Part shown: one piece after another, positions 1 through 60,106 of the stretch
Layout of the letters: each line of letters opens with the position of its first letter
Numbering within the stretch: position 1 is the first letter of the stretch
DNA from: a virus
Lineage: Duplodnaviria > Caudoviricetes
DNA length: 60,106 nucleotides
Virus record (IMG/VR): IMGVR_UViG_3300046170_000227
Location: 1 to 60,106 of that record
Direction: 5' to 3' (one strand)
Notes under the pieces: generated by a model
Seen by the model: only the letters and a program-made list of their open reading frames with translations
Told to the model about the DNA's origin: nothing
Database searches by the model: none
Program-made: the position numbers and the translations under genes

Positions 1-200
1 CTAATGCAACTGATATGCCTTTTAGATTTGTACCGTGTATGGTTTCAGGATTAGCTTATTATTTATCTATGAAGTATGCACCACAAATGACTCAACCAAT
101 GAAATTATATTATGAAGATGAATTAGCAAGAGCCTTGGCAGAAGATGGTTCAGCTTCAAGTACATTTATTACACCTAAAGCTTATTACCCAGGAACTTAA
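1..200 (+). CDS. C-terminal part of head-tail connector/tail-tubular-like virion protein (continues from 59557 across the origin)
   Basis: 59557..60106 is 550 nt (183 codons + 1). Joining it to position 1 gives ...DVGSY-TNATDMPFRFVPC in frame with ORF 15..200. Confidence 0.75.
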   Translation, partial: NATDMPFRFVPCMVSGLAYYLSMKYAPQMTQPMKLYYEDELARALAEDGSASSTFITPKAYYPGT

Positions 201-802
201 TGTCCAAATACGCAACAGGAAAACATTCAAAAGCAATTTCTGATAGATCAGGTATGGAATTTCCATACAGAGAAATGGTTAGAGAATGGAATGGTTCTTT
301 TGTACACTACACAGAGTATGAACCCAAACAACCACAACTTGAACCTAAACCAATTGGTGGTGATGGTGTTGCACTATTGAATGTAAGACCGGCCAGAACA
401 GAACCAATCACAACTGTAATGATACCACAAGATGGTTTTAAAACTTACCAAGCAGGATCAGGAATTATAAATGTAAATGTACCAGGACATGGTTTAACAA
501 ATGGTACAACATATTTATTTAGAGGTGCACCAACAATTTCACCTGGAACAGGAACAACAACTAATCCTGTTTTTGCTTATGCAACTATTCCTAACTTTGA
601 TGGAATTACAGGAGTACAAATAGGACAAGGATCTGGATATGCTATAACAACAGGTCTTTATGATAGTGGAGCAAGAGTTACAACAGACTATGCTTTGTCA
701 AATTTCTTCTTCTTTACAGTTAATGCAGATACTGCTACAACAGGAAATATTAATGGAGGAGGTTATGGTTGTTCAATAGGACCCATAACTATACAAGCAT
801 GA
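200..802 (+). CDS. Putative virion structural protein
   Basis: 200-aa T/G-rich ORF, translationally coupled, in the structural operon. Confidence 0.6.
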   Translation: MSKYATGKHSKAISDRSGMEFPYREMVREWNGSFVHYTEYEPKQPQLEPKPIGGDGVALLNVRPARTEPITTVMIPQDGFKTYQAGSGIINVNVPGHGLTNGTTYLFRGAPTISPGTGTTTNPVFAYATIPNFDGITGVQIGQGSGYAITTGLYDSGARVTTDYALSNFFFFTVNADTATTGNINGGGYGCSIGPITIQA

Positions 803-954
803 TAAATTTTTTTTTAAATTGGATAAAAGCTGCAGTTACACCACGTAGACAAAAAGATGAACATCTTGAGTTTTATGAAAACAAAAGAAGTCATTGTGAA
901 AAATGTCCTAAATATAAACACAGATGTCCTGATTGTAGAGAGGCAGTTAAATAA
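799..954 (+). CDS. Small CxxC-CxxC (zinc-ribbon-like) protein
   Basis: ATG at 799 overlaps the upstream stop; HCEKC...RCPDC. Confidence 0.45.
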   Translation: MINFFLNWIKAAVTPRRQKDEHLEFYENKRSHCEKCPKYKHRCPDCREAVK

Positions 955-1625
955 TGGCCTACACTTTAGCTAACTTACAAGATGATATTAGAAGCTATAC
1001 AGAAGTAGATGATGGTGTTTTAACAACAGGTATTTTAAATACCATGATTAAAAATTCAGAAAACAAAATATATAGAGAATCAGATTCTGATGATAATAGA
1101 TTTTATGCAACATCAAATTTAGCAGCTGGTAGTAGATATGTTACAATTCCATCGGATTTAAGATTTATTAGATATGTACAATTAACAGATGCTGCTGGAA
1201 ACCAAACTTTCTTAGAAAAAAAAGATACAAGTTATATGGCTACTTTTTATGATACACCGGGAACAGCTTCGGGTATTCCAAAGTATTATGCTAATTGGGA
1301 CGCTAATTATTGGGTAGTAGCACCCACTCCAAATAGCACTAATTTAATAACTTTAGCCTACACAAAACAACCGGATTCAATAACAGCTTCACCAGGAAGT
1401 ACTCAAGGAACTTACACAAGTAATAAATATCAGGATTTACTTTTGTATGCTTGTCTGGTAGAAGCATATGGATACTTGAAAGGTCCTGCAGATATGTTAC
1501 AATACTACATGCAGGCTTATCAAAAAGCTTTACAATCGTATTCGATCGAACAACAAGGTCGTAGACGCCGAGACGAATATCAAGATGGTGTTATTCGAAC
1601 TCCTTTAAAATCACCATCACCATAA
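954..1625 (+). CDS. Putative head-to-tail adaptor protein
   Basis: 223 aa with G.PKYYA..., PTP....LAY and DLLLYACLVEA pattern typical of phage adaptor proteins; position in operon. Confidence 0.6.
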   Translation: MAYTLANLQDDIRSYTEVDDGVLTTGILNTMIKNSENKIYRESDSDDNRFYATSNLAAGSRYVTIPSDLRFIRYVQLTDAAGNQTFLEKKDTSYMATFYDTPGTASGIPKYYANWDANYWVVAPTPNSTNLITLAYTKQPDSITASPGSTQGTYTSNKYQDLLLYACLVEAYGYLKGPADMLQYYMQAYQKALQSYSIEQQGRRRRDEYQDGVIRTPLKSPSP

Positions 1626-1646
1626 TAATAATTAAGGAGATAATTA

Positions 1647-2079
1647 ATGGCAAATATAGTACCTGACTCTTTTAAAACAAACCTACTTGGTGGTACGTTT
1701 GATTTTGATTCATCTGGTGGATCAACTTTTAAACTTGCACTTTACAGTAACATTACTGGTTTTAGTACTTCAACAACTGCTTATACAACTACTAATGAGG
1801 TTTCTTCATCTGGTACGAAACTATACTGCAGGTGGAAATACTTTAACTAATAATGGTGTAGCGGTATCAAGTAATGTTGCATTCGTTGACTTTGCAGATT
1901 CTACTTTTAGTTCTGTAACGTTATCAGCAACAGGGGCATTGATTTATAAAGGTTCAAGTAATGAAGCTGTATTAGTTTTAGATTTCGGTGGAACAAAAAC
2001 TGCAACTAACGGTGATTTCGTTGTTCAGTTTCCAACTGCTGATTCTTCTAATGCAATCATTAGACTTGGCGACGCATAA
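1647..2079 (+). CDS. Virion structural protein (frameshift near 1818)
   Basis: ORFs 1647..1850 and 1687..2079 join as FKLALY...EVSSSGT-NYTAGG...VLDFGG. Confidence 0.65.
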
Positions 2080-2098
2080 TAATTAAAAGGAAATAGTA

Positions 2099-2554
2099 AT
2101 GGCATTTGTACTCAACGACAGAGTTAAAGAAACATCTACTACGACAGGGACTGGTACGTTCAATTTAGCCGGAGCAGAAGTTGGTTTTGAAACTTTCGTA
2201 TCTGGAATTGGAACTACCAATAATACTTTCTATGCAATATCATTAGATGGAACTGCAGAGTTTGAAGTAGGTATTGGAACTGTAACTGATGCATCACCTG
2301 ATACTTTATCAAGAGACACTATTATTTCTTCGTCAAACTCCGATAACAAAGTAAATTTTTCTGCAGGAACTAAAACTGTATTTTGTACATACCCTGCAAA
2401 ACGTGCGCCGTCAGCAAGTATGACAGCTACAACTTATGTAACAACACATGCTTCAACAATTTCTGATGTTCAAACAATGGACTCAGGAGTTTTAGCAGGA
2501 CCGGTAACGGTTTCAGGTAATGTTACAGTAACAGGAACATTGGTAATAATATAA
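2099..2554 (+). CDS. Tail/fibre-associated structural protein
   Basis: 151 aa, DRVKETSTTTGTG start typical of marine phage fibre-base proteins; RBS upstream. Confidence 0.6.
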   Translation: MAFVLNDRVKETSTTTGTGTFNLAGAEVGFETFVSGIGTTNNTFYAISLDGTAEFEVGIGTVTDASPDTLSRDTIISSSNSDNKVNFSAGTKTVFCTYPAKRAPSASMTATTYVTTHASTISDVQTMDSGVLAGPVTVSGNVTVTGTLVII

Positions 2555-3468
2555 TGAGTCAAATAGAAGTAGATAAAATAATTCCTCAATCAGGAACTTC
2601 AACACAATTAGGTGAATCAGGTGATACGATTACTATTCCCGCAGGTGCAACTATTACTAACAATGGTACTGCAAATGGTTTTGGAAGTGCAGATACTGAA
2701 AAAGTAAAAGTATCTGCTAACGATACAACAGCCGGTTTTTTAAATGGTAAATTAGTTGCAGGTACAAATATATCTTTAACTGAAGGTAATGATGGTGGTA
2801 ATGAAACTCTAACCGCTGCTCTTTCAGGAACAATTGCAACAGCACAAATTGCAGATGATGCAGTAACCTTGGCTAAAATGGCCCCAGGTACAGACGGAAA
2901 TATTATTTCATATGATGCATCTGGTAATCCTGTAGCAGTAGCAACAGGAAGTGCAGGACAAATTTTAACTTCTGCTGGAGCAGGTGCTCCTCCAACTTTT
3001 GAAACTTTAGCTAGTGAAGCTAACACTCCAGCTTTTCAAGTTTTATTAAGTAGTTCTCAATCTGTAAATTCTGGTACAAACACAGTAATTGCTTTTGATA
3101 CTGAAATTTTTGATAGTGATAATGCAGTTTCAAGTGGGGTATTTACTGTTCCATCTGGTAAAGCTGGAAAATATTTTTTTGCAGTTAATGGTGGTATGAA
3201 CACAGGAAATAATATTGAGTATGTTAATCTTTGGATTTCTAAAAATAATCAAACAACCATAGCTACAACTTCTGGCTGGGCAATAGCAATAGAGTATTAT
3301 CATCAAGGTGATGCTGGATCATCAAATCAAATTCAATCTGTCTCTGGTACAATGGATTTAGCAGTCGGAGATAGTGTAAAAATTTATATATTACACAATT
3401 TTGGAAGTAGTAAAGGTACAGCTGATAAAGGTAGATTTACTTTTTCTGGACACAGATTAATAACATAG
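2554..3468 (+). CDS. Tail fibre protein with C-terminal C1q/TNF-like beta domain
   Basis: G/T/A-rich shaft, IADDAVTLAKMA repeat unit, C-terminal PAF...FDTE..D...FTVPSGKAGKY. Confidence 0.6.
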   Translation: MSQIEVDKIIPQSGTSTQLGESGDTITIPAGATITNNGTANGFGSADTEKVKVSANDTTAGFLNGKLVAGTNISLTEGNDGGNETLTAALSGTIATAQIADDAVTLAKMAPGTDGNIISYDASGNPVAVATGSAGQILTSAGAGAPPTFETLASEANTPAFQVLLSSSQSVNSGTNTVIAFDTEIFDSDNAVSSGVFTVPSGKAGKYFFAVNGGMNTGNNIEYVNLWISKNNQTTIATTSGWAIAIEYYHQGDAGSSNQIQSVSGTMDLAVGDSVKIYILHNFGSSKGTADKGRFTFSGHRLIT

Positions 3469-3476
3469 GATAAATT

Positions 3477-3803
3477 ATGGCACAATTAGACACAAAAATA
3501 AAATTATACGCAGCAGCAAATGGTGTGGCAAACATTAATTTTAGATCAGATGTTATCTTGGTAGATGATGGTGATGGAGTTGTTTATATCCATGAATGGA
3601 ATTTAGATATTGCTCAACCAACTGCTGAACAAATAGCTTCATATGAAACTGCAGCAACAACAGAAGAAGCATTACAAGTAGTTTTAAGTAATAGAGCAAA
3701 AGACTATCCATCTATAAAAGATCAGCTCGACAAAATTTATCATTCAGGAATAGAGGAATGGAAAAAAGTAATTAAAACAACAAAGGATAAGTACCCTAAA
3801 TGA
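3477..3803 (+). CDS. Tail fibre chaperone-like protein (XkdW-like)
   Basis: I..WN...QPT..Q motif and YPSI.DQLD...KYPK tail; follows the fibre gene. Confidence 0.5.
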   Translation: MAQLDTKIKLYAAANGVANINFRSDVILVDDGDGVVYIHEWNLDIAQPTAEQIASYETAATTEEALQVVLSNRAKDYPSIKDQLDKIYHSGIEEWKKVIKTTKDKYPK

Positions 3804-4585
3804 GTGAAGTAAAAGTAAATAAAATTAGTCCAAGGTCCGGGACCGGTGTACAGCTAGGAGATAGTGGAGATACTATAACTATTCCTGCAGGTGCAACACT
3901 AACTGGTACACAGAACATTGCAAACACATCTTTAGTAGGTTCAGGACAAATTACAATTAATGGTACTGCGGTAGCATTAGGTGGATCTATTACTTTAGTT
4001 ACAGAAACAAGACCAACAGTATCAGGTATCAGTCCTTCAGCGATTGAAAATACACAAACAGCAGTTGTTATTACAGGAACTAATTTTGTATCGGTTCCAT
4101 TAGTTACAGCAATCAACTCAACTACCGGTGCACAATTTACAGCGGATGAAGTATCTTTTACATCATCTACAAGTATCACAGCAAAATTTACTATTTCAGT
4201 TGACGCAAGTTACAAATTATATGTAGAGAATCCAGATGGTAATGCAGTTCAAACTGGAGCTATACTAACAGTATCAGATGCACCCGCTTGGCAAACTGCA
4301 GCAGGTACACTAGGTACATTTTCAGGAGCAACAAGTATTTGAACAATAACATTAACAGCAACAAATTCTACAGGGATGGCTGTACAATCAGGAGCATTAC
4401 CTGGTGGAATTACATTGAACAGTGGATCAGGATCTAGTACACTAACAGGTACTGAATCAGGCGCTTCTGCTGATACAACTTTTAACTTTACAATTAGAGC
4501 AACAGATGCTGAAGGTCAAACAGCAGATAGAGCATTTAGTTTAACATTTACATTTGGAGCAAACAACTCTATGAGTTTCAACTAG
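3800..4585 (+). CDS. Ig-like domain fibre protein, copy 1 (frameshift near 4340)
   Basis: IPT/TIG-like PTVSGISP..ITGTNF and putative Ig SGALPGG...FTIRATDAEGQ; split over two ORFs. Confidence 0.6.
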
Positions 4586-4594
4586 GATAATATT

Positions 4595-5914
4595 ATGGCA
4601 AACAGTTACTTATCACATACAACTTCAACACCTACTAATAGTGATAAAGCTACACTTTCATTTTGGTTAAAAAGATCATTACTATCTTCTGGGAGAGGTG
4701 TATTTGCAGAAGATACCAATGGTACTAATAAATTTGCTTTTATTTTAGGTTCAAATAATACAATAAGTATTTTTCAAGAAACTGGTGGTACAGTTGATAT
4801 TAACTTGGTGACAAATAGAGTATTTAGAGATACTTCAGCATGGTATAATATTGTTGTAGCTTATGATAGTTCACAAGGATCAGCAAGTGATAGAGTAAAG
4901 TTGTATGTAAATGGTTCTCAAGAAACATCATTTAGCACATCAACTTATCCATCTTCAAATGTAGATTTTAGATTTAATAAAAGTGGTATTGCACAAGAAA
5001 TAGGTAGGTATGAGGGTGGTAATTATTTTGATGGTTATTTAAGTCATGTTGCATTCGTAGATGGTCAAGCATTAGCACCAACTGTATTCGGTGAAACAGA
5101 TTCTACATCAGGTATCTGGAAATTTAAACAACCATCTGGTGTTACTTGGGGTACTAATGGTTTTTGGTTAAAATTTGAAAACTCTGGTGCTTTAGGTACA
5201 GATAGTTCTGGTAACTCAAACACATTCACAGTTAATGGTAATGGCAGACAGGCACTTGATACACCATCAAATGTTCATGCTACTGGAAATCCTTTATATG
5301 TTTGGAATTATAATTTAACTCAATCAAATGCAAATCTTTCTTTTGCAGGTTCACAAAACCAATGGCAAGGAGCATCTACTAATATCGCCATATCAAAAGG
5401 TAAATGGTACTATGAAGCAAAATTTACATCTGGTACAGACATAATCAATTGGGGTGTTGGTTTTATGGGGATGGAAGATTACAACCTTACCAATGCTACA
5501 AGAAATTTTGTAGGTTTTTATAACTATGATGGTGGGGAAATTTGGGTTGCAGATGCTTCAAATAGTACTGCTACTACAGCTGATTACGGTACGTTTTCTA
5601 ATGGAGATATTATAGGTATAGCACTTGATTATGATAACACATATCTTTCTGTTTATAAAAATGGGTCAGCTATTGTAACTAATTTTGATTATGGCGCTGT
5701 AGGTACAAGTTCAACTGTCAAAGGAGGAAAATTTATTGCTCCTGTATTCTTTAATTATGGAAGTGGTACTGCGTCAGCAAACTTCGGCAATGGATATTTT
5801 GGCACTACTGCTATAACTTCTGCAGGTTCAAATGGTAATGGATCTTTATTTGAATATGATGTACCATCAGGATACTACGCATTAAATACAAAAAACATTA
5901 ACACTTATGGATAA
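4595..5914 (+). CDS. LamG/concanavalin + SPRY-like putative receptor-binding protein, copy 1
   Basis: TLSFWLKR, FRDTSAWYNIVV, GKWYYE and GDIIGIALD motifs. Confidence 0.65.
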   Translation: MANSYLSHTTSTPTNSDKATLSFWLKRSLLSSGRGVFAEDTNGTNKFAFILGSNNTISIFQETGGTVDINLVTNRVFRDTSAWYNIVVAYDSSQGSASDRVKLYVNGSQETSFSTSTYPSSNVDFRFNKSGIAQEIGRYEGGNYFDGYLSHVAFVDGQALAPTVFGETDSTSGIWKFKQPSGVTWGTNGFWLKFENSGALGTDSSGNSNTFTVNGNGRQALDTPSNVHATGNPLYVWNYNLTQSNANLSFAGSQNQWQGASTNIAISKGKWYYEAKFTSGTDIINWGVGFMGMEDYNLTNATRNFVGFYNYDGGEIWVADASNSTATTADYGTFSNGDIIGIALDYDNTYLSVYKNGSAIVTNFDYGAVGTSSTVKGGKFIAPVFFNYGSGTASANFGNGYFGTTAITSAGSNGNGSLFEYDVPSGYYALNTKNINTYG

Positions 5915-5919
5915 AAATT

Positions 5920-6963
5920 ATGGCTTATAGTTCAATTGTAAAACCTTCTGTTTATTTTAATACTAAACTTTATACAGGTAATGGTACTACAAATACAGCT
6001 ATAACTGGTGTTGGTTTTCAACCGGATTTATCAATTATTAAAGCTAGAGATATGACTTATGACCATAATGTAATGGATGCAGTAAGAGGTTCAACTAAAA
6101 GAGTAGCAACCAATTTAACTGATGCTGAAAGTACACAGGCAGAAATGATTAAATCTTTTGCTTCTGATGGATTTAATTTAGGTGATAATGGTGGAGTTAA
6201 TCAAAATACTAAAACATATGTAGCATGGAACTGGAAAGCAAATGGTGCAGGTTCATCAAACACAGATGGAAGCATAACCTCAACTGTTAGTGCAAATACT
6301 GCAAGTGGTTTCAGTATTGTTAAATATACAGGTACAGGTGCTAATGCTACAGTTGGTCATGGTTTAGGTGCTGTGCCTAGAATGATTATAGCAAAAAGAT
6401 TAACTGATGCTGAAAGTTGGGGAGTTTATAATGTTTCAAATGGTACAAATAAATATATGAAATTAGAAGAAGCAGTTTTAGCAGAAACTGCTACTAGTGT
6501 ATGGAATGATACAGCTCCTACAAGTTCTGTATTTTCATTAGGAACAAGTGGTTTATGTAATGGCTCTAGTAAAGATATGATTGCCTACTGTTTTGCAGAA
6601 AAAAAAGGCTACTCAAAAATTGAAAGCTACACAGGAAATGGCAGTACAGATGGACCATTTATTTATACAGGATTTAAACCTGCTTTTATTTTTAGTAAAA
6701 AAACTAATGCTTCTGGAACTAGTTGGACTATATGGGATAACAAAAGAAGTCCTTTTAATCCTGCTGATAAAATATTACACCCAAATAATACTAATGCAGA
6801 TAATACTGCTGATGATACAGATTTTTTATCTAATGGTTTTAAATTGAGAGCAACAGCAAGTGGTATGAATAATAATGGAGATTCATACATCTACATGGCA
6901 TTTGCAGAAAATCCATTGGTAGCTAATTCAGGAACAGATGGAGTACCGGCAACGGCTAGATAA
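5920..6963 (+). CDS. Beta-rich fibre/receptor-binding protein, copy 1
   Basis: YTGNG, GFQPD, GHGLGAVP, YIYMAF..P..AR; paralogous to 9492..10517. Confidence 0.6.
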   Translation: MAYSSIVKPSVYFNTKLYTGNGTTNTAITGVGFQPDLSIIKARDMTYDHNVMDAVRGSTKRVATNLTDAESTQAEMIKSFASDGFNLGDNGGVNQNTKTYVAWNWKANGAGSSNTDGSITSTVSANTASGFSIVKYTGTGANATVGHGLGAVPRMIIAKRLTDAESWGVYNVSNGTNKYMKLEEAVLAETATSVWNDTAPTSSVFSLGTSGLCNGSSKDMIAYCFAEKKGYSKIESYTGNGSTDGPFIYTGFKPAFIFSKKTNASGTSWTIWDNKRSPFNPADKILHPNNTNADNTADDTDFLSNGFKLRATASGMNNNGDSYIYMAFAENPLVANSGTDGVPATAR

Positions 6964-6965
6964 TT

Positions 6966-8125
6966 ATGAGTAGTATATTAAAAGTAGATACAATACAGGA
7001 CCAAAACGGTAATCTGATCATCAGTAAAGATTCTGGTGGTGGAGGATTTCTTAGTCCTTATGCATCGTCATCTGCTCCAATAACTTATACTGTAACTGTT
7101 GCATCAAAAACTGCAGCTCACCCTTATAATGGTGTGGGTAGTTCTAACGGTTATTTTATTAATGGTATCGAGTCACCTATTATTGAGATCAAAGGTAATG
7201 ACACATCAAAACCTTATCACTATAAATTTGATCAATCAGATGCATCTAACTCAGGACACCCTTTATGATTTTACAACAACGCTAGTAAGACTACAGCATT
7301 TACAACAGGAGTAACTACTAACTGGTACACCAGGACAAGCTGGTGCTTATACATTAATTGCTGTTGATAGCGATACACCAAATATTTTATACTACCAATG
7401 TTCATCACACGCGAACATGGGTAATCATACTTTCTCAACTTCACCTACAGTTAATACAGGTTTCTTTTTAAAATTACCTGCAGCCGATGGAACGGCAGAT
7501 CAGGTATTAAAAACCAACGGATCAGGTACCTTGTCTTTTGGATCAAGTGTAACTTTTCCAACTATAAGTTCTATTAGTCCAAGTGCTATTGAAAACACAC
7601 AGACAGCAGTAACGGTTACAGGAACTAACTTTCAATCAATACCTACAGTTGATGCAATCAATGCTTCAACCGGTGCAATTACTAACTGCAGACAGTGTTG
7701 CATTTACAAATGCAACAACGATTGTTGCAACGTTTACAATATCGGTAGATGGTACTTATTATTTAAGAGCAGAGAACAACGATGGTTTAGCCGTAAGATC
7801 AACTAATGCATTATTAACTGTATCGGATGCACCTGCATGGACAACTGCTGCAGGTAGTCTAGGAACAGTGGCCGCAACAGGAAGTGTTAACTTTACAGTA
7901 GCTGCAACAAATGCTACAAGTTTTGCTAAGACATCTGGAAGTTTTCCAGGTGGTGTAAGTATTAATGCAAGCACCGGAGTAATATCTGGAACTGAGTCAG
8001 GGTCAAGTGCTACGACTACTTATACATTTACAATAAGAGCAACAGATGCACAGGGCCAAACGGCTGACAGACAGTTTACAATTACAATATCTCACGGAGC
8101 ATCAGGAGGAGGACAATTTAACTAA
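6966..8125 (+). CDS. Fibre protein with cupredoxin-like segment and Ig-like domains, copy 2 (internal stop ~7266, frameshifts ~7320-7340 and ~7680)
   Basis: ORFs 6966, 7417 and 7649 join; C-terminal half is paralogous to 3800..4585 (ISPSAIENTQTAV, LTVSDAPAW, RATDA.GQTADR). Confidence 0.55.
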
Positions 8126-9492
8126 TGGCTAGTACATATTTAACATACACACAACAATCACCATCTACAGCAGAGGGTCAAAAATTTACTTTATCTATGT
8201 GGGTTAAAAAAACTGCAAATACAGACATGGGTTTGTATGGAAACACCTATTCTAATACACATAGAGGATATATTTATTTTGATGGTAATGATAGATTATC
8301 TTATTATGATTCTAATGGAGTAAATTATACAACAACAAGAGTATTTAGAGATAATAACTCATTTTATCATATTGTAGTTTCAGTAGATACAACACTGTCA
8401 ACATCATCAGATAGAATTAAATTTTATGTTAATGGTCTAAGAGAAACTGTTTTTACTAATAGTTCAGCACCAAATCAAAATGATACATTAAAATTAATGA
8501 ATACTACTAATACTCCGAATATGGGAAGAATGGTAGAGGCAGGAACTTCTTATTATTTTCAAGGTGTCATATCTCATGCTCATTTTACACAGGGTTATAC
8601 TTATGATGCAACACCATTTGGTGAAACAGATAGCACAACTGGAGAATGGAAAATTAAAACTGATGTTACTGGTGTAACTTATGGAACTAATGGTTTTTGG
8701 TGGTTAAAAGATAATATTGCTACAACAGACCATTCACCAAACTCAAACACATTTTCAGTTGGTGGTGGTACACTTACAAAAACAGAAGATAATCCAAGCA
8801 ATGTTTTTGCTACATTAAATAAATTACAAAAACCTTATGTATCTCAAAGTAATACTTTAAGTTTTGGTAATACTCAATACGCAGATAATAATTCAAATTG
8901 GCAAAGAAATTATGGTACGATAGGTGCTACAACTGGAAAATATTTTTATGAGTTTAAATGTTTAAATGATGATGGTAATTCAGGACGTTGCCGTATTGGT
9001 TGGGATAGTATTGATGATATAAATGCTTCTAATGATAATTATTATAGTGGATTAACTTTAGATAGAGCAGGAATATTAAGAGGTGGTGAAAAAGGTTATG
9101 ATGGTTATAGTCCAAATAATGTTCAAATGTCAGCAGCTCATAGTAGTGGTAATTTTAGTTTTACCGCAGGTGATATTCTTGGAATGGGTATTGATATAGA
9201 TAATAATACATTTTCAGTTTATAAAAATGGAAATTTAGAAATTAATGCTTACAGCTATGCTTCTTCAGCTAATTGTAGTATATTAAAATCAAAAGGACAT
9301 TTTATAGCACCATCTGTAAATTGGTATTCTACAAGTGGAGATGTAAATAGTGGTGCTTTTAACTTCGGCAATGGCTACTTCGGAACAACAGCAGTATCTA
9401 GTGCAGGAACTAATGCTAGTAATAATGGAATTTTTGAGTATGATGTACCATCTGGTTACACAGCTTTTTCAACAAAAGGATTAAACTTATAA
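8125..9492 (+). CDS. LamG/concanavalin + SPRY-like putative receptor-binding protein, copy 2
   Basis: Paralogous to 4595..5914 (FGETDS, GTNGFW, NFGNGYFGTTA, FEYDVPSGY). Confidence 0.65.
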   Translation: MASTYLTYTQQSPSTAEGQKFTLSMWVKKTANTDMGLYGNTYSNTHRGYIYFDGNDRLSYYDSNGVNYTTTRVFRDNNSFYHIVVSVDTTLSTSSDRIKFYVNGLRETVFTNSSAPNQNDTLKLMNTTNTPNMGRMVEAGTSYYFQGVISHAHFTQGYTYDATPFGETDSTTGEWKIKTDVTGVTYGTNGFWWLKDNIATTDHSPNSNTFSVGGGTLTKTEDNPSNVFATLNKLQKPYVSQSNTLSFGNTQYADNNSNWQRNYGTIGATTGKYFYEFKCLNDDGNSGRCRIGWDSIDDINASNDNYYSGLTLDRAGILRGGEKGYDGYSPNNVQMSAAHSSGNFSFTAGDILGMGIDIDNNTFSVYKNGNLEINAYSYASSANCSILKSKGHFIAPSVNWYSTSGDVNSGAFNFGNGYFGTTAVSSAGTNASNNGIFEYDVPSGYTAFSTKGLNL

Positions 9493-10517
9493 TGGCTTAC
9501 ACAACAATTAATAAATCTACAGATTACTTTAATACTAAACTTTGGACAGGTAATGGCTCTACACAAAATATAACAGGTGTTAATCATACACCAGATTTTG
9601 TATGGATAAAGAAACGAACTGATGCTGATGGTGCAAGAATATTTGATACTGTTAGAGGTGCAACAAAAGGTATTTTTACCAATTCTACTGCAGCAGAAAC
9701 TACTGTTACAAGTGAGTTAAGTGCATTTGGTTCTGATGGTTATACATTAGGTGCATCTGATGCTGTTAATGGAAATTCAAAAAATTATGTAGGTTGGAAC
9801 TGGAAAGCAAATGGTCAAGGTTCATCAAATACAGATGGTTCAATAAACACTACATACACTTCTGTTAATACAACAGCAGGTTTTTCAATATGTAAATGGA
9901 CAGGAACAGGAAGTGCAGGAACTATTGGTCATGGTTTAGGTGCTGTACCTAAAATGATAATTATTAAAGATTTGTCTAATACTAGAGATTGGTTTGTTTA
10001 TCATGCAAGTGTAGGAAATAATAAAAGATTAAAATTAAATGATACTGTTGCAGAAGGAGCTTCTACTGTATTTAATAGCACAACACCTACTTCTTCTGTT
10101 TTTTCTATAGATGGTTCAGTATATGTAAATAATTCTGGTTCAAATTACATAGCCTACTGCTTTGCAGAAAAAGCTGGTTACAGCAAGTTTGGTTCTTATA
10201 CTGGTAATGGAAATGCAGATGGACCATTTATTTATACAGGATTTAAACCTTCGTTTCTTATGGTTAAAAGAACAGATACTGCAGATACTTGGATTATGTA
10301 TGATAATAAAAGAATTGGTTACAATCCAAATAATTATTTTCTTCAAGCAAATAGTAATGCTGCTGAATCTAGTTCAGATAGATTTGATTTACTAAGTAAT
10401 GGTTTTAAACCAAGATATGATTGGACACCCATAAATGCTTCGGGTGGAACATACATCTACATGGCCTTTGGCCAAAGCATAGTTGGCAGTAATAATATTC
10501 CGGCGACGGCAAGGTAG
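9492..10517 (+). CDS. Beta-rich fibre/receptor-binding protein, copy 2
   Basis: Paralogous to 5920..6963 (WNWKANG.GSSNTDGSI, DGPFIYTGFKP, PATAR end). Confidence 0.6.
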   Translation: MAYTTINKSTDYFNTKLWTGNGSTQNITGVNHTPDFVWIKKRTDADGARIFDTVRGATKGIFTNSTAAETTVTSELSAFGSDGYTLGASDAVNGNSKNYVGWNWKANGQGSSNTDGSINTTYTSVNTTAGFSICKWTGTGSAGTIGHGLGAVPKMIIIKDLSNTRDWFVYHASVGNNKRLKLNDTVAEGASTVFNSTTPTSSVFSIDGSVYVNNSGSNYIAYCFAEKAGYSKFGSYTGNGNADGPFIYTGFKPSFLMVKRTDTADTWIMYDNKRIGYNPNNYFLQANSNAAESSSDRFDLLSNGFKPRYDWTPINASGGTYIYMAFGQSIVGSNNIPATAR

Positions 10518-10523
10518 CCCGCC

Positions 10524-11357
10524 ATGTACTTTGGCGCAACACCTTTCGCCTCAGCTGCATTTTCAGATGTAGGCTTTAACCCTAATGCATTCGTCAATGT
10601 CCTTGGATCAAGGATCAACGAATCTACAGGCAACCCAACAATCATTGCAAACGCTTTAGTATTACCAACAGGTAATAGATTAAATACTACAATTGGTAAT
10701 GTTGAAATTAATATTAATCAAACCGTATCTCCAACAGGTCAAAGATTAAATTTCTCTACAGGTTCTGTTACAGTTACCGCAGCAGCTAACTTTGGTGTTA
10801 CTGGGAATGGTTATGAAATTGATACGGGAATTGCTAAAGCTATTGATGTAGTAGGTGTATCCGGTAACAGATTAAATCTTGATACAAGTTCTGTCACAAC
10901 TATTGGTAAAGCAAAAATCATTCCAACAGGATCAAGAATCAATGAGGCTACTGGTACAGTTACACTTGCATTTAAATACAATGTAACAGGATCAAGAATT
11001 AATGAGGCTACCGGTACAGTTACAACGACTGCAGCAGCAGGAGTCTTGCCTCAGGGATCACGGATCAATGAATCTACAGGAGAAGTTACAATTGTTGCAG
11101 GAGCAACTATTACACCTACAGGAAGTGGTATTGAAATCGCTATTGGAAATGCTACAACCAAAGCTAACGCAACAGCTATTGTTACAACTAATAGACAAAA
11201 CTTATCTACAGGAACAGTAACTATTAAAGCTAAAGCTAAAGTCTTACCAACAGGTGTAGGATTAGAAGTAGCGGTACCTACTTCTATTAACATTAAACAA
11301 TGGGACGGTGTAGTACCAGGCGTCTCACAAACTTGGACAAGGATTCAAACACCGTAA
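10524..11357 (+). CDS. Repetitive virion structural protein
   Basis: 277 aa with repeated GSRINE(S/A)TG.VT units. Confidence 0.6.
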   Translation: MYFGATPFASAAFSDVGFNPNAFVNVLGSRINESTGNPTIIANALVLPTGNRLNTTIGNVEININQTVSPTGQRLNFSTGSVTVTAAANFGVTGNGYEIDTGIAKAIDVVGVSGNRLNLDTSSVTTIGKAKIIPTGSRINEATGTVTLAFKYNVTGSRINEATGTVTTTAAAGVLPQGSRINESTGEVTIVAGATITPTGSGIEIAIGNATTKANATAIVTTNRQNLSTGTVTIKAKAKVLPTGVGLEVAVPTSINIKQWDGVVPGVSQTWTRIQTP

Positions 11358-11605
11358 TGTTTTTTGGAGCAACACCTTTCGCATCAACTACTTTTGCCGG
11401 AGTCGGTATACAGAATATCACTGTATTAGCTAATGGTAATAGATTAAATATAGCAATAGGTAATACAACAGTTGATCTAGTGACTACAGTAAACGTTACA
11501 GGACAACAATTTAACCTTGCAAATAACCCTGTAAGTGTGATATCATGGAACCCAATACCACCAGGAGTAAATCAAGTTTGGGTCCCTATAGACCCAGACG
11601 CATAG
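11357..11605 (+). CDS. Short paralogue of upstream structural protein
   Basis: ATG 11357, MFFGATPFAS... resembles MYFGATPFAS of ORF 10524; shared W....PGV.Q.W end. Confidence 0.55.
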   Translation: MFFGATPFASTTFAGVGIQNITVLANGNRLNIAIGNTTVDLVTTVNVTGQQFNLANNPVSVISWNPIPPGVNQVWVPIDPDA

Positions 11606-11612
11606 GAGAATT

Positions 11613-12332
11613 ATGGCATCAAGTACATCAACAGACTTAAAACTAGAACTCATAACAACAGGTGAAAAATCTGGTACATGGGGAACTATTACTAATACAA
11701 ACTTACAAATTTTAGAACAAGCAGCTAGTGGTTATCTATCACTTGCAGTAGGTGGAGCGGACGTTGCTTTATCTTTAGCTAATCATGCTACAGCAAACGG
11801 TAAAAATTTATACTACAAACTAACAGGAACTTTAACAGCAGCAAGAACAGTTACTATGCCGGATGGCGCTGAAAGAGTATTTATTATAGAAGATGCAACA
11901 GCAAGATCTTCTTCTAATTATACATTAACAGTTAAAACAGTTTCAGGAACAGGTGTTACTTTACCTGTAGGATCAACAACTATTTTATATTCTGATGGTA
12001 CAAACGTTACAGGAAAATTACAGACAAAAGGATACTACACACCACCTTCTACTTATACAGCAGTTAACGGTGATCAATTATTAATAAACACATCTGGAAG
12101 TGGTATTGGTACAGCAGTTACAATTAACTTACCAGCATCCCCTGCAATAGGTAATGAAGTACATTTTATAGACAGTGGTAATGCTTTTGCATCTAACAAT
12201 TTAACAATCGGTAGAAACAGTTCTAATATTTTAGGTGCCGCTTCTAATTTAGTGGTTAATGCTAATGGTGCTGCATTTACTTTAGTGTATGTTAATGCAA
12301 CTAGAGGCTGGATTTATAAAGATAACATATAG
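11613..12332 (+). CDS. Tail structural/fibre protein
   Basis: LELITTGEKSGTWG.ITNTNL N-terminus; TINLPASP...LVY...GW C-terminus. Confidence 0.6.
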   Translation: MASSTSTDLKLELITTGEKSGTWGTITNTNLQILEQAASGYLSLAVGGADVALSLANHATANGKNLYYKLTGTLTAARTVTMPDGAERVFIIEDATARSSSNYTLTVKTVSGTGVTLPVGSTTILYSDGTNVTGKLQTKGYYTPPSTYTAVNGDQLLINTSGSGIGTAVTINLPASPAIGNEVHFIDSGNAFASNNLTIGRNSSNILGAASNLVVNANGAAFTLVYVNATRGWIYKDNI

Positions 12333-12343
12333 GAGCATGGACC

Positions 12344-14290
12344 ATGGCTCTAATTGATTTTAAAGTCTTACCAGGAATAGACAAACAAGATACTGCATCT
12401 GGTGCTGAAAACAGATGGATTGATTGTGATAACACAAGGTTTAGATATGGACTACCTGAAAAAGTAGGTGGTTGGTCATCATTAGTTACAGATACAATAG
12501 TAGGTGTTGCAAGACGTCAGTTTGCTTTTGTAGATCTAGATGGAAATAGATATATTGCAATCGGTACAGATAAATTTTTACTTATATATTTTGAAGGTCA
12601 GTTATATGACATTACACCTTTAAAAACTACACTAGCTTCTTGCACCATTGCAACAGTTAACAACTCAGCTGTTTGTTCTATAACAAAATCAAATCATGGC
12701 CTAAGTGCAGGGGACATTATATTATTAGATAATGTAACTTTACCAAGTAGTACAGGTTATCAAAACTCTGATTTTGAAGATAAATTATTTCAAGTAACAA
12801 GTATTACAAGTACAAGTGTATTTACAATTACACAAAGCTCTAATGCAACAGCAACTGTTTCAACAGGTGGTAGTTTAGAAGTTAAACCTTACGAACAAGT
12901 GGGTCCTGCAGAACAATCTTATGGTTATGGTTGGGGTATTGATACTTGGAGTAGTGGAGCATGGGGAGAAGCAGCTTCTGCATCTGACGTATCACTTGAA
13001 CCCGGGTTATGGTCATTAAGTAATTTTGGTCAGGTACTAGTTGCAACAATTGCAAATGGAAAAACTTTTACATGGGACGCTGGTATTGCTGCAAGATTAA
13101 CAACTAGATCATCTACATCAACTTCAGGTTTTTCTACATCAGCTAATCCAACAGCAACTAGAGTTACACTAGTATCACCTACAACACGTCACTTAATTCA
13201 TTTAGGTACTGAAACAACTATTGGAGATACATCAACACAAGACGATATGTTTATAAGATTCTCGGACCAAGAAGATATAAATGATTATACACCTACTGCA
13301 ATTAATTCAGCAGGTTCACAAAGACTACAAGATGGTACAAAAATTATGGGTTCATTAAAAGCAAAAGAAACAATTTTGGTTTGGACCGACAATGCTTTGT
13401 ATACAATGAAATTTATTGGTGCACCTTTTACATTTGGTTTTGAACAAGTTGGTACTAACTGTGGATTGATTGGTAAAAATGCAGCTGTTGAAATAGATGG
13501 TGCTGCGTTTTGGATGAGCCCTAATGGTTTCTTTATGTTTGATGGTACAGTTAAATCACTACCTTGTTCTGTTGAAGATTATGTTTATGACCAAGCAGAT
13601 ACTACAAAAGGTCAACAAATTTGTGCTGGTATAAATAATTTATTTACAGAAGTAACTTGGTATTATCCATCAACTAGTTCTGATTATAATGATCAGTATG
13701 TGGTATTTAATTATGGAGAACCTATGAAAGGTGGTGTTTGGTATATAGGTACAGAAGCAAGAACATCTTGGATTGATGCTAGTGTATATCCTAAACCATC
13801 GGCTACTAAATTTAGTGACTCAGCAACAGGTACTTTTCCTGTGATAGTAGGTCAATCAGGTTTAGGTCAAACAACATTATTTGAACACGAAGTAGGAACA
13901 GATCAAGTTAATCCTAATGGTAGTACAACAACAGTTACATCATTTGTAAAATCATATGACTTTGATCTACAAGCAAAACAAAAAGATGCACAAGGTAAAT
14001 CAAGTGGTCCTACAATAGCGGGTGAAGTATTTTTAGCTATGAGAAGATTTGTACCAGATTTTAAAGACTTACAAGGTAATGCAAAAGTAACCCTTGCTGT
14101 TAAACGTTATCCACAACAATCAGAGACAACAACAGCTTTAAGTCCTTTTACAGTTAGCTCAAGCACTGAAAAAAAAGATACTAGAGCTAGAGGTAGATTT
14201 GTTAATATTAAAATAGAAAATACAGACGTTAGTGAGTCTTGGAGATTTGGAACTTTAAGAATAGATGTACAACCGGATGGTAAAAGATAA
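12344..14290 (+). CDS. Putative tail nozzle/tubular protein B-like
   Basis: 648-aa beta-rich protein with IRFSDQED and FFMFDG motifs; podoviral tail position. Confidence 0.6.
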   Translation: MALIDFKVLPGIDKQDTASGAENRWIDCDNTRFRYGLPEKVGGWSSLVTDTIVGVARRQFAFVDLDGNRYIAIGTDKFLLIYFEGQLYDITPLKTTLASCTIATVNNSAVCSITKSNHGLSAGDIILLDNVTLPSSTGYQNSDFEDKLFQVTSITSTSVFTITQSSNATATVSTGGSLEVKPYEQVGPAEQSYGYGWGIDTWSSGAWGEAASASDVSLEPGLWSLSNFGQVLVATIANGKTFTWDAGIAARLTTRSSTSTSGFSTSANPTATRVTLVSPTTRHLIHLGTETTIGDTSTQDDMFIRFSDQEDINDYTPTAINSAGSQRLQDGTKIMGSLKAKETILVWTDNALYTMKFIGAPFTFGFEQVGTNCGLIGKNAAVEIDGAAFWMSPNGFFMFDGTVKSLPCSVEDYVYDQADTTKGQQICAGINNLFTEVTWYYPSTSSDYNDQYVVFNYGEPMKGGVWYIGTEARTSWIDASVYPKPSATKFSDSATGTFPVIVGQSGLGQTTLFEHEVGTDQVNPNGSTTTVTSFVKSYDFDLQAKQKDAQGKSSGPTIAGEVFLAMRRFVPDFKDLQGNAKVTLAVKRYPQQSETTTALSPFTVSSSTEKKDTRARGRFVNIKIENTDVSESWRFGTLRIDVQPDGKR

Positions 14291-14454
14291 TGGCTAAAGT
14301 AATAGTAAGACTACCAGAACCAAAAGAAGAGTATGATGTATCTAACCAAAAACAAATTAATAGAGCAATTGCTTTAATTGTAGAACAATTAAACTCTACA
14401 TTTTTAAACGAACAGAAACAAGAACAAGAAAGGTTTGCGTGGCTTAATGGCTAA
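14290..14454 (+). CDS. Hypothetical protein (54 aa)
   Basis: Manually translated MAKVIVRLPEPKEEY...AWLNG*; overlaps both neighbours. Confidence 0.55.
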   Translation: MAKVIVRLPEPKEEYDVSNQKQINRAIALIVEQLNSTFLNEQKQEQERFAWLNG

Positions 14455-14776
14455 TATATACACAAATGCAAAAGTAGATTTAACTACTACAGGAGAAACG
14501 GTTTTATATACAGCACCCTCTAATTCTAGAGCAATTGTAAAATCTATATTGGTATCAAACGACGCTGGAAGTGCAGCAACTATAACGGTAACATTAACTA
14601 ATGCAGCTAGTGCTGTATTTAGTTTATTTAAAACAAAGTCAATAGCTTCTAATGCTACTGAACAATTATTAACAGAACCACTAATTTTATTAGAAAGTGA
14701 GGTATTGAAAGTTACCGCATCTGATGCTAATGAGTTACATGTAGTGGCATCTTTATTAGAAATAAACAGAGACTAA
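14447..14776 (+). CDS. Small virion structural protein
   Basis: ATG 14447, MANIYTNAK...LYTAP; in the structural operon. Confidence 0.55.
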   Translation: MANIYTNAKVDLTTTGETVLYTAPSNSRAIVKSILVSNDAGSAATITVTLTNAASAVFSLFKTKSIASNATEQLLTEPLILLESEVLKVTASDANELHVVASLLEINRD

Positions 14777-14785
14777 GGAGAAAAC

Positions 14786-15028
14786 ATGGCGTTTAAAGAA
14801 GAAGGATCAGTAAATTACACAATGATAAATGGTAAAAAAGTACCTGTTGTTAAGTGTGAAACTGAGGTAGTATTAAGAAATACACAAACAAGTTATGAGT
14901 ATAATTCTGATCAAGAGGCAGAAGATGATATTAATAATGCAGAGACAGCAACACAAAGAGAACACGTGACAAGATCATTAAAAATTAAAGTAGCAGCAAT
15001 GCCACCATTAGGAGCAGCGTCAGAGTAA
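14786..15028 (+). CDS. Hypothetical protein
   Basis: 80-aa ORF with AAGGAG RBS. Confidence 0.55.
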   Translation: MAFKEEGSVNYTMINGKKVPVVKCETEVVLRNTQTSYEYNSDQEAEDDINNAETATQREHVTRSLKIKVAAMPPLGAASE

Positions 15029-16944
15029 TGGCAATAACAAACGCACAACAATACAAACAACTATTAGCTAAAGGTGGACGTATCGGACTTAAAGGTGGAG
15101 CTGATGCTTCTACAGAATCTTTTTCAAAATCTTTTGACAGACAGCATGGAACTAATACTGCAAGCAGAGCTACAAAAGATAATAGTGTAAATGTTGGAGC
15201 AGGTGGTGCAAATACTAGAGGAGATGATGGACGTAATGATAATTTAAATGTTCCATCTTCTGATACAGGTATTACAAAACGACAAAAAGATAAATATGAT
15301 AATCAATTTTATGAAAAAGATCAGTTATCTCCAAGTGATAAAAATTTAAATTTTATTGCTAAACATAATAAAAAAAAGAGAATTAATTATATCAATGATT
15401 TAATTGCTTCTAGACGAAACAAAATAAATGCAGGTTTAATACAGTTTCAAGATGAGTATGGTCAAATAGAAGGTCTTACAGACTTTGATGAAATAGAAGA
15501 TTATATAAATAATGTAGCTTCTGTTACAGATTATACAAAAGGAGATCCAAATAAATTTAAAGATGTATATGATCCCAAAGGTCTTTATGCTACAGGACAA
15601 AAAATTCCTGATTTTTTTACTAAAATAGATCCAAATGCAATTCCGACCCTAGCAGGAAAAGGTGTAACTGCTGTTGCAAATTTTATAGGACCTAAAATGG
15701 CTGGACCCGTAACAAAAGAAAAATTATTAGAATTACTTGGGGAACAAAAAACATTAGAAAATTATTTAACTACAGATAATTTAAAAGATATTTCTATTAA
15801 TGACTTAAAAGAAACTTATCAACCCAATAGATTTAAACTAGAGAATCCAGAACCAGGTGGTGGAGGCGGAGGTCAACAACAAGACCCATGTAAAGGACCC
15901 AACCCACCGGCTTATTGTTTTGTTGGTAATAATACTACAGAAGAAGATGTAACACCTACAAGAAATTTAGGTGGCCTTGCTCCAAGAATCGCGGGCTCTA
16001 TATTTAATTTCGATGGCCTTGCTGATGGCGGACGTGCAGGAAAGATGGACGGTGGTATGATGGAAGATACTCCTGAAGGAGGAATCATGGACCTTGAATC
16101 AGGAAGACAGATGTATTTCTTAGGTAAACTAGTTAAAAAAGCAACAAGAGCTGTTAAGAAAGTTGTTAAGTCTCCGATAGGTAAAGCTGCGTTGATGTAT
16201 GGTTTAGGTGCTATGGGTGGATCTTATGGTGCAGGAAAAGGATTTTTTAGTAAAGGTATGTTTAATATTGGTAATATGAAACGTGGTTTATTAGGAGCAA
16301 ACAGTTTAATGATGAATAAAGCAGGTTTAGGTAGTCAAGCAGCTATGAAAGGTTTATTTGGTAAACTAGGTTTAACTTCTGGTTATGGAGGACTGATGCC
16401 AACATTAAAAGGTGGTATAACTTTAGGTTTAGGTGTTCCAGCATTAATGGATTTATTTGGTAAAAAAGAAGAAGAGGATGATGGATTAGATGATTACTAT
16501 AGAAAAAATAGTATAGACATTGCTGATATAAGAAATAGACCTTATAATTTTTTAGCACCAAGAATAGCAGGAAGTCAGTTTGCTGCGGACGGTGGTAGAA
16601 TAGGTTATCAAGAAGGATCTAAAGAACCTGTTGCAAAAGAGACTATGCCATTATTAGATATGGACGGTCAAGAAATGGATTTAAGAGAAGAAGGTGGGTT
16701 CGTACCACTGGGTAGAATGGAAAGAGCAGATGACGTGCCTGCAAGATTATCAAAGAATGAATTTGTATTTACAGCTGACGCTGTTAGAAATGCAGGTGAA
16801 GGAGATATAGACAAGGGAGCAGAAGTCATGTATAACATGATGAAAAACCTCGAATCCGGAGGTGAAGTATCAGAGGAATCGCAAGGATTAGATGGCGCTA
16901 AAGAAATGTTTAAAACATCACAACGATTAGAGGAAGTATTATAA
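15028..16944 (+). CDS. Putative internal virion/ejection protein with AxGGR motifs and C-terminal VPARLSKNEFV domain
   Basis: 638 aa; G-rich hydrophobic segments; three AxGGR..G motifs. Confidence 0.6.
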   Translation: MAITNAQQYKQLLAKGGRIGLKGGADASTESFSKSFDRQHGTNTASRATKDNSVNVGAGGANTRGDDGRNDNLNVPSSDTGITKRQKDKYDNQFYEKDQLSPSDKNLNFIAKHNKKKRINYINDLIASRRNKINAGLIQFQDEYGQIEGLTDFDEIEDYINNVASVTDYTKGDPNKFKDVYDPKGLYATGQKIPDFFTKIDPNAIPTLAGKGVTAVANFIGPKMAGPVTKEKLLELLGEQKTLENYLTTDNLKDISINDLKETYQPNRFKLENPEPGGGGGGQQQDPCKGPNPPAYCFVGNNTTEEDVTPTRNLGGLAPRIAGSIFNFDGLADGGRAGKMDGGMMEDTPEGGIMDLESGRQMYFLGKLVKKATRAVKKVVKSPIGKAALMYGLGAMGGSYGAGKGFFSKGMFNIGNMKRGLLGANSLMMNKAGLGSQAAMKGLFGKLGLTSGYGGLMPTLKGGITLGLGVPALMDLFGKKEEEDDGLDDYYRKNSIDIADIRNRPYNFLAPRIAGSQFAADGGRIGYQEGSKEPVAKETMPLLDMDGQEMDLREEGGFVPLGRMERADDVPARLSKNEFVFTADAVRNAGEGDIDKGAEVMYNMMKNLESGGEVSEESQGLDGAKEMFKTSQRLEEVL

Positions 16945-17834
16945 TGGCGACAGAAACCACAATATCGCGACCAGCACCATTTGTAGAAGATATAGGAAAA
17001 GATTTAGCTAAACAGGCCGTTGCCTTTACAGGTGTTCCTGTTGTATCAGGTGGAATTGGAAGTTTATCACAACAAACAGGTGAGACTGCAGAAGGATTTA
17101 AAGCAAGACAAGATGCTGCAAGAGCATTTACAACAAGACAACAAAATTTAGCAGGACTTGCACCAACAGTTGCAGGTCAAGATGCATTACAAACACAAGC
17201 ACAAAATTTAGCAACACAAGGTGTTGGATCATACCAACCTTTTTTAGATCAAGCAAAAGCTTCAACTGGACCACAAGCTTTTCAAGAGTTTATGTCACCA
17301 TACCAATCACAAGTTATGGAAGCATCACTTGCAGAGTTTGATAGAAATGCACAAATGCAACAACAACAAATTTCAGATCAAGCAGTAGCATCAGGAGCTT
17401 TCGGTGGTGGACGTGAAGGTGTTATGCAATCAGAATATCAATTAGGTTCAGATAGAAACAGAGCGCAATTACAAGCAGGTTTATTAAATCAAGGGTTTCA
17501 ACAAGCTCAACAAGCAGCACAACAACAGTTTCAAAATCAACAAGGTCTAGCTCAATTAGTACCTGGATTACAAGGAACAGATATTTCACGTTTAGGTTCA
17601 TTGGGCGCATTGAATCAAGCGCAAACACAAGCGGGCCTAGATGCAACTAGAGAAGCAAACAGAATGGCTGCGTATCAACCACAAGAACAATTACAAAACT
17701 ACGGTAATCTTGTTACAGGGATCATGGGTGGAATGGCAGGATCAGGAACACAAACATCACAAGTACCAGATCCAGGATTCTTACAAACTGCATTAGGTGC
17801 AGCGGCTACTGGAGCAGGATATACGGCGCACTAA
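16944..17834 (+). CDS. Q/A/G-rich internal virion (DNA pilot/ejection-like) protein
   Basis: FMSPYQ, GAFGGGR, QGFQQAQ; probable small indel at the 3' end. Confidence 0.6.
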   Translation: MATETTISRPAPFVEDIGKDLAKQAVAFTGVPVVSGGIGSLSQQTGETAEGFKARQDAARAFTTRQQNLAGLAPTVAGQDALQTQAQNLATQGVGSYQPFLDQAKASTGPQAFQEFMSPYQSQVMEASLAEFDRNAQMQQQQISDQAVASGAFGGGREGVMQSEYQLGSDRNRAQLQAGLLNQGFQQAQQAAQQQFQNQQGLAQLVPGLQGTDISRLGSLGALNQAQTQAGLDATREANRMAAYQPQEQLQNYGNLVTGIMGGMAGSGTQTSQVPDPGFLQTALGAAATGAGYTAH

Positions 17835-17843
17835 AAAAATAAT

Positions 17844-18872
17844 ATGAATAGAACATTAAAAAGACCGATGTTTAGAATGGGTGGTTCTACAAACTCTGGT
17901 ATTACATCAGGGTTAGATACACCAAGACAAGGTTATAAAGTACCTGGAGTTGTAGATAAGAACGATGTAATTAGACAAGATGCACAAAGAATATTTGATG
18001 TTGGAGTTGATTTAAGAAAAGCAAATCAAATACCTACAGATAGGATGTTATATGGATCAGTACCAAGTTTATTAACTTCTTTTGGTTTAAATTTAATGTC
18101 ACAAACGCCTAGAGGTAAAGGTTTAACTGGATTATTGGCTACAGCGGGTGAAGCTGCAAAAGAACCTTTTTCACAATTTCAACAAGGTAGACTTATGCAA
18201 CAAGAGAAAGCTAGAGGGAGAAGAGATGATGCTTTAGACTCAGCAGTAGCAAGTGCTGTGGATCTTGAAAGAGAAAGAATTGAAGCAGCTGGTAAAGGAG
18301 CAGGTGGTACAGAATTTGAAAAAGAGAGAAGAGTTCAAATGTTGAATTCTCTTTATGATAATAAAATTCTTAAAAAAGAAGTTGAATTAGAAAATGCTTC
18401 AGGAGAAGCAAGAGATAAAGTTTTAGCTGATATAGAAACTTTAAGAAGAGAAAAAGAAGATTATGCAACATCTATTCTTGCAGGAACTATGACAGAAGAT
18501 GACTTTGTAAAAGATATTATTATAGCCGGTGTTAAAAATGATGTGTTTGATCCTGCTAAAGTTGCAGAAAAATATCCTGCATTAGCTGGATTATTATATG
18601 ATGAAATGGCAGATGGTGGTAGAGCTGGTTATAATGTAGGTGGATCAGCAATGATGCCAGCAGTTGCAGAAGCTGATGAAGATCAAGTTGAAAATTTATC
18701 TTTTACCGAACTAAGAGCAAGATTACCTCAATCTATAGATAATGATATTGTGCAAGTAATTGCTAATAGCAAACAAGCTCTATTAGATTTTGCAAATATT
18801 AGAGATCAACAAGATGTTGATCAATTCAACCAAAGATACAACGTAAGTTTGAATATAGCACAAGAGGGTTAA
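17844..18872 (+). CDS. Putative internal virion protein with AxGGR motif
   Basis: 342 aa; RPMFRMGG start and MADGGRAGYNVGG. Confidence 0.55.
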   Translation: MNRTLKRPMFRMGGSTNSGITSGLDTPRQGYKVPGVVDKNDVIRQDAQRIFDVGVDLRKANQIPTDRMLYGSVPSLLTSFGLNLMSQTPRGKGLTGLLATAGEAAKEPFSQFQQGRLMQQEKARGRRDDALDSAVASAVDLERERIEAAGKGAGGTEFEKERRVQMLNSLYDNKILKKEVELENASGEARDKVLADIETLRREKEDYATSILAGTMTEDDFVKDIIIAGVKNDVFDPAKVAEKYPALAGLLYDEMADGGRAGYNVGGSAMMPAVAEADEDQVENLSFTELRARLPQSIDNDIVQVIANSKQALLDFANIRDQQDVDQFNQRYNVSLNIAQEG

Positions 18873-21800
18873 ATGGCTGACCCTTTTAAACAAAAAGAAA
18901 AAAGCATAGAACGTGCTGAAACCATAACAGGACTTGCACGAGAAGTTTTAAACAAGAAGAAAAAACCTGTAAAGTTTACCTGGAAAGGTTTTGCTAATCT
19001 TGCATCTGGTTTTTTAGAAACAAATCCTTTTGATAAATTAAAAACAGACAGAATAAAAGAACTACAAGAAGGTTCCGAAGCTAAAGAAAAAGACTATATA
19101 GATTTTTTTGAAGATATAGAAAAAAGTTTGTATGGTGGTGTTCAAGATTTAGGTTACGCTGTAGGAGACTTGTTAACATCTGGTGTTGATGCTGTAGCAG
19201 GAACAGATCTTTCAGAAAAATTAGATGAAGTTTATGAAGAAAATAAAATAAAAGATCCTGAAACATTAACAGGTTCTATTACAAAAGTTCTTACACAATA
19301 CGCTGTACCAGGTGGTGCAGCATTTAAAATATTAAACAGAGTTAAAATACTTCAAAGAAATAGAAAACTAGCAGAGACTGGAACTAAATTACAAAAAGGA
19401 TCACAGATTGCAAAGAGAGCTGGTTACATGGCAAGTGCTCTTGCCGCAACAGACTTTGTTGCATCTACTCCGGACAAAGAAACTTTATTTGTAAAAGAAG
19501 AAAAAACAGAAGGATTAACTGGTAGAGATTTAGCATTAGCAAAACTAAGAAACAGAGTTAGATTTGGTGCAGAAGGTGCATTGCTTGGTGGTGGTTTTTC
19601 AATGATTGGTAAACCAGTGGCTCTTGGTTTTAAATATGGTATCTTTAAACCTGGTGCAAAGATCGCGGGCCTTGGATTAAAAGCAGTAGACAAGACTATT
19701 GTATCACCACTCACGTACTTTGGATCAAAAGCAATACCAGCACCTGCAGGAAAAGCTATAAGAAATGCAAGTGCGTTTGTAGTAAACAAAGCGTTAGCAC
19801 CAATTAGATTAGGTACTGGAGCAAAACAATTACCTAAGTTTCAAGAATGGAAATTATTCAGTAGAGATAGTAAAGACCCACTAGAAAGAAGATTAAAAAA
19901 ACTATCTGGTTTTTTAGAAAAGTTTACATCACAAGGAAAACTAACAGGACTTGGCTATCAAATATCATCAGAAGCTAAAAGAGAAATTAAAGCACAATCA
20001 AGAACTATAGAAAAATATTTAGAGTCTATTGAAAAGAAAGCGTACAATTTAGCAAAAGATTTTGAAACAAAACACAATACAAGAACTACATCAGAAGCTA
20101 GTCAAGATTATTATCTAGATCAAATACTTGGTTATTTAAAGGGTAATGTAAAATTAAAATCAGTTGCACCTGATCTTCAAGGAAGTGCGAAAAGTTTAAA
20201 TAATGAATTGGTACAAATAAAACAAAAGTTCGCAGATCTACTACCTGAAGGTGATCTTAAAAATTTTATGTTAGATAATTTAAAAACATATATGAGACAA
20301 TCATTTAGTATTTTTACTAACCCAAACTATCAACCAGATAAAAAAATATATGATGGTGCAGTAAACTGGGTAGCTAAAAATGTTGTACAAGCAAACAAAG
20401 ATTTAAGAGAAGAAGCTTTAAAAACACTAAAGACCGGTAAGATGACAGACAAACAAGCTATTGATGAAATGGCTGAGTCTTTAACAGATAAGATATTGAA
20501 AGCTGGTAAACAAGATGGTGCAGATCCATTACAAGTATTAAGAAATGTAGCAGGAAAAGATTTTTTAAGAACAGATAGAATAATAAGAACTGGTGAAGAA
20601 TTACCAGATGCTATTAGAAAATTATTGGGACAAGAAAATAATTTAAAGTCTTCTGTACTAACTACTACATCACATGCAATTACACACGCAGTTAACAAAC
20701 AATCTTTTGATAAACTAGCTAAGATAGGTTTAGATGAGGGTTGGTTATTTAGAAGCAAGGCTGCAGCTGACGCTAAAAGATATTTAGATGCAGATAAAAT
20801 AGGTGATATAAAAAGTTTAGGTTTACTTAAAAGTGAAATGTCTAAACTATATGCAACACCAGAATTACTAGATGTGTTTAGACAAACAAGAAAAGGTTTA
20901 GATACATGGATACAAAATGGTGTTTACAGAAACATACTACAATTAAAAGTAGCAGCACAGTATGGTAAAACTGTACTATCACCTGTTACACAAGTACGTA
21001 ACGTTTCATCAGCAAGTTTATTTCCACTAGCTAATGGTCACATAGGTGGTAGAGCTTCGGTATCAGAATCATTAAAGATGACAATCGATGATATATTTGG
21101 TGCAGGAAAAGTTATAGATGAAGATGCATTTATCAAAAATATAGAAAACAAAATTAGACTTGGGGTATTAGATGAAAACATTGTAGCATCAGAACTTAAA
21201 GCAGTGTTGCAAGAAATAAAAAGTACAAGGGGTCTAACAAGTTTAGACAAAATTATAAGAGCATTATCTGATGGTAAGTTTGCATTTGATGATACAGCTC
21301 TTAAAAAAACTGGAGAAACAATAAGTAAGTTTGGTAAAGGTGCTACAAGAGTATATGCAGGTGGTGATAATATGTGGAAATGGTATGGACATGAATATGT
21401 TAAATCACAATTAAGAGGTTTGTATAGTAAGACAAGTGATATTTCTAAATGGTATGATGAAATTGTAGGTAGAAAATTTGACCCTAAAAATACATTCACA
21501 GGAAAACTAAAAACATTTGATGAAGCAGTAGATGAAGCTGCTGCATGGTATATTAGAAACACGTATCCAACATACAGTAAAGTTCCTGAGTTTGTTCAAT
21601 CAATTAGAAAGTTACCATTTGGTAACTTTCGTATCTTTCCCAGCAGAGATGATAAGAACAACATACAACATTATAGAATTGGGTGCAAAAGAAGCTACAT
21701 CAAATAATCCTAAATTAAGACAGATGGGTCTTAGAAGACTACTAGGAGCATATGTAACATTATCTGGAACAGGAGCAGCTGTAGGTAAAACAGCACAAGC

Positions 21801-23079
21801 TTTAACTGGTGTAACTATGGAAGAGATAGAAGCATATAAAAGAAGTCTATCTGCACCATGGGAAAAGAGAGCACAGATTATACCTATTAATAAATGGAAA
21901 GAAGGGGTAGGTAAAGCAATTAACTTTTCATACTTTAGTCCATATGATGTAGTAACAAAACCAATAGAAGCTGTATTTAAACAATGGCAAGAAGGAACTA
22001 TTAAAGGACAAGACATAGGAGACAAATTACTTGCTCAAGCATTTAATCAAGATGGACCTTTAAGAACTTTATTAGATCCATTCATTACTCAGTCAATTGC
22101 ACTTGAAAGATTTACAGATGTATTACCTGCAGAAATAGGTTTAGGTAATAGAGGTGGTATTACAAAAACAGGATCTAAAGTGTATTCAGAAACAGATAGT
22201 AGTGGTGACAAGATAGCAAAAAGTTTTGTGCATGTATTAAAAGGTATAGAACCGGGAGCACTTACAACAGGAAGAAAATTAGTACAAGGTTTACAGGGTG
22301 ATGTAAAAAGAGGTGGTCAACCTGTATCCCTACAAGATGAAATACTTGCATTGTTATCAGGTATTAGAATTATCAATATTGATGCACCACGAACCATGCA
22401 ATATAAAATTACAGAATACAACAATAACAAAAGATCTGTTACAGCTACAGAAAAATTTTTTAGTTTAGAAAACTTTAGACAAAGAGGTCCAGAAGTTTTA
22501 GCGGATGAGTTTAAAGACATACAAGAAGAAAATTTAAGAGTAAACAAAGACTTCTATCAAGTATTAGAAGATGCTCAAAGTATGGGTGTACCAAAACAGA
22601 AATTAAAAAGAATAATGAAAGAAAGAGGTATTTCTTCTAAAAACTCTAATAAACTTTTAAGAGGAGTTAATATACCTTACTCAGGTTATGATGGTCGTAT
22701 GAAAAAAAGAATTACAGATGCTAGAAAATTATCTAAAGAATTAAATGAAGGATCTATTAATAGAAACTATTTTTACCCTAGAAGATTATTTAAACAAATA
22801 GAAAGAGAATACAAAAGAAAAAGTATTAAACCTATTGAACCAGGTCCAGGTTTGATTGAAAGAGGTATAAGTGGTGCACAAGATTTATTTGGTAGCATAC
22901 CTCAACAAGACACAACAGTTCAACAAGCTAATATACAAACACCACCATTACCAAATACGCCTATGCCAATAACACCAAAAATAGCGACAAATATAAACTC
23001 AAATACTAACTTGACACAAACAGAGAGTGCATTACTATCTCCAAGTGAACAATTAATAAGACAAAGGTCTAGAACATAA
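18873..23079 (+). CDS. Large internal virion/ejectosome-like protein (~1400 aa; frameshift near 21630)
   Basis: ORFs 18873..21707 and 21532..23079 join as LPFGNF-VSFPAEMIRT. Confidence 0.65.
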
Positions 23080-23158
23080 TGATAAACAAATTTAAAAGTT
23101 TGGGCGGTATGATAGGCAAGTCCTATCGGGTTTCTATTGTAGCGGGGGTTACAATATA

Positions 23159-23335
23159 ATGGCTAAAAGATCTGCATCTGAGAGAATTGATTCTCATGAA
23201 AAGCTATGTAAGATTATGCAGAAACAAACTTTTACAGAAATTAGAGAAATAAAAGATAGAATATTAAGGTTAGAAAAAATGATATTGGGTGCAGCTGGTG
23301 CAGTTATAATTGCATTACTAATTAATAATATATAA
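23159..23335 (+). CDS. Small coiled-coil protein with C-terminal membrane segment (lysis-associated candidate)
   Basis: Manually translated 58 aa ending ILGAAGAVIIALLINNI; directly before the endolysin. Confidence 0.5.
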   Translation: MAKRSASERIDSHEKLCKIMQKQTFTEIREIKDRILRLEKMILGAAGAVIIALLINNI

Positions 23336-23337
23336 AA

Positions 23338-23814
23338 ATGGAACTTACACGAAACTTTACTCTTCAAGAGCTTATCAAATCAGACACTGCTATACGTAAA
23401 GGTATTAATAATAATCCTAACGCAGAACAAATAGAAAAATTAAAATTACTTTGTGAAAAAATTTTACAACCGGTAAGAGATCATTTCGGTAGAGTCAAAG
23501 TCACATCAGGGTTCCGTTCTCCTCAGCTTTGTCAAGCCATCGGTAGTTCGATCAACAGCCAGCACTCACGTGCGGAAGCGGCAGACTTCGAATGTGTTGG
23601 AGTAGACAATGCTGAACTTGCAGATTGGATACATAGAGAATTAGAATGGGATCAGCTGATCGTTGAGTACTACGTACCTGGAGAACCTAACTCGGGGTGG
23701 ATACATTGTAGTATAACAGAAGGCACACCAAGAAAACAATTTCTACATGCATATAGAGAAGAGAATAAAACTAAGTACAAACCTATTTTAGGTAAAGCAA
23801 AAGATATACTTTAA
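23338..23814 (+). CDS. Endolysin, peptidase M15 family
   Basis: SGFRS, SQH..AEAAD and WIH zinc-peptidase motifs. Confidence 0.85.
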   Translation: MELTRNFTLQELIKSDTAIRKGINNNPNAEQIEKLKLLCEKILQPVRDHFGRVKVTSGFRSPQLCQAIGSSINSQHSRAEAADFECVGVDNAELADWIHRELEWDQLIVEYYVPGEPNSGWIHCSITEGTPRKQFLHAYREENKTKYKPILGKAKDIL

Positions 23815-25242
23815 ATCCAATCTTTTAATTCTTCACCCATAACTTCAGATGCAATATTTATTTTATCTCTTAAAGCCTTCACAATCTTCTCGTCGATCGT
23901 GTCCTCGCAAATCAGATCGATATAAGTCACTGTTTTCTTTTGTCCTATTCTGTGTGCTCTGTCTTCTGATTGGAGTCTCTTTTCTAGATCATAGCCATTA
24001 GAATAATAGATAACAGTATTAGCTTGCGTAAGAGTAATACCATAGCCACCTGTTTGAGGTGTACCTATAATAAATCTACACTTAGGATCGTTTTGAAACT
24101 TACGAATATAGTCTTGTCTATCTTCTTGAGGAGTTAGACCATAGTAATGAACATATGAATCTGGACCATAGACTTTAATTATCTTCTGTATAATCTCACC
24201 TACACTTAATTGATAGTTGGCCCATATAATAACTTTACCTTCCGTATCTTCTAGTATGGACATCAATTCATTAAGTCTATTGCTTTCAACTTGTTGTGTA
24301 GGTCCCATCATCAGCGGTTACATAACCACATGTAATTTGATGTAGTCTCATTAATTGAGTTAACACAGTCATAGTAGTTGTAACTTTACCGTTAAGCACA
24401 GCAAGAGCTTGATCTTTCATTTGTTTATAAATTCTTTGTTGATCAGCTGTCAATGCTATATGACGTTTAATAAATACTTTAGGGGGTAAATCTAAACAAT
24501 CTTCTTTTAATACTCTGTATGAGAATTGTTTTACTGTATCCGATAACTCACCTAAGTTTTGAAACTTATCTACTACTTGAATAGAACGTCCGTGTACATG
24601 CATCGTTTTCATTTCAGCATAACGATTACGAAACGCGTAGTAAGAACTAAAGTCCAATAACCACGGATCAAGGAACTCGCACTGTGTATATAAGTCCAGA
24701 GGGTTTTTTGTAATAGGAGAACCGGTCATGATTCTTTTATACTTAGCGTTTACTCCCATCTTAATAATATTTTTAGTACGTCTAGCAGTAGGAGTTTTGA
24801 TTGTAGTAGACTCATCTATTGCCATCAAAGTTTTGTGAGAGTTAATAAATTTGGTTGCAAACTTAACACCTTTGTCTGTTGATAAAGCTTCAACATTCAT
24901 AACTAAAATATGTAATGCACTATCTATTTCAAATAAAGAATCTAATTTTTCTTGTTGTGTTTTTGTAATATTTGGTTGCCACAATACAGACACATTTTCT
25001 ATATGGTCAGGTAAGTGTGTAGGAAGTTCTTGTTCATACCAAGTTTTAACAACACCTTTAGGTGCAATAATTAAAGCACCATCTATCTTGCCTTTGTCAT
25101 ATAACATAGCAAGGTTGTCTATTAATACTTTTGTTTTACCTGTACCCATCTCCATAAAATAAGCAAAGTTTTCTTTGTTCCACGATTTTTCCAATGCAGT
25201 TAATTGATGTGCATAGGGTTTAGTTTTAAATTTATAATTCAT
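23811..25242 (-). CDS. SNF2-family helicase (frameshift near 24300)
   Basis: MEMGTGKT, DEST, TGSP, GGYGITL, QSEDRAHRIGQ. Confidence 0.9.
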
Positions 25243-25263
25243 AATTTTTTTTCTTCTTTCTAG

Positions 25264-25300
25264 TTGACATTAATATAAACATGTTTATATAGTTTGTCAA
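25264..25300. promoter_or_regulatory. Overlapping divergent sigma70-type promoters around an 18-bp palindrome
   Basis: +: TTGACA(25264)-N18-TATAGT. -: TTGACA(25300)-N17-TATATT. Centre ATATAAACATGTTTATAT at 25273-25290. Confidence 0.7.
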
Positions 25301-25668
25301 TGTCAGAAAGAAAAGTTTATGTAATACAAGAGATACCAGGTAGCCAAGCAGGCAGCCCTAAAATAAATATTATGGGTGCAGCCTCTTATTCTACTTCAGG
25401 TAAATTTAATTTTTTATTACCAGAGTTTTCTCAAATGATTTTTTCTCCTGGTCCATTAATTTTTAAATTAAGAAAAGGTTTAAGAAATTATACATCAGAA
25501 GATTATTTATTATTAACAGGAGATCCTGCAATCATTGGTGTTGCATGTTCTATTGTATCTGATATTACAAACGGCAAATACAATGTATTGAAGTGGGATA
25601 AACAAGAAAGAAAATATTATCCTATTGAGATTAATCTATACGAGAAAGGAGAAATAGATGACAATTAA
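25300..25668 (+). CDS. Hypothetical replication-module protein
   Basis: ATG 25300; DYLLLTGDP motif; first gene of the replication operon. Confidence 0.6.
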   Translation: MSERKVYVIQEIPGSQAGSPKINIMGAASYSTSGKFNFLLPEFSQMIFSPGPLIFKLRKGLRNYTSEDYLLLTGDPAIIGVACSIVSDITNGKYNVLKWDKQERKYYPIEINLYEKGEIDDN

Positions 25669-26209
25669 TTTTGAACAAGACCAACAAGATGCAATGAGTA
25701 AAACTGAAAACATTCAGTCTCTTGCAGATCAAGTAGAAATGTTAGAGGGGTTGCACAAAAGAATAGAAGCAAGTGAAAATAACATTAAAGATTTAAAAAA
25801 AGAATACCAACGTATATCAGGTGAGGTTATACCGACCATGATGTCCGAGATGGGTTTAGCAGAATTAAAACTTCAAGATGGATCACATCTTAAAGTTTCA
25901 ACGACGTATCGTGCTACTATTACAGAAGCAAATAAAGAGACGGCGTTTAACTGGCTTCGAGACAATGGACTAGGTGATATTATTAAGAACGAGATCTTGG
26001 TATCATTTGGTCGTAACGAAGATAACAAGGCAGCATCATATGCTGAACTTGCGAAGGGTCAAGGGTTTCAACCGACACAAAAGATGAAGGTTGAGCCCAT
26101 GACTCTGAAAGCGCTAGTCCGTGAGCGTATTGAGGCAGGTAAAGAAATGCCAACGGAAATCTTTGGGGTATTCTCAGAGAATAAGACAACAATAAAAAGG
26201 AACAAATAA
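25658..26209 (+). CDS. Hypothetical replication-module protein
   Basis: 183 aa, coiled-coil N-terminus, AFNWLRDNGLGDIIKN, TLKALVRE. Confidence 0.65.
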   Translation: MTINFEQDQQDAMSKTENIQSLADQVEMLEGLHKRIEASENNIKDLKKEYQRISGEVIPTMMSEMGLAELKLQDGSHLKVSTTYRATITEANKETAFNWLRDNGLGDIIKNEILVSFGRNEDNKAASYAELAKGQGFQPTQKMKVEPMTLKALVRERIEAGKEMPTEIFGVFSENKTTIKRNK

Positions 26210-26211
26210 AC

Positions 26212-26965
26212 ATGAACCAAGTAGCAGAAAAAAAGAATAAGCGCATTAGCAACATTTGATATGGAAGCTGATGCAGCACAAGGCGCTCAAAATATATCGC
26301 AAGAAGATCTTGCGTTACCATTCTTAAAAATTTTGGGACAACTATCTCCAGAGGTAAACAAAAGAGATGGTAAATATGTCGATGGTGCAGAACCAGGCAA
26401 AATAATAAATACTGTAACTAATGAATTGTATGACACTTTAAATGTTGTACCATGTCATTACAAAAGACAGTACATCGAATGGCAAGACAGAGGTACCAGT
26501 ACAGGTGCACCTGTTGCAATGCACGAGGCAGACAGTGACATTGTAAGTCAGACGACTAGAGGTAAAGATTATAAAGACAGATTACCAAACGGTAACTATC
26601 TTGATAACACAGCTAGTCACTTTGTATTGACTCTTGGAAATACTCCACAAACAGCTTTGATTTCTATGAAATCTACTCAACTTAAAGTTAGTAGAAAATG
26701 GAACTCAATGATGATGGGTATCAAGATGCAAGGTAAAAACGGTCTATTTACACCGCCAACTTATAGCCACATTTATAAACTATCAACCGTTCAGATGTCT
26801 AATGACAAAGGAACATGGTTTGGTTGGGATGTAGCTAAAGTTAGTCCTGTAGAAGATAAAGCTGTATATGATATGGCAAAATCTTTTGCAGAATCAGTGG
26901 GTAAAGGTGAGATTGAAGCAAAACCTGAAACTCAGGAACAGACTAAAAAATCTTTAAATTTATAG
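26212..26965 (+). CDS. Putative single-stranded DNA-binding protein (frameshift near 26240)
   Basis: DLALPFLKILGQLSPE, SMKSTQLK.SRKWNS, KGTW.GW; position between helicase and primase. Confidence 0.55.
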
Positions 26966-26975
26966 TATCCTAGGT

Positions 26976-27012
26976 AGTGGGCGTCTAAGCGAGAGTGGCA
27001 ACGCCCACTTTT
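26976..27012 (+). terminator. Intrinsic terminator-like hairpin
   Basis: AGTGGGCGT/ACGCCCACT stem followed by a T tract. Confidence 0.6.
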
Positions 27013-27017
27013 AATTT

Positions 27018-28472
27018 ATGAATGAAAAGATAAATAAAATTCCGATTAATTATGAAGATTGGCTTGATCTTGGTCACGTGATAATACCCACTGATCAAAA
27101 AAAAGCTAGGGTCAGTTGGAAGAAAGATGATTTTAGTTTAACGAAAGAAGAATGGAAAAACAATTATTCAAAAGCACAAATAGCACTAAGATTAGATAGT
27201 CATATTGATTTAGATATAGACAATCCTGTAGTTAGAAGATTTATAACACACTATTTAAAAGACTGTGGAGCAATTTATGGAAGAAGAAATAACCCTAATA
27301 GTCACTATCTTTGGAAAGGGTCTTGTGAATTTATACAATACATATTACCAAAAAGTTTTGAAAAAAATTTTAAAAAGTTTCCACATGGTGCAACTCTTTG
27401 CGAATTAAGAAGTGGCAAAGAACGGTATACTATCGTTCCAGAATCTCCTTATGATGACAATGGTGAAACAGTTGAGTGGTCTAACTACAATGAGATACAC
27501 GAGTACATCGGTAACGTAGTTGTAGATGTTAGTAAGATTGCTTTGTCAACTGCTCTTACAATTATATATCCTTCTACAGGTTCTAGAGATATTTATTGTA
27601 CAGGCCATAGCTGGAATTTTAATTAAAAACACAGACTGGACAACAGAACAAATAGATAGCTTTGTTTACAACATTGCTATTGAAGCGAACGATACCTGAA
27701 CCCGAAGAACGTAAACAAAAAGGTACGACAGGAAAAAAGGGAGATAAGCTTTATGGTATTCCAAAATTAGCAGAAGTTTTAAATGTAGATAAAAAAGATG
27801 TTGCAAAATTATTTAGTTGGATTGGTGTTAAAAACAATAGTGAAGAAATACAAGAACACATAGGTGATATAGTTGAATACGGTAGCGATAGGTATTTTGT
27901 AAAAATTTATTTATTAGAAGACGGAAAGAAAATAGAAAAAGACATAACTGTGGAAGGTCCACATTTAATGAAAAAGAAAATTTTTTATGATGAAGTAATG
28001 AAACAAGCAGCGGTCTTTTTACCTTTTATGAAAGAACTTGATTTTGATAAAATGATGATGGCAAAATTTCAAGCCAGAACAAAATCACAAGATTATGATC
28101 CTGAGTCTAGCGAAGATGTAAGATTTATAGGATGGTTTGAATCTTTTATTGATAAGTACAAAGCTTATACAGATAAGAAAGAATTAGCAGATTTTAGTAT
28201 GCCTTATTTTAATATGAAAAATAATAGTTTAGGAATTTAATTTAAATAAATTTGATGAGTTTTTAGCTGAAAAAAGAGTAACTTTAGCAAGAGTAGATCT
28301 TGTTTTAAAATGCAAACGTATTTTAAGAGCTAAAAGATATAGAGGAAAATACAAAGAACAGTCTTGCCCTTCTTATAAAATAGATAACTATAATATAAAC
28401 AAGGATCATTTGATCATAGAAGGAGAAGCACAAGAAATAGAGGAAAGGGTAATAACTCATGAAACAACCTAA
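27018..28472 (+). CDS. Prim-Pol (AEP-type) primase (frameshifts ~27600, ~27690, ~28230)
   Basis: DLDID, SHYLW, ELR...YTIVPES motifs; fragments 27018 and 27662 plus a third frame to TAA 28472. Confidence 0.7.
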
Positions 28473-30040
28473 ATTTGTATCTGGTCCTCCAGGTACAGGA
28501 AAAACTCATTTATTTTTAATAGATAAATATAAAGAATTATTAAAAAACTATGAACCAGAAAAAATAATAATGTTATCGCACACAAATGTAGCTGCAGATG
28601 AATTAAAAGATGCTGTCTTAGATTTACCAGAAATGAAAGAAAGAGGTTTAAGAAAAAAATTTTTTAAATATAAAATATGCACGAATACATTCTTTTTGTA
28701 AAAGCAAGTTATTAAAAAAAGAATTAAGAACGTATGCAGATTACCTTAACTTGTGTACAGAAAATAGTGGTTTTAAAGCACAAAGAGTAACTCAATCAGA
28801 ATTTGATAATGACAAACATAAATTTTTTAAATTTCTTGGAGATGCTTTTGGACAAGGAAGAACAATCAAAGAGCATTGGAATTCTTTAAGAGAGACTAGC
28901 TCTAACTACTATCCTTATAATAACTTTAAAATGATTAGTGAAATGAAAGAAGTTTACGATAATTATAAAAAAGTTAATCAAGTATGCGATTATGATGACA
29001 TGATAAAAGATTTTATAGATCACGCAGTTACTCCAGACATAGATGTTTTAATAGTGGATGAGGCTCAAGATAGTAATATACCTCAGTTAAAAGCTTTAGA
29101 AAAAATGTCTACAAATGTAAAAGAATATTACATGGTAGGAGATGCGGATCAAACTATCTTTGAATTTGCTGGTGCTAATGCAGATTATTTTCATAAACTT
29201 TCTAAAGATGCAGAACAATTAAAACAAGGTTTAAGATGCGGAGAAACAATAAATACATTATGTAAAGAAATAATAAAACCTATATGGGACCATTATGGAT
29301 ATGAAAGAGTTTGGAAACCTGCAAAAAATATTATTGGAACACATTACTATTTACCAAGTCTTACCACAGACTGTTCGGCTATGGAAACTTTATTAGACAA
29401 AATAAAAAATACTAAAGAAACTTTTTTATTTACTTATAGAGGAACGCCTTCTGGAAAATGGGCAAGATCTTTTTTACACTATCACGGGATAGAGTTTTGT
29501 CATGTAGGTAGTGACCCTTATGTTTCTAAAAAAGAAATAAGATGTCATAAAACATGGCCAGAATTTGTAAAAGGAAAACAAATGCCTTTAAAACAGATAA
29601 AAGAATTTTGGAATTATATGGGTCAACAAGTTATTGTAAGAGGAAAAGGAGAAGCAACTTTTGAAGATTGGATAAACAAAGATTATTCTATCCAGGAGTT
29701 AATAGAAAAAAAATATTTACGTGCAGAAAGCCTTGATTTTACTGACTTTTATCACACAAGGATTAAATCAAAAACAAATGAAGAAAAAATTATGTACATA
29801 AATAATTTAATAAGAGATGGAGTGGACACAGAAGGAGAGGCAAGAGTTTATTATGGAAACATACATAAAGTAAAAGGACAGACTTACGATAATGTAATAG
29901 TCGATGAAACTTGTACTAGACGAGAAGACTATTTTACTCAACTGCGATTAAAATACGTAGCATACAGTAGAGGTAGGGTAGATTGTTGGACTGTAGCATC
30001 ACAAGATAGATACACATTAGGGAGAAAATATGACAGATAA
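28459..30040 (+). CDS. UvrD/Rep-like SF1 helicase (frameshift near 28680)
   Basis: GPPGTGKT, VDEAQD, GDADQTIF, HKVKG, YVAYSR. Confidence 0.85.
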
Positions 30041-30272
30041 ATCTATATTTAAAGGAATGGGTTATAAATCACTAGACAAGCAACACGGCGGGAATCACTA
30101 CAAACAATTTAGCATACAACCTGCAGAATTTATAAATGAAAATAAATTTTTATTTGCAGAAGGAAACGCTATAAAGTATATTTGTAGACATTCTATGAAA
30201 GGAAAAGAAGAAGATATTAAGAAAGCAATACACTATTTAGAAATGATATTAGAGAGGGATTATAATGTGTAA
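30030..30272 (+). CDS. DUF3310-like protein
   Basis: GGNHY...GNAIKY..R...K...EDIKKA.HYL. Confidence 0.75.
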   Translation: MTDKSIFKGMGYKSLDKQHGGNHYKQFSIQPAEFINENKFLFAEGNAIKYICRHSMKGKEEDIKKAIHYLEMILERDYNV

Positions 30273-32284
30273 GACACCAGAAGATTTAGATTTAGAACGG
30301 TATAGATACAGTTGCAGTTGACTTAGAAACTTACGACCCTAATTTAAAAACAAAAGGTTTAGGTGCTATAAGAGGAGATGGTTTTGTATGTGGAGTTGCA
30401 GTTGCAACAGGTAGAGACACTGTTTATTTTCCAATTAATCATTCAGATACAAATTTATCTTTAGATAAAAAAATTAAATTATGGGAAGCTTTAGATGAAA
30501 AATTATTTCAAAATGAAAAAATAACAAAAGTATTTCACAATGCAATGTACGATGTATGTTGGATTAGAGCTGTGACAGGTAAAAAAATGAAAGGTCGAAT
30601 TGTTGACACAATGATTGCAGGTTCTGTAATTGATGAAAATAGATTTAAATACTCATTAGATTCTTTATCTAAAGATTATAAAATTGGATCTAAGTATCAA
30701 TATGATTTACAACAGAAAACTTTAGAATGGTCTAAAGGAACAATTAAAGATCCGATGACTAATATGCATAAGTTACCTGCATCTATTGTAAAAGATTATG
30801 CCAAGCAAGACGTTGATTTAACTTTTAAGTTATGGAAAATGTTCAATGAAAAATTTGACGAAATATTATACACTAAATACAAAGAAGATAAAAATGGAAA
30901 AAGAATAAAAGATAAAAATGGAAAAGATATTATTATCGAAGAAAAAACAAGTAGAAATATTTTTGAATTAGAAACAAAATTATTTCCTTGTTTAGGTTGA
31001 CATGAAATTTAAAGGCGTTAAAATTGATGTCGAAAAAGCTAAAGCATTTGGTAAACGTTTAGAAAAAACTAAAAATAATATTATAAATTATATTGCTAGA
31101 AAAACTAACATTCGAGTAGAAATATGGGCAGCCTCTTCAATTAAAGCTTTATTAGATCACGAAAATATTGATGATTATACAAAAACACCTAAATCTGGAA
31201 TGCCACAGCTTCCTAAAAATTATCTATCTACCCATAAAAATAAATATTTAAGACTAATAGCTAAGGCTAGAGAATTAGATAAAGCTAAAAATACTTTCGT
31301 AGATGGTTTATTAGGTTTTGTTCACAACGGAAGAATACATGCAGATATAAATCAAATTAGAGGAGAGCATGGAGGAACGGTTACAGGTAGATTTTCTATG
31401 AGTAACCCTAACCTACAGCAAATTCCTTCTAAAGGTTATATAGGCAAAAAGATGAGAGAATTATTTATTCCTGAAACTGGAAGTGATTGGTATAGTTTTG
31501 ACTATAGTCAACAAGAACCACGTATTGTTGTCCACTATGCTATTAAATTAGGTATGGATGGAACAGATGATTTAAAAGAAGAGTTTGATAAAGAAGATGC
31601 TGATTTTCATCAGATTGTTGCAGACATGGCAAATATACCAAGAAAACAAGCTAAAACAATTAATCTTGGTTTGTTTTATGGTATGGGTAGAATAAAACTA
31701 CAAAAAGAATTAAACTTGGATTCAAAACAAGCTCAAACTTTATTTAATACTTATCATTCTAAAGTCCCTTTTGTAAAACAATTATCTAAAGATTTATCAG
31801 ATTTTGCAAGTGAAGAAGGATTGTTGTTTACGGTAGCAGATAGGTTCTGTCGATTTGATAAATGGGAAACTAGAGACAAAGAATGGAACCCTGAGACCAA
31901 TCGTTTTACTGAAGTAAAACTTCACGCCAAAAAAGAAGATGCCATTGATGCTTATAAATTAGAACAAATGGAAAAATACGATAAATATATAGATCCTACT
32001 TGTGAGCATTTTGAAAAACATTATACTAGAGCATTTACATACAAAGCATTAAATAGACTGATACAGGGATCAGCTGCAGATATGACAAAAAAGGCAATGG
32101 TCTTGTTATATGAAAAAGGTATAGTTCCTCACATACAGATACACGATGAGCTTTGTGTATCGATCAAGGATCAAGAAACACGGACCACGGTTCAAAAACA
32201 ATGGAGACAGCAATACCTTTAATGGTCAAGAACAAGGTAGACTATGAATCTGGACCAAACTGGGGTAATATAGATGAGGAATAA
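30265..32284 (+). CDS. polA: DNA polymerase family A with 3'-5' exonuclease (frameshifts ~30298, ~30993, ~32200)
   Basis: DLET, HNAMYD, TGRFS..NPNLQQIP, DYSQQEPR, KTINLGLFYGMG, IQGSAAD, QIHDEL. Confidence 0.92.
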
Positions 32285-32286
32285 TT

Positions 32287-32937
32287 ATGGCTTACTTAAA
32301 TGCAAACATACCGGCAACTTATGCACAAATAAGAAGAGAATATTTATATGATTGTAAAAAACATCATGGAGAAGTTGAAGACTGCATTGTCTTTGGTCTT
32401 AGCGCTCTTACAGGTCGTAGCTATATTATTTCATGCTATTATGGAAAACGGTGCAGTATTTTATCGCCTACCAATTAGCGCGTTTATTCAACAGGGATTT
32501 GAACCATCCGGAGTGCCCGCAAGACGACTTGATGAACTACAGCTCTGGAATTGTTTTTCTTATTATCCTTCTGTCCATCGTTGGGATATATTAGACGGAC
32601 AAGCCGGTAAGTATATCGGAAAAGATAAGAAATGGCACCCAGGAAAATATTTATTTACAGTTGACTTTGCACATCCAGACAGTAATATACTTGACACTGA
32701 TCATTCAGAGATTCCGCACGAACACAAGTGCGCTCACATAATTGCCCTCGATGACGGTAATTTTGCAGCACAACCTAACAACAGATGTATATGGGACATA
32801 CCTTCTTTTACTGTAAGGATGAAACTCCTGATTGGAAAGTGCAAACTACTGAATGGAACGTAGAAGATAGTAGAGCATGGCGGACAGAAGATACCGACAA
32901 GTTCTTCTATGAAATCGAGGAGAAAAAAAATGATTGA
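32287..32937 (+). CDS. Hypothetical phage protein (frameshifts ~32420, ~32820)
   Basis: ORFs 32287 and 32348 join; LQLWNCFSY, EHKCAH, QPNNR. Confidence 0.6.
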
Positions 32938-33033
32938 TAAAATAAAAAGTAAAGCTGTGCATTACTGGTCAGAACCACAAGATTGAATGTCTTGTAGTTC
33001 GTAGTTTTGGTTATAGCACTACATAGTTAAGTA

Positions 33034-33345
33034 ATGAATTTAGTAGATTTATTAAAAAAGAATATCGTAATGGTTCCGGTTGTGGCTTCAGTCCTAGTCG
33101 GAACTTTTACTGGTGTTCGTTATATTGTAAATCTTACTGACACTATTAATCAAAACGAATTAAGACTTACTAATCTTGAAAGAGATGTAGGTGTATTAGA
33201 AAAAAATATTACAGATATTAATACAAGACTATCTTCTGCTGAAGCAACATGGCAGATGGCAGAGAATTTATACAGACAATTAGCTGATCAAGTTAGAGAA
33301 CACAGTTATGATATCAAAGATCTCAACAGAGAAATAAATTATTAA
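33034..33345 (+). CDS. Membrane-anchored coiled-coil protein
   Basis: N-terminal hydrophobic helix followed by heptad repeats. Confidence 0.55.
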   Translation: MNLVDLLKKNIVMVPVVASVLVGTFTGVRYIVNLTDTINQNELRLTNLERDVGVLEKNITDINTRLSSAEATWQMAENLYRQLADQVREHSYDIKDLNREINY

Positions 33346-33892
33346 GGTGACCTATGGAGATAGCCAGGATGAATTATTATTTTACAGGTTTGTTGGTTGT
33401 CTTGCTTTGTTTGTTAGCTTGGGTTGGTACCTGCATATCCTAAAAATGAGTATCTCAATAATGGTACTAATACTTGTAGCACTGGTGATCTTAGCTTATC
33501 AGTCGAACAAAGGGACTCGGAGTCTAGGTATAGACACTTTAATCCTGACAATAATTATAATAGCCCTTCTGATGATAGGTCCTTACGTCTGACTTAGAGA
33601 AAATTTTTAGGTTCAGCCTGCACTGATGAATTTAAAGCTGTTCAACAAGAAAATATGGAGCTAAAACAACAGTTAGAGCTCATGAAAATGTGCGGAAAAG
33701 TCAATAAAAACCCCTACTTTGAGCCAATAATCCTAACTTCAAATTGTTAGTTTCTAAATGTTCTGGTATAGTTATTCCCTGATGATAAGATTATTAAACC
33801 TGATGGAAGCTATTGGGATTCAATTAAAGATGATTATAAAAAAGAAAACCCTAACATCAAACTTATGGGCGACAAGTTTATAGGACCAAAAG

Positions 33893-34270
33893 ATGAGTAA
33901 TAAACCATTAAATATCGGAGAAGAGGCAAGAGTACAGATGCCGATGAAGACGGTAGCTAGCCTGATCGTGCTCGTAGCAATGGGCGTGTTTGCGTACACA
34001 GAGCTTACTGCGAGGTTGGTATCGTTAGAGACATCACGTGAGTTGTTTGAAAATGATTTGCTCAAGAAGTCAGAACAAGTGCCCACGGACCAAGAACAAC
34101 ATTTTTTAATTGAGGATTTGTACAAGACCGTCGAGAAGATGGAAGAGACTCAAGAGATGAACATGACTAACAAAGTCAACATAGAATTTTTAAGAGAACA
34201 ATTAGATAAAGCATTAGAAGATATTGAAGGATTGAAAGATAAAGTAAGAGAAAACGGAAAGGCTTACTAA
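33893..34270 (+). CDS. Membrane-anchored coiled-coil protein
   Basis: TVASLIVLVAMGVFAY segment followed by coiled coil. Confidence 0.55.
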   Translation: MSNKPLNIGEEARVQMPMKTVASLIVLVAMGVFAYTELTARLVSLETSRELFENDLLKKSEQVPTDQEQHFLIEDLYKTVEKMEETQEMNMTNKVNIEFLREQLDKALEDIEGLKDKVRENGKAY

Positions 34271-34482
34271 TGACAGAGTTAATTGTAGCCCTACTTATGA
34301 TTGTACACGGAGAGATTAAGGAAGCCCGTATACAACCGACAATGTCAGATTGTTTGAAAGGGAAAGCGCATCGCAAAGCGTGCATCTAAGTCACATATAA
34401 AATATCAATGTATTAAATCAAAAGCAGAATTAGAGAAAAATATAGATGGATCTTTGTCGATAAAAAAGCTAATATTAGAGTA

Positions 34483-34689
34483 ATGAAAGTAACAGCAGAG
34501 ATAGTAAATGGACAATGTCCAACATGTGAAGAGGTCACTATGTTAGTTGGATTGTCTAATGAAATTTATAGATGTTTAAGTTGTGGTTCTGATCTAGTAC
34601 AGCACATCAATGGTAAGATAGTTTACCTACCTTCAATTACTAGAACAAAAGACATGAAACCTTTTGTAAAAGAATGGAAGAATGGCTAG
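34483..34689 (+). CDS. Zinc-ribbon protein
   Basis: CPTC...CLSC. Confidence 0.55.
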   Translation: MKVTAEIVNGQCPTCEEVTMLVGLSNEIYRCLSCGSDLVQHINGKIVYLPSITRTKDMKPFVKEWKNG

Positions 34690-34816
34690 ACAAAGTTTTA
34701 AGTTCTTTACACCTCGTGATAAACCCAAGAAACGTGGACCACGGCAACATAAAAAAAATAAAAATAAGCAAGAAAAGCGCCAAAAATCACAAAAAAGATA
34801 TAAAGGCCAGGGTTGA
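34682..34816 (+). CDS. Very basic 44-aa protein
   Basis: Manually translated MARQSFKFFTPRDKPKKRGPRQHKK...YKGQG*. Confidence 0.45.
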   Translation: MARQSFKFFTPRDKPKKRGPRQHKKNKNKQEKRQKSQKRYKGQG

Positions 34817-34878
34817 CAAACATCCATTAGTATCCTATATATAATACAAATAACAATTAACACAGAAAGAAGAAAGTT

Positions 34879-35100
34879 ATGAAAAAGAAAAAAGCAGCAA
34901 AAGACGCTTATTACGAAGAAGAGTCTAACAGAGTATATGTATTTAATAATGTTATGTTTAACTTTAGTATGTACATAAACGCAAGCACCGCTAATGAAGC
35001 CATGGAAAAATTTGATCAATGTGGGTTTGCTCACAGAAATCACTGGAAAGTTATGGTCGAATTATCAGAACAACCATCGGAGGGTCCTCATGGCGAATAA
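34879..35100 (+). CDS. Hypothetical protein
   Basis: 73-aa ORF downstream of TTGACA at 34813. Confidence 0.45.
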   Translation: MKKKKAAKDAYYEEESNRVYVFNNVMFNFSMYINASTANEAMEKFDQCGFAHRNHWKVMVELSEQPSEGPHGE

Positions 35101-35389
35101 ACTAGATTGTACTGATAAAGCTTACGAGATAATGATGAAGCATACCAACTGGCGTAAGCCTAAACGTATGACTCCAAAACGTCAAAAAGCAATTGATGAA
35201 TCTTGGGGACGATGGAAGATATATAGACAAGCATTATTAGATGCTAATTTATATAGTGGTATGGCTTGGTCTGGAGATAGTAAATGGCCTAAAGTAGATA
35301 TAAACACTAAAGAAAAATTTACTGAAAGTATGTTGACACAACATTGTATCAGTCATACATTTACTTTAGATATAGAAAGGTTGAGATGA
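35090..35389 (+). CDS. Hypothetical protein
   Basis: GGAGG RBS before MANKLDC. Confidence 0.45.
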   Translation: MANKLDCTDKAYEIMMKHTNWRKPKRMTPKRQKAIDESWGRWKIYRQALLDANLYSGMAWSGDSKWPKVDINTKEKFTESMLTQHCISHTFTLDIERLR

Positions 35390-35592
35390 GTAAAGAAAAA
35401 ACAATAACAATAACAGTAGATGGTACTAATCCTGGTCAATGGTCTAACCTAATACTGGAACTAAATATTATGAAAAAAGCTTGGAGATCTTTTGGTGTAA
35501 CCATGGATTTAAAAGCACCAGGTATAAAAAATATAATTGAGTGGGGAAATAAAACAGGAGATTATGTCAGACCTAATCGAAAAAAAAAATAA
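35386..35592 (+). CDS. Hypothetical protein
   Basis: MSKEKTITITV...; coupled to the upstream stop. Confidence 0.45.
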   Translation: MSKEKTITITVDGTNPGQWSNLILELNIMKKAWRSFGVTMDLKAPGIKNIIEWGNKTGDYVRPNRKKK

Positions 35593-36143
35593 TGGAACTA
35601 ATAATACAAAACGACGGATTGTATCAGTTAGTTCCTGTCACAAAAGCAGATGATGGAACATATCTCATTGTTGGTAAAAGTAGATTGCATGGATCTGTGC
35701 GAGATACTAAGACTAAAACTGACAACGTACGCCGACAGTTTAAATCTACATGTCATGAATGATGGCAGTGGAAATTTTTACGGTTGTATTTGTAAATAGA
35801 CCTATCCCTAAAGAGGGGAAATATTGTGGGATAGGTTTATGGTGAGAAGATCTAATCCGATAACACAATTAAATTATCTTGTCAACTTTACAATCAAACC
35901 TAGTATACATTTCGTATTTATCTACTACTTCTGGAGTCATTTCTTTTAATAAAATACTAGAGTAATCATAACCAAAATAAATACATTCATGATAGGTATC
36001 AAACTCTACGATAGGGAGTTGGAATTGGTTTGCAGTCATTTCCTGGAATACCACTACAAACTAACATTAATAAAATAAATTTTGTCATTGACAATCCTAT
36101 ATTATGCACTATATAGTCTACTTTAACATGAAAGGAAGTAAAC

Positions 36144-36317
36144 ATGACAGACATGACTAAGTACAAAAACGTTTCTTTAAGTAAAGAAACATACGCTACT
36201 TTAGATAAGTTATCAAAGGTAATATTGCCCGATGCAAAATTATCAGTAGCAAAGACAATAGAAGCAATAGCAAACGAGAAAGCGAAGAAATTAAATGGCA
36301 AGTTCAAAAAAAGTTAA
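36144..36317 (+). CDS. Putative ribbon-helix-helix DNA-binding protein (57 aa)
   Basis: Manually translated YKNVSLSKETYATLDKLSK...LSVAKTIEAIA: a beta strand plus two helices; AAAGGA RBS. Confidence 0.5.
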   Translation: MTDMTKYKNVSLSKETYATLDKLSKVILPDAKLSVAKTIEAIANEKAKKLNGKFKKS

Positions 36318-36492
36318 GAAAGTATACATTTGTCCTACCTGTAAAGGTAATGGCTATGTAAAAGTCGCTTGCATTTATGAAAAAGAAGATATGGTTCATC
36401 AATGTTGGGACTGTGAGTCGCAAGGAGAACTTTACGATTATGGAGATGAAGACTTTTCAGATCTTGAAGGGGAAGGAATGTCAATACACTAA
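36295..36492 (+). CDS. DnaJ-type zinc-finger small protein
   Basis: CPTCKGNG and CWDCESQG. Confidence 0.6.
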   Translation: MASSKKVKKVYICPTCKGNGYVKVACIYEKEDMVHQCWDCESQGELYDYGDEDFSDLEGEGMSIH

Positions 36493-36932
36493 TGATACCT
36501 GATACTGACAAAGCGTATATTGCAGGACTGTTTGACGGAGAAGGGTCCATACATATAAGACGTGGCATTGAAAAGAAAAAGAAACACAAAGGCAAACCTG
36601 GATACAGACTATCTAATAGTCTGCGTCTAAGCATGGAGATCACTATGACTGACCGTAGTGTTCTCATGTGGGTGCATGAAGTATTAGGTGTTGGAACTCT
36701 AACACCTAAAAAGGTTAAGGGTAAACGTGTAGATGGTACACCTTATCTTAAACAATACAGATGGCGATGTACATTTAGAGATGCATACTATGTGTGTTGT
36801 TTGATATGGCCATTTGCACATACTAAACTACCTAAGATACAACAAGTCATAGAACATTACACACAACAAGCGTTAAAAGGTAATGTAATTTCTTTAGAAG
36901 AGTATAGGATGGTACAAAAAGATGTTAGATAA
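36492..36932 (+). CDS. Single-motif LAGLIDADG endonuclease-like protein
   Basis: AYIAGLFDGEGSI motif. Confidence 0.75.
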   Translation: MIPDTDKAYIAGLFDGEGSIHIRRGIEKKKKHKGKPGYRLSNSLRLSMEITMTDRSVLMWVHEVLGVGTLTPKKVKGKRVDGTPYLKQYRWRCTFRDAYYVCCLIWPFAHTKLPKIQQVIEHYTQQALKGNVISLEEYRMVQKDVR

Positions 36933-37183
36933 ATATATTTATAATTTTTTATATTTTGTAAACCATGTATCAACTAAACTAACAAGTTGGTCCTGGTGTA
37001 AATTATATAGTGATAGGAAAAAAGGTTATGGCTACAGGAAAAAAAAGATAGACCATGGGATGGTAGATCAAGACCGTCTGATGATTAGTATAGTAAAAGA
37101 GTTTGATGAGAATATTTAAAACCTAAAACTACTTCAGAATTACTTAGAGAAGGTTACGAGGAAGAGAAGAAGGATGTTAGAGA

Positions 37184-37934
37184 ATGAAGAAGAGTAATAA
37201 ATACAATTATTTAGAAGGAAAACAAATCACGGATCCTGATACAGGAAAACGTGTCTATGAGATAAGTTCTTATAGACTTCCGAGTCGTAACTACTATATT
37301 AGGGGCTACCAAAAATACAGAATTTTTAACCAAATGGAAGGCCAAAGTCGGTGAAGAACAAGCAGAGCGAATCAAGAATGTTTCTAGTGCACGGGGGACC
37401 AGTATGCATAAATTCCTCGAGTCATTTATCACAGATGTTGGTTACGATGATCTTACAGAACTCGGACAGGCGGCGTTGCCCATGGCCAAAAAAATTATGG
37501 AGATCGGTCTTGCGCCGGTGGAAGAGTATTATGGTTCCGAAGTTACGTTACACTATCCGGGCCTATACGCAGGCCAAACAGACCTTATCTGTAATCATAA
37601 TGGTATGGAAACTGTCGTTGACTTCAAGCAAGCTAACCGTCCGAAAAAGAAAGAATGGATCGAAGATTATTATTTGCAAATTGCAGCATACGCCATGGCA
37701 CACGACTATGTCTACGGCTCCCAAATTAAACAAGGAGTTATCATGGTATGCACGCCTGACCTATATTATCAAGAGTTCAAAGTAGAAGGACCTGAATTAA
37801 GGCGCTGGAAACATGCGTTTTTGAAGAGATTGGACATGTATCATGACCTAATGTTCGATGAGAAAGAAAAAACAACACCGATGAAAGAAGAAGATTTTAA
37901 TGAAAACAATCAACACAAATTTAAAAAATTATAA
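37184..37934 (+). CDS. PD-(D/E)XK exonuclease (frameshift near 37285)
   Basis: LPS-VTTIL, RGT.MH, YAGQTDL, VDFKQ, LQIAAY. Confidence 0.8.
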
Positions 37935-38574
37935 AACAGATATAGGTGTTTCTGAATTAGAAAAACAAATAGAAACATTAAAACAAAAAGCAGCTTTACC
38001 TTGTATTTATGCTTTTATAGATATTAAAAAAGAATTTGTTCCTAATGGAGTTCTTTACATTGGACAAAGTAAATCAGTCAAAAACAGAATTCTTAATTAT
38101 AAAGGTAAAAAATCTTCTGAGATTTTAAAAAAATTACAAAAAAGATTTAATCTTTGGGATAATTATTGGGGACAAGATTGGGGAGATGGTGAAATAATGG
38201 GCCCTAATCAAAAACAGGCAGCAGAAATAGATAACCTTCGTAAGTTTATAGAAGACCCAACAAGATGTCAGTTAATAATTAAAATAAGAAAAAAAGAAGA
38301 ATCAGAAGAAACACGTAAAAAATATGAGAAATTATATATAAATCGTTACTATCCTTTTTTAAATAAAATGCCATGGCATCCTTATAAAGCTACATCACGA
38401 AGATATTATATGAATCAAATGCATCCTGAAAAAAATCAAAGAAGTAAATTACCTGTTTATTGTTTACATACAGGAGACGTTTTTGAAGGACCTAGCGAAA
38501 TAGAAATAAGAAATTTAAATAAACAAAAGTATGATTCGAGAGTGAAAGGAATAAAAATAGATTTAAATGTTTAG
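37900..38574 (+). CDS. GIY-YIG nuclease-like protein
   Basis: CIY...LYIGQS....R..Y, then E..YI...P.LN. Confidence 0.65.
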   Translation: MKTINTNLKNYKTDIGVSELEKQIETLKQKAALPCIYAFIDIKKEFVPNGVLYIGQSKSVKNRILNYKGKKSSEILKKLQKRFNLWDNYWGQDWGDGEIMGPNQKQAAEIDNLRKFIEDPTRCQLIIKIRKKEESEETRKKYEKLYINRYYPFLNKMPWHPYKATSRRYYMNQMHPEKNQRSKLPVYCLHTGDVFEGPSEIEIRNLNKQKYDSRVKGIKIDLNV

Positions 38575-38708
38575 AAAGATAAGACCAAATAATTTAGATA
38601 AAATAAATAAATTACAATCTATGAAGGTACATCCTGTAGGAGTAATAGGTAAAAGAGATGTGCGTATAAATAAATTAATTAGTAAGTTATATAATAGAAA
38701 GGAATACT

Positions 38709-38909
38709 ATGACGGACCAGACGAGATGGGGAATAGACCAAGTTCAAGTAAAGAATAAGGCTATAAAATACCAGAAGGACCTTGTATCACGGGCCATGGA
38801 TCATGTGGTCAAGATGGACGAATCAGGGATCACGGATCTTATGATTCAGATTGAGGCGGAATATGAGCGAAAGTATGGCAAAAATAAAACAGATAAAGTT
38901 GTTCTTTAG
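38709..38909 (+). CDS. Hypothetical protein
   Basis: 66-aa ORF with AAAGGA RBS. Confidence 0.45.
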   Translation: MTDQTRWGIDQVQVKNKAIKYQKDLVSRAMDHVVKMDESGITDLMIQIEAEYERKYGKNKTDKVVL

Positions 38910-38921
38910 AATAATTCTAAA
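38905..38921. promoter_or_regulatory. ICE (Irr-box)-like palindrome 1
   Basis: TTTAGAA-TAA-TTCTAAA, exact match to TTTRGAAYNRTTCYAAA. Confidence 0.55.
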
Positions 38922-38927
38922 TAATTT

Positions 38928-39249
38928 TGCGAACCCTAGGGTTCGGGAAATGCCCAAAAGTGCGAACTTAGGGTTCGGGAGCCTTCGCACTTTTTGTAAA
39001 AAACAGGTCAATTGTGTCCAAATTGTGTTCAAATATGGCCTTTGCCACATTTCTGCCACAAAAGTGCGAACCCTACCCCCTGTTTTGCGAACCCATTTTA
39101 CGCCAATGCGAAGCCTTGCGAACTTAGGGTTCGGGGCTTACTATTCAAGTATACCAACACTAATAGCTCAATTTTTAAGTTTTGCGAACTTTCAAAAATA
39201 TTTTTTGTCTAGCGCATGAAAAAATATAATTTGTCATATAGGGTTCGCA
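38928..39249. repeat. TGCGAA(C) direct/inverted repeat array; candidate replication origin or packaging signal
   Basis: TGCGAA at 38928, 38961, 39065, 39086, 39107, 39117, 39183 and inverted at 38984 and 39244; palindrome CGAACCCTAGGGTTCG at 38930-38945. Confidence 0.8.
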
Positions 39250-39517
39250 GATGTAAAAGAAGTTATGCCTAAAAAGAAATCTAGACGTATAAATAGCTAT
39301 AACAAACCCAAAGCTGGTCAAAGCAGGCAGTTAAGTTTCCATACAAGCGTGTACGTATAGATTGGATTGACATCATCACAGAAGGTGGCTGGGGCACAGG
39401 TAAAAGAGTTTACTGATATGAAACTAGCTACACCTGTAAGTGAAGGTTGGCTGTTTTCTAAAGACAAAGATACTGTGAGAATATTTGCAGGTTATGATGT
39501 TGATGATGATGGTACTA

Positions 39518-40039
39518 TTACTTTTTCGGAGCGATCGGTTTTTCCAACGTCTTGTGTGAAGAAGATAACGAAGATTCATTAGGTGTCACATTTATCAGAG
39601 ATCCGTAATCGTCTATTATCTGTTTCATTTTTGCTTCTAGCTCTTGTTCTGATAGGTCCTCTAGTTTTCCTGTTTTTATTATCTTTCTATCTATGTATAG
39701 TCCTGCTGCTTTTCCTCTGTTTGCTTCCGCGTTCACTGCTGAAGAGAATGATCCTTTTTTTAAAGCGGCCTCTCTTAGTCTAGCAAGTTCTGCAATGTGT
39801 CCTTCATAAGATACCTCATGTTTTCTAATTCTCTCTTCTCTCAACTGTCCTAAATATTTTGCAACTAATGGTGAGAGTCTTGGGTTGTTTAATTCTGATC
39901 CTTCTTGTCTTGCACGTTTAGGACTGTAGCCAGCAGCGATAGCCGCTTCTGTTTGTGTCATTGGTCCTTCCGGTCCACCGAATACTAAGAACTCAGCAAA
40001 ACGTTGTTGCATTTCTGTTAATCTTTTTGGAACACCCAT
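39518..40039 (-). CDS. terS: Terminase small subunit
   Basis: LTEMQQRFAE...EAAIAAGYS....A...GSEL...P.V..Y and A..AE..RGK..GLY.D motifs. Confidence 0.75.
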   Translation of the reverse strand: MGVPKRLTEMQQRFAEFLVFGGPEGPMTQTEAAIAAGYSPKRARQEGSELNNPRLSPLVAKYLGQLREERIRKHEVSYEGHIAELARLREAALKKGSFSSAVNAEANRGKAAGLYIDRKIIKTGKLEDLSEQELEAKMKQIIDDYGSLINVTPNESSLSSSHKTLEKPIAPKK

Positions 40040-40040
40040 G

Positions 40041-40074
40041 TTGACAATTTAAGGTAACTATCCTATATTGTCAA
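40041..40074. promoter_or_regulatory. Overlapping divergent sigma70-type promoters
   Basis: +: TTGACA(40041)-N17-TATATT. -: TTGACA(40074)-N17-TAAATT. Confidence 0.7.
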
Positions 40075-40076
40075 GA

Positions 40077-40262
40077 ATGAAAGTACATAGAAGTTCACAA
40101 GAATTACAAGAAACTATAGAAGGATATAAGATGATTATAGAAGAACAGAAGAAAGAGATTTGGGAATTAAAACAAATTGCATCTGAATACGAAAAAAATA
40201 AAAACTTGTTGCAAGGTTATAAAAACGTGATACAGGATTTATCATCCAGGTTGGTTAAATAA
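40077..40262 (+). CDS. Small coiled-coil protein
   Basis: ATG 40077 in frame with the listed ORF. Confidence 0.5.
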   Translation: MKVHRSSQELQETIEGYKMIIEEQKKEIWELKQIASEYEKNKNLLQGYKNVIQDLSSRLVK

Positions 40263-40504
40263 TGTTAATCAAACATTTGCAAGACTATCTAGAAAAGTTT
40301 ACTGAAGGTCCAGGTGGCACAAAAGGCAACGCAGTTTCCAATGCTCGTGTCTACATTATGGACGAGAAAGGTTTTCTTGAAGAGATCAAACGTATTGAAG
40401 TGCACGAAAGTACAATCATAGGGGACGGTTCTATTAAGGTAGTATTGAAACCACAACGTGAGAAAAAGCTTATTTTAAATCCTGGTTTAGTGGGTGACCA
40501 TTAA
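40262..40504 (+). CDS. Hypothetical protein
   Basis: 80-aa coupled ORF. Confidence 0.5.
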   Translation: MLIKHLQDYLEKFTEGPGGTKGNAVSNARVYIMDEKGFLEEIKRIEVHESTIIGDGSIKVVLKPQREKKLILNPGLVGDH

Positions 40505-40536
40505 CATTTAAACACAGGAGTAACCTTGAAAACAGC

Positions 40537-40914
40537 ATGGCGCCAGAGCGTAAATTATATCAAAAAGTTAAGAAACATTTTACCAATTTTTCCCTCATTA
40601 GACTTGAAAATAATAGCTTACACGGTACTCCCGATCTATTGGCTTATAATAATTCTGGCCACTTTTTCACTATCGAACTGAAAGTCACTTCGGGTAACCG
40701 ATTAAAGTTTTCACCACACCAAATAGCCTTTCATGTGAGGCATCCGAACAATACATTTATCATAGCAGAGGCCCTTGGTCCAAGGTCCGAGAAACTTATT
40801 TACATGTATCCTGGTTCAAGAATCTTGGAGCTTGAAGCCTGTGGCTTGAAGCTTGATCCTTTATGCTTGGGGCTTGAAGCTTGTGGCTTGTGGCTTAATA
40901 GACTTGGTGCTTGA
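40537..40914 (+). CDS. PD-(D/E)XK nuclease, Holliday junction resolvase/VRR-NUC-like
   Basis: E..LY, RLEN...GTPDL, IELK, SPHQIAFH. Confidence 0.7.
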   Translation: MAPERKLYQKVKKHFTNFSLIRLENNSLHGTPDLLAYNNSGHFFTIELKVTSGNRLKFSPHQIAFHVRHPNNTFIIAEALGPRSEKLIYMYPGSRILELEACGLKLDPLCLGLEACGLWLNRLGA

Positions 40915-40971
40915 AGCTTGCGGCTTGGAGCTTGATGCTTGTGGCTTGCTGCTTGGAGCTTGAGGCTTGTG
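40823..40971. repeat. GCTTGNN heptamer tandem array 1 (~21 units, 16 exact GCTTG)
   Basis: Read directly; 7-bp period with a single 2-bp phase slip at 40900. Confidence 0.9.
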
Positions 40972-41086
40972 GCCCGGACCAGGTGCACGCTGGGCTTCAG
41001 CCGTCGCTTTTCCATTGCTAATGACCTGATCCGATTTATCCCTTGGGATTCTGTAAAATTTTGGGTGTTTAAAAACAAATGTCATG

Positions 41087-41686
41087 TTAGTGTTTACCAT
41101 ATTCTATATTCTTAACAAGCGGGTCCCAGCAAGCTCGACAGCTGCCGCACTCATTGTTGTTGTCAGGGGCTGGACAGCTTCGACTCTTCGTCGAGACTGT
41201 TGACGTATTGGCCCAGCTCTTGACTGGTCCCTGGTCAATCATCGGTGATGAAAATCTTACAACTAAGTTTGCTGGCGCCATGTGCATATGGTCCTTGATC
41301 CACGCTTCACGCGTTGGCATCCAGTGACGCTTAGCTGGTGTGGCTCTACAGACTTCGAAAATTTTCATTAAGTGGGTGAAGTCCTGCACGTCGCCTGAAT
41401 CGTGCCATCTAAACACATCAGGCTTTTTGCTGTTGATCAGTGTTGCCATCGCTTCGACCCATTGCGGGTGATCAATTGCCTTCAGGCGCTTGTATTGCGC
41501 CGCTTGTACAACAGCGAAAACATAACAACCTTTCTCAGCGTAACAGCCTGAGCATACTGAGTTAGGTATTAATTTTAATTTGTTTCCAGTCTTGCATTCA
41601 GCAGCAGGAATTCCAATTGCCCAGCCGGGCATCTTCGACGGTTTACTTAGCCCTCCAACCAGGGCCCATGCTTCTTTAGTATTCAT
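41087..41686 (-). CDS. GP88-family Cys-rich phage protein
   Basis: SKPSKMP, C...VCSGCYA.KG, FRWHDSGD, CPA....CGSCRACWD. Confidence 0.7.
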   Translation of the reverse strand: MNTKEAWALVGGLSKPSKMPGWAIGIPAAECKTGNKLKLIPNSVCSGCYAEKGCYVFAVVQAAQYKRLKAIDHPQWVEAMATLINSKKPDVFRWHDSGDVQDFTHLMKIFEVCRATPAKRHWMPTREAWIKDHMHMAPANLVVRFSSPMIDQGPVKSWANTSTVSTKSRSCPAPDNNNECGSCRACWDPLVKNIEYGKH

Positions 41687-41713
41687 ATTCTTTTGTCCTT
41701 TCTTTTATAGGAT

Positions 41714-41742
41714 ACTATAACATTATAATTCTTACGTGTCAA
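41714..41742 (-). promoter_or_regulatory. Strong sigma70-type promoter for the GP88 gene
   Basis: Minus strand TTGACA-N17-TATAGT with TG extended -10. Confidence 0.75.
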
Positions 41743-41805
41743 GCTTGCGGCTTGTCGCTTGCAGCTTGAGGCTTGTTGCTTGTAGCTCGGTCCTTGGGCC
41801 TCGAG
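41743..41805. repeat. GCTTGNN heptamer array 2
   Basis: Exact GCTTG at 41743, 41750, 41757, 41764, 41771, 41778, then degenerate units. Confidence 0.85.
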
Positions 41806-41864
41806 CCAGCGCCAGTGGTGCAGCAGGATCTGTATACTTTCAGATCCTGCTCTATGGGCCTTAT

Positions 41865-42017
41865 TCATTTTAAATATCCAATCTCTTTCAGGTAGTCATA
41901 GGCATCATCCATCGTGGATCTAAAATGCTCAGTCCTGTATTCGGCTGGACAGTCTTCATCAGCCTGGCAGCACATAGCTGCCAGGTGAGCTGCAAGTATT
42001 TTTTCTTTTTCAGTCAT
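41865..42017 (-). CDS. Hypothetical protein (50 aa)
   Basis: Manually translated MTEKEKILAAHLAAMCCQADEDCPAEYRT...GYLK*; AGAAAGG RBS. Confidence 0.55.
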   Translation of the reverse strand: MTEKEKILAAHLAAMCCQADEDCPAEYRTEHFRSTMDDAYDYLKEIGYLK

Positions 42018-42144
42018 CCTTTCTGTCCTCCATGTATTTTCTTGATCTCTCCTGATCTTCCTTCACCATCCGGATGATCTCTTCCAGGGCGTTAGCTACT
42101 CTGTTCAGCTGCTCACCAGCTTCGTATATTTTTATTTTACTCAT
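42010..42144 (-). CDS. Hypothetical helical protein (44 aa)
   Basis: Manually translated MSKIKIYEAGEQLNRVANALEEIIRMVKED...; downstream of a promoter. Confidence 0.55.
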   Translation of the reverse strand: MSKIKIYEAGEQLNRVANALEEIIRMVKEDQERSRKYMEDRKDD

Positions 42145-42168
42145 ATGTATTTCTCACTTTCTATATTA

Positions 42169-42197
42169 ATCCTACATTATCCTTGAGCCATTGTCAA
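42169..42197 (-). promoter_or_regulatory. sigma70-type promoter
   Basis: Minus strand TTGACA-N17-TAGGAT. Confidence 0.65.
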
Positions 42198-42202
42198 GCG
42201 CT

Positions 42203-42223
42203 GCTTGCGGCTTGAGGCTTGGC
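42203..42223. repeat. GCTTGNN heptamer array 3
   Basis: GCTTG at 42203, 42210, 42217. Confidence 0.7.
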
Positions 42224-42252
42224 GCTCTCTGCTCTTCTTCTTTAGAATGATT

Positions 42253-42269
42253 TTTAGAATCATTCTAAA
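42253..42269. promoter_or_regulatory. ICE (Irr-box)-like palindrome 2
   Basis: TTTAGAA-TCA-TTCTAAA, with an extra TTTAGAAT half-site at 42241. Confidence 0.55.
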
Positions 42270-42294
42270 CTGGCAATTTACCCGTTGCGCCTCC

Positions 42295-42750
42295 TGATCA
42301 GGGAACTCGGCGCACCATGGTGTTACACACATTGCTACCTTGCGGATCATCGCTAACGTACAGGGAAATGCCAGAGGCAAGATGTGGACGCTGGTGTACA
42401 CTTACTGATACTATTATTAGCAGGACCCTGAGTTGAGGCCGGCGTGCTTTATTTTAACAGCCCGGGCAACAGGCCTAACAGGTTATCACCTGTCAGGGTC
42501 CAGCAAATAATGATCAGTCACTATGCTACGCGGGGTAGGTAGCGTTGCTTAATACCATGCAGGATCCTACGCGTGCCCCCGGGTTATAGTGTTATCTCCA
42601 CAGTCAATAATGACTGATCCCAGATCCAATTTACCAGTTCTAAAGCATAGCTGAACTTACTATCTATTGGATCAGGGATCAGTGCAGGGGAATTTTTAGG
42701 GTATCCCCTGCTCCTATTTTTTTATTTCACCTAAACAGAATAAAAAACAT
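42295..42750 (-). ncRNA. Candidate structured non-coding RNA: tandem array of long stem-loops
   Basis: Five to six consecutive inverted-repeat units, no convincing ORF, directly downstream of a minus-strand promoter. Confidence 0.6.
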
Positions 42751-42756
42751 AAATGC

Positions 42757-42795
42757 AATATAATCCTTGACTATCCTATTGTCAAGTAGTAAAAC
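42757..42795. promoter_or_regulatory. Divergent promoter pair built on the inverted repeat CTTGAC-TATCCTATT-GTCAAG
   Basis: -: TTGACA(42785)-N17-TATATT. +: TTGACT(42767)-N17-TAAAAC (weaker). Confidence 0.65.
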
Positions 42796-42801
42796 AATTA
42801 A

Positions 42802-43802
42802 ATGCAAAATAAAAATAATAACCAGAAAGGTACAATGACTAAAATAAGAATGAATACAGAGTTAAGAAACAAACTCTTTAATAAAATAAAAAATGTCTTT
42901 GAGAATGAGGACACTCAAGAACGAGAGGCATATCTTCAATCAAGAGAGTATGTTGATGAGCAATATACAACTGCACACAAACTTGCAAAAGAAGTTGTTG
43001 AGAGATCATATCCAACAGAAGATGTTGCAACATTAAGACACTTTAAAAATAAATATGGAAGTCCTTGTGATGTTGTTGCAAAAGATAAATGCTTTTACTT
43101 TGCACACAATGAGGGTGTTGATGATGAGGGCGAACCAAAAGAAACTAAATCACATTTTGATTTTGGTTTGTTTGGCAATACCAATGGTAGTGAGTACGAT
43201 CATACAGAGGGTAATCACTTTGCACTTGCTTATTATCGTGAGGATTTAAAAGCTATGGATTGCAACCCAGATATCTATGCACAACAAAAAGAAAACAAAG
43301 AGAATCCCACACAAAACAAAACATGTTGATGAGTGTTTAAAAGCACTTGGCAAAGTTGGTAATTATCATTCTTCAAATGATAATGTTGGTATGGCAAAAA
43401 CATTTGATGACCAATACTATCTTGATGTAATTGGAACATCTTATTGCAGATCACGTGCAATCGCATGTACTAAAGATGAGTACGAGCAATTTGAAACTTG
43501 GCGAATTGCAAAAGCTAATGTTGTATCTAAACACCAAACATGGATTGATACAATTCAAAAACAATGCGATCAGTTAAAGATTGGATTGAAAGCATACAGA
43601 TATCTTTCAGAGGGTATTGAACTTGCTACTGAACTTGGAATACAATTAGATGAGGCAGAGTTAATTAGAACTAACTCAACAGGGATTGACTATCTATAAT
43701 CCAAGCAACTTGGCTAGTATGATTAAAGGTATGAAGAATAAAAATCAATCAAGAGAGGCGAAGATATTGGCTAGAAAAAAATATGAAGAAAGTCTAAATT
43801 AA
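42802..43802 (+). CDS. Large early hypothetical protein (~320 aa; frameshifts ~43310, ~43685; likely start 42835)
   Basis: ORFs 42802 and 43277 join; AGAAAGG RBS before ATG 42835. Confidence 0.6.
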
Positions 43803-43805
43803 AGT

Positions 43806-43834
43806 TTGACAAGGGCTATCCTATAATATAGGAT
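43806..43834 (+). promoter_or_regulatory. sigma70-type promoter with TATCCTAT inverted repeat
   Basis: TTGACA-N17-TAGGAT; CTATCCTATA-A-TATAGGATAG inverted repeat. Confidence 0.7.
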
Positions 43835-44237
43835 AGTCCTATTAACTAGAAAGGTATAATATGACAAACAAAACATTTTACATAACTTATTGGGCTTCTC
43901 AAACATAAGAAGCACATTACAAGACAAGGAAAGCATGACGAGAAATCTCGTTATGGTACATCTAAACAAGGTGTTCCATATTATGTTTATTATGACTTAG
44001 ATAGTCATGGTTACAGAACTGCAACTACAACATGGAAAGTGAGGCACTAATGACAAGTTTTGAATTTTATTGTGTTGTTGGTTTCTTTGGTTTAATTATG
44101 GGATTGGTGGTAGTAGCATGATCTTAGGATTTATATTAATGTTTGGGATAGCAATGATACTTTGTGTTGGTTGTATTCTAGCAAATGGCACACAAGATTT
44201 TATGATGAACAAAATGAAAAAATAAGAAAGGATAACA

Positions 44238-44588
44238 ATGCCAAATAAACATTTTTGCCAAGGACCAAGATGTCATGAACAAGTTACAACAGATAGGTTT
44301 TTAAAATCGCGTGGTGTAATTCGTGGAAGATATGCATATGCAGATAGAGATAGAACACCTAATAATTGGGGTTGGACTCCAAATGGTTCTGATGTTTATT
44401 TTTGTTCTCAAACATGCAAGCTTTCATGGTTAAGTGATAACATGACCAATATTGAACATGGTCGACCGATTGAGTTTATCAGACACAGACGAGAGAGCCA
44501 AGGCTATGCCAAGGTCAAGAATGATGAGTCTAGGTGGGGTCCAGAATATTCTATTGAAAGGGTTGACAATGGTCAGCTAATAGAGTAG
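44238..44588 (+). CDS. Hypothetical Cys-containing early protein
   Basis: FCQGPRC...FCSQTC; AGAAAGG RBS. Confidence 0.6.
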   Translation: MPNKHFCQGPRCHEQVTTDRFLKSRGVIRGRYAYADRDRTPNNWGWTPNGSDVYFCSQTCKLSWLSDNMTNIEHGRPIEFIRHRRESQGYAKVKNDESRWGPEYSIERVDNGQLIE

Positions 44589-44591
44589 GAT
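44563..44591 (+). promoter_or_regulatory. sigma70-type promoter
   Basis: TTGACA-N17-TAGGAT, followed by TATCCTAT. Confidence 0.7.
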
Positions 44592-44616
44592 TATCCTATT
44601 AACAAGAAAGGTATAT

Positions 44617-44859
44617 ATGACACAAACAAACACAGACAACAAGACAGAAGAACGTAAGAATAGATTTACAGGTCAATCTATTATGTTAACAAAAGAAGAG
44701 TCTATTATTCATGATAGAATATTTATCAATGAATTAGGTGCAACGATCGAAGACAAAGAACTTGGATACGGTGGCTCTAAACTTTGGGACAAAGTACGTA
44801 AGGACATTAACTACTTCAGACAGCATAATGCTGAAGCATACATGGTGTTACTAGATTAA
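44617..44859 (+). CDS. Hypothetical early protein
   Basis: 80 aa, RKNRFTG...EAYMVLLD*; AGAAAGG RBS. Confidence 0.6.
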   Translation: MTQTNTDNKTEERKNRFTGQSIMLTKEESIIHDRIFINELGATIEDKELGYGGSKLWDKVRKDINYFRQHNAEAYMVLLD

Positions 44860-44874
44860 CACCAACCTTTCTTG

Positions 44875-44898
44875 CCCTGGCCCTAACGGGCCAGGGCG
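44875..44898. other. Perfect GC-rich hairpin (terminator or packaging-region structure)
   Basis: GCCCTGGCCC-TAAC-GGGCCAGGGC; no downstream U tract. Confidence 0.55.
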
Positions 44899-45090
44899 CA
44901 CGATCCAAGTACCTTGGATCCCTATCCAATACCAACATTGCAACTAACGTCGACCCCACCCACCCTTTATATAAAAAGGGGTCCCACTACTCTAGGTTGT
45001 ATTGCTTGATTTAGACAGTTTATGGTGGTAAAAACATATTCAACACTTTATGGTGCAAAAAAATTATAAAAAAATTTTTTAAAAAATTTT

Positions 45091-46572
45091 ATGAATTTGA
45101 ATAACGTAGATATTAGTAAGCTACCTGCAGACGTCAGAAAGACATTCAAGAAACTGCAAGTCATGCATGCAGAAAAACAAATCCAAGGTAAAGCCAGAGA
45201 TGACTTCATGTCCTTTGTAAAATGTGTGTGGCCCGATTTTATAGAAGGATCTCACCATAGACACATAGCAAAAAAATTTAATGAACTTGCAACAGGAGAA
45301 ATTACTAGACTGATTGTCAACATGCCTCCACGTCATACGAAATCAGAATTTGCAAGTTACTTGTTACCAGCGTGGATGGTGGGCCGTAACCCTAAGTTAA
45401 AGATAATCCAAGCAACTCACACAGGAGAACTAGCCGTAAGATTTGGTCGTAAAGCTAAAACCTTGATTGATAGTGACGAGTATGGAAAAATATTTGAAAC
45501 AAGACTAAGAGAAGATTCGCAAGCCGCTGGTAGGTGGGAGACAGCACAAGGTGGTGAGTATTTTGCAGCTGGTGTCGGCGGTGCAATAACCGGACGGGGT
45601 GCTGACTTATTAATAATTGATGATCCACATTCTGAGCAAGACGCAATGAGTCCGACTGCAATGGAATCTGCTTATGAATGGTATACATCAGGTCCACGTC
45701 AGCGTTTACAACCTGGTGGTAAAATTATATTGGTTATGACTAGATGGTCTAACAAAGATCTGACAGGTAAATTAGTTAGTAACCAAAAAGAAGCTAAAGC
45801 TGATCAGTGGCACGTGGTCGAATTTCCAGCAATCTTGGACCACGGATCAAAGAAACAAAAACCTGTTTGGCCTGAGTATTGGAAGCTCGATGAGTTAGAG
45901 AAAGTCCAAGCAACACTGCCCACGGGCAAATGGAACGCACAGTGGATGCAAAATCCAACAAGTGATGAAGGTGCAATTATAAAACGAGAATGGTGGAGAA
46001 CATGGAAGCATGATTGGATACCAGAACTACATCACGTCATACAATCTTATGATACAGCATTTTTAAAAAAAGAAACTGCTGACTACTCAGCTATTACTAC
46101 TTGGGGTGTATTTTACCCGGACCAAGACTCAGGTGCTAATTTAATGTTATTAGATTCTATAAAAGGTAGATATGAGTTTCCTGAATTACGTAGATTAGCG
46201 TTAGAACAATATAAGTATTGGCAACCAGAATCGGTTATAGTTGAAGCAAAAGCATCAGGTTTACCTCTTACATACGAGCTTAGACAGATGGATATACCGG
46301 TTGTGAACTTCACACCATCACGTGGAAATGATAAACATTCACGTGTAAATGCTGTTGCACCTTTGTTTGAATCTGGTATGATATGGGCGCCTGAGCAGAA
46401 ATTCGCAGATGACGTCATTGAAGAGTGCGCTGCGTTTCCGTATGGCGATCATGATGACTTAGTCGACTCGACTACACAAGCAATCATGCGTTTTAGACAA
46501 GCAGGGTTATTACAACACCCTGAAGACTACGTGGATGAACCGCGTGAGGAACGTAAAAGGAATTACTATTAA
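45091..46572 (+). CDS. terL: Terminase large subunit
   Basis: MPPRHTKS (Walker A variant), LLIIDDP, MTRW, SYDTA, HDDLVD. Confidence 0.93.
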   Translation: MNLNNVDISKLPADVRKTFKKLQVMHAEKQIQGKARDDFMSFVKCVWPDFIEGSHHRHIAKKFNELATGEITRLIVNMPPRHTKSEFASYLLPAWMVGRNPKLKIIQATHTGELAVRFGRKAKTLIDSDEYGKIFETRLREDSQAAGRWETAQGGEYFAAGVGGAITGRGADLLIIDDPHSEQDAMSPTAMESAYEWYTSGPRQRLQPGGKIILVMTRWSNKDLTGKLVSNQKEAKADQWHVVEFPAILDHGSKKQKPVWPEYWKLDELEKVQATLPTGKWNAQWMQNPTSDEGAIIKREWWRTWKHDWIPELHHVIQSYDTAFLKKETADYSAITTWGVFYPDQDSGANLMLLDSIKGRYEFPELRRLALEQYKYWQPESVIVEAKASGLPLTYELRQMDIPVVNFTPSRGNDKHSRVNAVAPLFESGMIWAPEQKFADDVIEECAAFPYGDHDDLVDSTTQAIMRFRQAGLLQHPEDYVDEPREERKRNYY

Positions 46573-48242
46573 TGATAAGATTTGGAATGAAACTACCAGA
46601 AATTTTTAACCAATTGGTTAGAGGTTACCAAAAAGTTAGAGGCCAAAAACCAACAGGTCTAGATCTTATAAAAATTAAACAAGAAGCAATGTTAAAGTTT
46701 CAAGAGATGAGAAAAGTCTTGGACATGCAACGAAATCCAATTGACCCAAATAAACCTATTATAGGTGGTAAACAATTAGATAAAAATGCTCCGGGATATT
46801 TTAATGATTTTACATCAATGATGATTAAAGATGCAAACGTAGCACCCAAGGTTATTAGATCAGGGATCATGAAAACAACTGAAGCTATGAACCCTAAATT
46901 TATAGATTTTACAATTAACAGTTTTAAAAACATGGACGGAATAAAAGTTATGAAAGAAGCAAACAAAGTTATTAAAAGAGAAGGTCCATACAAAGATTTA
47001 ACTAAGAACGATGCTAAACGGATCATGGATGCAGTCGACGACAAATTAAAAAATATAGATATGGACCCAGAAGATATGTATGCTGACGGTGGACGTATTG
47101 GTTTAAAAGATGGTGAAGGTATTATGAAGATGGCATCTATGGAAGAAAATGAAAGAGAATTTATGAGACTTGTAGAGGAGTTTATGGAACAAGGTTTTAG
47201 CCAACAAGAAGCAATTGAAGAAGCTAAAGATACACTTGAAAGAAAATCAATCGCTACAGGTGGACGTGCAGGTTTTAAAGATGGTGAAGGTATTATGCAG
47301 ATGGCTTCAGCACCAGAACCTATGGATGAAAGAAATGAATTATCCTTACAAATATTTGGTAAACCTATAAAACTTTTAACACCAGAAGAAATGGATATGC
47401 TTAATGATGAAGCTGAAAGACTTATGCAAAAATTTTCTTCAGCACCAGATCCAATGGATGAAAGAAATATGGTTATGGAAAATATTGCAATAAAAGAATT
47501 TGGTAAACCTTTAAAAGATTTAAATGAAGAAGAGATTATAGAAATAGAAATAATGATAGATGAGATGACTGAAAAACCAAACAGAGGAGCACAGTCAATT
47601 AAACTTGCAGATGGTGGTATTACCCGTGTTGGTTTAAAAGATGGGTTATCTAGCAAATTAAATAAAAAATTTAAAATTGATGGTGGGACTTTACGAAGTA
47701 TGTTTTTTAATAAAAACAATCCTATTTTAACAGGATTTAATGCTTCAGAATTATTTGATCTTGCTGTAAGAAATATAGGCCCTGCTATAGGTTTAGCAGA
47801 TGGTGGACGGGCAGCATTTAAGGATGGACCAAAAGATCCTAGAAGAAGAGGCTTCATGAAAGCAGCTGTTGGAGTTGCATCGATGTTACCATTTGGAATG
47901 GGTAAAATTATTAAAACGGCAGCACCTGCAATTGAAAAAGCTGCAGATATTTCAGGACCAGCATTAGCTAAAATTGTAGAGACTGTAATGTCTCTTGGTA
48001 AAACTATTTCACAATCTGGTAAAAGAGTTAAAGAAATGATAACTAAGAAAAAACACAAAGGTGTTGAAGTTGAAGAAGATATAATGGACGGAAGCTACAC
48101 AATTAAAAAAGGTAATAAAGAAATTTACTTTAAACCTGGAAGACGAGATGAGATGGGTATTGACGATGACATTATAGAAGTTATTGAAAAGACAGTCACT
48201 AAAAAAGCTGGTGGTGGTGTTGCTAGATTATTAGGTGAATAA
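46572..48242 (+). CDS. Modular protein with four AxGG..G motifs and an internal twin-arginine-like segment
   Basis: 556 aa between terL and portal; internal duplications. Confidence 0.7.
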   Translation: MIRFGMKLPEIFNQLVRGYQKVRGQKPTGLDLIKIKQEAMLKFQEMRKVLDMQRNPIDPNKPIIGGKQLDKNAPGYFNDFTSMMIKDANVAPKVIRSGIMKTTEAMNPKFIDFTINSFKNMDGIKVMKEANKVIKREGPYKDLTKNDAKRIMDAVDDKLKNIDMDPEDMYADGGRIGLKDGEGIMKMASMEENEREFMRLVEEFMEQGFSQQEAIEEAKDTLERKSIATGGRAGFKDGEGIMQMASAPEPMDERNELSLQIFGKPIKLLTPEEMDMLNDEAERLMQKFSSAPDPMDERNMVMENIAIKEFGKPLKDLNEEEIIEIEIMIDEMTEKPNRGAQSIKLADGGITRVGLKDGLSSKLNKKFKIDGGTLRSMFFNKNNPILTGFNASELFDLAVRNIGPAIGLADGGRAAFKDGPKDPRRRGFMKAAVGVASMLPFGMGKIIKTAAPAIEKAADISGPALAKIVETVMSLGKTISQSGKRVKEMITKKKHKGVEVEEDIMDGSYTIKKGNKEIYFKPGRRDEMGIDDDIIEVIEKTVTKKAGGGVARLLGE

Positions 48243-50146
48243 TGGACGATCTTCTTTCTGCAATCAGAAAATTACAAGATCTATACGATGATCCAGATAT
48301 CGTAACTACAGCAGATCAAATTAAAATACCAGAACCAAAACAAGAAGTAAAAAATATAGAACTTGTTAATGACTTTATGAAACGTAACCCACGAGCTGAT
48401 GGTGGACGTATGGGTTATTCTATTGGAGATAGAGTTGATCCAATAACCCCACAAAATAATTTAACGAACATGACGTTAGAAGAGTCCACTACAGGTCCTG
48501 GCGGTTATCCAATGACAGCGGGTTTTACAACAGCTATGAAAGTGCCTAGCGCAATAAAAGCTATTGAATCAGGAGCAGCTAACGTTAACAAAGCTAAAAA
48601 AATAGTAACTGATTTTTTTAAACAAAGACAACCTTATACTGGTGCAACTAAAATTGGAGAATCTACTACAAAGGATTTTACTCCTGAAAAAAATTTTTTA
48701 TCCGTATTAAAAAGTTACATGAATAAATATACGGGAGGCAGTCTTAGTCAAGCTTCTAGGGATTTAGGTATAAGTAGAAATACACTTAAAGGCATAGACG
48801 AAAGAATTAATTTACAAGAAACAGGTAGCAGAGTATCGGGACTTGGTTTTAAAAATCCAGCTAAAATTTCAGAACCTATTGATGGTCTTCAATATGCACA
48901 AATGACTACTTTGATGAAAAATGACCCTAATAAATTTAAAATTCTTAAAGGTGGTAAAAATAAATTTCTTGATCAAGAATCTTTAGGACATTATTTAGGT
49001 GTTAAATTTGCAAGAGACCCAAAAACAGGAACTAGAGTAGAGATTGGAAAATTTCAATATGATCAATTAGGTTCAATGTTAAAACAATTAAACGTTAAAA
49101 AAAATAAACTAGGTGAATTTAATGTTGATGATGCAATTAATAAACTTTTAAATAAAAATAAAACTAAACTTGTAAAAGGTCAAAGAGTAAGTGATGCCGG
49201 TAAAGATAGATATACTCTTGAAAAAAAATATGACCCTGAATTATTTTCTATAAGAGCAGGTTTAATAGATAGAGTTGGTAGCCGTGCAAAAGGTTTAGAT
49301 GTTTATTTACCAAATGCTATTGATGATGTAGGTCACCCTTTTTCTTTATCTAAATCTATAAAAAAATATAATAAACTATTTAAAGATTCAAACATGAATA
49401 GTATAAATACTTTAGTTTACCAGGATCACACATTAAATACTAAATTACATAAAGTAACTGGGTTTGAAGGAAGATATGAAAAAATGTTTGATCAACTTGC
49501 AAAACTTCAAAATAAAAAAATTACACCTAAGATCCAAGAACAATTAATTGATATTAAAAATCAAATGAATTTAAATTATACGAATTATATTAACCTTCTA
49601 TCAAACCCTAAAAAAATAAAAGAAGTTTTATCTAAAAAAACTAAAATATTTGGAGACTCTAAAGTAAATATTACAGATGATTTTGCAAAATATTTATCCG
49701 GTCAAGTTGATAGAGTTCAAAAGATAGATATAAATATTCCAAAAATTGGAGATACTTTTAAATCAAAAGATCTTTTTGTAGACATGTCTACAGTTAATCC
49801 AAAATATATAATGGGATATGTAAATCAAATAAATCCAAAAGCTAAAAAATTTAAAGATCTTAGTATGTCAGAAAAAGCTATTTTTAAACAAAATGCATTA
49901 AATCAAAATGCTGATATTGTTTCTGAGTATTATAAAAAAGCAAAATTTCCTGTTGAAGATGTTGAAGCCGTTAAAGAAACAATTAAAATGGATTTTGCAA
50001 AAGGAGGACCAGTAGACATAGATTTAAGTTTTTTTGCAGGGGGAGGCATTGCAAAAGAAGCAGGCGATTCATCAGGCCCACCACCACAATCAGGACCTAC
50101 ACCTCAAGGGTTGCAAGGTCTATTTAATCGTGTTAAGAAGGTATAG
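48242..50146 (+). CDS. K/N-rich protein flanked by AxGG motifs
   Basis: 634 aa; RADGGRMGY near the N-terminus, FAKGG and FAGGG near the C-terminus; HTH-like SLSQASRDLGISRNTL. Confidence 0.65.
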   Translation: MDDLLSAIRKLQDLYDDPDIVTTADQIKIPEPKQEVKNIELVNDFMKRNPRADGGRMGYSIGDRVDPITPQNNLTNMTLEESTTGPGGYPMTAGFTTAMKVPSAIKAIESGAANVNKAKKIVTDFFKQRQPYTGATKIGESTTKDFTPEKNFLSVLKSYMNKYTGGSLSQASRDLGISRNTLKGIDERINLQETGSRVSGLGFKNPAKISEPIDGLQYAQMTTLMKNDPNKFKILKGGKNKFLDQESLGHYLGVKFARDPKTGTRVEIGKFQYDQLGSMLKQLNVKKNKLGEFNVDDAINKLLNKNKTKLVKGQRVSDAGKDRYTLEKKYDPELFSIRAGLIDRVGSRAKGLDVYLPNAIDDVGHPFSLSKSIKKYNKLFKDSNMNSINTLVYQDHTLNTKLHKVTGFEGRYEKMFDQLAKLQNKKITPKIQEQLIDIKNQMNLNYTNYINLLSNPKKIKEVLSKKTKIFGDSKVNITDDFAKYLSGQVDRVQKIDINIPKIGDTFKSKDLFVDMSTVNPKYIMGYVNQINPKAKKFKDLSMSEKAIFKQNALNQNADIVSEYYKKAKFPVEDVEAVKETIKMDFAKGGPVDIDLSFFAGGGIAKEAGDSSGPPPQSGPTPQGLQGLFNRVKKV

Positions 50147-50155
50147 GAGTAATAA

Positions 50156-52594
50156 ATGGCAGATATAGATAAAGGACTCCCTAACACAAGAACTAAAATT
50201 GATATCCCTTCAGATGAAGAGATGGCAGAAGAAGTTAGTGTTCAGGAAGAAGACATTGATAAAGGACCTGTAGAGGTCATCCCAGAAGACGATGGTGGAG
50301 TTACATTAGACTTTGACCCAAGTGCAATAAATACGTCAGGTACAGAATCTCACTTTGATAACTTGGCAGATATTTTACCGGAAGAATCAGTTGAACCAAT
50401 CGGAAACGAAATGGTTCAAAACTACATGGATTATAAATCTTCTAGAAAAGAATGGGAAAGCGCTTACACAAGCGGTCTTGATCTTTTAGGATTTAAATAC
50501 GAAAACAGAACAGAACCTTTTCAAGGAGCTTCAGGTGCAACACACCCAGTTCTAGCAGAAGCTGTTACACAATTCCAAGCTCAAGCTTATAAAGAATTAT
50601 TACCAAGTGACGGTCCTGTTAGAACACAAGTTATAGGAGTTAAGAATCCACAAACAGAACAGCAAGCAGGTCGTGTTAAAGATTACATGAATTATTTAAT
50701 CATGGACACTATGAAAGAATATGAATCTGAATTTGATTCAATGTTATTTCATTTACCACTAGCTGGATCTACATTTAAAAAAGTTTACTACGACGTACCA
50801 CTTGGAAGAGTGGTATCGAAGTTTGTACCAGCGGATGAATTAATTGTTCCGTATACAGCTACCTCATTAGACGATGCGGAAGCAGTTATTCATACCGTGA
50901 AAATTTCAGAGAACGAATTAAGAAAACAACAAGTCAATGGTTTCTACAGTGACGTTGAGTTAGGACCTCCAGGTACAGATACCAATGGAGAACTATCTAA
51001 AAAAGAACGTGAACTAGAAGGAACTAAGAAGACAGGTAAGAACGAACCTGTTTACACTTTGTTAGAGTGTCATGTTAATTTAGACTTAGAAGGTTTCGAA
51101 GATGTTGGTGAAGACGGAGAACCAACTGGAATAAAATTACCTTACCTCGTTACAGTCGATGAAGGTAGTAGGAAAGTTTTGTCTATTAGACGAAACTATG
51201 CGCCCGATGATCTAAAGAAAACTAAAATCCAATATTTTGTCCACTTCAAATTTCTGCCAGGACTAGGATTTTATGGCTTTGGATTAATTCATATGATTGG
51301 CGGATTGAGTCGTACGGCAACGTCGGCTCTCCGTCAGTTATTAGATGCGGGTACATTATCAAACCTACCAGCAGGATTTAAACAACGAGGAGTTAGAGTA
51401 AGAGACGAAGCATCACCAATACAACCAGGTGAATTTAAAGATGTAGATGCACCAGGTGGAAATTTAAGAGATGCATTCTTTCCTCTACCCTACAAAGAAC
51501 CATCAGCAACATTATTACAATTAATGGGTGTTGTAGTTGGTGCAGGTCAAAGGTTCGCGGCTATTGCTGATATGCAAGTGGGCGATGGAAACCAAGGCGC
51601 TGCAGTAGGAACAACTGTTGCACTTCTTGAGCGTGGATCACGTGTAATGTCTGCTATTCATAAAAGATGTTACGCTGCAATGAAGAATGAATTTAAATTA
51701 TTATCAAAAGTAGTTTCACAATATCTACCACCAGAATATCCTTATGATGTTGTAGGTGGTGCAAGAAATATTAAGCAAGCTGACTTTGATGATAGAATAG
51801 ATGTAGTACCAGTTGCAGATCCTAATATATTTTCGATGTCTCAGAGAATTACTCTAGCTCAAACACAATTACAGATCGCAACATCTAATCCACAACTTCA
51901 TAACATGTATCAAATATACAGAAACATGTATAATGCGATTGGTGTAAAAGATGTTGATGCAGTTTTACCACCACCCGCACCGAATGCACCAATGGACCCA
52001 AGTTTAGAACACATAAATGCAATGGGTGGAAAACCTTTTCAAGCTTTTCCTGGTCAAGATCACAGAGCACACATCACAGCGCACTTAAATTTTATGTCAA
52101 CTAACATGGTTAGAAATAATCCTGCTGTTATGGCTGCAATACAAAAAAATATCTTAGAGCACATTTCAATTATGGCTCAAGAACAAGTTCAAATGGAGTT
52201 TAAAGAAGAAATGGCACAGATGATGCAGATGCAACAGATGGCTGCGATGGATCCACAGATACAACAACAGTTACAAATGTTAAATAATCAAGTTGAAGCA
52301 AGAAAAGCTGTGTTGATTGCTGAAATGACTGAAGAATTTATGAAAGAAGAGACTAAAATTACTTCACAAATGGATTCAGACCCACTATTGAAACTAAAAT
52401 CACGTGAAGTTGACCTAAGAGCAATGGAAAATGAACGAAAAAAAGAAGCTGATGCAACAAAAGCTGATTTTGATAGAGCAAAATTGATGCAAGCAAGAGA
52501 ATTAGCTGAAGATAAGATGGATCAGAACGAAGAATTAGCAGAATTAAGAGCAGGAGTAAGTCTTGCAAAAAAAAATAATGCTAATATAAACTAG
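50156..52594 (+). CDS. Portal protein
   Basis: 812 aa, HPVLAEAVTQFQA, GSTFKKVY, GFYGFGL; position after terL. Confidence 0.85.
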   Translation: MADIDKGLPNTRTKIDIPSDEEMAEEVSVQEEDIDKGPVEVIPEDDGGVTLDFDPSAINTSGTESHFDNLADILPEESVEPIGNEMVQNYMDYKSSRKEWESAYTSGLDLLGFKYENRTEPFQGASGATHPVLAEAVTQFQAQAYKELLPSDGPVRTQVIGVKNPQTEQQAGRVKDYMNYLIMDTMKEYESEFDSMLFHLPLAGSTFKKVYYDVPLGRVVSKFVPADELIVPYTATSLDDAEAVIHTVKISENELRKQQVNGFYSDVELGPPGTDTNGELSKKERELEGTKKTGKNEPVYTLLECHVNLDLEGFEDVGEDGEPTGIKLPYLVTVDEGSRKVLSIRRNYAPDDLKKTKIQYFVHFKFLPGLGFYGFGLIHMIGGLSRTATSALRQLLDAGTLSNLPAGFKQRGVRVRDEASPIQPGEFKDVDAPGGNLRDAFFPLPYKEPSATLLQLMGVVVGAGQRFAAIADMQVGDGNQGAAVGTTVALLERGSRVMSAIHKRCYAAMKNEFKLLSKVVSQYLPPEYPYDVVGGARNIKQADFDDRIDVVPVADPNIFSMSQRITLAQTQLQIATSNPQLHNMYQIYRNMYNAIGVKDVDAVLPPPAPNAPMDPSLEHINAMGGKPFQAFPGQDHRAHITAHLNFMSTNMVRNNPAVMAAIQKNILEHISIMAQEQVQMEFKEEMAQMMQMQQMAAMDPQIQQQLQMLNNQVEARKAVLIAEMTEEFMKEETKITSQMDSDPLLKLKSREVDLRAMENERKKEADATKADFDRAKLMQARELAEDKMDQNEELAELRAGVSLAKKNNANIN

Positions 52595-52608
52595 TAAAGG
52601 TAAATATT

Positions 52609-52788
52609 ATGATGAACTATAAAAAAGCAAAACAAATGGCAGTTCCAAGTCAGAATGTAGAAATAGATCCAAGATCTAAGACTACTGCAGACAACGCTTT
52701 CAATTATCTTCCTACAGGAGATAAAGAAAAAGTTAGAGGAACTAAAAAAATGTTAGCTGATAAGAAAAAAACAGCTACTTGGTACTAA
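52609..52788 (+). CDS. Small basic protein (59 aa)
   Basis: Manually translated MMNYKKAKQ...TATWY*. Confidence 0.5.
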   Translation: MMNYKKAKQMAVPSQNVEIDPRSKTTADNAFNYLPTGDKEKVRGTKKMLADKKKTATWY

Positions 52789-52789
52789 T

Positions 52790-53179
52790 ATGTGGTTTCA
52801 GGCAATTAAATTAGCCGTCTCTGCTGGTAGTAAAATTTATGCTAACAAGCAGAAGACTAAAATGGCAATGTCAGACGCACAGTTAATGCATGCGTCTCGT
52901 ATGGCCGAAGGAAAAGAAGCTTACCAGGGTAAATTGTTAGAAGCACGTCAATCAGACTGGAAAGACGAGGCCGTTTTGATAATTCTCTCGGCGCCAATCG
53001 TAATTTTGGCGTGGGCAGTCGTAAGTGAGGACCCAACAGCGATGGACAAGGTAAAATTGTTCTTTGACATGTTCTCTACGCTCCCGAGCTGGTTCACAAA
53101 TCTCTGGATCCTTGTCGTTGCGAGCATTTATGGTATAAAGGGTACACAGATTTTTAAAAATCACGGAGGAAAAAAATAA
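52790..53179 (+). CDS. Holin-like membrane protein
   Basis: SDWKDE followed by two hydrophobic helices, LPSW...ASIYGIK. Confidence 0.55.
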   Translation: MWFQAIKLAVSAGSKIYANKQKTKMAMSDAQLMHASRMAEGKEAYQGKLLEARQSDWKDEAVLIILSAPIVILAWAVVSEDPTAMDKVKLFFDMFSTLPSWFTNLWILVVASIYGIKGTQIFKNHGGKK

Positions 53180-53619
53180 TGTCAGGATATGTAGGTTATG
53201 CTTTAAGAGCAGGTAAATCAAAAACAGGTCAAAAAATTATAAAAAAAGTTAAAGACTTTTTTACAGGCGGTGGAAAATCAAAAACTATTTCATCTGTACC
53301 ACCGGCTCTAGGTAAATTAAAAAAAACTCAAGACGCTAAGAAAAAAATTACAGATATAACAGATAAATATGCTGTGGGTTTTGCAAAAGAGGACCCTAAG
53401 CTTTTAAAAAAATTTAGAAAAGGTTCTAAAAAGAATTTAGATAGTATATCTGACATTTACAAAACTAGAAAAAAAGAAGGTGGAAGAATAGGTAGAAAAT
53501 TTGGTGGTGGAGCTGATTTAAAAGATATACCCGCAGGTAAAAAATTTAATGGTTTAAGAAAACTTCCTAAAGAAGTTAGAAATAAAATGAAATATAAAAA
53601 AGACGGCGGAAAAATTTAA
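53179..53619 (+). CDS. Lysine-rich protein with xxGGR motif
   Basis: KKEGGRIGRKFGGG; ends KKDGGKI. Confidence 0.55.
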   Translation: MSGYVGYALRAGKSKTGQKIIKKVKDFFTGGGKSKTISSVPPALGKLKKTQDAKKKITDITDKYAVGFAKEDPKLLKKFRKGSKKNLDSISDIYKTRKKEGGRIGRKFGGGADLKDIPAGKKFNGLRKLPKEVRNKMKYKKDGGKI

Positions 53620-53819
53620 TGGCTAAACTTTGTGCAAAAGGCAAAGCAGCCGCTAAAAGAAAATTCAAAGTATATCCTTCAGCATATGCTAACATGTACG
53701 GTTCAGCCGTATGTTCAGGTAAAGTTACACCAGGTGGTAAGAAGAAAAGAAAAAAAGCCATGGGTGGTGGAATGATGGATATGACTAGAATGAGATATTT
53801 GAAAGGAGGTGTAGTATAA
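53619..53819 (+). CDS. Small basic protein
   Basis: KRKFKVYPSAYAN motif. Confidence 0.6.
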   Translation: MAKLCAKGKAAAKRKFKVYPSAYANMYGSAVCSGKVTPGGKKKRKKAMGGGMMDMTRMRYLKGGVV

Positions 53820-53992
53820 TGCCAATCAGAATTTTAAAAAGTGAAAAAGTAAAAAAAAAAGAAAAAGATGAAAAAGACATGTTAGATGTTCAAGGAGCCA
53901 AAGATGGTGGACGAATGGGATACAAAGATGGTTCTAAAGGTTGTAAGATGGCCACAAAAGGCAAAGGAAGAGCTTACGGAAAGAATTCGTAA
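53819..53992 (+). CDS. Small basic protein with AKDGGRMGYKDG motif (57 aa)
   Basis: Manually translated; start and stop overlap both neighbours. Confidence 0.55.
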   Translation: MPIRILKSEKVKKKEKDEKDMLDVQGAKDGGRMGYKDGSKGCKMATKGKGRAYGKNS

Positions 53993-54246
53993 TGCGTACA
54001 CACTTTTCAAAGGGTGGTTTAAGAAAATGGGTAGCGGACAAATGGGTGGACATTGGAGCACCGAAGAAAGACGGGAAGTATCAACCATGCGGGAGAAGCA
54101 AAGGCTCGAAAAGGAAATATCCGAAATGCGTACCACTTGCAAAAGCCACACGGATGTCAAGCTCGCAAAAGGCGAGTGCTGTCAAACGAAAACGAGCAGC
54201 CGGTAATCCTGGCGGTAAACCAACCAACGTAAAAACATTTGCATAA
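53992..54246 (+). CDS. Small basic protein
   Basis: GLRKW..DKWVD...CGR...YPKCVP. Confidence 0.6.
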   Translation: MRTHFSKGGLRKWVADKWVDIGAPKKDGKYQPCGRSKGSKRKYPKCVPLAKATRMSSSQKASAVKRKRAAGNPGGKPTNVKTFA

Positions 54247-54401
54247 TGAACCTAGAAAAAGATTTACAAAAATTAAGAAAAGAAAAAGCATTAAAAGAAT
54301 CTGCTATTGCTCAACTTAGAAAAAGAAGTAAAGACTCTGTTGCTAGACCAAGAGCAGAAAAAAATATTTTATCTAACAACCCAAACATGCAGAAGATCTA
54401 A
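54246..54401 (+). CDS. Small basic protein (51 aa)
   Basis: Manually translated; coupled at both ends. Confidence 0.45.
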   Translation: MNLEKDLQKLRKEKALKESAIAQLRKRSKDSVARPRAEKNILSNNPNMQKI

Positions 54402-54697
54402 TGAGAAAAAGAGAAAACCCTATTAGAAAAACTACTACAGGTAAGGGTGCTAATTATAGAAAAACAAAATCTGGAGCTGGAATGACAGCTAAAGGTGTAA
54501 GAGCTTACAGGGCCGCAAACCCTGGAAGTAAATTAAAAACAGCCGTGACTGGTAAAGTGAAAAAAGGGTCTAAAGCTGCAAACCGACGTAAGTCGTACTG
54601 TGCAAGAAGCGCAGGTCAATTAAGAAACTCATCAGCTAAAACACGTAACGATCCTAATTCTCGAATCAGACAAGCACGGAGAAGATGGAAATGTTAA
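54401..54697 (+). CDS. Small basic protein
   Basis: GMTAKG...NPGSKL...RRKSYCARS...RWKC. Confidence 0.6.
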   Translation: MRKRENPIRKTTTGKGANYRKTKSGAGMTAKGVRAYRAANPGSKLKTAVTGKVKKGSKAANRRKSYCARSAGQLRNSSAKTRNDPNSRIRQARRRWKC

Positions 54698-54922
54698 ATG
54701 CAATTAGAAACAGTAATAAATAAAACTTTAAGATTCCTCGATTCAAGAATAAATCAATTGTCAGTTTCGGTTACGTCCGGAGGGGTTGACAGTATGGAAA
54801 ATTACAAGTATATAATAGGACAAATCAATGCACTGGAATCAGTGCGTCAGGAAATCTCTAACCTGCTAAACGATAAGGAGCACAATGAAGGAACAGTCAT
54901 CGATATTAACACCAAACAATGA
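54698..54922 (+). CDS. Hypothetical protein
   Basis: 74 aa, YKYIIGQINAL; precedes GroES. Confidence 0.55.
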   Translation: MQLETVINKTLRFLDSRINQLSVSVTSGGVDSMENYKYIIGQINALESVRQEISNLLNDKEHNEGTVIDINTKQ

Positions 54923-55298
54923 TCTTATTGGTGTAAAAAAATCAGAGAAAAAAGAAGAGAAAGAACCTAACTTACCAAAACCTACTGGGTGGAGGATGAT
55001 AGTTTTACCTTTTAAGATGAAGGAAAAAACTAAAGGTGGATTAGTATTAGCTGAAACAACTATAGAGAGGCAACAAGTTGCATCTCAAGTTGGATTAGTT
55101 TTAGCTATGGGACCACAATGTTATAAGGATAAAGAACGATATCCTGAAGGCCCGTGGTGCAAGGTCAATGATTGGGTAATGTTTGCACGTTACGCCGGAT
55201 CACGGATCAAGATAGATGGCGGAGAAATGCGTCTTCTAAACGACGACGAAGTACTAGCAACAATTGATAGTCCAGAGGACATCTTGCATGAGTTTTAA
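54885..55298 (+). CDS. groES: Co-chaperonin GroES
   Basis: PTGWR..V, KTKGGLVL mobile loop, V.FARYAG, LLNDDEVLA. Confidence 0.85.
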   Translation: MKEQSSILTPNNDLIGVKKSEKKEEKEPNLPKPTGWRMIVLPFKMKEKTKGGLVLAETTIERQQVASQVGLVLAMGPQCYKDKERYPEGPWCKVNDWVMFARYAGSRIKIDGGEMRLLNDDEVLATIDSPEDILHEF

Positions 55299-55316
55299 TC
55301 ATAGGAAGGAGTAACT

Positions 55317-56261
55317 ATGCCAGACGAAGAACAAAAAAACACAGTAGATATAGATACATCAGGACCTGATGCAACTATAGATATTGAAGAAGCAAAAGAC
55401 GAAGCAGTTATTGAAACGGAAAAAGAAACAGAAACAGATAAATCATTTGAAAATGAAAGAGAAACAAAGTTAGAAGAAAAAAAATCAGACGAAACATTAG
55501 AAGACTACAGTAAAGGTGTACAGTCTCGTATTGCGAAATTAACTCGTAAGATGAGAGAAGCAGAAAGAAGAGAACAAGCTGCTATTGATTATGCCAAAGG
55601 TGTAGAAGAAAAAAGACAAGCATTAGAAAAAAGATTTGAAAAAACTGATGCTGATTATGTTAAGAAATTTGAGACTAGTATTAGTTCAGGTTTAGAGTCT
55701 GCACAAAAAGAATTAGCTGCAGCAATTGAATCGGGCGATGCACAGGCTCAAGTTGAGGCGAACAAAAGAATTGCAACACTCGCTTTTGAGAATGCAAAAC
55801 TAGAGCAAGCTAAAGCTGGTAGAGAAGAGCAACAGGCTGAGAAACCTGTCTTATCTCAACCACCCGTTCAAAGACAACAAATGGACGATCCAATTAATCC
55901 AGATCCTAAAGCTGAAGCATGGGCTTCTCAAAACTCATGGTTTGGTACTGATAAAGCAATGACTTATACTGCTTTTGAAATACATAAGGATTTAACGGAA
56001 AAAGAAGGATATGATCCTAACTCAAATGAGTATTATGCAGAAGTTGACAGAAGAATTAAAGTTGACTTTCCACATAAATTTGGTACTACTAATAATAAGC
56101 AAACGGCCGCTCCTGTTCAGACAGTTGCTTCTGCTACAAGAAGCGTAAAGCCAGGTCGCAAAACTGTGAGACTCACATCTTCACAGGTAGCAATAGCTAA
56201 AAAATTAGGTGTGCCACTCGAAGAGTACGCAAAACAATTAAAAACCACGGAAGGAGCGTAA
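55317..56261 (+). CDS. Putative capsid scaffolding protein
   Basis: Acidic coiled coil ending AKKLGVPLEEYAK; upstream of capsid genes. Confidence 0.65.
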   Translation: MPDEEQKNTVDIDTSGPDATIDIEEAKDEAVIETEKETETDKSFENERETKLEEKKSDETLEDYSKGVQSRIAKLTRKMREAERREQAAIDYAKGVEEKRQALEKRFEKTDADYVKKFETSISSGLESAQKELAAAIESGDAQAQVEANKRIATLAFENAKLEQAKAGREEQQAEKPVLSQPPVQRQQMDDPINPDPKAEAWASQNSWFGTDKAMTYTAFEIHKDLTEKEGYDPNSNEYYAEVDRRIKVDFPHKFGTTNNKQTAAPVQTVASATRSVKPGRKTVRLTSSQVAIAKKLGVPLEEYAKQLKTTEGA

Positions 56262-56262
56262 A

Positions 56263-56725
56263 ATGGAAAACGAAAATAAAAATACTTCTCGTGCGAACCA
56301 AACACGGTCAAAGTCTGAACGACCAAAAGTGTGGGTTCCACCGTCATCTCTAGATGCACCCCCTGCACCTGATGGATTCAGGTATAGATGGATAAGAGCT
56401 GAAGTCGTAGGCTTTCAAGATACTAAAAACATAACTTCACGTTTAAGAGAAGGTTATGAATTAGTTAGATCTGAAGAAGTTGAAAATGCAAGTGACTATC
56501 CTGTCGTCGAAGACGGCAAATACAAGGGAGTGATTGGGGTTGGTGGCCTTCTACTTGCGAAGGTACCTGAAGAGATCGCAGCAGCAACGTCAACAGTATA
56601 TGTCTGATAGACATAAAGAACGTAACGAAGCCGTAAACAACGACCTTATGAGGGAGCAGGATAATAGAATGCCTATCAATGTTGATAGACAATCTCGTGT
56701 AACCTTCGGTGGTACTAAAAAGTAA
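56263..56725 (+). CDS. Head-module protein (frameshift near 56580)
   Basis: ORFs 56263 and 56534 join; YRWIR...REGYELV. Confidence 0.6.
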
Positions 56726-56761
56726 TTTTTTACATCACTGAATTTAATAAACCGTACTGGA

Positions 56762-56774
56762 GGCCCTTCGGGGC
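56762..56774 (+). other. UUCG-tetraloop hairpin upstream of the capsid-associated gene
   Basis: GCCC-TTCG-GGGC. Confidence 0.4.
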
Positions 56775-56796
56775 AGGTACATAAGGAGAAACAACT

Positions 56797-57363
56797 ATGG
56801 CAAATAGAAACAAACAAGGTTTTGGTTTGATCCCTGCAGGAACTCTTGGCTCAACGCCAGCGACTTCTGGTCAAGGCAAATACAAAATCGATGCGGGTTA
56901 TGCAACTACTATATACAATAGCGGAATGGTTAAATCTGCTGCTGGTTACATTGTGGACGGTCAAACGGCCGCTGCACCTGTAATTGGAGCGCTTAACGGA
57001 ATTTTCTATAATGCGGCTACAACTTTGAAGCCAACTTTTGCAAATTTCTACAAAGCATCAATTACACCAGCAAACAGTGAAGACATCACTGCTTTTGTAA
57101 TGGACAACCCACACCAACAATACGTATGCGCAACAGATGCAGCAGTAACACAAGCAGGTTTCCTAGAAACTTATGATATGAATTCATCAGCAGGTGATGA
57201 TATCAATGGTAGATCTAGAGGAACTTTAGATATTGGCGTTACAGGTGCAGACAGCAAATCACTAAGACTTTTAAGAGTAGCAGAAGATCCTGAAAATGAG
57301 GATATTGGCTCTACACTATGTTCAGTGGTTGTTTGTTTAAATCTGATTGAGCTACAATCATAA
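56797..57363 (+). CDS. Putative capsid decoration/minor capsid protein
   Basis: 188 aa immediately before the major capsid gene; strong RBS. Confidence 0.55.
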   Translation: MANRNKQGFGLIPAGTLGSTPATSGQGKYKIDAGYATTIYNSGMVKSAAGYIVDGQTAAAPVIGALNGIFYNAATTLKPTFANFYKASITPANSEDITAFVMDNPHQQYVCATDAAVTQAGFLETYDMNSSAGDDINGRSRGTLDIGVTGADSKSLRLLRVAEDPENEDIGSTLCSVVVCLNLIELQS

Positions 57364-57385
57364 TAGGCAAATAGGAGAATAAATT

Positions 57386-58297
57386 ATGGCTATATCACGA
57401 TCACAACTAGTCAAAGAACTAGAGCCAGGTTTGAACGCACTGTTCGGCTTGGAATACAAACGTTATGAAAATCAGCATGCTGAAATTTATAACGAGGAAT
57501 CATCTGACAGAGCTTTTGAAGAAGAAGTAATGTTAAGTGGTTTCGCAAACGCACAAGTAAAAGGTGAAGGTTCTGGAGTTTCATTTGATGAAGCACAAGA
57601 AACTTTTACTGCTAGATACACTCATGAGACTGTAGCTTTAGCATTCGCAATCACTGAAGAAGCGATTGAGGATAACTTGTATGATAGACTTGCGTCTAGA
57701 TATACAAAAGCTTTAGCAAGATCTATGAGTAATGCGAAACAAGTAAAATCAGTAGAACCACTGATTCAAGGTTTACCAACAACAAATAACTTTGATTCAG
57801 GTGACGGTGTTAGTTTATTTAACACAGCTCACCCAACGGTTGCTGGAACTTTCGCAAACACACTAGCTACTCAATCTGACCTTAACGAAACATCGTTAGA
57901 GCAGTCTATGATAGACATTGGTAAAATGACTGATGAAAGAGGTTTAAGAGTTGCAGCAAGAGGACTTAAAATGATAATTCCTTCTGAGCTACAATTCACT
58001 GCTGAAAGACTTATGAAGTCTCAAGGTAGAGTTGGAACAGCTGATAACGATATCAATGCAATCGTATCTATGGGTATGGTTCCTCAAGGTTATAGAGTGA
58101 ACAACTACCTAACAGATTCAGATGCGTTCTATATCTTAACAGACGTGCCTAACGGTATGAAAATGTTCAACAGAGCACCATTGACAACTGCAATGGAAGG
58201 CGACTTTGACACTGGAAACGTTAGATACAAAGCTAGAGAAAGATACTCTTTCGGAGTTTCTGACCCTAGAGGTATCTTTGGTTCGCCAGGAGCGTAA
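57386..58297 (+). CDS. Major capsid protein
   Basis: MAISRSQLVKELEPGLNALFG...ITEEAIEDNLY...RYKARERYSFG. Confidence 0.85.
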   Translation: MAISRSQLVKELEPGLNALFGLEYKRYENQHAEIYNEESSDRAFEEEVMLSGFANAQVKGEGSGVSFDEAQETFTARYTHETVALAFAITEEAIEDNLYDRLASRYTKALARSMSNAKQVKSVEPLIQGLPTTNNFDSGDGVSLFNTAHPTVAGTFANTLATQSDLNETSLEQSMIDIGKMTDERGLRVAARGLKMIIPSELQFTAERLMKSQGRVGTADNDINAIVSMGMVPQGYRVNNYLTDSDAFYILTDVPNGMKMFNRAPLTTAMEGDFDTGNVRYKARERYSFGVSDPRGIFGSPGA

Positions 58298-58308
58298 TCA
58301 ATAATTTT

Positions 58309-58335
58309 TTGTGGCGGGACATAGTCTCGCCACAA
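58309..58335 (+). terminator. Hairpin after the capsid gene
   Basis: TTGTGGCGGGAC-ATA-GTCTCGCCACAA; weak U tract. Confidence 0.45.
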
Positions 58336-58358
58336 TTGACAAATAGAAAGACAAAACC

Positions 58359-58616
58359 ATGACAAAATTTATAGTAAACATTTGGGCGTATAATCATCAC
58401 GCTAAATTTAAAGTAGAATCAGAAGATTCCCCAACTAACCTTGAACAATCTATCCTTGACAAACTTGGAGAAAACAGTATAGTTTGGGAAAACCTTGGAA
58501 ATAGTTACAATGACAAGGTAAATAGAATAACCTATGAGGAGGTTATAGATGATACAAGACCTATACAAAGCAAAAAGGTCCTTGGAGTTGAAGTGGGAAC
58601 AGGAGCATCTATCTAA
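58359..58616 (+). CDS. Hypothetical protein
   Basis: 85-aa ORF. Confidence 0.45.
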   Translation: MTKFIVNIWAYNHHAKFKVESEDSPTNLEQSILDKLGENSIVWENLGNSYNDKVNRITYEEVIDDTRPIQSKKVLGVEVGTGASI

Positions 58617-58758
58617 CAATAGATATACTCTTGAAATGGTCAGAATTGATGACAAAGTAAAAAAAATCATCACTGACATTAAGCTGGAAGAAGCAGCAAT
58701 TGCCCATAGACAGAACACAATAGAAGGTTCTGCTCCAGAAGTTTCAGTAGCTACTTAA
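58549..58758 (+). CDS. Hypothetical protein
   Basis: 69-aa ORF with GGAGG RBS. Confidence 0.5.
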   Translation: MIQDLYKAKRSLELKWEQEHLSNNRYTLEMVRIDDKVKKIITDIKLEEAAIAHRQNTIEGSAPEVSVAT

Positions 58759-58806
58759 TCAAAAGCTACATCGTTGGAATAAATCCACTCCACACTACAG
58801 GCTCTC

Positions 58807-58835
58807 TTGCACTCTATTAAAAACTAGTATATACT
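58807..58835 (+). promoter_or_regulatory. sigma70-type promoter
   Basis: TTGCAC-N17-TATACT. Confidence 0.65.
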
Positions 58836-58841
58836 TTTGAC

Positions 58842-58906
58842 ACTATACATAAATTAATATTCTACATGGACGCAGTATAGTCGACGGCCTAGAGACTATG
58901 TAGGAT
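58842..58906 (+). ncRNA. Candidate pseudoknotted 5' leader RNA
   Basis: Crossing stems 58842-48/58875-81 and 58859-69/58896-906. Confidence 0.5.
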
Positions 58907-58924
58907 TTAACTAGGAGAATAATC

Positions 58925-59203
58925 ATGGCAAATACTACATTTTCAGGACCAGTAACTTCATTAAATGGTTTTATTGGTGGACCTAACCCAAATGCAGGTG
59001 ACACTCAACAAGGTGGAACTAACACTTGGTCTGTTACTGACGCAAACACTGTTACTAATGGAACTGATTCATTAGAAGCAGCTAGCAATGAAGGCGTAAT
59101 GATTTACGTTGACAACGGTGCAGCAGGCGCAGCAGTATATGCTTTTTCAGATGGATCAAACTGGAAAAGATGTGATACACTTGCAAACATTGCATCATCA
59201 TAA
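58925..59203 (+). CDS. Small virion structural protein
   Basis: MANTTFSGPV...AFSDGSNWKR. Confidence 0.6.
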   Translation: MANTTFSGPVTSLNGFIGGPNPNAGDTQQGGTNTWSVTDANTVTNGTDSLEAASNEGVMIYVDNGAAGAAVYAFSDGSNWKRCDTLANIASS

Positions 59204-59214
59204 TAAATAATTAT

Positions 59215-59234
59215 TGTGGACCTTCGGGTCCACA
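59215..59234 (+). terminator. UUCG hairpin, probable terminator
   Basis: TGTGGACC-TTCG-GGTCCACA followed by AT-rich sequence. Confidence 0.55.
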
Positions 59235-59257
59235 TAAAATTTTAAGGAGAAAACAAT

Positions 59258-59548
59258 ATGTCATCAGACCAAAAATTTACAACACTTACAGCTGACGGAC
59301 AGGTAAAAACTTTTTCTGGAGGATCTACTAATATTGGTCCTGCTAGAGTTACATACATTCAAGCTACAGGAGTTACAAATATAAAACTTTATGATGCAGC
59401 AACTGCATCTGGAAACATAGTATTTGAATCTACTTTTGGAAGCGAAGGATTAGATATGTATATGCCTGGAAACGGAATTAGATTCGAAACTACTATCTAT
59501 GCAGATGTAACTGGATCAGGATCTGTTACTATCGGATATACTGGCTAG
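59258..59548 (+). CDS. Small virion structural protein
   Basis: 96 aa, PGNGIRF; AAGGAG RBS. Confidence 0.55.
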   Translation: MSSDQKFTTLTADGQVKTFSGGSTNIGPARVTYIQATGVTNIKLYDAATASGNIVFESTFGSEGLDMYMPGNGIRFETTIYADVTGSGSVTIGYTG

Positions 59549-59556
59549 GAGGCTAA

Positions 59557-60106
59557 ATGGCTAATACAACCTCAGGAACTACAACGTTCGATAAAACTTT
59601 TTCTATTGATGAAATAGTAGAAGAAGCTTTTGAACGATTAGGTATTCAACAAGTTTCAGGTTATCAATTAAAAACCTCTAGAAGATCTTTAAACATAATG
59701 CTTCAGGAATGGGGTAACAGAGGTATTCACTATTGGGAAATAGGAGAACTTGATCTTGATTTAATACAGGGTCAAGCTGAATATAAATTTTTTAGAGAAG
59801 CTGCAGATGGTACAAGTGCTACATCAAATCCAAATGGTGTATACGGAATATCCGATGTCCTTGAAGCACAATTAAGAACTAATAGAACCGCTACAAATCA
59901 ATCAGATAGTCCTATGACTAAAGTTGATAGATCAACTTATGGTGCTTTTTCTAATAAACTATCACAAGGTACACCTAATCAATATTGGGTCCAAAGATTT
60001 ATAGATCATGTTAGTATAAATGTTTATCCTACACCAGATGCAACTAATGCATCTAAAGATGTTCACTTCTATTACATAAAAAGAATTCAAGATGTTGGAT
60101 CTTATA
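59557..60106 (+). CDS. N-terminal part of head-tail connector/tail-tubular-like protein (wraps to 200)
   Basis: GGAGG RBS; MANTTSGTTTF...EEAFER...RRSLN...EWGNRG; open to the window end. Confidence 0.75.
   Translation, partial: MANTTSGTTTFDKTFSIDEIVEEAFERLGIQQVSGYQLKTSRRSLNIMLQEWGNRGIHYWEIGELDLDLIQGQAEYKFFREAADGTSATSNPNGVYGISDVLEAQLRTNRTATNQSDSPMTKVDRSTYGAFSNKLSQGTPNQYWVQRFIDHVSINVYPTPDATNASKDVHFYYIKRIQDVGSY

Follow-up and report, generated by a model that had tools for sequence, protein, structure and literature searches.

In phage T4, structured RNAs lie in a row behind one promoter in the tRNA and stable-RNA cluster, and in phage T7 the early RNA carries RNase III sites with internal loops. 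In HIV-1 the DIS loop, the dimerisation initiation site, is part of the viral genome and serves packaging, and the pac site of phage P1 contains repeated TGATCA/G hexamers. For loop L9.3 of the OLE RNA and loop L21a of the GOLLD RNA, palindromes were taken as the argument for symmetric loop contacts, and cryo-EM verified these contacts according to the sections of Kretsch et al. 2025 (PMC12286853) that deal with them. Flavobacterium-1 is a candidate sRNA of Weinberg et al. 2017 (PMC5737381), although the motif does not occur in the main text of that paper. Pelagiphages of the HTVC023P type have as hosts the SAR11 bacteria, the most abundant in the sea, and are described as belonging to the most widespread pelagiphages (available sections of PMC9599517). 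Their genomes are mostly unannotated, and the accessible parts of the published descriptions hold no mention of non-coding RNA.

Here we analysed a stretch of 60,106 nucleotides (the window) from an HTVC027P-like pelagiphage genome, in which an array of stem-loops lies in a 690-nt divergent intergenic region situated between the genes of the small and the large terminase subunit. Our verdict is that this is a real, largely new modular non-coding RNA locus, of which one module is already catalogued in Rfam (RF02976, Flavobacterium-1 RNA, here F1) and the others are new. The element extends on the minus strand from a promoter at 42785 down to at least 42280, and the limits of 42295 and 42750 given in the preliminary description were thus slightly narrow; the interpretation offered there is, as a whole, partly supported. 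Five of the six helices it reported are present on the sequence, and the stem-loops are real. The reading we prefer, with a probability of roughly 0.55, is that the locus gives rise to a modular non-coding RNA of the minus strand (a structured product of about 450-500 nt, or its separate modules) that would be transcribed by the host and act in trans as a multimer.

As relatives we took contigs encoding the neighbour protein, and the best 80 of about 517 were examined. At least one module was found at the same site in 71 of 72 unique relatives, always in the order A-B-C-F1 and most often as the sets AB (21), ABCF (20), ABC (5) and ABF (5), counts that do not equal independent events as the related sequences share kinship. 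The locus is thus nearly universal in the group, and it contains an orphan Rfam family. The counterpart in HTVC027P lies at about 17.70-18.20 kb of MN698241. The closest relative, L115, has 96% identity in the neighbour protein, and its flanks are identical to those of the window and its module B nearly so, but the 5' hairpin and the interior of A are different and a second A-type hairpin stands in place of C and F1. The site is noncoding, with 7-13 stops per frame in all frames and interior lengths without a multiple-of-three pattern. There is one array locus per genome, and the stem motifs are absent elsewhere in the 60-kb window. ARAGORN found no tRNA genes in the window or in 60 related loci, and a scan of 72 ORFs turned up no cas, integrase, transposase or reverse transcriptase. 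The neighbour proteins (Pfam, PHROGs, PADLOC, NCBIfam) matched only the terminase small subunit, GP88 (PF17338), weakly an Hjc-like protein, and an entry called 'KRQAASG repeat spurious translation'; an Atlas search with them gave no lead, and the AlphaFold2 model of the 324-aa divergent neighbour (31 sequences) reached a mean pLDDT of only 56.4.

A sigma-70-type promoter, TTGACA-N17-TATATT, is predicted on the minus strand at 42757-42785 (11 of 12 matches) and points into the array, just as the preliminary description had claimed. It recurs in relatives and is identical in HTVC027P and L115, and its -35 box is half of a TTGAC-N9-GTCAA palindrome that is common to the divergent plus-strand gene. 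In 54 of the 72 unique relatives, the sequence TTGACAAT (at most one mismatch) lies no more than 120 nt from the neighbour gene. A stricter regular expression recovered the full promoter in just 19 of 71 loci, at a distance of up to 260 nt from the first module, which is a point against the preferred reading. No phage RNA polymerase was detected among the 72 ORFs scanned, which fits the use of a host-type promoter, and in the preferred reading the host RNA polymerase would transcribe the array from this conserved promoter. The predicted 5' end of the RNA (42718-42750, minus strand) combines an A/U-only helix (42718-42726/42739-42747) with a 7-codon mini-ORF (42750-42727); the helix is present as reported but consists only of low-complexity A/T runs, and the region is without covariation because it is identical in HTVC027P. 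The 5' hairpin GCAGGGGA...UCCCCUGC (42684-42711, minus strand; arms 42684-42691 and 42704-42711) is likewise where it had been described. It is optional, occurring in about 10 of 112 oriented loci, and L115 carries an unrelated hairpin at its position. Read on the plus strand, the 5' hairpin is followed by a T run and has the look of an intrinsic terminator, which also speaks against the preferred reading.

Behind F1, an A/U-rich hairpin without a U tract, AGAAUGAUU...AAUCAUUCU (42244-42266, minus strand), is kept in L115 and missing from HTVC027P. It is followed by a second predicted promoter, TTGACA-N17-TAGGAT, with three 7-nt GCTTGNN repeat units ahead of it (42169-42226, minus strand), which would drive two small ORFs on the same strand (42144-42010 and 42017-41865) and a GP88-family gene (41686-41087). 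The sequence GCTTGACA is found again downstream of the array in most relatives. There is no clear terminator between F1 and the downstream genes, in some relatives the array comes after small ORFs on the same strand, and F1 copies in other phages sit directly after a stop codon and directly before an ATG, all of which would agree with a cis-acting leader, or with stabiliser or insulator hairpins for the minus-strand operon (42144 to 41087 and beyond), without any action in trans. In HTVC027P the genes gp33 and gp34, which adjoin the array downstream, form an expression cluster of their own, as such a leader might suggest, with early-to-middle expression (expression sections of PMC12753301). 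We nevertheless consider this explanation unlikely, since the second promoter separates the array from the genes, a regulatory leader would hardly be expected to have hypervariable interiors and a varying number of modules, and the self-complementary loops described below point to contacts in trans.

Module A (42614-42682, minus strand) consists of a basal helix, CUGAUCCCUGAUCC/GGAUCUGGGAUCAG, with one conserved U·U in a CUG/CUG context, and a variable interior; the helix is the one noticed earlier between 42614-42630 and 42666-42682 (16 of 17 bp, one U·U mismatch). It was found in 61 of the 72 unique relatives with 75 unique interiors, and its 3' arm has GAUCAG (42619-42614) in common with the 5' arm of B. 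Module C (42413-42511, minus strand) has the basal helix AUUAUUUGCUGGACC/GGUCCUGCUAAUAAU with two conserved U·U and an interior forming a three-way junction. This is the helix 42413-42431/42493-42511, for which 17 of 19 bp were confirmed, the two exceptions being U·U on the minus strand. By strict motif it occurs in 33 of the 72 relatives, and in the variant UUUGUUGG/CCUACUAAU both U·U are kept while a C-G pair becomes U-A. The interior family of C in the window has 14 unique members, two of them on A stems, and the interior helices P1 and P2 covary. The sequence UAAACAAUU recurs in single-stranded loops of the interiors.

The preliminary description had predicted conserved closing stems around variable, paired interiors, and this was borne out in the comparison with HTVC027P, in the unit lists and in the interiors themselves: the distal parts comprise 189 unique sequences in 87 families, 63 of which are singletons. 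In the related regions, which it had proposed to collect, the stems are kept in about 70 contigs, the interiors are turned over, and covariation is found inside the modules, though thin for the near-invariant basal helices because they hardly vary. Eight interior families are shared by A and C stems, their orientation never changing and no inverted match of at least 25 nt being found. Each module is a near-invariant basal helix bearing a distal domain that varies between phages (A with one U·U, C with two, B with a larger framework), with F1 as the last module. In the reading that we favour, the invariant junctions CUGAUC, GAUCAG and UGAUCA may allow recombinational exchange of distal domains or whole modules. 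The TGAT(C) marks previously placed at the unit junctions (42295, 42406, 42511 and 42615) are all present, but the one at 42295 is the tip of an F1 hairpin and no junction.

Terminal inverted repeats around variable cores, and cassettes that come, go and are exchanged among near-identical genomes, could also be expected from selfish or neutral hairpin cassettes, MITE-like or recombination debris, which have gathered at a permissive intergenic site and have no phage function. This is very improbable given the single locus per genome with stem motifs nowhere else in the 60-kb window, the fixed order and orientation, the presence in 71 of 72 relatives and the compensatory changes that conserve structure. 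Another explanation, compatible with the preferred one, is that a precursor would be cut at the closing stems of about 17-22 bp by host RNase III or a phage protein into antisense, guide or decoy RNAs of 60-120 nt; the preliminary description had proposed such products, of about 70-110 nt and released early in infection. The closing stems are long and near-perfect with fixed mismatches, their lengths would be compatible with RNase III, they retain their sequence as the interiors change, the modules abut without spacers, and the RNase III sites of the T7 early RNA offer an established precedent. In contrast, when the array was compared with the whole window, that is the phage's own genome, no significant complementary target was found (best 17 nt, 94% identity, E 0.36), and the interiors are mostly paired, structured domains and not open seeds. 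We hold this model to be possible but less likely than the preferred one. The suggested relation to C/D-box RNAs and Nop-like proteins was not upheld: the best C/D match, SNORD75, reached 13.6 bits where the cut-off is 50, and it lay outside the array, and no fibrillarin or Nop5-type protein was found among the 72 ORFs.

Module B (42512-42619, minus strand) is a framework of about 110-125 nt that was found in 62 of the 72 relatives, and an 18-mer of it in at least 119 IMG/VR stretches. Its P1, GAUCAGUCA.../...UGACUGAUC, is the 9-bp helix reported at 42512-42520/42611-42619. Its 5' part can alternatively form the competing hairpin CAGUCA-UUAU-UGACUG, and further inside there follow a helix with strong covariation and a distal domain that varies; both this competing hairpin (CAGTCA/TGACTG) and the GCAA tetraloop of the array had been noted before and are present. 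In the alignment of 77 unique copies, columns 42 and 114 pair as CG in 43, AU in 19, GC in 7 and UA in 7 copies, P1 shows one compensatory change and one G·U change, and the distal helix takes the forms GUUGAC/GUCAAC, GUUACC/GGUAAC and GCCAAC/GUUGGC. P1 of B rivals the base of A for GAUCAG and is missing from the full-length minus-strand minimum-energy fold. A pseudoknot in the distal domain of B is a candidate only: helix b/b' covaries, and a/a' did not beat the permuted-partner controls in family 0 (5.00 against a maximum of 5.11).

No described family had been recognised in the array, but positions 42280-42399 match RF02976 on the minus strand only. The match covers the full model (positions 1-121 of 121) and scores 104.3 bits (E 2e-19), the gathering cut-off being 58.9 bits. 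The rest of the array has no Rfam match, RF02976 being the sole one in the window and in 20 related loci. In 10 of these 20 loci F1 was found, in all 10 on the array strand. Among 89 unique copies the closing stem varies together with its partner, compensatory changes maintain the stems of the three-way junction and of the 3' hairpin of RF02976, and the tetraloop hairpin switches between GAUGAUCC-GCAA-GGUAGC, GAUGAUGG-GCAA-CCUAGC and GACCUG-CAAG-GGUAGG. The earlier pairing of 42297-42301 with 42405-42409, although complementary in the window, conflicts with the Rfam fold and is not kept in relatives, in which the upstream AUCAG stays when the loop becomes UGGCCA and many copies are without any AUCAG. 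At loci L022 and L080, an F1 17-mer matched inside a repeat with a 66-nt period that looked CRISPR-like at first; these were chance matches and were dropped.

F1 also occurs between ORFs in unrelated genome contexts. A 23-base pattern of its core was found in only two records among one genome for each of 185,579 species, although the pattern is strict and could therefore miss diverged bacterial copies. One is a scaffold of 6.5 kb labelled 'Flavobacterium sp. SCGC', the other a contig of 2.4 kb from a Nitrosopumilus MAG, and HTVC027P-like phage proteins are encoded on each. The cultured carrier of F1 is a Pelagibacter phage, and the occurrence in Flavobacterium implied by the name was not borne out. 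The family name thus appears misleading, and the records suggest that 'Flavobacterium-1' is a marine-phage RNA named from a phage fragment in a single-cell assembly.

When both strands were folded against shuffles, as the preliminary description had proposed, both were better than the shuffles. The minus strand of 42270-42750 gave -162 kcal/mol against -138 for the shuffles (z -3.95, 0 of 100 as good). The plus strand gave -165.2 kcal/mol (z -4.84), and this slightly better value counts against the preferred reading. For the interiors alone the minus strand folded better in 55 cases against 19 in A (p 8e-6) and 39 against 10 in C (p 7.5e-7), and with one interior per family in 40 against 16 and 17 against 1, respectively. 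This bias exceeds that of shuffled sequences (p 0.017 and 0.004), about half of it being due to base composition, and one strand has more G·U pairs in the biased folds. Module B has no significant strand bias (35 against 28, p 0.38). Taken together, the F1 score, the folding of the interiors and the orientation of F1 in relatives make the minus strand the better-supported RNA strand, in agreement with the first description.

F1 and module B carry self-complementary sequences. The decamer CCUGAUCAGG (42293-42302, minus strand), which caps the 3' hairpin of F1, is a candidate symmetric kissing-loop or dimer contact. Its hexamer is self-complementary in all 89 unique copies, as UGAUCA in 42, GUGCAC in 28, GUCGAC in 13 and UGGCCA in 6, and the central dinucleotide covaries (AU 42 and GC 6 in one register, GC 28 and CG 13 in the other). 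A second, upstream copy of the hexamer is found for GUGCAC in 2 of 41 loci, for GUCGAC in 0 of 16 and for UGGCCA in 0 of 7. The octamer AGGAUCCU (42561-42568, minus strand), in the distal domain of B, is a candidate symmetric RNA-RNA contact. At this one offset a perfect palindrome of at least 6 nt was found in 41 of 64 unique copies, 13 of the palindromes being distinct, compared to a mean of 10.3 and a maximum of 19 in mononucleotide shuffles, in which hairpin propensity is lost. Among predicted folds, palindromic tetraloops were modestly enriched (13 of 76 against about 4 of 74 shuffled), and palindromes of at least 8 nt with one C interior per family were not significant (8 of 18, shuffle maximum 9). 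Because these loops covary to stay self-complementary, as has been argued for GOLLD and OLE, we infer from the alignments that the F1 and B palindromes serve homomeric RNA-to-RNA pairing. Thus B, F1 and many A and C interiors may display self-complementary loops, each of which would pair with the same loop on another copy to form a dimer or higher multimer, acting in trans during infection.

Palindromes could also belong to a DNA-level element such as a replication origin, a P1-like pac site or sites for a dimeric DNA-binding protein. The position between the two terminase genes, a GATC density that reaches its genome maximum here (8 sites in 491 nt, mean 3.66 per kb), the enrichment of spacer-less palindromes and the equally good folding of both strands would suit it, and the spacer-less palindromes and the GATC cluster are in this respect a point against the preferred reading. 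Yet the hypervariable interiors keep compensatory pairing, the folding of interiors is strand-biased with more G·U on one strand, the interiors hold one orientation when moved between stems, and F1 is found also in unrelated contexts. A protein site would moreover keep one sequence instead of 13 palindromes at one position, and the scan of 72 ORFs yielded no DNA methyltransferase. We therefore regard a DNA-level element as quite improbable. 

If the preferred modular RNA does multimerise, the array RNA might be a self-assembling display scaffold, with several symmetric kissing loops per molecule (in B, F1 and many A and C interiors) joining copies into dimers, chains or a closed GOLLD/ROOL-like RNA-only assembly and with the conserved stems presenting structured, rapidly exchanged domains that bind or sequester factors of the host or of rival phages. 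This extension is speculative and rather doubtful, but if true it would mean that an arms race is fought at the RNA level at this locus, in a virus group that is among the most abundant in the ocean, and would give the orphan Flavobacterium-1 family its first mechanism.

Parts of the stretch occur in 18 public runs, 10 of which are recorded as RNA. Four RNA-library runs, each from a different study, consist of contigs that give neither strand nor ends nor a ranking by depth, and these contigs mean presence in RNA libraries and not transcription. Module C is contained without differences in record 3 of X1 (42416-42525) and record 12 of X14 (42413-42524), and record 26 of X8 spans F1-C-B (42332-42535); that X8 does not cover 41000-42211 carries no weight. 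Joints that replace an interior (X6: 42427 to 42497, 27 other letters) have sides shorter than 30 nt and may derive from relatives. HTVC027P and HTCC1062 form a cultured pair for which time-course RNA-seq of infection has been published (as stated in the parts of PMC12753301 on the infection), and expression, processing and dimerisation are thus directly testable.

The locus brings together two unusual properties, helices that seem to function as sockets for fast-changing structured domains and loops that covary to stay self-complementary. As in CRISPR, integron attC sites and MITEs, conserved repeats surround variable segments and cassettes are turned over. In contrast to these, the repeats are inverted hairpin arms and not the constant direct repeats with spacers of CRISPR, no cas families were detected among the 72 ORFs, the units abut, and there is one copy at one site per genome. 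The array resembles the T4 and T7 cases in having structured units behind one promoter and long mismatched stems at the unit boundaries, but it has no tRNAs, its interiors are hypervariable and its processing is only putative. With the HIV-1 DIS it shares a 6-nt palindrome at a hairpin tip that varies between lineages yet stays self-complementary, including the GUGCAC form; as the array would be a small RNA of a DNA phage, the likeness is an analogy of mechanism only. RF02976 itself covers only one of the four or five array modules. GOLLD and ROOL, according to the relevant parts of PMC12286853, are phage-borne, multi-domain RNAs of unknown function, as is the predicted array RNA, which differs from GOLLD, ROOL and OLE in matching none of them in Rfam (window and 20 related loci), in being smaller, in having no tRNA neighbours and in its exchangeable interiors. 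Multimers have been observed for those three RNAs in the same source, and the sequence of the array RNA points to them here. The symmetric kissing loops OLE L9.3 and GOLLD L21a, as described there, have a covarying palindrome (GGCC/GAUC/AGCU and GC/CG), and the same signature is found in F1 and B.

The predicted array of folded RNA modules runs on the minus strand from about 42785 down to at least 42280. It lies in an intergenic stretch of 690 nt, with a minus-strand operon (first ATG at 42144) on one side and a divergent plus-strand gene (ATG at 42835) on the other; this region is noncoding, with all six frames closed by 7-13 stops each, and no tRNAs were found in the window or in 60 related loci. 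The IMG/VR record of 60,106 bases (estimated completeness 96%) has genes including those for SU10-type portal and adaptor proteins, a family-A DNA polymerase, helicases, GroES and terminase, and a scan of 72 window ORFs turned up no RNA polymerase, methyltransferase, reverse transcriptase or integrase. Positions 41000-44000 are 82% identical over 64% of their length to the cultured Pelagibacter phage HTVC027P (MN698241), whose homologous stretch carries no annotation in its record. The TGAT(C) motifs, the minus-strand promoter TTGACA-N17-TATATT (42785-42757), the GCAA tetraloop and the competing hairpin were all present as the preliminary description had them, and so were five of its six helices; the outermost (42297-42301/42405-42409) is unsupported, as relatives do not retain it and the Rfam fold conflicts with it. 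The region 42270-42750 folds far more stably than shuffles, and does so on both strands (z -3.95 on the minus and -4.84 on the plus strand).

Several features were observed elsewhere in the window. In the neighbouring plus-strand gene (42835-43699) a frameshift at an A-rich run near 43300, which is a true polymorphism or else a mistake of the assembly, leaves two ORFs of 164 and 140 aa; its relatives are a single ORF of 319-324 aa in 35 of the 47 parsed, and a 1-base deletion variant at 43305 is seen in RNA-library contigs. A GCTTGNN tandem repeat with a 7-nt period forms blocks at 40823-40974, 41743-41794 and 42203-42226 (about 20, 7 and 3 units), and the second and third of these lie directly upstream (minus sense) of TTGACA promoters at 41742 and 42197. 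The ORF at 41683-41868, crossing one block, matches NCBIfam NF041631 ('KRQAASG repeat spurious translation') at 21.6 bits, below the cut-off of 30, and therefore this ORF and 40861-41100 are probably not real genes. In the replication module (28459-30037 and 30545-32219; 36492-36929; 37900-38574) a UvrD-like helicase and a family-A DNA polymerase each show up as two ORFs, and two ORFs nearby, one LAGLIDADG and one weakly GIY-YIG-like, suggest mobile endonuclease activity there.

Relatives of the neighbour protein occur on 517 viral contigs; among the best 80 of these, 72 were unique with at least 900 nt upstream, and 71 of the 72 unique loci contain one module or more, invariably arranged A-B-C-F1 (AB 21, ABCF 20, ABC 5, ABF 5, others 20, none 1). 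Module A (42614-42682) is a hairpin with arms CUGAUCCCUGAUCC / GGAUCUGGGAUCAG and one U·U mismatch. Module C (42413-42511; arms AUUAUUUGCUGGACC / GGUCCUGCUAAUAAU) has two U·U mismatches, both retained in a variant, UUUGUUGG/CCUACUAAU, in which C-G has become U-A. Module B (42512-42619) is a framework of 110-125 nt in which 45 of the ~108 window-copy positions are invariant over 77 unique copies, and its inner helix covaries over all four Watson-Crick pairs (CG 43, AU 19, GC 7, UA 7). The modules abut, and A (in its 3' arm) and B (in its 5' arm) both use GAUCAG (42619-42614), so that their bases compete; in the full-length minimum-energy fold A and the small CAGUCA/UGACUG hairpin form, and P1, the basal helix of B (42512-42520/42611-42619), does not. 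F1 alone among the modules has a match in Rfam, both in the window and across 20 related loci. In some relatives (L150, L157, L165, L180) extra conserved hairpin types, such as GUAGGAUCA...UGAUCC on the sense strand, lie upstream of A, and two small same-strand ORFs precede the array.

The preliminary description recognised no described family and overlooked a known one: 42280-42399 on the minus strand (F1) is a full-length match to the Flavobacterium-1 RNA (Rfam RF02976; 104.3 bits, the gathering score being 58.9). A 17-mer from the F1 core was found in 110 IMG/VR stretches, two of them chance matches in a repeat, and among named phages in HTVC027P only. A stricter core pattern, which could overlook diverged bacterial copies, matched only two records when one genome was taken for each of 185,579 species. 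One is a scaffold of 6.5 kb labelled 'Flavobacterium sp. SCGC', the other a Nitrosopumilus MAG contig of 2.4 kb, and each codes for the proteins of the window phage, which makes the family look like a marine-phage RNA. The motif is not discussed in the main text of the paper defining it, and a literature search for 'Flavobacterium-1' yielded only an unrelated paper. A second F1 form, with a GUGCAC or GUCGAC tip, occurs in other uncultured marine phages, in loci (within L003-L112, e.g. L004, L024, L034, L050) without A, B or C motifs, right after an ORF ending ...GSGNFYGCICK and immediately before the next ATG, often with further closed multi-hairpin modules on its 5' side; in L034 the large terminase gene follows shortly after it.

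Inside the conserved basal helices the sequence turns over. The unique interiors (A 75, B 65, C 49) fall into 87 similarity families with 63 singletons; like the other counts given here, these come from related sequences and not from independent events, in two overlapping locus sets with duplicates removed by sequence only. Eight families recur inside the helices of A as well as those of C, with a constant orientation, and inverted matches of at least 25 nt numbered zero. Stems vary by compensation within families, and the interiors are thus structured domains in their own right. In the closest relative examined among the best 80 of the 517 (L115, neighbour protein 96% identical), the promoter, module B (four differences) and the downstream region match the window, whereas the 5' hairpin and A interior are unlike and one A-type hairpin replaces C and F1; the breakpoints are at the CUGAUCA/GAUCAG junction words, and HTVC027P has the same swap pattern. 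Such turnover may point to a conflict with factors of the host or of rivals, and that these are simply neutral hairpin cassettes is very improbable.

F1 matches the minus strand only, and in 10 of 10 related-locus matches this is the array strand. Interiors are more often more stable on the minus than on the plus strand (A 55 vs 19, C 39 vs 10; with one interior per family, 40 vs 16 and 17 vs 1), about half of the difference coming from base composition and the remainder exceeding shuffles (p 0.017 and 0.004); the folding strand bias of module B was not significant. In P1 of B a U·G pair is invariant and one position alternates between A-U and G·U (59/17); the alternating position could also belong to a loop of the competing hairpin. 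The array is also the densest GATC window in the genome and rich in spacer-less palindromes, as could be expected of an origin, packaging or protein site acting as DNA. However, a double-stranded DNA element does not readily account for the fixed orientation of moved cassettes or for compensation in the hypervariable segments, and we regard such a site as quite unlikely.

Array sequence was found in marine RNA libraries of several studies, as contigs only. In HTVC027P, gp33 and gp34, just downstream of the array, form their own expression cluster peaking 6-9 h after infection, and gp30 (L001 2107-2283), near the array on the same strand, is named an ArfA ribosome-rescue factor domain protein (PMC12753301); intergenic or non-coding RNA goes unmentioned in the text of that paper and in the genome paper on the HTVC023P type. 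At the predicted RNA 5' end a seven-codon mini-ORF (42727-42750, minus; ATG TTT TTT ATT CTG TTT AGG TGA) is identical in HTVC027P. A role as cis-acting leader or stabiliser is unlikely, and together with the DNA-site and neutral-cassette readings it fits the data less well than a trans-acting modular non-coding RNA, whole or processed, to which we give a probability of roughly 0.55. In such an RNA, exchangeable structured domains would be plugged into the conserved helices as into sockets, and symmetric loops would join one copy to another. Release of the units by RNase III, as proposed earlier, is compatible with this modular RNA and can be held as a tentative possibility. General parallels are the RNase III sites of T7 early RNA, the tRNA and stable-RNA cluster of T4, the HIV-1 dimerisation loop and, for the DNA-site reading, the pac site of P1.

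The symmetric loops are most evident in F1, where the tip of the 3' hairpin is a self-complementary hexamer in 89 of 89 unique copies (UGAUCA 42, GUGCAC 28, GUCGAC 13, UGGCCA 6; in the window it is part of the self-complementary decamer CCUGAUCAGG at 42302-42293, minus). Its adjacent central bases covary (AU 42/GC 6 in one register, GC 28/CG 13 in the other), and adjacent bases are unable to pair within a single hairpin. A second nearby copy is nearly always absent (GUGCAC 2/41, GUCGAC 0/16, UGGCCA 0/7), which argues that the natural partner of the tip would be the same loop of another molecule. Of 64 unique copies of module B, 41 have a perfect palindrome of at least 6 nt at a single offset (10.3 on average and at most 19 in shuffles) and 25 have one of at least 8 nt (2.6 and 7). 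Palindromes of at least 8 nt are enriched in the interiors of A (26/75) and C (29/49) too, with shuffle maxima of 23 and 17; none of these palindrome shuffles preserves hairpin propensity. Those of B comprise 13 different sequences, e.g. GGGAUCCC, GGAGCUCC, GGGUACCC and GACUAGUC, with AGGAUCCU in the window (42568-42561, minus).

We rate the locus as a putative phage-borne structured non-coding RNA with homomeric contacts. One module, F1, was already catalogued in Rfam; no published description was found of the other three modules (A, B and C), of the socket-and-cassette arrangement, or of F1's probable phage origin and its palindrome covariation. According to PMC12286853, the same covariation signature was used for loops L9.3 of OLE and L21a of GOLLD, which are symmetric kissing loops by cryo-EM; F1 and module B share the palindrome signature with these two RNAs and may make contacts of the same kind.
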